27,086 nucleotides of DNA from a virus (Duplodnaviria > Caudoviricetes): the IMG/VR virus record IMGVR_UViG_3300035664_000071, positions 1 through 27,086 of that record. One strand, given 5' to 3'. The position numbers were made by a program, and so were the translations under genes. This document shows, piece by piece, positions 1 through 27,086 of this stretch (within the stretch, counting starts at the first letter, position 1; each line of letters opens with the position of its first letter). The notes under the pieces are model-generated. The model was not told where the DNA came from, ran no database searches, and saw only the letters and a list, made by a program, of their open reading frames with translations.

Positions 1-1803
1 CATCGGTAAGTCGATGAAGCGCTGAGCACCTTCAGTCGGGATGTGATTGCGAATAAGCTCCATGATTAGCTGAGGTGCGCTGTGATGGATTACATCTTGG
101 TACTTCTCGATGGTGCCATTAGCAACGCGCAGGGCAATATCTGCCGAGCTCATCAGTAGCAATTCATCAGCATTCAGGATAAGGTCATAAACAGCACTTG
201 TCTCTTCATCGGTGTAGTGAATTGCCTTGATGTAGTTATAGACATTGCTGAAGGTAATCGATGGCGGTACGCCTGCCTTCACGCCTTCGCTGATTACAGC
301 TAAGTAATCGCTCGGGGTGCTGATGTCGAAGCTGGTCGGGTACACAAGATTCACCCCGCCAAAGTTTTCGCCGTAACGCATGCGCCCCATCGTCACCAAG
401 CAGAACTCGTAAAGGTTGAATAGCTGGTCTGAAATAGGCTTGATAAACGCATAGAGCGCACGTAGCTTATTCAATGAGCCTGTGGCTGTCGATGCTTCGC
501 CGATGGTTCCGCTTTCGTCTGAGCTTGGCAAGTGCAATATCCTGCGAGCCTTTGCCATTTGCTGCTCAATCTCTGTGCGGAGGAAGTTCAGCGTGTCCAT
601 TGGTGGGCTCACAAACTTCAGGTACTCGCCACTGAGTGCGCTGTCTCCTTCGCTCAATGCTGTCTTAGGCTTAATCAGTAGCATCCCTGTTGGGCTGAAT
701 CGGCTCTTAACACCCGAGCCATTACAGCTGGAGCAAGTACGGTAGCCGCCATTGATGGGGTCAAAGATTTGGCCATCCTGACACTTGTTACCTTCGCGAT
801 CGGTAAACTCGCAAATCTCACCCAGCGCCACCATAAAAGGAAACGCGCTTGTGGCTTTGCTGATTTGCAAATAACTTTCATCGAGAATCACCTGGTCGAG
901 CAATGGCACGGCTGTGATGAATGGTGACTGGAAGTTTATCTCGCCACCGATAAGCTGCGGCATCCCTTGTAGCTTTTGCGCTGGCACATAGCCGAGGTTG
1001 TGCGAATAGTAGAGCTCGGGTTCGCTGAATGTGTAGTCCGATTTTTTACCGATTTGGTAAACCTTCCAGATATTCATCGTGTCATAAATCTCCAACACGA
1101 TGCCGCTCTTCTCTTCCTTGCTGCCGTTGCGGACCTTTGAATAGTCATCGGTAATGACCATGTAATACTCGCCATAATCTTGCCCGACAATGCTCTTGCA
1201 TGAGTAGTATTCAGGCATCGGTCTTATCAGCTCGTTGCTCACTACCTCTTCGCCTTGCTCGTTCTCGATGGTGTCAATATCTTCGGGCTCGATTGCGATA
1301 ATGCCATTCGGGTCGATTAGCTTCAGCGTTGGCAGCATCGTCTTAACGAATGCTTCCAAAGAGCCGAAGCGTTCAATCTCTTGGTTCACGTAGCGCTGGA
1401 AGGTATCTTCGCCAAAGATTGGCTCGAGCTCGGGGCTGTATCGGATGCTCCAATTTTGGTCCGCAAACGCACGGCTTATCGTGGCTTTGAAATCCTCGAA
1501 CACACTCAGCGTTGTAGGCTTGTAGTTCGCTCGGATGTACTCAGCCTGTGCATCGGTTTGGTTAGGTGCGCGCACAGAGAGCAAGTGTGCCGGGTAAATG
1601 TCAGGCCGGGTATGCGGCAAGATGCTGTCATACATCTTAGCGGCATAGTTATACCCCGGCCAATACTCAGGATATTGACTCACGCCTGTGCGCTGCTTGG
1701 TGATTGGATTGATAGGTGTCTTCATTGCTGCGGCTTCCCAGCCCTTGTGCAGCATTGCGAACCTATTGACAATCTTATCAATGTCATCTATGGTTAGTGC
1801 CAT
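1..1803 (-). CDS. Putative portal protein with internal Cys4 Zn-finger-like insert; 3' end truncated by the window
   Basis: Not in the ORF track because it runs off the edge. Hand translation gives an open frame of 601 codons from ATG at 1803 (MALTIDDIDKIVNRF...FIDLPM). Size, helical character, the STATG...LYAFIKPISDQL segment and structural-module context fit a portal. It contains CEF-x7-C...CSSCNGSG. Confidence 0.7.
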   Translation of the reverse strand, partial: MALTIDDIDKIVNRFAMLHKGWEAAAMKTPINPITKQRTGVSQYPEYWPGYNYAAKMYDSILPHTRPDIYPAHLLSVRAPNQTDAQAEYIRANYKPTTLSVFEDFKATISRAFADQNWSIRYSPELEPIFGEDTFQRYVNQEIERFGSLEAFVKTMLPTLKLIDPNGIIAIEPEDIDTIENEQGEEVVSNELIRPMPEYYSCKSIVGQDYGEYYMVITDDYSKVRNGSKEEKSGIVLEIYDTMNIWKVYQIGKKSDYTFSEPELYYSHNLGYVPAQKLQGMPQLIGGEINFQSPFITAVPLLDQVILDESYLQISKATSAFPFMVALGEICEFTDREGNKCQDGQIFDPINGGYRTCSSCNGSGVKSRFSPTGMLLIKPKTALSEGDSALSGEYLKFVSPPMDTLNFLRTEIEQQMAKARRILHLPSSDESGTIGEASTATGSLNKLRALYAFIKPISDQLFNLYEFCLVTMGRMRYGENFGGVNLVYPTSFDISTPSDYLAVISEGVKAGVPPSITFSNVYNYIKAIHYTDEETSAVYDLILNADELLLMSSADIALRVANGTIEKYQDVIHHSAPQLIMELIRNHIPTEGAQRFIDLPM

Positions 1804-1883
1804 TACGCAGTTACTTTAGTAGTTGGTTGGTTTATGATGTGCGAGCCGCATGACTTAGAGCGGCAGAAGGTTAGTGCTTTCAT
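1803..1883 (-). CDS. 26-aa micro-ORF MKALTFCRSKSCGSHIINQPTTKVTA
   Basis: Exactly fills the gap. ATGA overlap with the methyltransferase stop (1880-1883) and TAATG overlap with the portal start (1801-1805). Confidence 0.55.
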   Translation of the reverse strand: MKALTFCRSKSCGSHIINQPTTKVTA

Positions 1884-2446
1884 GGTTTCTGAATTAGCGA
1901 AAGGCCACGCCCCTCGGATGTGTTGAGCGTAATCACATTGTAGTTATAATGCGCTGCGTACTCCATCAGCTTCTTGACATCAGCAATATGAATCGTGTCA
2001 TGATAGGCAACGATGCCACCATTGGCAAGCACGCGCTCAACCTCTTTGAACTCGGGCAATATATTCTCCCAGCTGTGGTCTCCATCCACGAATATAAAAT
2101 CGAAGTGATTTGCCGGATAGCCTTTGAGCAATGTTATGGATTCGCCGAGTATAAACTCAACATCAGTGCCGAAGGATTTGAGGTCATGCTTAAGATAGTT
2201 GTTAATGTCGATGCCTGTGTACTTGCCACCGTATGGCATGGCTTCAATCATTTTAACGGCTGTCTCGCCTTCGAAAACGCCAATCTCGAGCACGTTCGCT
2301 GAATTGTTCATCTTGATAAGTGAGCCAATGAACTGACATACATCGGGCTCGCTGTTCCATCCGTGGCGCGCCACTTCGTTGAATGTGGCAGTTGTTACAA
2401 TCTTTTTAGGTCTGCCTCTCTTTGGCTTATCGCTTAGGGTCTGCAT
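1880..2446 (-). CDS. Class I SAM-dependent (O-)methyltransferase, Methyltransf_24-like
   Basis: VLEIGVFEGET motif I, GIDI, FDFIFVDGDHS and GGIVAYHD. Start ATG 2446 preferred over 2569 because it minimises overlap with the upstream gene. N-terminal KRGRPKK. Confidence 0.85.
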   Translation of the reverse strand: MQTLSDKPKRGRPKKIVTTATFNEVARHGWNSEPDVCQFIGSLIKMNNSANVLEIGVFEGETAVKMIEAMPYGGKYTGIDINNYLKHDLKSFGTDVEFILGESITLLKGYPANHFDFIFVDGDHSWENILPEFKEVERVLANGGIVAYHDTIHIADVKKLMEYAAHYNYNVITLNTSEGRGLSLIQKP

Positions 2447-3347
2447 GCTTATGGTCTGTAATTCGGTGAATGAAGTATTTGTGCTGGATGCCGTCCTGTT
2501 GCATCCATGCTTTAAGTTTCCTATCGAGCCATTCGATGTAAAAGGTCGGTGTGAATCCTTTGCCACCATAGTAGCTCATCAGGTAGAACCTTTCCTCGAT
2601 TTGCGCATAGCTGAACTCACGATTCATCTGAAAGCAGATAGCATCAATCTCATACGGCTTGAAGTTATTCTTGCCGAATGACACATTGAAGTAAAGCTCA
2701 TCGGGTTGCCCGCCACCCCATTTCATGCGGAGCTTGTTAATCGGCATCGGATTGTTGAGGTAAAGGTCGGCAGCTGTGCGGTAAATCGCTTCGGCCTCTG
2801 GGCACTTCTCAATGAACTGGATTGAGCTGTTTATCGCATAAATCTTGTCGGCTTTCGTCAATCCAAAGTGCTGCCATAGTTGGTCAGCCCACGCCCATTG
2901 CATCTCCTTGAAATCGCGGCCTTGGTCGATGGTATGCTCACCCACAACTCGCGTGGCATACTTTGCATCGTTCGCAATCAGCTGGTCGATTAGAGGCTGC
3001 AAATCCTTAAGGCATACAGCATCGACATCGAGGTAGAGGTTGTAATGGAACGGCAAGTAATCAAAGAGCAATACCTTCGCCTTGCCGGGGTCAAGTTTCT
3101 TATTCGTGTATATGTGCTGCTCGGGCAAGTCAACATACACATCGATTTGGTTTGTCAAGTCATGGCAATAGTACAAGGCCCTGTCCTTGCTATCGCTGAT
3201 TAGCGCAATCTGCAAATCCTTGTTGAATCGCTTAATCGAATACGCTAAGTTATAAGCAGCCCAGTAATACTGAGGCTTACCAAAAGCAACAAGCACCACC
3301 CCGCTCGAGGTAGGCTTGCCGCTTTGATTTGTGGTTTGAATATCCAT
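2427..3347 (-). CDS. GT-A fold glycosyltransferase (GT8-like / nucleotide-diphospho-sugar transferase)
   Basis: GVVLVAFGKPQYY...AYSIK N-terminus, K..LFDYLPF..NLYLDVDAVC (DxD), INSS and DELYFN motifs. Confidence 0.8.
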   Translation of the reverse strand: MDIQTTNQSGKPTSSGVVLVAFGKPQYYWAAYNLAYSIKRFNKDLQIALISDSKDRALYYCHDLTNQIDVYVDLPEQHIYTNKKLDPGKAKVLLFDYLPFHYNLYLDVDAVCLKDLQPLIDQLIANDAKYATRVVGEHTIDQGRDFKEMQWAWADQLWQHFGLTKADKIYAINSSIQFIEKCPEAEAIYRTAADLYLNNPMPINKLRMKWGGGQPDELYFNVSFGKNNFKPYEIDAICFQMNREFSYAQIEERFYLMSYYGGKGFTPTFYIEWLDRKLKAWMQQDGIQHKYFIHRITDHKHADPKR

Positions 3348-3886
3348 TATCCAAAGATGCCAGCAGGAGCATCGTATTGTGCTGGGATATTCTTGTCACG
3401 CCATGAGAACGTAACTTCGTAACGCTGCAATTCGTTATTTTGCTCCGGCAAGATGAAGTTCGCCGATGTGGTAATACCAACCGGAGGATTGATGTAAATC
3501 ACCTTTCCGCTATCGCACATGAATGCGAGCACCCATGCGATACGGCGGTTGTTAACATCATTCCAGAAAGTATTGTTCTCATCGGTCACGTTTGCATCGT
3601 ACAAGGTTGCAGTACGGTCTTCGTTGATACGAATAGGAGTACCGCAGCCGATCGGGCTGTCAACTGTCACAGGTGAGCCAGCAGGCAACGCGAATCGGAT
3701 GTCTTCAATGAGCTTCGCAGTTCCGGCATCAATTAATGCCTGAACCTCAACCTCGTCTGAAGGGTTTACTAATTCGGTACCGCATGCACCCACAAGGATA
3801 GCAGACACGCCGCCGAGCTTGTATTCATTGCAGTTTACTAAGTTGTGGTCAAGTAGCGAAGAGTCGCAGTAGCTTACACAAGCCAT
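3347..3886 (-). CDS. Virion structural protein, probable major tail tube protein
   Basis: 179 aa, beta-rich, ends YEVTFSW, has its own promoter and lies downstream of the tail genes. Confidence 0.5.
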   Translation of the reverse strand: MACVSYCDSSLLDHNLVNCNEYKLGGVSAILVGACGTELVNPSDEVEVQALIDAGTAKLIEDIRFALPAGSPVTVDSPIGCGTPIRINEDRTATLYDANVTDENNTFWNDVNNRRIAWVLAFMCDSGKVIYINPPVGITTSANFILPEQNNELQRYEVTFSWRDKNIPAQYDAPAGIFG

Positions 3887-3958
3887 AGTAGTAGAGATTT
3901 AATTATTGTCAGCCTGTTGAATAGGACGGCATAACCCCTACGTTCCTATGATGTACTG

Positions 3959-3966
3959 CAAATATA
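3959..3966 (-). promoter_or_regulatory. Bacteroidota-type -7 promoter element TATATTTG
   Basis: Matches TAnnTTTG in the intergenic gap. It is followed by an imperfect 5'UTR hairpin (3921-3949) and an A/T-rich leader. Confidence 0.65.
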
Positions 3967-3970
3967 CAAT

Positions 3971-5644
3971 TTATTCCTGATACAAGTTAATGAAGTTCTC
4001 CGTTGTGATGCGCTCGTTATCCTGTGTTAGTATAAACGGCTCATCTGCGTTATCCAATATCGAAGGTAGGCAGTCAGCATCCACGCCAACACAGACCGTC
4101 TTACGCACCTTATCGAGCTTCTTATACAGCTCGATTGTCAAGCTGCCAAGGTCATCGGCATTATCGTATTCAATCGTTGGGAATTCATTGTCCGCTGGGA
4201 AGGATAGCTCACCATTCACATAGCAGTTATCGAAATAGAATACAATCGAGAGGAAGTCGAGCACATACTCAGGCAAGCGCCCGAAGTGGTAGCTGAGTTT
4301 CTTTTTGCGGTCTACAAAGCTCGCCTGCCATCTTCCCGATGCGTATCTGAAGAGGTCGGTATCGGTATCGTATTGCGGTTGAAATCTGCGACCTTCCAAT
4401 CGGATGCCTGGAAGAAATGATGTGCCGCTGAAGCCGAGCCCGAATTGGTTCTCGCCATTGCAGCCTTCAATCTTAAAAAAGCGGCATTCATCGGTGAAGT
4501 CACCAATCTGAATCAGGTCGCTGTACTTGTCATACTTCGCCCAGTTCTTATCAGCTCGCACTGTGATGCGCGTAACCGTTATCTCGCCATCGAGCGAAGC
4601 ACCAAACTGCGAACCGAGTAGGCTCAATGCTCCGCTCTGCGTTACCGTTATAGTGAAGTTATAAGTGCCCGCTGTGCTTATGGCTGTGGCGTAGTTAACC
4701 CCATCCACCTGAAGCCGTAGCCGTGCATTGACAATCGAATCCACTTCAATGGTCACATAGTAATCCGTGTCCTCGCATAGCTCGGTAATCGACTCAAGGC
4801 TCGTGGCATTGCCTAACACCGTCAGGTCAATCTGCGCCTCGCCGCCGCCGATGTTCCAAGTATCGCTGCCAGTTACCGAAACGCTACTCCAGCCAAGCGG
4901 CGGGCAATCGATGCACCCACCCCAATCGTTGAAGTAAGGATTGTAAATGTAATACTGCCCACATGTGTTGGTACAAAAGTCGGCAATCGCTAACCGATAG
5001 CAGCCAGCATCAAAGCCGTAATCAGCCAAGGCAATGCCCGCCGTGAGATATTGGTCTTTTGTTGTGAGCACTGGGTCGAGCACTTGCACCACAGCCAGCG
5101 TTGTAGCATCAACGATGCCCGCGAATAATGCGCCATTGCAATTCGGCTGGAAGTCATCAATGGTAACGGTGCCAATGAACTCTTGCACGGTTGTGTTAGT
5201 GGCAATAAGTAAATCCTGAATGTTGCTGTTGTTATTTGCAGGGATATCGAGAGCCTTGAGATAAATCGTGTGCGTACCCACAGCACTGATATTAACCGTA
5301 TCGCCGTTAGTGAAGCCAACGATTAAAGTACCAATCGAGCCGGGATTTATGGTGATGGTTAGCTTATACTCGAGGCAGTTGATGAACTTGAAGAAGGTAT
5401 ATGCAACCAGCGCGGTATCGTCATTACTGCCGGGAAAGGTTATATTAAAGCCATCAACATTCGCATCATTGACAACTATAATTTCATTGAATCGCAAGTA
5501 TCCGCACTCGCCTGCTTCGAGTTGCCAGAACAATTGATCGTTGAAGTCGGCAAGCTGCGCGAACTCAGAGCCGCATCCCTCGCATACCTCGGGCAATGTG
5601 CTGCTAAATATTATCGGTTGGTTGGGTATCGATGTATAACTCAT
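3971..5644 (-). CDS. Tail/baseplate structural protein with probable beta-sandwich (CBM-like) domains
   Basis: 557 aa, acidic, T/G/N- and Cys-rich. Second gene after the tape measure, with an ATGA overlap. Confidence 0.6.
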   Translation of the reverse strand: MSYTSIPNQPIIFSSTLPEVCEGCGSEFAQLADFNDQLFWQLEAGECGYLRFNEIIVVNDANVDGFNITFPGSNDDTALVAYTFFKFINCLEYKLTITINPGSIGTLIVGFTNGDTVNISAVGTHTIYLKALDIPANNNSNIQDLLIATNTTVQEFIGTVTIDDFQPNCNGALFAGIVDATTLAVVQVLDPVLTTKDQYLTAGIALADYGFDAGCYRLAIADFCTNTCGQYYIYNPYFNDWGGCIDCPPLGWSSVSVTGSDTWNIGGGEAQIDLTVLGNATSLESITELCEDTDYYVTIEVDSIVNARLRLQVDGVNYATAISTAGTYNFTITVTQSGALSLLGSQFGASLDGEITVTRITVRADKNWAKYDKYSDLIQIGDFTDECRFFKIEGCNGENQFGLGFSGTSFLPGIRLEGRRFQPQYDTDTDLFRYASGRWQASFVDRKKKLSYHFGRLPEYVLDFLSIVFYFDNCYVNGELSFPADNEFPTIEYDNADDLGSLTIELYKKLDKVRKTVCVGVDADCLPSILDNADEPFILTQDNERITTENFINLYQE

Positions 5645-7644
5645 GGAAGTAGTTTGTTTGAACGTAGTTCGAATTGCGCGGCCTTGCGCATCACTGACTC
5701 AATCTGAATGTTCTTTATGTAGGTATCAATCACGGCAACGCTGTCATCCCTACGCCCGAGTTGTATCGGCTTGGATGTCTCCGATGTTATGGCGTTAATC
5801 TCTGCCATCGATAGCGGTCGCTTGAACTTGTAAAGGTAGGCTTGCACATCGTCGATATTGACAGGGTCGAGGTCTTGGTCGGGGTTGTTGGCGTTAAGCG
5901 GTACGGCTGTAATGTCCAAGAAGCTGTTTTGCCCGCTAAAAGTATTCGTAATCCTTATCGGAATGTTGGTGCCGTTCTGCACTTGTGCGTAGAAGTTTGC
6001 GCTTATCTTATCGCCCTGATTGCAGACGAATGTAGTGGTAACAGTTACCAGCGAGAATGATGGATATGTTTGCGTAATCGGCGGGAACGATGGCACCTCA
6101 GCAATGAATGTATCGTTAGCATCGCGGCGAACGATTGAGCAAAAGTTTACGACATTGCCGACAGTTGGGTCAGCACCTGAGTCTCGAATCAGCTGAAGCG
6201 TTATCGTGTAAACACCCGCATAAGGGCATACATAAGAATCGCCTGCATACAAGTTGTTCGGGTCATTGAATTGATTGGTAAACTGAATATAAGCTCCGTT
6301 CCATCCAAAGTAATTTTCAACCGCGTTGTCATTTGCATCAAATACCGGAAACGGAAACGCGCCTATCCTAACCTCACATGCCGCTTGTGCTGGCGTGAAT
6401 GGCGCATTCAAGAAGCTGAATAGGCTGTTAGGGTAACCACTCAACCAATTAGCTGAGACATTGATGTTCGTGTACAATCCGTTGTATACGGTTTGCCCAA
6501 TCGAGTAAGGGTCATACTTATTCGCTATAAATCCATTCGCTGCAAAGGTATTGTCATAGCTTGACTGAATGATGAAGTTGCTTAGGTCATGGCTGGGCGA
6601 TGCAAAGCGAATCACATCCTCAATCACATTCGCATCGAATATGATATCGCCGCTTTTCAAGTTCAGCACGTTCGATGTATTGCATTCGCCAATGAATCCG
6701 AATGTCTCAATCCTGAATCCTCTGAATGGCGTTTGCACAAACGTGCATGCAGTATTTCCACCATCGCACTCAGCTTGTTCGAGGAATGGGTCAGAGCCAA
6801 AGTCCACAGCGGCATAGAGCCGTGTGGTGTCGAACTTCATCTCAATTTCCGGCTGATCGTAAAGGTTAGCCGATGCGCCCGATTGCTGGAAGTATGCAAT
6901 CGGCTCGATTCGTAGCAATGGTCTGCCATTCGCTTGCTTCTCGAAGCCGATGCCGAGGTTTAGCTTTTGCTTCATTGCGAGATATAGTTTCTCGAATGTC
7001 GCAGTCATCTCGAATGGCTGTCGCTGTCTTAGGACATTGCCCTGCGTGTATACTGGTAAGCTCGAATCAGGATAAAAGTATGAGAAAAAGTTTGAAGCAA
7101 AGTCCACTAACCCATCGCTCATGCAGTTAATCAAATGCTGGAACACATCGTAAAGCGCATATCCGTATGCGAATTGCGCTTCATAGGTTCCGGTGGCCGG
7201 GTTGAATATGTCAAGTCTCCGCATCACTGGCGGAATTATGGCTGTGCCGTTCTTTGATGCGGATAAGGACAGCGAGAATGGGATAGACTTGTTGTTGTTT
7301 ATCTTCGTGCTGAAGGTTTCATCGTAGAGCTTCGTCTTTACTTGACACCTATCAAGCAGAAAGTTCGATTCGGTTACAATGATGTAGCCATCGACTAACT
7401 TCTCCCAGGTACCCGAGTTGCAAAGATATTGCACGCTCACGCGCACCAACTCACAATACCCTGAAGTCTCGAGCTTAGTGTATAGATAAGTGAATACATC
7501 ACCACCAAAAGTTAACTCATTATCGAATGAAACAATGCGGGCTCCGATGTTATCGTCCGTGGTAATGTTAATGCCGAAGTCCTCAGGGTTAAGCGGCTGG
7601 CCTCGGTCGAGATTGTCAATTAAAAACTTTATTTCTACTGCCAT
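5641..7644 (-). CDS. Tail protein following the tape measure, with a C1q/BclA-C-like insert
   Basis: Position after the tape measure. FTNQFNDPNNLY...YVCPYAGVYTITLQL resembles the C1q-like motif. Confidence 0.6.
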   Translation of the reverse strand: MAVEIKFLIDNLDRGQPLNPEDFGINITTDDNIGARIVSFDNELTFGGDVFTYLYTKLETSGYCELVRVSVQYLCNSGTWEKLVDGYIIVTESNFLLDRCQVKTKLYDETFSTKINNNKSIPFSLSLSASKNGTAIIPPVMRRLDIFNPATGTYEAQFAYGYALYDVFQHLINCMSDGLVDFASNFFSYFYPDSSLPVYTQGNVLRQRQPFEMTATFEKLYLAMKQKLNLGIGFEKQANGRPLLRIEPIAYFQQSGASANLYDQPEIEMKFDTTRLYAAVDFGSDPFLEQAECDGGNTACTFVQTPFRGFRIETFGFIGECNTSNVLNLKSGDIIFDANVIEDVIRFASPSHDLSNFIIQSSYDNTFAANGFIANKYDPYSIGQTVYNGLYTNINVSANWLSGYPNSLFSFLNAPFTPAQAACEVRIGAFPFPVFDANDNAVENYFGWNGAYIQFTNQFNDPNNLYAGDSYVCPYAGVYTITLQLIRDSGADPTVGNVVNFCSIVRRDANDTFIAEVPSFPPITQTYPSFSLVTVTTTFVCNQGDKISANFYAQVQNGTNIPIRITNTFSGQNSFLDITAVPLNANNPDQDLDPVNIDDVQAYLYKFKRPLSMAEINAITSETSKPIQLGRRDDSVAVIDTYIKNIQIESVMRKAAQFELRSNKLLP

Positions 7645-10349
7645 GTGTATCGCGAATCCCCGCCGTTAATGTTTACAATGGTGTTCTTATTGCGCATGTC
7701 CTTTCGCAATCCCTTGAGCTCTTTCTCCATCGACTTGCTATTCAGCGAAGCATTAACAGTTATGCCGTCGCGCTTGTTATTCATCGCATAGCTTAGTATG
7801 GCAGGGCGCACGTAACGCTCATCGATTAATCGCTTGAATGCTGCGCTCGATGTGTTAATCGCATCCAGTTCACGGCGGTTGCGCATCACTGAGTTCTTAT
7901 TTACCACGTACTCCCCACGCTCTGCTTCAATCAATGTGCCACCCGCTTCATGGCTGCGTCCGCCTACCATACCACCCTTCTTGAACTTAGGCAATGGCTG
8001 TGCTGCGATTGCGGCGATGTTAGCAGCTCCAACAATACCGGCAAGGATTTGGAATGGAAGCGCTGCGGGATAACCGAGCTGCGCCCCTGTCTTAACAATT
8101 GATGCAGCCGTGTCAATGGTTGCTCGGAAGATATTCAATGCCTTCTCTTGACGCGCTTGCTTTTGCTTTTCGGCTGCTATCTTCGATTGTGTGCGCTTCT
8201 CCAATGCCTCGCGTTTGTTGGCTTTAACTACTTCGCTTTCGAGTGAGCTGTTAATCGCTTCGAGTTCCTTTTCGCTGGTGCTTTGTATCTCAGCAATTCG
8301 GTTCTCGGTTAGCTGGCTTTGAAACTTCAAGATACTATCAAGCGCATCAGCCGAAGCACTTGCAATCTCAAACGCTTGGTCGATTGCTTCATCAGTTGAC
8401 TTCTTGCGTTCATCGCGAATGGCTTCTTCGGTTTGCGCATTTATCAGCTTGATGGTTGCTGCATTGCCTTCAGCCTCAGCAATGCGCTTCTCACCATCTT
8501 TCTCAATCAGCTTGATGCGTCGATCGAGCGATGTGCCCTCATTAATCTCTGCCGCTTTCAATAAGCTGATTTCATCGTTCAAACCTTGAACCCTGATGCG
8601 CAATGTTTCTGCGGCTAACTTCTCAGCGGCTTCCTTATCCCTTGCAGCTTTATCTTCTGCGGCCTTTTTGTCAATCTCAGCAATCTGCTTGGTTGCATCT
8701 TCCTTGATTAAGTTAATTGATGTTTGCAATTGCCGCTCTTGCTCGCTGCCCTTTGCAAACTTTGCTTCAGCGAATGTAGCTTCAAGTTCTGCAATCTTGG
8801 TGTTGCTATCGCTTAAAATCTTTTCACGTTCATCCAACTGGCTGGCAAGTGCTTCAAGCTCCAACTGTCTTAGCTTCTCTCTCGCTGCATTCCTTGCTTC
8901 AATCTCTGCCTTGGCTGCATCATCTGCCGCCTTCTTTCTGTCATCTGCAAGCTTCTGTGCTTCATCTCTGTCCTTAGCTGATTCTTCGCTTCTTAACGCC
9001 TGATTAAACTGAGCTTCACTTAACAAGCCTGCTTGCCTAATTTGTCTAATATTCTCTTGGCTCTTCTTAATCTCAGCCTCTTGGTTGTCAATCTGGTCTT
9101 GTATATTCTTTCTTTGCTTTCTAATTACATCGCCATCAACTGCGTCTTTGAATACAGCAAGCCTTTGTTCTAATTTTTGCTTTTCTAAAATTAGCTTTGT
9201 TTGAGCTGCAAGTTCTACATTTATGTTTTCATCTACTTGCTTTCTTATACCTTTTATACTTTCAAGTCTGTCAGCCTCTGCTTGGCTTAATTGACCCGTT
9301 GCAATTAATGTTCTGGTAGCTGAATCAAGTTGTGCATTCCTTAATTCTTCAATTGCTTTCTTTGAATTTTCAGCAGCGGCCTTAGATAACTCCAAGCTGC
9401 GATTAAGTGATGCCTGATTTGCTGCTGCATCTTGTAACTTGGTTACAAGCAAAGCAACGCCAGTGATGAACAAACCAATGCCAGTCGCAGCCAATGCCAC
9501 TCTGAATGCACTTATCGCTCCGGTGCTAATCGCAGTGGCAACAGCAACAGCCTTTTGCCCGGCAGCATACAGCGCAAGCTTGAGCGGACCTTGCCCAGTG
9601 ATTTGATTAGCCAAGTCATTCACGCCGTTAGCGATGGCAGTCACTGCCGTTGTCTTAGCAATCACTTCCTGAAGCTCCTTGCCCTCAGAACCGAACAAAG
9701 CCGCCGCACCTTGCGCCACCTCGAAGCCTGATGCTAGCGCTTGCGTTGCGCCTACCGCCGCATCGAACTTGAACGTGTCAGATGCAAGCACACGCACTCG
9801 CTCGCGCGTATCTCCGATTTGGTCCTCGAGCTTTGCCGCTGTGAATAACAACTTATTGAACTCATCAGTGTTATCCTTGCCCTGCTCTTCGAGTAACGCG
9901 AGCTCTTGCTTGAGTCCACGCAATTGCCCGGTCAATGTCTTTTGCTTTTCCTCGGTCTGGCCGAAGGTGCGATTCAATTCGGCTTGCTCCTGATTGACTT
10001 GGCTTATCTGACTCTTAAGCGCAGCCTGTGCTTTGATGTTATCCTGATAAGACTTGGTAAGTTTATTGCCTGAGCCGACAAGTAGTATCTGCTCTTTCTG
10101 CAACTCCTTGAGGTTCGCCGTTAGCTTATCCGATTCTTTGTTGAGCTGATCGAGTGCGGCCTTTACTTGAGTGCCACCAAAGGCAGCGGAAGCGGAGGCT
10201 CCAATCTTCTTGTATTCATCGCTGACCTCCTTCGTTGTTTCCTTGGTATCGGTAACAATCGCATCATTGGCCTTGATTACTTCATTGACCGTTGCCTTGA
10301 GGCTGGATGCTTCGGCTTCGTAGATAATCTCAACCTTTGCTGATGCCAT
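7635..10349 (-). CDS. Tape measure-like protein
   Basis: 904 aa of Ala/Lys/Glu coiled coil with hydrophobic Ala/Gly segments and a C-terminal PKFKKGGMVGG.SHEAGG..IEAERGEYVVNK. Preceded by a frameshifted chaperone pair. Confidence 0.85.
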   Translation of the reverse strand: MASAKVEIIYEAEASSLKATVNEVIKANDAIVTDTKETTKEVSDEYKKIGASASAAFGGTQVKAALDQLNKESDKLTANLKELQKEQILLVGSGNKLTKSYQDNIKAQAALKSQISQVNQEQAELNRTFGQTEEKQKTLTGQLRGLKQELALLEEQGKDNTDEFNKLLFTAAKLEDQIGDTRERVRVLASDTFKFDAAVGATQALASGFEVAQGAAALFGSEGKELQEVIAKTTAVTAIANGVNDLANQITGQGPLKLALYAAGQKAVAVATAISTGAISAFRVALAATGIGLFITGVALLVTKLQDAAANQASLNRSLELSKAAAENSKKAIEELRNAQLDSATRTLIATGQLSQAEADRLESIKGIRKQVDENINVELAAQTKLILEKQKLEQRLAVFKDAVDGDVIRKQRKNIQDQIDNQEAEIKKSQENIRQIRQAGLLSEAQFNQALRSEESAKDRDEAQKLADDRKKAADDAAKAEIEARNAAREKLRQLELEALASQLDEREKILSDSNTKIAELEATFAEAKFAKGSEQERQLQTSINLIKEDATKQIAEIDKKAAEDKAARDKEAAEKLAAETLRIRVQGLNDEISLLKAAEINEGTSLDRRIKLIEKDGEKRIAEAEGNAATIKLINAQTEEAIRDERKKSTDEAIDQAFEIASASADALDSILKFQSQLTENRIAEIQSTSEKELEAINSSLESEVVKANKREALEKRTQSKIAAEKQKQARQEKALNIFRATIDTAASIVKTGAQLGYPAALPFQILAGIVGAANIAAIAAQPLPKFKKGGMVGGRSHEAGGTLIEAERGEYVVNKNSVMRNRRELDAINTSSAAFKRLIDERYVRPAILSYAMNNKRDGITVNASLNSKSMEKELKGLRKDMRNKNTIVNINGGDSRYTWQ

Positions 10350-10485
10350 TTTTTTGCTGTTTTATGAACAGCTCAAATTTAAGCAAATAAGTTGAAACAT
10401 CGGAAGCCATAAGAGTATTGAACTCAACGATGTTGCCAGCGCACAAATCCATCACTTGAGCCCTTAGGTCATCGACTACTTTTTT
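10330..10485 (-). CDS. -1 frameshift extension of the tail assembly chaperone (gpT-like)
   Basis: The -1 frame after A-AAA-AAG reads KKVVDDLRAQVMDLCAGNIVEFNTLMASDVSTYLLKFELFIKQQKNGISKG* and ends overlapping the tape measure start. Confidence 0.75.
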   Translation of the reverse strand, partial: KKVVDDLRAQVMDLCAGNIVEFNTLMASDVSTYLLKFELFIKQQKNGISKG

Positions 10486-11099
10486 CGCCCGGTATCGAGG
10501 TGAGTATTGAGATGCTTGAGCGCTTGTGTCAGCTTTCGCTGTTCCTCCACGTTGTACTCCCACAATATCTGAAAGTCTTGTGGAGACATAGTTAACAATG
10601 GCATCAGCGGAGCGATATCCAAGCGAGTAAAAAAATCGTGCGAAGCCTCCTTGCACATCGCTTCGAATAATTCAAGTTTCTTATTGTGGATAGTCGGGTC
10701 AATAACGCCTGGGTCTTCATCGTCAAGCACCACCCATGTCGCAGCAAGGTTAAGCAATAGGTCTCGATGGATGACTGTATCTTGCCGCTCGCGTATAACG
10801 TGGATATAGCCAGCCACTACGGCTGCGTTCTTTGGATTGCTCAAGCCAGCACTCAATGCTTTCTCCATGCCGCTAAGTATGCGCTCCATCTCGCTGCCCG
10901 ATAGCCCAGAGCTGATGCGCTCCATAAGGCTCATGCTCATGGAGAACCTTTCGAGTGGTAGGTTGAGTTCCTTCGGGAATCTATAGTAGGTATGCCCTTC
11001 GTGTTTGAATAACTCAACCATCGGGCGCAATGGCTTCTGCTTCTTACTGCGAGTAAATGTTGATCGCAGTCGCTCGCCTAATCTTTTGAATAATCTCAT
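10476..11099 (-). CDS. Tail assembly chaperone (gpG-like)
   Basis: Upstream of the tape measure. Ends GGG CGA AAA AAG TAG, which contains a slippery heptamer. Confidence 0.7.
   Translation of the reverse strand: MRLFKRLGERLRSTFTRSKKQKPLRPMVELFKHEGHTYYRFPKELNLPLERFSMSMSLMERISSGLSGSEMERILSGMEKALSAGLSNPKNAAVVAGYIHVIRERQDTVIHRDLLLNLAATWVVLDDEDPGVIDPTIHNKKLELFEAMCKEASHDFFTRLDIAPLMPLLTMSPQDFQILWEYNVEEQRKLTQALKHLNTHLDTGRKK
10479..10485 (-). promoter_or_regulatory. Programmed -1 ribosomal frameshift site A AAA AAG
   Basis: Canonical X XXY YYZ heptamer in the correct phase, immediately before the TAG. Confidence 0.8.
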
Positions 11100-11298
11100 C
11101 CAGTGTGTTCTTTGTGGTAATCTCTTTGTCGTTGCTGATTAAGCTGATGTATGTCCGCTCTGCGCTTTCATCCTCATACACCACGCTGATGTCATTTGTG
11201 TTAATAATCAGGTCAAGCCAGCGCTCATCCTTGTCGAGCAGCTCGTCCACTTCATCCTTGTGCTGTAATGCGCTAACTAAGATGAAGCCGGTCATCAT
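11044..11298 (-). CDS. Hypothetical protein
   Basis: Fills the gap in the operon. Probable start is MMTGFILV at 11298, just after the upstream stop at 11300. Confidence 0.6.
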   Translation of the reverse strand: MMTGFILVSALQHKDEVDELLDKDERWLDLIINTNDISVVYEDESAERTYISLISNDKEITTKNTLDEIIQKIRRATAINIYSQ

Positions 11299-11299
11299 G

Positions 11300-11518
11300 T
11301 CACCAACGTAACAGCGGGCAGGTTTCATTAGGCACTCGAGTCTTGGCGGGTAGGAAGCATCCGCATTCGCGGCAAGTATCAGTCAGCTTGATACGATAGG
11401 GGCATGTCTTGCAAATCTCCATGCGCGGCTTCGATACCTCGCGGCTCTCCTTGGTGTCAAACGCCCACAGCGCCCAGCCGTGTGCGATGCTCTTAAGTTT
11501 CTTTAGCATTCTAAGCAT
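11300..11518 (-). CDS. Small Cys-rich protein (DUF6171-like)
   Basis: RMEICKTCP...CRECGCFLPAKTR...TCPLLRW pattern. Confidence 0.7.
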   Translation of the reverse strand: MLRMLKKLKSIAHGWALWAFDTKESREVSKPRMEICKTCPYRIKLTDTCRECGCFLPAKTRVPNETCPLLRW

Positions 11519-11850
11519 TCGAGTAAGTTTACAAAAGCGGGTTCCTCAGTTACGATGTCCTTATTCACTACGCTGAAGCTGATGCAGTCATACTCAACCT
11601 CGCAGATGGTAAACTTTGCGCAGCCATCCAGTCGAATCGTGTAGCCTTGCAGCGCATCAATCTTCGCGCCCTCGATCATCAGTGTGCCATCCAGTTCGGA
11701 TGTTGCGATGAATGTCTGCATGCGCTTGGTCGCGTTGTGCGTTATGGTTATGGTGTAAGACTCTTCCGGTGTTACATAGCCGAACTGAATGCCGCCATTG
11801 CAAGCCGCAACGCTGATGCCTGAATCGAAACAAGGTGAACATACGCTCAT
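11503..11850 (-). CDS. Hypothetical Cys-rich, probably structural protein
   Basis: Start ATG 11850 forms an ATGA overlap with the terL stop. CSPC at the N-terminus and CLEC at the C-terminus. Confidence 0.6.
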   Translation of the reverse strand: MSVCSPCFDSGISVAACNGGIQFGYVTPEESYTITITHNATKRMQTFIATSELDGTLMIEGAKIDALQGYTIRLDGCAKFTICEVEYDCISFSVVNKDIVTEEPAFVNLLECLEC

Positions 11851-13124
11851 AAGTATCGCTTTAGAATTGCGTTTACAAAGTAACGGAAACAATCGAGAAA
11901 GTCAGCACGCTCGGCAATGTTTTTTCGATTGGTCTTTATGATGGACCCATTCGCATCGCATTGCACTTGCTTCGCATCGAACACGAATCCCTTGCAGCGC
12001 TTGGAGTTCACGCGGATATCCAACTTGCGTAGTGCTGCGTTGCAATCGATTCGGCTGTTGTAGTGCGTTGGGTTAGCCGGTATCAGGAACTGGCTGTCGC
12101 TCATGCCGAGCCGCCGCTTAATCATGGTGTAGGCGCTGGAGTTATCACGCTGTTGAACCGTGCCACCCTTACCCATCGCATCGCCTGTAATGCGTATCAG
12201 GCCCATCGGGATGCCGAGCGCAAGCACGGCATCGCAGAACGCATCCACGCTGCCCTTCTCAATCTTTATCTCATCCACCACCACCGCGCCTCTGCCAACG
12301 TGCTGCATCACAAGCGCGCACAGCGGGTTGATATTAAAGTCCACGCTGATGTGCACTGGCATGTTGCGGTTCAGCTGCACGCTGTCATCGATGTGCTTAG
12401 CATCGTCCCACTCGTAGAGGAACGGATTCGCCACATCGTCCATGACATCCCAATCGCCCTCCACGAAGCGGGCGTACTGCACGGGCGGTAACTCCTTCAG
12501 GCTCTCGAGGTACTCGGCTGGGATGTGCGGGTTATCGGTAATCTTGCTCGGGATGAATGTCCAGCGCTCGGGCAGTGTGCCCTCCTTGTATCGTTCGTAA
12601 ATGATTGACTTCACCCAGTTGTTGGCCGGGTTGCACGTTGCCAGGCACACGATCGGAGGCTGGCCTATTGCCTTGTTCCAACTGCCGATGCGCTCTTGCA
12701 CCTTGTAGAATGTTTGCTCTTGCAGCTCATTCACCTCATCCAAGCCCGCGCCATTCACCTCGAGGCCCTTGAAGCGGTTGAGGTCTTTGTCATCGTCAAA
12801 GCTCTCGGCCATGAACAGCAGCTCACTGCCATTGATGAATGTCACCACTTGCGTGTCGCGGTTCCAGCTCTCAACGTACTGGTTAACGCCATCGTCAAGT
12901 ATCGAGTTGAAGGATGGAAAGGTTGTGCGCTTCAGGTCGGGCAGGCTGCGGCGAATAATCACCCACCGGCTGCGTGGATATTGCAGGGCAAGGTAGCTGA
13001 GGGTTAGCAACAGCCAATACGTTTTGCCGCCTCTTATGGCCCCACCGAATACGATGACACGGTATGTGCCTGACTCAATTGCCTCGAATGCTGTGGTCTG
13101 CCTGCCAGTGAGTTCGAAGTTCAT
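11847..13124 (-). CDS. terL: Terminase large subunit
   Basis: Walker A GGAIRGGKT, Walker B GLDEVNE, TCNP motif, DNPH, and RNase H-like nuclease acidic residues (SVDFN, DFLDCFRY). Confidence 0.95.
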   Translation of the reverse strand: MNFELTGRQTTAFEAIESGTYRVIVFGGAIRGGKTYWLLLTLSYLALQYPRSRWVIIRRSLPDLKRTTFPSFNSILDDGVNQYVESWNRDTQVVTFINGSELLFMAESFDDDKDLNRFKGLEVNGAGLDEVNELQEQTFYKVQERIGSWNKAIGQPPIVCLATCNPANNWVKSIIYERYKEGTLPERWTFIPSKITDNPHIPAEYLESLKELPPVQYARFVEGDWDVMDDVANPFLYEWDDAKHIDDSVQLNRNMPVHISVDFNINPLCALVMQHVGRGAVVVDEIKIEKGSVDAFCDAVLALGIPMGLIRITGDAMGKGGTVQQRDNSSAYTMIKRRLGMSDSQFLIPANPTHYNSRIDCNAALRKLDIRVNSKRCKGFVFDAKQVQCDANGSIIKTNRKNIAERADFLDCFRYFVNAILKRYL

Positions 13125-13249
13125 TAATCCTCCTCATCATTCGGGTCGGGCATGCAGTCGATAATGTGGCGAAGCACCAGCACCAAGCAGTACGCAAGCC
13201 CAACCATAAACAGGGTGAACAGCACTCCGATGCCAATTGATTTAAGCAT
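13124..13249 (-). CDS. 41-aa single-pass membrane peptide MLKSIGIGVLFTLFMVGLAYCLVLVLRHIIDCMPDPNDEED
   Basis: Hand-translated. Fills the terS-terL gap, overlaps the terS end and has a TAATG overlap with the terL start. Confidence 0.65.
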   Translation of the reverse strand: MLKSIGIGVLFTLFMVGLAYCLVLVLRHIIDCMPDPNDEED

Positions 13250-13553
13250 TGCCATCCTCTTTGGTCTTGATGATCACAAGCGGCTCGGTAGTCTTGAGCG
13301 TGGTCTCGTTGGTCTGCTTCGGTTTGCCGTAGCCTCGGTCGAGAAGCATCTCAGCTGCCTTTATATCGCCACGTAATGCCTTGGCCTCAATCGCCTTAAG
13401 GATGCGCTCCGCTGTGCTCAGTCCGTTCTTCTCATCCCCCAAGATGTCAGCCATTAGCTTGCTGAGCTCTGGCAGCTTACGCGGTCTCCCATTAGGGTTG
13501 CCTGTCTGCCCTTTCTTAAACTTATGCGGCTCTATGTTTTCCGGCTTTGGCAT
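13242..13553 (-). CDS. terS: Terminase small subunit (DUF5681-like)
   Basis: FKKGQTGNPNGRP and GDIKAAEMLLDRGYGKPKQ motifs; lies upstream of terL. Confidence 0.8.
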   Translation of the reverse strand: MPKPENIEPHKFKKGQTGNPNGRPRKLPELSKLMADILGDEKNGLSTAERILKAIEAKALRGDIKAAEMLLDRGYGKPKQTNETTLKTTEPLVIIKTKEDGNA

Positions 13554-13570
13554 CGCTGTTTTGTCGTTGT

Positions 13571-13711
13571 TTACCTTCTGCGTCTTGCGCGGTACTTCTC
13601 AGCCTCTGCCAGTGCGATTGCCTGCGCTTGCTGCGGTGAATATCCCTCGCCAATTAGCTTGCGGATATTCATCGAAATGACCTCTTGGCTGTCGCCTTGG
13701 AATAGTGGCAT
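13571..13711 (-). CDS. 46-aa basic phage protein MPLFQGDSQEVISMNIRKLIGEGYSPQQAQAIALAEAEKYRARRRR
   Basis: Hand-translated and directly after a promoter motif. Resembles the common phage MPL..G.S..VIS.NI..L..EG....QA.AIA small-protein pattern. Confidence 0.75.
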   Translation of the reverse strand: MPLFQGDSQEVISMNIRKLIGEGYSPQQAQAIALAEAEKYRARRRR

Positions 13712-13714
13712 AAT

Positions 13715-14098
13715 TTACAAATTTACTAAATTTTCGTACATCTTACCTTCCTGAGTGATGTTGATGCTGAAACCTCGGTCAACAATCTCTTGGTATTGCG
13801 ATTGGTAGATGAATAAGTCATGCAGGCCACCATCGATGAAAGCCTTTGCCGTGAAGCCCTCAATGCCGCTTTTGTCAGAGGTTGGCAATAGGATGCCGAG
13901 CTTGTACTCAACATCGCGCTCCTTGCTCAAAACAATCTTGTTAATCTTGCTGAACTTGCGCACATCTTCAATAGTGATTCCAACAGCAATGTCGTATTCA
14001 AGTGCCGGATGGGTTAAGTATCCAAAGTAGCAATGATCGCGCATGTACTCAGAGTCGACAAACATGCCGGCTCTGAGTCTCGTGGTTTGGTTAGTCAT
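13715..14098 (-). CDS. Hypothetical protein
   Basis: 127-aa ORF, overlap-coupled to the upstream gene. Confidence 0.7.
   Translation of the reverse strand: MTNQTTRLRAGMFVDSEYMRDHCYFGYLTHPALEYDIAVGITIEDVRKFSKINKIVLSKERDVEYKLGILLPTSDKSGIEGFTAKAFIDGGLHDLFIYQSQYQEIVDRGFSINITQEGKMYENLVNL
13718..13725 (-). promoter_or_regulatory. -7 promoter element TAAATTTG at the start of the packaging/tail operon
   Basis: TAnnTTTG located 6 nt before ATG 13711. Confidence 0.6.
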
Positions 14099-14303
14099 CT
14101 TTGCGTGAATGATATCGCATGCAATCTAAGTCTATCCAATCAAGTTCGGGCTCTTCATCATCGTCATGGATTGGCTCATTGTTGGCTGGAGCATATTGCA
14201 TGTCTCTAAGATAAATTAAGAAATTCGGATGTTCAGTGTTCACTGTCTCAATCCCGAAGTGCTTTAAGCACATCTGTTCTTTGTACTCTAAGTAGTCTGG
14301 CAT
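14091..14303 (-). CDS. Hypothetical acidic protein
   Basis: 70-aa ORF in the operon tiling. Confidence 0.6.
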   Translation of the reverse strand: MPDYLEYKEQMCLKHFGIETVNTEHPNFLIYLRDMQYAPANNEPIHDDDEEPELDWIDLDCMRYHSRKDD

Positions 14304-14316
14304 AGTGTGTATGTAT

Positions 14317-14505
14317 TTAGCAACCGTGTTCCGGTTCGTGTTTCTTTTGTTTAATCGTCAAGCTCGAAAGATAATTGCGGACCATCATGCGCACGGTCTC
14401 TTTAGCTGATAGTGGAACGCGGAAGGATATCGTTGACATGGCTTCGCCGTACATCGACTTTCGCCCGGCACCTGATCGCCTACCGCCTCGTTTTTCTGTG
14501 TTCAT
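14317..14505 (-). CDS. Small DNA-binding protein (RGG.R.GAGRK plus ribbon-helix-helix-like)
   Basis: RGGRRSGAGRK followed by TISFRVP and a helix. Confidence 0.65.
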   Translation of the reverse strand: MNTEKRGGRRSGAGRKSMYGEAMSTISFRVPLSAKETVRMMVRNYLSSLTIKQKKHEPEHGC

Positions 14506-14510
14506 GTGTG

Positions 14511-14518
14511 CAAAGTTA
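14511..14518 (-). promoter_or_regulatory. -7 promoter element TAACTTTG
   Basis: TAnnTTTG located 5 nt before ATG 14505. Confidence 0.6.
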
Positions 14519-14519
14519 T

Positions 14520-14756
14520 TTATTTGTTTGTGTTTTGCAAATTAATGTTATTCTTATGCAGAAGCATCAGCCAGTTCAATGCCTTAATCGTGTAGGTTCG
14601 ATGCACTGATGTGCCATGCGCAGCTGTTGTGAGATACCTCGCAAGCGATTGGTGCGCCTGTTGCGTTGAGGTATAGGTTATCGGACCATCCACAAGCGTT
14701 GCTTCATCTGGAAGCATCTCGGTCATGTAGTGAATTATCTTGTCGTACTTAGTCAT
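14520..14756 (-). CDS. Hypothetical protein
   Basis: 78-aa ORF overlapping the VRR-NUC stop. Confidence 0.6.
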   Translation of the reverse strand: MTKYDKIIHYMTEMLPDEATLVDGPITYTSTQQAHQSLARYLTTAAHGTSVHRTYTIKALNWLMLLHKNNINLQNTNK

Positions 14757-15075
14757 GGTTTATGATGTTTAAGAATTCTTCTTCATTGCGCACTATGTGG
14801 TACTCATGGCCGAGTGATAGGCAGATCTTCTCAAATCGCTTTTGCTCTTCCGACTGCTTGCCGGTGTCTGTCTTCCATTCAATCCAGCATGTCCGACCTT
14901 CCGGCTTCAGGTAGCACATATCGGCAACGCCAGGCACAACTCCCATCGCTTTGTTCATTGCTCCCTTGATACCGTTCATGCTGTTATTATTGATGGCGAA
15001 AACTCTTCCACGCAAGTCGGGGCGGGCGTTCCATAGGTTTGTGAATGCTTTGGATTGGGCTTTTACTTCGCTCAT
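14749..15075 (-). CDS. VRR-NUC domain nuclease (resolvase-like)
   Basis: MGVVPGVAD...WIEWKTDTGKQSEEQK PD-(D/E)XK signature. ATGA overlap at 15072-15075. Confidence 0.9.
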   Translation of the reverse strand: MSEVKAQSKAFTNLWNARPDLRGRVFAINNNSMNGIKGAMNKAMGVVPGVADMCYLKPEGRTCWIEWKTDTGKQSEEQKRFEKICLSLGHEYHIVRNEEEFLNIINHD

Positions 15076-15449
15076 ATCCACCAGTGTCGAATGTGATGTT
15101 GCAATTTATGGCATCGAGTGCATAGTGCTATGATGTTTTTTTCATCGAAGCTGCCACCATCAGCAAAGTCAATGATGTGTGCGCATTCCAATGTTTGGCC
15201 ATCGGGCAAACTGTGCTTATCAATTCCACAAAAGCAGCATCGAGTTATGTTGTTTCTTTCTAAAAAGCCTTTGCAATCTTTTTGAGATGCAGGTCTTTTA
15301 GTTTCATTTCCATAAATTGGAACCCAGCTGAACTTTTTGCAATTTGGACAAGTTCCACCTTCCTGAGTTGATAAATTTGGATTTACTCTCAGATTTTCAA
15401 GTGGTTGCGGATTGCTACAACCGGAGAATCTACAAATTTTTGGTATCAT
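15072..15449 (-). CDS. HNH endonuclease with an extra N-terminal Zn finger
   Basis: CCFC...AHIID...GG...NIIALCTRCHKLQH, plus N-terminal CxxxxC and CPNC. AT-rich relative to its neighbours. Confidence 0.85.
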   Translation of the reverse strand: MIPKICRFSGCSNPQPLENLRVNPNLSTQEGGTCPNCKKFSWVPIYGNETKRPASQKDCKGFLERNNITRCCFCGIDKHSLPDGQTLECAHIIDFADGGSFDEKNIIALCTRCHKLQHHIRHWWI

Positions 15450-15727
15450 GGACAGGACAGCTTACAACCTTGAGGTTGTCCAATGATTAACAAAAAATCT
15501 CTTGAATCCCAAAGCTGTCAAGTGTTTCAGCGGTTTGGACAACTTAGTGCCAAAAAAAGGCGTTTTACTATAACATGTGTGTGTGTGTGTGTGCATGTGT
15601 GTGTGTGTGTATATATATTGTTAAGGTATAAAAGTAAGTTGTAAGTTGTCCATATTGGCTGAAAGAGTTGTAAAATATGGGTGTTCAAGCGGACAACTTA
15701 CTTTTGAGCAAGTTGTCCAAGTTGTCC
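15450..15727. repeat. Putative replication origin: GGACAAC(TTA) iterons in both orientations around a (TG)n tract
   Basis: GGACAACTTA at 15537 and 15691. Inverse copies at 15475, 15642, 15710 and 15719. (TG)n/(TA)n at 15573-15618. Non-coding and directly downstream of the primase-helicase. Confidence 0.7.
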
Positions 15728-15729
15728 AG

Positions 15730-17853
15730 TTATATGAGATTTTTGCCCACATAGTACATTGTAACCTTTGAATTGCCTTTAGTCTTGCGGTCCTTTTGAT
15801 ATCCGAGTGCAGATAAGAGTGAACCGATACGCTGCGTGTTTAGGTAGTTGAACTTCGTCTCCAGCATTAGGAATTGCTGAATGTCGGTCAATGACATCCA
15901 CTCGCCATAATTCGATGTGCTTCCAGGTGAGAGCTTCTTGTAGATTAGGTCCTCTTCAGGTGTCGAATGCTTGAATGCGCTGGTTGATTCGTTGAGCTCT
16001 TCGATATCTTGGCGCAACACTGTGTAATCCCAGCCGTTGCGATACATGGCATACAGCTCACGCCATAAGGCAACCTTATCGCACTTGTTGTACTCAGCTT
16101 GATCAATCCCAAGTATGTGAATAGGTATCTGCCTACGGTTGCCAGTCGGGTCGTTAAGTATCTGCGTTTCGTTCGATGTACCGCAAAAGACTGCAAGCCT
16201 GCGAAGGTCGAGCGACACGCGGCCATAGGGTTCGCGCACGTTTATGAACTCCTTCGATGTTAGTTCCTTGAGTCGCTTCTCTTCCTTCTTAGATTTACCA
16301 CCATACTCGTCATCGAGAATAATTAGCTTCAGGCACATAAGAATCTCGTCATCCTTTCCGGCATCCATCTTCGACTCAGCGAATAGGTATCTGAGCTGCT
16401 TGGGTAGCAAATAACGAAACCAATGTGTCTTTCCTGTGCCTTGCTTCTCACCTGAGAATATTAGCACCAATGGCGAGTGATTTCCATATGCGGACGCTAC
16501 CACAGATACAAGCCATTTGCATATCCACTTGTCTGCATTTGGTGTGTCAGTGATTACGCTGTTAAGCAGATGGGTAAGGTTCGGGCATTCGTCCTCGGTG
16601 TGCAGTTCATCCTCAAAAAACTCATGCAGCGGGTTGTATGTCTCGATGCGATTTGAGAAAATAATGGAAGTAACCAGGTCTTTTGTGGACTCTTTGAATA
16701 CGGCTTTGCAATCGAGAAAAATCGAGTTAATGTCACTGTCATCGATTGCCCTTCCGTTGAGCTCAATCTTGCGCGTAACTACGTTTTTTCTAAGGTCAAA
16801 AGTTCGGATAAAGGCCGCAATGTCAGCGCTTACGTTCTCCGATTTGAATTTAATATCCTTTGCTACTATCTCATTGACAACTTTCGTGCTTTCTTCCGCG
16901 CTGATGCCTGCCACTTCGAGCGACTTGACGATGGCTTCAGGAGAAAGTCCAGCGGCACGTTGCGAGCTCGCAGCGCGGAGAATCTCCTTGGTCTGTTCGG
17001 AGTAGGCTTGTATGCCGTTTTGCTTTGCGTGGTAGTATATGGTTGCGATTGTGGACCGCTTGCCCTTGCTTTCGCTGTGGTTCTTCAGGCATGCCGTGTA
17101 CTGGGCATTGCAGTCATCGGAGTTGTACTTGGAAGAATGCGATGACAGCGTGTGGAAGTAGTCGCGACCACCTTCCCCGAATTCGGACACCAGTGCGTAT
17201 GCGATTTGAATCCACTCTGAGTAATCTTCGCAGAGGTTAAGCCCTTTGCGGTCCATCGCGGCGATCATGGCATCGAAGTCGGTTTTGACTACAGCGACCT
17301 TTGCGAGCTTGCGCTCCTTCGGTTTGGCGAGGTACTTCTTGAATAATATTGCCTTTGTGTTGATGTGAATCCAAGGGTCGTAAGAGATGAAGCGAGCACG
17401 CGATACGTTCTTGCCTGACTGGTCAACGATGAGCTGGTATGTGTGGTAGAGATAGGATGCGATGCCATTAAACGCATCCAGATGGCGTGTGCCATCGATT
17501 TTCATTATCAGACATAGTCCATGTCCACTGATGGAAGTAAACGAAGCGTAAACGTAAGAATCGCCCTGTACGAGCTTCTTGGTGTCTTCAGGATTGTCGA
17601 TGTTGTCGATGTCGATGGCGATGAATCCAGAGTGCGCTCGAATGGCATCGTCCTTTCGGGCCGAGAATGAGCCGCTGACTGTTACAAGCGGGGCTGATTT
17701 CTTGAGCTTGTCACGTTCGGCCTTGTCAGGTGTTGACCTAACTTGCAAGACTATGTCCTGCCATTTGCCGGTTCTGACTCCTTCCAGAAAGGAGCTGAGT
17801 TCGATGTCAATGTCTTGACTGTCATAGATGTTTTTGTATTGTGAGATGAGCAT
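15730..17853 (-). CDS. Primase-helicase (BT4734/VirE-N + PriCT-2 + VapE/VirE ATPase)
   Basis: DIDNID and SISGHG primase motifs, YSEWIQIAYAL (PriCT-2), Walker A QGTGKT, Walker B LDDE, and LNDPTGNRR. Confidence 0.92.
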   Translation of the reverse strand: MLISQYKNIYDSQDIDIELSSFLEGVRTGKWQDIVLQVRSTPDKAERDKLKKSAPLVTVSGSFSARKDDAIRAHSGFIAIDIDNIDNPEDTKKLVQGDSYVYASFTSISGHGLCLIMKIDGTRHLDAFNGIASYLYHTYQLIVDQSGKNVSRARFISYDPWIHINTKAILFKKYLAKPKERKLAKVAVVKTDFDAMIAAMDRKGLNLCEDYSEWIQIAYALVSEFGEGGRDYFHTLSSHSSKYNSDDCNAQYTACLKNHSESKGKRSTIATIYYHAKQNGIQAYSEQTKEILRAASSQRAAGLSPEAIVKSLEVAGISAEESTKVVNEIVAKDIKFKSENVSADIAAFIRTFDLRKNVVTRKIELNGRAIDDSDINSIFLDCKAVFKESTKDLVTSIIFSNRIETYNPLHEFFEDELHTEDECPNLTHLLNSVITDTPNADKWICKWLVSVVASAYGNHSPLVLIFSGEKQGTGKTHWFRYLLPKQLRYLFAESKMDAGKDDEILMCLKLIILDDEYGGKSKKEEKRLKELTSKEFINVREPYGRVSLDLRRLAVFCGTSNETQILNDPTGNRRQIPIHILGIDQAEYNKCDKVALWRELYAMYRNGWDYTVLRQDIEELNESTSAFKHSTPEEDLIYKKLSPGSTSNYGEWMSLTDIQQFLMLETKFNYLNTQRIGSLLSALGYQKDRKTKGNSKVTMYYVGKNLI

Positions 17854-19307
17854 AGTGTGTGTAATTTATCGTCTACAAACTTCCGGTGATAGGCATCAAA
17901 TCGCTTTTTCTGCTCTTTGCACCAGAGCCTTGCAAGTTCATGAATTTTTTCTTGAATTATGGGGGTGATTTCGGGAGTTATCTTTTTAGCACTGTTAAAA
18001 ACTTGCTCAACTAATACATGCAGAGAGTGGTATGTTTTGTAATGTGCCTTTGATTCGATTAGTTTTTTTACATCGATAGCCTTACTGACTTGGATGAACT
18101 TCTCGATTGCCTCGTCCTTTGGCTTGATTACTGGGAAGACATGGCCGCAAGGAAACAACATCCCGAGATATTGCGCATCGCATAGCTTCTTTGCGGTGTG
18201 ATGCAGAGCTCCGCACTTTGGGCACTGCCTAACTGGAGCCACGCCTTCGCCTGGCTTCTTCGGGTTGTGGAAGATATTGCTCCAATTGCGAGGGGATGAC
18301 CATAGGCCATGCGTGATGCAGTTGCCTCCAAGATCTATGATGGTGAATGCGAGCTTGACATTATGCGGCCTTGCACCGCGCCCGCACATCTGAAGCCATA
18401 AGGGCATGGATGCTGTGGCCTTGTTTACGATGACGGTCTCGATGTCGGGCTGGTCGAATCCGGTAGTGGCGATGCCAATGTTGTTAAGTATTGCATCGGG
18501 AGTGTTGGCAAACCATTGCAGCACCTCAGCCCGATTAGGCGAGTCAGCATCAAGATGGCGCGAGTTGAATCCAGCGGCTTGGAAGGCTGCATTGACTGCC
18601 ATCGAGTGCTCGACATTGCAGTTGAAGATTATGGTCTTTTGGCCAAGTGAGTGTGCCTTGTAGGCGTTCACTGTTGTCTCGATGTACTTAGGTGCTTTGA
18701 ATGCAGTTGCCATCTGGGCTGCATCGAACTCGCCAGCTTTCATCTTTAGCCTTGCGCGGTCTACAATCTGAGCGGCTGAGTAGGTCAGCTCTGGGCAAAG
18801 GTAGCCTTGCTCAATCAGGTCGGGGATATCGATGCCGCACACGATGTCATCGAAGTAGTTTCGCAAGGGATTGGTCTTGCGAGATGCCAATGGGGTTGCT
18901 GTGAAGCCAATGATGTAGCTATCCGTGAAGTGCTCGATTACCTTGGTGAAGTTGCCGATATGCACCTCATCGACAATGACAAGCCCGATGTTGGTGAACT
19001 TGTCGAGCCGCTTGTAAGCAGTCTCAACCATTGCGACATAAACCCTTGCATGTGGGATTGACTTCATGCCAGCGGTTACGGCTTGTGTGGGTAATGCGAT
19101 GGCGCGTGAAGCTTGATGGAGCAGTTCTTCACGATGCACAAGGATTAGGATGTCTGTGCTGTTGCGGGCTGTGAAGCGGTCGCAAATCGCAGAGAAGCAC
19201 ACGGTCTTGCCGCCACCAGTTGCGAGCTGCGCAACCACCTTACGATTGCTGCGCAGGCTCGCTGCGATGTTATTGATGAAAGTCTCCTGATAGGGGCGAA
19301 GGGTCAT
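17751..19307 (-). CDS. SF2 DEAD/DEAH helicase (RadD/UvsW-like) with C-terminal Zn finger
   Basis: LRPYQ, LATGGGKT, DEVH, TATP, QMCGRGAR and CPKC. Start 19307 chosen from the ATGA overlap. Confidence 0.93.
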   Translation of the reverse strand: MTLRPYQETFINNIAASLRSNRKVVAQLATGGGKTVCFSAICDRFTARNSTDILILVHREELLHQASRAIALPTQAVTAGMKSIPHARVYVAMVETAYKRLDKFTNIGLVIVDEVHIGNFTKVIEHFTDSYIIGFTATPLASRKTNPLRNYFDDIVCGIDIPDLIEQGYLCPELTYSAAQIVDRARLKMKAGEFDAAQMATAFKAPKYIETTVNAYKAHSLGQKTIIFNCNVEHSMAVNAAFQAAGFNSRHLDADSPNRAEVLQWFANTPDAILNNIGIATTGFDQPDIETVIVNKATASMPLWLQMCGRGARPHNVKLAFTIIDLGGNCITHGLWSSPRNWSNIFHNPKKPGEGVAPVRQCPKCGALHHTAKKLCDAQYLGMLFPCGHVFPVIKPKDEAIEKFIQVSKAIDVKKLIESKAHYKTYHSLHVLVEQVFNSAKKITPEITPIIQEKIHELARLWCKEQKKRFDAYHRKFVDDKLHTLCSSHNTKTSMTVKTLTSNSAPFWKESEPANGRT

Positions 19308-19489
19308 GATATTTGAAACCACTGTTTGTCATGATTTATAAAAATCGCCTTTACTAAAATATCATTTATGTAAGGCATAGCAGCCTTAAAAGCTTCGTCA
19401 GGTGTTTCAAATATGCCCACCTCTTTAAGGTTTGCTGCAAATGGATAATCGCTAACAAATAGAACTAATAAACGCGTCTGCTTTTTCAT
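19304..19489 (-). CDS. Hypothetical protein, AT-rich
   Basis: 61 aa with ATGA overlaps at both ends. Confidence 0.6.
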   Translation of the reverse strand: MKKQTRLLVLFVSDYPFAANLKEVGIFETPDEAFKAAMPYINDILVKAIFINHDKQWFQIS

Positions 19490-19722
19490 GATTCGTAGTT
19501 TTGGTTGTAGTATTGTTCGGATTCTGTTTGAAAAAAATCTTCGTCTTTAAACCAATATTCTGATGATAATGGTAATATGTAAGCGTTTTTTATCTGCTCC
19601 TTCTCCATTGCTTTTGCTTGCTCAACTAATTCTATGCTAATGTATGTTTGTCCAAATGCTTTTTGATATTCTTCGGAATGGATATATTGGACCAACCACT
19701 CAACTGCTGTCTGCTTTTTCAT
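19486..19722 (-). CDS. Hypothetical protein of the KQTAVEWL...AKAMEKEQI family
   Basis: Paralogous to 21657-21872. The alternative start is 19731. Confidence 0.75.
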   Translation of the reverse strand: MKKQTAVEWLVQYIHSEEYQKAFGQTYISIELVEQAKAMEKEQIKNAYILPLSSEYWFKDEDFFQTESEQYYNQNYES

Positions 19723-20839
19723 ATTGCTCAATAGCTTTGAAAATTTGGTGAACTACTTGCGGAACTATGGCGTTTCCTCCGGCTTTTATGGATTCGTTTC
19801 GCCATTTAGAAAAGGTAATTCCGTCCAGTCGGGAGGAAATCCCATCATCTCCAGTACAAATTGAGGATTGAGTTGGGAAGTTGTGCCAGTTTCCAATCTC
19901 GCCCGCTTCGTTAGTGAATCTTGATTTTCCAATCCCGTTACTTTCTCTCCGCAATCGGATGCCATTGGTGTCGGCAGCATCCCTTTCCTCGCCATTGTGC
20001 ATAGCCCAATTTGCAAATTTATCCCTTCCGATTTCTTCCTCTCGTATCTCGCATCCCACGCTTCCGGTGTGCTTCTGTCCTCCATTGCTGATGGTGTCGG
20101 TAGCAACCCCATTGCCATTGCTCGGCAAAGGGTTACACTGTGCATCGAGCCCTCCTTTACCTGGCTGCTTTTCATCGTTGCCGTTGCATTGGTTGAGTCC
20201 ATTGCCGTTGGGGTGGGGAGCATCCCGTGGAATTGCAGATGATCTAATATTGAGTTCGGTCTTGCTTCCCCGTTCGCTCTGCTGAACATTGATGTCGCTC
20301 CGGTTTCCTGTAGTGCTTGTACTCTGTCGGGGTGTTCCCTTTGGATTGCCGTTGGTGTGGGCAACAAACCAAACTCTGTCTCTTCGGTGCGGTGCGTTGA
20401 CGGCACAAGCTGGAAGTACATACGGTTGTACTTCGTACCCTTCAGCTTCCAAATCAGCCTGCACCTCGTGGAATACCAGCCCTCCTGACCAATTAACAAG
20501 GCCGAGAACGTTTTCGCCCACAACCCAACGCGGCTGAATTTCTCGAATCGCTCTAAGCATCTCCGGCCAGAGGTGTCGCTCATCTTCTTTTCCAAGTCGC
20601 TTTCCGGCCATTGAGTATGGCTGGCAGGGAAATCCCCCTGTGAGGATGTCAATTCTGCCTCTGTGAATAGTGAAATCTGTTTTGGTAATGTCTTCATAAC
20701 TGATTGCATTTGGAAAGTGATATTTTAATACTTTTTGCCCGAATGAATTCCACTCGCAGTGGAATATGTTCTCCCAACCCATCCACTCAGCGGCTAAATC
20801 AAAGCCGCCAATTCCGCTAAATAGTGATCCGTGTGTCAT
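19700..20839 (-). CDS. DNA cytosine-5 methyltransferase, alpha polypeptide
   Basis: Motif I FSGIGG, IV GFPCQ, VI ENV, VIII PHRRDRVW and X GNAIVPQV. No motif IX in this frame. Confidence 0.93.
   Translation of the reverse strand: MTHGSLFSGIGGFDLAAEWMGWENIFHCEWNSFGQKVLKYHFPNAISYEDITKTDFTIHRGRIDILTGGFPCQPYSMAGKRLGKEDERHLWPEMLRAIREIQPRWVVGENVLGLVNWSGGLVFHEVQADLEAEGYEVQPYVLPACAVNAPHRRDRVWFVAHTNGNPKGTPRQSTSTTGNRSDINVQQSERGSKTELNIRSSAIPRDAPHPNGNGLNQCNGNDEKQPGKGGLDAQCNPLPSNGNGVATDTISNGGQKHTGSVGCEIREEEIGRDKFANWAMHNGEERDAADTNGIRLRRESNGIGKSRFTNEAGEIGNWHNFPTQSSICTGDDGISSRLDGITFSKWRNESIKAGGNAIVPQVVHQIFKAIEQYEKADSS
19786..20709 (-). CDS. Nested alternate-frame beta polypeptide of the C5 methyltransferase
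   Basis: 307-aa open frame entirely inside the MTase gene. Ends in the motif IX-like LNPQFVLEMMGFPPDWT and has four G[LM]LPTP repeats. Confidence 0.75.
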   Translation of the reverse strand: MQSVMKTLPKQISLFTEAELTSSQGDFPASHTQWPESDLEKKMSDTSGRRCLERFEKFSRVGLWAKTFSALLIGQEGWYSTRCRLIWKLKGTKYNRMYFQLVPSTHRTEETEFGLLPTPTAIQREHPDRVQALQETGATSMFSRANGEARPNSILDHLQFHGMLPTPTAMDSTNATATMKSSQVKEGSMHSVTLCRAMAMGLLPTPSAMEDRSTPEAWDARYERKKSEGINLQIGLCTMARKGMLPTPMASDCGEKVTGLENQDSLTKRARLETGTTSQLNPQFVLEMMGFPPDWTELPFLNGETNP

Positions 20840-21089
20840 CTTTTTTATTCCAAGGTTTATGTCCTTTGGTGAATCGATTCTTCACCCCGGCAATTGCCAC
20901 AACTTTGCCATGCACCTCTCGAATGTACTCAGGTGCTTTCTTTAGCCCGAGCCTGAATGCGATGTTATAAACGCTCGACTCAGATATACCAAGCACTTTG
21001 GCAATCTCTGCCGTCTTGGTGTGCGAGTAATACTCCACAACGTAATCGATTACAAGCTGGCCGTGTCGCTTACTTCCCATAATTGCCAT
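20817..21089 (-). CDS. HTH protein resembling the N-terminal part of phage HNH proteins, possibly truncated
   Basis: TAEIAKVLGISESSVYNIAFRLGLKK HTH, then RFTKGHKPWNK, then an early stop. Confidence 0.65.
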   Translation of the reverse strand: MAIMGSKRHGQLVIDYVVEYYSHTKTAEIAKVLGISESSVYNIAFRLGLKKAPEYIREVHGKVVAIAGVKNRFTKGHKPWNKKDDTRITI

Positions 21090-21660
21090 CGAATTGATTG
21101 AGAAAGCCTGCGATTAGCTGGAATGCATGGTCGAGTTCTTGCTGATTGTGGCGGTATAGGTAGAGGTCTTTGAACTGCCCCGACTTCTTCACCTTTGGAG
21201 GCACGCCGATGTAGTAGAAGTCTTTCGGGTCCCAGCCCATCAGCATGCAATACCAAACGGCCTGCACATGGTTGAAGTGCTTTATCATGTCATCGGCAAA
21301 GGCTTGCAGATTCTTCGCCGTTGTGGTCTTGACATCAGCGATGATTTTCATGTCATCCCAGCAGATATCCATCGCACCTTTGGCGATAACGGTCTTATCC
21401 CCGAAGGTCAGTTCAGTCACCACGATGCGCTCCTTCTCGCTTTTGTCGAAGAGCTCACCAAGCAGCTCGACCTGATGAATTGCATCGTATGTATTGCGCA
21501 CTGCATCGCCCATCTCTGAATAGTCGCACTCAAGCAGCGAATAGTGGAAGTCCTTGCCGTAGTTAAGCGATGCCTTTGCGTAGCTGATGTCTCCAGTGTA
21601 GTGCCGTTTGATTCGGCTTGCTGATACCGCTGGGTAGGTTATGTATTCTTCGCGTGTCAT
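21070..21660 (-). CDS. PD-(D/E)XK exonuclease (RecE/ExoVIII, DUF3799-like)
   Basis: SASRIK, G..FH, KGAMD...IADVKTT and Q..WY motifs. Confidence 0.8.
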   Translation of the reverse strand: MTREEYITYPAVSASRIKRHYTGDISYAKASLNYGKDFHYSLLECDYSEMGDAVRNTYDAIHQVELLGELFDKSEKERIVVTELTFGDKTVIAKGAMDICWDDMKIIADVKTTTAKNLQAFADDMIKHFNHVQAVWYCMLMGWDPKDFYYIGVPPKVKKSGQFKDLYLYRHNQQELDHAFQLIAGFLNQFDGNYGK

Positions 21661-21872
21661 GAGTTGAATGTCTCGGTAAAATATTCGTTAGCTGTTTGCG
21701 GACCTTCTTTTATGCCTTCGAGCTTTCCGGCTGTGTACATCTGCATCATGTACTCGCGCTCAACTACCTTGGCGGTTTCGAATGCCTCTGCAAAGAAAGG
21801 CCCCATTTCTGATGCGAGCTTGTTCTGAATGGTTAGTCGCAGCCATTCAACTGCTGTCATTTTAGTTGCCAT
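21657..21872 (-). CDS. Hypothetical protein of the TAVEWL family
   Basis: KMTAVEWL...AK..E...YF.ETF pattern; paralog of 19486-19722. Confidence 0.7.
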   Translation of the reverse strand: MATKMTAVEWLRLTIQNKLASEMGPFFAEAFETAKVVEREYMMQMYTAGKLEGIKEGPQTANEYFTETFNS

Positions 21873-21874
21873 GA

Positions 21875-22165
21875 TTAGGGTGTTAGAATAGGATTTGATA
21901 AAGCTTCCATGACCTCAATACATTTGAAGTAGGTGCGATTCCCAACCTTGTAAGGCTTAAGAATGCCAATCTTAGACCATTCGTGGATGGTGACCAATGA
22001 CACATCAAATAATTTTGCAACATCCTTCCGTGTCATTAACTCCTTGGTGGGCGCGGGTGGATGTTCAACTTGACGATTTAAGGTTCTTATTTCTTGCCTT
22101 ACGGCTTCTGCAATTAGATTAGCCAACTCCCTTGGCGTGGTCTGAATGAATTGAATTGTTTCCAT
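21875..22165 (-). CDS. Excisionase-like HTH_17/MerR-type DNA-binding protein
   Basis: LMTRKDVAKLFDVSLVTIHEWSKIGILKPYKVGNRTYFK. Confidence 0.85.
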   Translation of the reverse strand: METIQFIQTTPRELANLIAEAVRQEIRTLNRQVEHPPAPTKELMTRKDVAKLFDVSLVTIHEWSKIGILKPYKVGNRTYFKCIEVMEALSNPILTP

Positions 22166-22168
22166 GTT

Positions 22169-22792
22169 TTATCGTGTTATGGTTTGTATTTGTTCTTCGT
22201 AAATCTCGATGCCAGAGATGGCGGTCACTCCGCACTTCTCCATTGCCTTGAGCAAGTTCTGCGTGAGGTCTTCTGGCTTATACATTCCCGAACCAAATAG
22301 CACACTGAGCACCTTCATCCAATCCACTTCGCCAGTGATGCGAGTGCGACGGATGGTGCGAATGCCTTTGATGTGGCTGTGCTGGATGCTAACATCAGCG
22401 AGCTGATCGGTCAAGTCGGCTATCGAGCGGGATTGCTCCTGTATGCGCTTTTGTTCTTCTTGCTGCTTGCGATTAAGCTCGGCTGTGTACTTCAGCATCT
22501 CAGCTTTGGTGGATGCGATGAAAGCCTGGAGAGGTTCGGTGGCATCTGACTCGATGCGCATGAGTTCTTTTTTGTAGGCATCGAGCGGGCCGGTGACCAT
22601 CTTACGCGCATCCTGAATTGCCTTAACAGCGGTGTTAACCTGAGCGATGGCGTTGGATGCGGCGGTGTATTGGTTTTGGCTTTCGATTGGCTGAATGTTA
22701 GCCGTTAGCCTCTGAGCATTTAATGTCTCGGGAGAATTTATTGATTGATACAATTTTTCAATCGGAATTGTTATCTTTGCGATACTGTTCAT
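22169..22792 (-). CDS. Coiled-coil phage recombination-module protein of unknown function
   Basis: RK..TGPLDAYKK coiled coil and C-terminal ISGIEIYEE. Lies between the SSB and the exonuclease. Confidence 0.65.
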   Translation of the reverse strand: MNSIAKITIPIEKLYQSINSPETLNAQRLTANIQPIESQNQYTAASNAIAQVNTAVKAIQDARKMVTGPLDAYKKELMRIESDATEPLQAFIASTKAEMLKYTAELNRKQQEEQKRIQEQSRSIADLTDQLADVSIQHSHIKGIRTIRRTRITGEVDWMKVLSVLFGSGMYKPEDLTQNLLKAMEKCGVTAISGIEIYEEQIQTITR

Positions 22793-22807
22793 GTGTTTTG
22801 TATTAGT

Positions 22808-22844
22808 AAAAGCCCGGCTATAGTGTGTATGCCGGGCTTTTTTT
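22808..22844. terminator. Bidirectional intrinsic terminator-like hairpin
   Basis: AAAAGCCCGGC-12 nt-GCCGGGCTTTT, with T7 on the + strand and T4 on the - strand. Confidence 0.75.
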
Positions 22845-22855
22845 GTGGTTAGAAA

Positions 22856-23503
22856 TTAGAATGGACTCTTATCGTCTGACTCTGAGAATAGTGAATCGAA
22901 GTCTGTGGCTGATGCTTCCCAAGTTGGAGCTGGCACAGCTGGCTTGGCGGTAGTTCGCGCAATCCATTCATCGCTTTTGCGAATATCTTCCTGAAGGAAC
23001 TCCGGCAGCTTTGCGAAAACCTCAGCATTGTGCTCGGTTGTGTCATAGGCCAGCAGCTCGTTGATGGCAGGGGGGCAAGTAAGGCCCTTCGGCAGCGGAG
23101 AGATGCCCATGATATTGGCATACACTCGGTCCTCTTTGCCATTATGAGCGATGTTAATCATGCCTGGATGTCCGAGTAGCTTGGTGATGTCGAAGTCAGC
23201 GGCTTGCGCATCGGTTAGCTTCTTGCCAATCCATGACTCGATGAACTTGCGCAGCGATGCCTTCTCGCCCATTGTTAGGTTGAACACGCCCTTCACGTAG
23301 AACGGCTGTTCGCCTTTGTCTTCGCTGAATACAGCGGTCTCGGTTGGCAGTTCAAAGAGGAATTGAACTTTGCGTTTCTTGTTGCCCCACTTCTCGTCAA
23401 AGGTAGTGCCCTTGTCGATGATTTGGTAGCAGCGCGCAGGATATGCGCCTTCGGGTGCGATTTGGCGGGTTTGGCTTCCGCCTGAGTTTACTGGTGCTTT
23501 CAT
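22856..23503 (-). CDS. Single-stranded DNA-binding protein (phage OB-fold type)
   Basis: PEGAYPARCYQIIDKGT N-terminus and an acidic tail ending SESDDKSPF. Confidence 0.75.
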   Translation of the reverse strand: MKAPVNSGGSQTRQIAPEGAYPARCYQIIDKGTTFDEKWGNKKRKVQFLFELPTETAVFSEDKGEQPFYVKGVFNLTMGEKASLRKFIESWIGKKLTDAQAADFDITKLLGHPGMINIAHNGKEDRVYANIMGISPLPKGLTCPPAINELLAYDTTEHNAEVFAKLPEFLQEDIRKSDEWIARTTAKPAVPAPTWEASATDFDSLFSESDDKSPF

Positions 23504-23512
23504 GATTAAAGA

Positions 23513-23824
23513 TTAAATTGAGGTTAAAAGTGCTTGAGTTGATTGTTCGTGAAGGTATTCAGTGACGAATGCAAACTGATTGTGGAATTCTTCCATGTTG
23601 CAAGGGTCATAGATGCGCTTCTCAGGTGATACGCCGTGCTCCATCGAGCGGTGATACTGGCGTGCAAGGTTTGCGGCTTGGCTGTCGCATCGGGTGTAAA
23701 GGCCCTTGATGCAGGCGTCATTGACAACCATCACCATTGTGCCGGTGAGGTGGTTGTAGTGAAAAAATTCTGTGCCCTTCCAATTCTTGAAGGTTGTCGC
23801 TGGTGATAGTTCTGGTGTGTTCAT
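23513..23824 (-). CDS. Hypothetical early protein
   Basis: Start ATG 23824 follows an A-rich leader and a promoter. Confidence 0.7.
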   Translation of the reverse strand: MNTPELSPATTFKNWKGTEFFHYNHLTGTMVMVVNDACIKGLYTRCDSQAANLARQYHRSMEHGVSPEKRIYDPCNMEEFHNQFAFVTEYLHEQSTQALLTSI

Positions 23825-23846
23825 GTTTTTTCGTTGTTTTGTTTGA

Positions 23847-23876
23847 CAAATGTAAAACCTTATTTTGATTTCACAA
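23847..23876 (-). promoter_or_regulatory. Bacteroidota sigma promoter TTG-N19-TACATTTG driving the early/replication module
   Basis: Both -33 and -7 elements at canonical spacing in an AT-rich intergenic region. Confidence 0.75.
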
Positions 23877-23942
23877 TACTTAAACAAAGAAAAAAGCAAA
23901 CCACCAGCGCGAAAAATCGCAAGTGCTTAATAATCAACGCAA

Positions 23943-24587
23943 TTATTTTGCTCGACCAATTGCGAACCCTGTAATGCCACCAAGTGCGAAAGCGAATGCG
24001 CGTGTCTCATACCACTTCTTCGGCGGCTCAGCCACGATTATGTTGTTCATTCTGGTAACGGTTACATAAGGGTTATCAATGCCAAGCCGAACCACCTTGT
24101 CACGCTTACGCGATAGGAAGCCCTTACGCAGCGTATCTCCAATCGCAACGGTATAACTTACCGGAATGATAATTGAATCCAACTGAAGCCGTCCTGCGCG
24201 GCTTATTTGCCCACCTATCTCGAGCCACTTACCCGGCCGATGGAAGGTGCGAGGCAGGCGAAGGTGCGGAAAGCTATCAATGTACACGGTCTCGCCAAGT
24301 TCTACTTGCGTCACCACCTTGGTCCGCGTTTGGTACCTGATCACCACCTCAGGCTCACGCAATTCCAAGGCTCGCAGCTTGGTGCCTGCCGCTGCCAGCT
24401 GCACGCCTTGGCTGTGCATCTTGCTGCTATCTCTCGCAATGCGCACAGCGTACTCATTATTGAGCGAATCGAGATACCTCGCATTGCTTTCTGCCTCACC
24501 TAATGCTCCGCAAGTGCGCATCAAAAGCAGCAAAAGAAATAGGCATATTGCCAACAGGCTTAACGTGCTGATGTTGCTTTGCTGCAT
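23943..24587 (-). CDS. Spanin-like protein (possible unimolecular spanin)
   Basis: N-terminal hydrophobic helix ending LLMRTC (lipobox-like), coiled coil, beta region, and C-terminal KKWYE plus Gly-rich TM. Last gene of the lysis cassette. Confidence 0.6.
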   Translation of the reverse strand: MQQSNISTLSLLAICLFLLLLLMRTCGALGEAESNARYLDSLNNEYAVRIARDSSKMHSQGVQLAAAGTKLRALELREPEVVIRYQTRTKVVTQVELGETVYIDSFPHLRLPRTFHRPGKWLEIGGQISRAGRLQLDSIIIPVSYTVAIGDTLRKGFLSRKRDKVVRLGIDNPYVTVTRMNNIIVAEPPKKWYETRAFAFALGGITGFAIGRAK

Positions 24588-24754
24588 TTGATTAGTTCGT
24601 TTAATCGTTTGAGATAAGTGCTTTTATCGCGCAGCTCGTTGAGCAATATATCGCCCGCCACCTTAATCGGCATTGCCTTCTCGGCTATGTACACAGCCAG
24701 CACCTTCACAAGTCGCTCATCGCATTCGCAATCGGTGGCCGGTAGGTTGCTCAT
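24560..24754 (-). CDS. Hypothetical 64-aa protein with CEC motif
   Basis: ATGA-coupled to the PAS-HisKA gene and overlaps the spanin start. Confidence 0.6.
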   Translation of the reverse strand: MSNLPATDCECDERLVKVLAVYIAEKAMPIKVAGDILLNELRDKSTYLKRLNELIKCSKATSAR

Positions 24755-25317
24755 AATTGCCGTGTTGCTTTTTTGACCAATAGCCGAATCACATTGTCGA
24801 GCTTTTCAACGCTGTCCTCGAGCATCTTCATCACTCCATCGCGTTCCTGATCGGTTGCCCAAGTGTGCTCGTTTATCATTTTCACCAATCCACCGATCGA
24901 TGTCAACGGCTGACGAAGTTCGTGCGATAAGGTAAAGCGAAACTCTTCGAGCAGCATCTTTTGCCGTTCGTATTCGTGGTTGCTTATGGAAGTAACATCG
25001 ACCAGCTGAATGCCGATGAAGTGCAGCATATCTACAATGGCGTAAACATTCCACATATTGAAGCGCTCGGATGCAATCTTCTGCTTAGTCTTTGCGTATG
25101 CCCGAATCGGGTCGGGCGATTTGGTTTGGGCCTTGCGAATGGCTGCAAGCAGTTCATCGCGGTCGCTATCTTGCGCTGCGATGTCGAGGATATTGCCGGG
25201 CTTTATGTGGCTGGAGTATTCGCGAAATAGGTCATTCGTGGTGACGATGTTGCCATCCCTGTCGGTGATCACATAGAAGAGGTCAATTGATGACTCAAGG
25301 ATGTGCAGCGATGCCAT
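24751..25317 (-). CDS. PAS + HisKA (DHp) protein lacking the HATPase_c domain
   Basis: PAS-like ILESSIDLFYVITDRDGNIVTTN...IGIQLVDVT, a coiled linker, and H-box SHELRQPLTSIGGLV. It stops after DHp helix 2. 188 aa from ATG 25317. Confidence 0.85.
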   Translation of the reverse strand: MASLHILESSIDLFYVITDRDGNIVTTNDLFREYSSHIKPGNILDIAAQDSDRDELLAAIRKAQTKSPDPIRAYAKTKQKIASERFNMWNVYAIVDMLHFIGIQLVDVTSISNHEYERQKMLLEEFRFTLSHELRQPLTSIGGLVKMINEHTWATDQERDGVMKMLEDSVEKLDNVIRLLVKKATRQL

Positions 25318-25321
25318 GCTG

Positions 25322-25329
25322 CAAAGATA
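25322..25329 (-). promoter_or_regulatory. -7 promoter element TATCTTTG upstream of PAS-HisKA
   Basis: TAnnTTTG in a 14-nt intergenic gap, 4 nt before the ATG. Confidence 0.6.
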
Positions 25330-25331
25330 CG

Positions 25332-25724
25332 TTAAACCGAACGTAAATCCGCAATTAATGAACGCCATGCTGGCACACATCCGAGCGCATACTTGATGGT
25401 AAGCAGCATCGTGAAGGTGAGCACAATTCCGTTTGCGAGTATATCGTAATTCATAGGCGTTGGCATTTCCGGCTCGTTTCTTACAGCGTGAGTTTTCGGG
25501 ATGTAATACGTGGCGGCTGGGTACAAAGATACATCACACGGCTGAATCGTGTCGAATGCCGTTAGCACTTTCGCCTTTGCCGGCTGTGCCATCACCGCCT
25601 GAAAGCTCTCACGATTCGCCTGGGCGAATGAGGTGTCGGCATTAGCAGCCTCCCAGCTCATCGTGTCAATGTTGAGCTTGCTGTGGCGCACTACTTTGAT
25701 GGTATCTCTACGAATCTGTTGCAT
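25332..25724 (-). CDS. Hypothetical membrane protein in the lysis cassette
   Basis: C-terminal TM ILANGIVLTFTMLLTIKYALG; overlaps the holin end. Confidence 0.6.
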   Translation of the reverse strand: MQQIRRDTIKVVRHSKLNIDTMSWEAANADTSFAQANRESFQAVMAQPAKAKVLTAFDTIQPCDVSLYPAATYYIPKTHAVRNEPEMPTPMNYDILANGIVLTFTMLLTIKYALGCVPAWRSLIADLRSV

Positions 25725-25914
25725 CGCTTTTGGCTTTTGGTATGTACCCTGCGGCTAATAGTGCTGCAATTATGGCGGTTAATGTCTCGGCTGTTATCAC
25801 TTTGAAGATAAGTAGGAAGATGGACACCAGAATCATAAGCGAACCGATTGTGCCGCGCCAGTGCTTCACAATCACATCGAGTATTCGCCTTTGCTTGGTA
25901 GCCCTTTTTCGCAT
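25708..25914 (-). CDS. Putative class II holin (2 TM)
   Basis: Basic N-terminus, two hydrophobic helices and a charged tail; next to the endolysin. Alternative GTG start at 25929. Confidence 0.65.
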   Translation of the reverse strand: MRKRATKQRRILDVIVKHWRGTIGSLMILVSIFLLIFKVITAETLTAIIAALLAAGYIPKAKSDATDS

Positions 25915-25959
25915 ATCTAATATACGCACACGCCAGCGCGGCGTTGGGGCAAGATGGGG

Positions 25960-26418
25960 CTAAATGTTACAAAGTGAGAAATAGAGATTCGCCTCTTCGC
26001 GGCGGCGGTTCGTTAGCCCTGAGAGCACCTTCCCGCTCGCCTTGTTCCAACGAAGGAACTCATCGAGGATGCTTGGGTCGGCTGAGTTGGCTTTGGCTTT
26101 TTTCAACAGCGTTGACTTAACCAACGCCCCAGTCCCTACGTTATATGCAAAGCACACAAGCGCATCGAACTGGCATTGGTTGAGGTTAGGTAGGTGCTTA
26201 TTGACTGCCGACTCGAATGGGTCAAGCGTGGATAGTAGCAATTGCGTTGCTTCCTTCTCGCCGCTCAGCTTTTCGCCGAGGATAACCTTCTTACCATTCG
26301 GGTAGCGTGTCGAGCCGTAGCCAATGGTCGGCACTCCGGCTGGGCATAGGTAGCTTGAGAGCCTCAATCCCTCGTACTTCTTAATCAGATTAAGCCCGAG
26401 AATTGAGGTGCTGCGCAT
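25960..26418 (-). CDS. GH24 lysozyme endolysin
   Basis: EGLRL..Y.CPAGVPTIGYG, QFDALV.F.YNVG and GLTNRRREEA motifs. Confidence 0.95.
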   Translation of the reverse strand: MRSTSILGLNLIKKYEGLRLSSYLCPAGVPTIGYGSTRYPNGKKVILGEKLSGEKEATQLLLSTLDPFESAVNKHLPNLNQCQFDALVCFAYNVGTGALVKSTLLKKAKANSADPSILDEFLRWNKASGKVLSGLTNRRREEANLYFSLCNI

Positions 26419-26915
26419 TATTTAATTTCGTATTGAAAAACAGTACGTATGTATGTATAAGTTGAGCCTGCTGTTGCTGTATCTACGGTTATTAAAGCAA
26501 GGTCTAATGTATCGTCAGCAACAATATTTGCACCTAAAAAGTCAGTCCAGTTATCTGGAACAATGCAGCCCTGGATATCTTTTATATTTGTAAAATCTGA
26601 GCTAACAGGCAAGTCAATATTAAACGCAACGCTTGAATCAGAACCTCCGAATGATACATCAAAAAACGTTGACATTGTTACAATATTTCCAACCTTTTGA
26701 TAAAATGCGGGTAATACTGCAACAATAGTCGTATTCGGAACTATATTTGATACCGTTGGTGAAAATGTTCCGCTCTCGAACTGCGGCATCCCTGAATAGA
26801 TGTCTTGCACCTCAATCTGCTTGCTGGTGTTGGAGCTTGTATCAACGATGTAGAAGATGTCATCGCTTGCTGCCGTTGCTAAGGGTGTTAAGTCGGTTAC
26901 TTTTACGCCTGCCAT
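26418..26915 (-). CDS. Small tail fibre/appendage protein
   Basis: VKVTDLTPL N-terminal adaptor-like motif. GTFSPT...YQKVGNIVT...LP pattern typical of fibre tip domains. Confidence 0.6.
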   Translation of the reverse strand: MAGVKVTDLTPLATAASDDIFYIVDTSSNTSKQIEVQDIYSGMPQFESGTFSPTVSNIVPNTTIVAVLPAFYQKVGNIVTMSTFFDVSFGGSDSSVAFNIDLPVSSDFTNIKDIQGCIVPDNWTDFLGANIVADDTLDLALITVDTATAGSTYTYIRTVFQYEIK

Positions 26916-26932
26916 AATGATAGATTTGGTTT

Positions 26933-27086
26933 TTACAAATATAGTGATTCTTTCGGCACATATTCAATCGCTGGCAATTCCTTAACCCAGTCGATGGTTG
27001 TGCTGCTTACCTCTTCGCCGCTTATTATCCAATTGCCATTCGCATCTTCGATCGGGTTGAATGTCATATCTGCGACATATTGCACA
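26933..27086 (-). CDS. 3' part of a small hypothetical phage protein (...FNPIEDANGNWIISGEE...WVKELPAIEYVPKESLYL*)
   Basis: Hand-translated open frame from the right edge to TAA at 26933. Confidence 0.65.
   Translation of the reverse strand, partial: VQYVADMTFNPIEDANGNWIISGEEVSSTTIDWVKELPAIEYVPKESLYL
26936..26943 (-). promoter_or_regulatory. -7 promoter element TATATTTG upstream of the fibre/lysis genes
   Basis: TAnnTTTG located 20 nt before ATG 26915. Confidence 0.55.

Follow-up and report, generated by a model that had tools for sequence, protein, structure and literature searches.

To our knowledge, few cases have been recorded of phages that sense or silence the two-component signalling of their hosts. 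VqmA-phage is a PAS sensor carried by a phage, as is the protein described here; we take it to be a PAS-HTH transcription factor, in contrast to an ATPase-less DHp protein. As far as the available part of the report goes (PMC3901668), Clostridioides phage phiCDHM1 carries AgrC, which resembles the present protein in being a host-derived sensor on a phage that lacks its response regulator; AgrC is, however, a quorum-sensing membrane kinase found with AgrB/AgrD, and not an ATPase-less DHp protein within a lysis cassette.

In domain order, the protein follows class I PAS histidine kinases, for example FixL and YF1, a LOV-FixL chimera (PDB 4gcz): a PAS domain, a D-I/V-T hinge, a coiled coil, and a HisKA H-box. 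It differs from these in having neither HATPase_c nor a LOV cysteine or motif, and the virus carries no cognate receiver. Bacillus Spo0B is a DHp-type phosphotransfer protein and, together with PhyK and ChpT, retains a whole or degenerate ATPase-like domain. The viral protein lacks any such domain, possesses a single fused PAS and a coupled extra protein, and is encoded by a virus. In the accessible parts of their reports, PhyK of Caulobacter (PMC5964349) and ChpT (PMC8534201) are DHp proteins with a histidine and no autokinase activity that obtain phosphate from receivers, and it is these that the viral protein would resemble, judging from its sequence.

The gene lies in a stretch of viral DNA of 27,086 nucleotides (the window), the host of the virus being likely a member of the Bacteroidota. 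Lysozyme, holin-like protein, 130-aa membrane protein, PAS-DHp, 64-aa protein, and spanin-like putative lipoprotein follow one another on the minus strand (Table 1), and an ORF check placed each gene of this lysis cassette where the original prediction had put it. The endolysin label is secured by PF00959, whereas topology is the source of the holin and spanin labels, neither protein matching any family significantly. PAS-DHp retains its histidine, has no ATP-using part, and is always followed by a small partner, and is therefore likely to tap host signalling. Our leading reading, to which we give a probability of roughly 0.4, is that it takes phosphate from host response regulators, draining or rerouting a host pathway during infection.

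Table 1. Features of the cassette and their positions in the window.
Feature	Position	Strand	Basis or remark
Endolysin, phage lysozyme, 152 aa	25960..26418	-	PF00959, 133 bits; phrog_7
Holin-like ORF, 68 aa	25708..25914	-	Two hydrophobic segments; label from topology
130-aa single-helix membrane protein	25332..25724	-	No assigned function; one C-terminal hydrophobic segment (hydropathy)
Second TAnnTTTG motif, inside 130-aa gene	25524..25531	-	Motif scan
TAnnTTTG element	25322..25329	-	TATCTTTG; 4 nt before PAS-DHp start codon
ATPase-less PAS-DHp protein, 188 aa	24751..25317	-	HisKA match, AlphaFold model, and fold search
His132, phospho-acceptor position of H-box (SHELRQPLT)	24922..24924	-	Codon CAC
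64-aa three-helix protein	24560..24754	-	No known family; start codon overlaps PAS-DHp stop (ATGA)
214-aa envelope protein, unimolecular-spanin-like	23943..24587	-	Label from topology

Relatives of PAS-DHp occur on at least 405 viral contigs. At the limits used, the PAS-DHp and 214-aa genes were not found in cultured phages (three short partial matches only), and no comparable phage system with an ATPase-less PAS-DHp protein in a lysis cassette was found in the literature searched. A temperate lifestyle is unsupported, a tyrosine integrase (the only type looked for) being absent from all five related records.

The PAS-DHp gene is real, although its start is most likely at 25317 (188 aa) rather than at 25380 (209 aa). 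PAS spans approximately residues 10–107 and leads through a DVT hinge and coiled coil into DHp (approximately 113–187). HisKA is recognised by HMM (PF00512, 30.5 bits against a cut-off of 26.9); Pfam PAS models give no match, and the predicted PAS domain is instead borne out by an AlphaFold model (pLDDT 78.6) comprising a PAS fold and a helical hairpin. This PAS fold is five-stranded and ends in D-I/V-T, with D107 present in 190/190 sequences. Among solved structures, the model matches LOV-histidine kinase chimeras and PAS domains best, with a Foldseek target TM-score of about 0.7 against the latter. The chain stops where the second DHp helix ends, so that there is, as had been claimed, no ATP-binding domain; lacking HATPase_c, PAS-DHp would not autophosphorylate. 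Since relatives keep a fixed length of 183–189 aa, the absence of the ATPase does not reflect breakage, and this fixed length together with purifying selection rules out a broken kinase or frameshift. No longer or fused family-like form occurred among 7997 scored candidates, a negative that the tool itself rates as weak evidence. We likewise rejected a fusion of PAS-DHp and the 130-aa gene: the gap or overlap between the two varies by clade from -47 to +22 nt, and there is no fused form.

The 188-aa protein contains no cysteine and is therefore neither a LOV nor a thiol switch. The region of the NCRFLQ motif is, moreover, deleted in the alignment with 4gcz; a LOV or cysteine redox sensor was accordingly discarded, and the redox gating first proposed has neither a cysteine nor a LOV motif to support it. 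The window was correctly said to encode no response regulator, with no receiver domain in the 39 ORFs scanned; neither PF00072 (receiver) nor PF02518 (HATPase) was matched in any of five related records, four of which are complete. As neither a phage receiver or ATPase nor a fused form turned up in the relatives searched, any phosphate that PAS-DHp accepts must be supplied by the host.

The predicted phospho-histidine is intact, within LSHELRQPL, and is present in 190/190 distinct coding sequences, among which the nearby residues Glu133, Pro137, and Thr139 occur in 188, 188, and 186, respectively. In a distant alignment, reaching down to around 20%–30% identity, the histidine is kept in 32/32 rows while its neighbours vary. 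Seven residues of the PAS pocket (N28, F31, S36, H37, P40, R72, and K80) are each found in 190/190 sequences, Y74, W89, and H99 being further pocket positions, and M165, L173, D174, K183, and R186, at the dimer interface and C-terminus, are nearly invariant. The dN/dS of PAS-DHp is approximately 0.08–0.10 and thus not near 1: in the window's cassette it is 0.078, the lowest of the cassette genes (lysozyme, 0.104), and in two other clades 0.089 and 0.101. Nowhere in the cassette is constraint stronger than in the DHp half (0.056). A neutral passenger, namely a piece of a host gene acquired on a single occasion and since inherited with the block, would suit a family of host origin in viruses whose whole-genome gene order is mostly conserved; with purifying selection in three clades, an unvarying length, a histidine and PAS residues that never change, and a promoter motif that is kept, this is largely refuted and very improbable.

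The canonical HisKA phosphatase motif is E/D-x-x-T/N following the histidine. In the viral family the fourth position after His132 (E-L-R-Q) departs from it, being Gln in 187/190 sequences, Asn in 2, and Ser in 1, and the phosphatase activity originally entertained is therefore doubtful; Gln might here serve in place of T/N.

The histidine itself could have been conserved for structural reasons. This would be so if PAS-DHp were a phosphate-independent decoy, entering mixed dimers with kinases or with the ATPase-less PAS-DHp proteins of the host, or sequestering a receiver, and so blocking them, with the histidine needed for docking or fold. Such a decoy is consistent with a match by profile to the ATPase-less family of the host (probability 99.4% over PAS and DHp), with the near-invariant residues at the dimer interface and C-terminus, and with the absence of the canonical phosphatase residue. 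It is nonetheless unlikely, as the histidine persists in distant rows amid varying neighbours and a pure decoy would have no need of the invariant PAS pocket. The histidine also survives in L287 and L306, where a different helix has been substituted for the docking helix (residues 105–150 share 29% identity with L142) while neighbouring genes remain 76%–98% identical and selection within the lineage is purifying (dN 0.07, dS 1.30). From this exchange amid steady neighbours and purifying selection, the docking helix appears to face a changeable partner outside the cassette.

The ATPase-less PAS-HisKA proteins that the original prediction mentioned for Bacteroidota do exist in chromosomes and form the sister group of the viral protein. 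In a quick tree, without bootstrap, 16 chromosomal stand-alone PAS-DHp proteins of around 200 aa share a joint branch with the viral proteins (SH-aLRT 99), the latter being sister to, and not nested in, the chromosomal clade. By sequence kinship, then, the PAS-DHp family is of host origin. Host relatives are named in Pedobacter, Mucilaginibacter, Pontibacter, Arcticibacter, Flavipsychrobacter, and Chitinophagaceae; within the Bacteroidota loci fetched, 21 of 34 matched ORFs end directly after DHp. The best DHp matches of G001 are ordinary full kinases, and a search with one protein for cellular multi-PAS relatives returned remote matches only. No paper on the chromosomal ATPase-less (PAS)n-DHp proteins of Bacteroidota was found in the literature searched. 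These resemble the viral protein in architecture and end point, but their H-box reads QSHxxR[RAK]P instead of LSHELRQP, and they have neither the 64-aa partner nor the envelope cassette that accompany the viral gene. A single-domain receiver lies within 700 nt of 4 of 27 stand-alone host proteins; the other 23 have no adjacent receiver, and the neighbours indicate no common pathway.

The 64-aa gene follows PAS-DHp in 226/226 loci, including those of elements with other lysins, and the ATGA coupling of the two genes was confirmed. It is absent beside the chromosomal relatives, and among 301 Bacteroidota genomes it occurred only on a phage-like contig. Its product is modelled as three helices (pLDDT 82.8) and its dN/dS is 0.113. 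Searches of Pfam, PHROG, NCBIfam, and PDB sequences gave no match, and Atlas none that was usable; by sequence only close relatives were found, and the fold search yielded generic helical matches (best Z 6.3). By analogy, a possible model for its action on DHp is Sda, a small helical protein that, in the available part of the source (PMC8534201), binds DHp to inhibit KinA/KinB; Sda, however, blocks a complete kinase, and no sequence or fold match of the 64-aa protein to it was found. The constant presence of the 64-aa gene after PAS-DHp would also fit a self-contained switch, in which PAS senses a metabolite or inter-phage signal and the helices hold or release the 64-aa protein as effector, with host phosphorelays playing no part. 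A phage PAS receptor is indeed known, the VqmA-phage structure (PDB 7dwm) being among the fold hits, and the pairwise identities of PAS-DHp and the 64-aa protein co-vary (Spearman 0.68, 21 loci), as shared descent also predicts. We consider this switch quite improbable: it leaves the invariant H-box unexplained, and in the lineage with the swapped DHp helix the 64-aa protein keeps 76% identity.

Under the phosphate-acceptor reading, PAS-DHp would dimerise through DHp, and its PAS pocket would respond to a ligand or to a cue of cell state, controlling the availability of the histidine via the kept DVT hinge and coiled coil. Its partners may be host single-domain receivers, the type found near some host relatives; in the available part of the PhyK-MrrA report (PMC5964349), a non-autophosphorylating DHp protein accepts phosphate from just such a receiver. 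The 64-aa protein would bind PAS-DHp in a fixed ratio, as regulator or effector. We propose that the dampened pathway is likely an envelope or stress response, relevant as the membrane proteins of the cassette accumulate, which would account for the placement among envelope genes.

That placement is highly conserved, and homologues are numerous and not confined to one genome. The 130-aa gene lies directly upstream of PAS-DHp in 227/230 loci, the 214-aa gene downstream in 201/205, and lysozyme within 2.3 kb in 172/178; the loci counted are related phages and not independent observations. For the close association with the holin-like, 130-aa, and 214-aa genes across elements that differ in their lysins, a role in lysis accounts better than the phosphate-acceptor model, which explains it only loosely. 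In this main rival, PAS-DHp reads the host phosphorelay and a PAS cue, and the 64-aa protein relays the state to the holin-like, 130-aa, or spanin-like protein, shifting the burst. The holin-like protein has hydrophobic segments at residues 22–40 and 41–59, its position next to the endolysin fits a holin, and its best family match is a weak one to the holin family phrog_565 (E 0.01); its dN/dS is 0.092. In the 130-aa protein, a conserved amphipathic W-x-x-L stretch comes after the C-terminal helix, and the N-terminal part is rich in D-[ST]-hydrophobic sequons (3 in 130 aa; cytoplasmic phage proteins have 4 in 2652 aa), which we take to be the Bacteroidota O-glycosylation motif; this part is therefore probably periplasmic. 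A periplasmic domain and helix followed by PAS-DHp would resemble a split membrane sensor. The 214-aa protein, whose family was not found in the species genomes searched, has an N-terminal hydrophobic segment, a conserved cysteine, a coiled coil, a beta-rich part, and a Gly-rich hydrophobic C-terminus; in 7 of 11 rows, though not in the window's copy, this tail passes the hydropathy cut-off. Its cysteine is present in 10 of 11 aligned rows in a box, MRTC or xRSC, that is off the consensus [LVI][ASTVI][GAS]C given for the N-terminal lipoprotein signal of unimolecular spanins in the available part of PMC6139136.

The block is retained where M15 peptidase or C-anchored muramidases serve as lysins (L294, L295, and L296) and where the spanin-like gene has been replaced by an unrelated lipoprotein with a C-terminal helix (L142 and L287), and selection on PAS-DHp matches that on essential lysis genes. 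Against these points, L289 and L306 have PAS-DHp separated from the holin-like and 130-aa genes, as does L304, where methylases on the opposite strand take up 4.3 kb in between; most loci are syntenic related phages, so that linkage may be inherited. For the most distant short relatives (P0129, P0136, P0147, and others, at 20%–39% identity) the scans found no locus. PAS-DHp also has a promoter motif of its own after the holin-like gene. The predicted element, of the form TAnnTTTG, which is presumably the Bacteroidota -7 consensus, sits at the same position in 87/87 loci of the window's clade, against a background of 460/8850 random 80-nt windows, and a Bacteroidota-type motif precedes PAS-DHp in most lineages; the second copy has a similar place in 23/69 loci of the clade. 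PAS-DHp could therefore be transcribed apart from lysozyme and the holin-like gene. This and the partings weaken, without overturning, the direct link to lysis timing, which we hold to be possible rather than probable. On the whole, the original interpretation is partly supported: none of the computational results refuted it, whereas phosphatase activity, redox gating, and a direct lysis link were weakened.

Found on hundreds of viral contigs, the two-gene module is selected as strongly as the endolysin. A tentative extension, which we think rather doubtful, would make it a mobile and widespread module of Bacteroidota viruses, in which PAS-DHp, phosphorylated by host regulators, sets holin/spanin timing through the 64-aa adaptor and a membrane partner and swaps its docking helix to follow the host. 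Were this true, a phage would time its bursting from the two-component state of its host while encoding neither kinase nor regulator, and, if PAS-DHp sets lysis time, it would offer a molecular handle on how the latent period tracks host physiology. The module further draws attention to the ATPase-less PAS-DHp proteins of Bacteroidota chromosomes, a large family that has apparently not been studied and whose mode of action the phage copy could expose.

The 188-aa PAS-DHp protein, as originally predicted, scores above the HisKA cut-off, and its predicted structure has a PAS fold and then two long helices; the gene order of the cassette also matches the original description (see table). Its top fold and profile matches are LOV-kinase chimeras and PAS domains; the protein contains no cysteine, and it lacks the LOV motif. 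The chain ends where the second DHp helix ends, and a search for longer proteins returned only ordinary kinases, covering 26%–36% of the query.

Features of the lysis cassette, its relatives and other regions of the window
Feature	Position	Description
Lysozyme		PF00959 match
68-aa holin-like protein		Two helices
130-aa protein		One C-terminal helix
Motif TATCTTTG	Four bases 5′ of the ATG of the 188-aa ORF	
PAS-DHp	24751–25317 (−)	188 aa
His132 codon	24922–24924	Phospho-acceptor position
64-aa ORF	Overlaps stop of the 188-aa ORF	
214-aa ORF	Last of the cassette	Spanin-like
O-methyltransferase-like and weak glycosyltransferase-like genes	1880–3347 (−)	Among head genes
C5 cytosine methylase	19700–20839 (−)	
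307-aa ORF	19786–20709 (−)	Nested in another frame of the methylase
~256-aa protein	L183:6476–7252; L268:6477–7253; L294:3394–4164; L291:1238–2008; L287:4767–5534	Signal peptide
Lineage with replaced docking helix (NHDVINN)	L287:8001–8552; L306:765–1316	Restores D-x-x-N motif; His kept

Of 424 viral-contig stretches matched by pattern, 405 encode a relative, and the conservation counts are drawn from examined subsets of these 405. Among 190 distinct coding sequences, length is held at 183–189 aa and His132—seen intact in the original prediction—is kept throughout, as are N28, F31, Y34, S36, H37, P40, R72, K80, N90, G102, D107, K183, and R186. In an alignment reaching down to 20%–30% identity (32 rows), N28 and the His are the sole invariant positions. 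By pairwise counting, restricted for the cassette genes of the window's clade to pairs with dS 0.1–1.2, PAS-DHp has a dN/dS of 0.078 (DHp half 0.056, PAS half 0.099), its neighbours giving 0.104 (lysozyme), 0.092 (holin-like), 0.159 (130-aa), 0.113 (64-aa), and 0.167 (214-aa); in two other clades, PAS-DHp gives 0.089 and 0.101. A passenger gene is thus hardly credible as an explanation. A broken kinase was rejected on the fixed length and the low dN/dS.

The virus is, judged by its gene content, a tailed phage: profile searches matched terminase, portal, helicase, and primase genes, all on the minus strand of a linear record estimated to be 78% complete. Among cultured-phage records matching the primase, 22 of 25 are Flavobacterium, Nonlabens, or Cellulophaga phages, and the window contains 27 copies of TAnnTTTG, the −7 element of Bacteroidota promoters, against 15.65 expected, a number reached by 0/100 shuffles; the host is therefore most likely a member of the Bacteroidota. 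Three short cassette-bearing contigs (L140, L141, and L142) were assigned to MAGs from three separate phyla; these are probably mis-binned phage fragments, and their bins are hence uninformative on the host. Five related records, four of them complete, yielded no match to a tyrosine integrase, a receiver, or HATPase_c. The O-methyltransferase-like and glycosyltransferase-like genes possibly serve virion or surface modification. The nested 307-aa ORF and the C5 cytosine methylase each match methyltransferase PHROGs, and 13/16 related loci keep the nested frame open; the pair resembles split methylases of the M.EcoHK31I type, in which a second subunit is encoded in another reading frame.

The association with the 64-aa gene, described for this one cassette, recurs directly after PAS-DHp in 226/226 loci; the 130-aa gene lies upstream in 227/230, the 214-aa gene downstream in 201/205, and a lysozyme gene within 2.3 kb upstream in 172/178, counts that are not independent because most loci belong to related phages, which share their gene order beyond the cassette as well. 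They exclude repeat fetches of the same contigs (L081–L139, L266, L308–L310) and loci short of flank, and the neighbour-gene profiles were built from some of the counted loci. An earlier tally, in which repeats were still present, has 247/250 called downstream ORFs using the ATGA overlap.

Loci that depart from this order are informative. The 214-aa gene is replaced in L142 and L287 by one for an unrelated lipoprotein, located upstream and ending in a C-terminal helix; the exchange supports a spanin-like role for both proteins, although the 214-aa protein matches the description of unimolecular spanins in PMC6139136 only in part. An M15 peptidase gene precedes the block in L294; in L289, L295, and L296, the genes convergent with it encode C-terminally anchored muramidases, CarboxypepD_reg, and LEA_2-like proteins. 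These four loci have a different gene context. Neither the holin-like nor the 130-aa gene lies upstream in L289 and L306, and in L304 the 130-aa gene lies 4.3 kb away, behind opposite-strand methylases. From these loci (L142, L287, L289, L294–L296, L304, L306), the constant core is PAS-DHp plus the 64-aa gene, with the envelope block usual yet separable. L289, L294, L295, and L296 are metagenome contigs of 7–67 kb, rich in C-terminally anchored membrane and LEA_2-like proteins, and possibly represent a membrane-containing virus; the viral collection searched held no relative of the L295 muramidase. Several lineages, but not the window, encode the ~256-aa protein between the endolysin and holin-like genes; it has no family match, and its C-terminal tail resembles what we take to be a type IX secretion signal.

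In the 80 nt around the PAS-DHp start, TAnnTTTG is present in 87/87 loci of the window's clade, 9/11 of the L183 type, 9/9 of L289–L297, and also L304, against a background of 5% of random windows; it is rare there in two other clades (1/38 and 0/80 loci) and absent from the L272 (0/7) and L142 (0/3) types. These two large clades carry it approximately 300–325 nt upstream, inside the 130-aa gene (60/61 loci; bin counts of 19 and 15 among 34 loci). This internal motif is encoded via different amino acids with the required synonymous positions fixed; in this region, however, between one quarter and one third of the conserved codons are fixed in any case (27/88; 18/73). The pattern suggests that the PAS-DHp, 64-aa, and 214-aa genes may have their own promoter; as late genes of the window have the motif upstream too, it is uninformative on expression timing. 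An output in lysis timing would explain the envelope block better than an acceptor of host phosphate but accounts less well for the separate promoter motif and the split loci; it is the main alternative, though less likely.

Kinship with Bacteroidota proteins, suggested in the original prediction, was borne out. Stand-alone ATPase-less PAS-DHp proteins of ~200 aa, alongside many multi-PAS versions, occur in Bacteroidota chromosomes (L336, L366–L393), with the H-box QSHxxR[RAK]P. Strong matches were found in 19/201 sampled Bacteroidota genomes; of the 34 matched ORFs in the loci retrieved, 21 have no ATPase domain, and several of these are followed by single-domain receivers, and 42/71 long relatives from a representative search end just past DHp. 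L336, a 209-aa single PAS-DHp adjoining a divergent receiver gene, has counterparts in 16/121 genomes of its taxonomic family and in named records of Pedobacter, Mucilaginibacter, Pontibacter, Arcticibacter, Flavipsychrobacter, and Chitinophagaceae. In a quick tree that took four full kinases as its root, with no bootstrap and with 16 of 27 host short and eight multi-PAS rows, the viral family is sister to the host ATPase-less family: 16 host short and 43 viral or short unplaced proteins join at SH-aLRT 99 (viral side 89). We infer transfer from host to virus, since the wider host family lies at the tree base. The 64-aa gene is absent from the host relatives and, among 301 genomes, occurs only on the phage-like contig. 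A receiver lies within 700 nt of just 4/27 host short proteins, the other neighbours being varied, which disfavours a simple receiver link.

A DHp domain without an ATPase cannot autophosphorylate; given the invariant His, the missing ATPase, and the lack of a viral donor, phosphate would have to come from elsewhere. Gln occupies what we take to be the canonical phosphatase-motif position in 187/190 sequences, so the simple phosphatase originally proposed is less likely than transfer. According to PMC5964349, the single-domain regulator MrrA supplies phosphate to Caulobacter PhyK, which hands it on, and LovK–LovR act as a sink. With these precedents, and an invariant His without a viral donor, we favour, tentatively (roughly 40%), a PAS-gated acceptor that would drain or reroute host receivers: phosphate would reach the His from these receivers, and the PAS domain would gate its acceptance. 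That PAS-DHp is instead a decoy is unlikely.

Receivers dock at the first DHp helix. Between L142 and L287, neighbouring proteins are 76%–98% identical whereas PAS-DHp is just 47% identical, falling to 29% across the linker plus DHp helix 1; the new helix, His included, is retained in L287 and L306 under purifying selection. That the helix was swapped with no matching change in the 64-aa protein suggests that the docking surface faces a host protein. The 64-aa protein is modelled as three helices and has no match in sequence searches and none above generic level in a fold search; small DHp-binding proteins, such as Sda and KipI, are known (PMC8534201, in extract). A self-contained switch is improbable.

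Among freely available papers, supplements aside, none was found on ATPase-less PAS-DHp proteins in phages or on the Bacteroidota family, and the main text of a flavobacterial-phage paper (PMC8776804), in the extracts available, does not mention histidine kinases; the gene was not found in the cultured-phage records searched. Phage-borne sensors are already known, an example being AgrC of phiCDHM1 (PMC3901668, in extract). The module is real, strongly selected, and, as far as these papers go, undescribed, and it is made of known parts.
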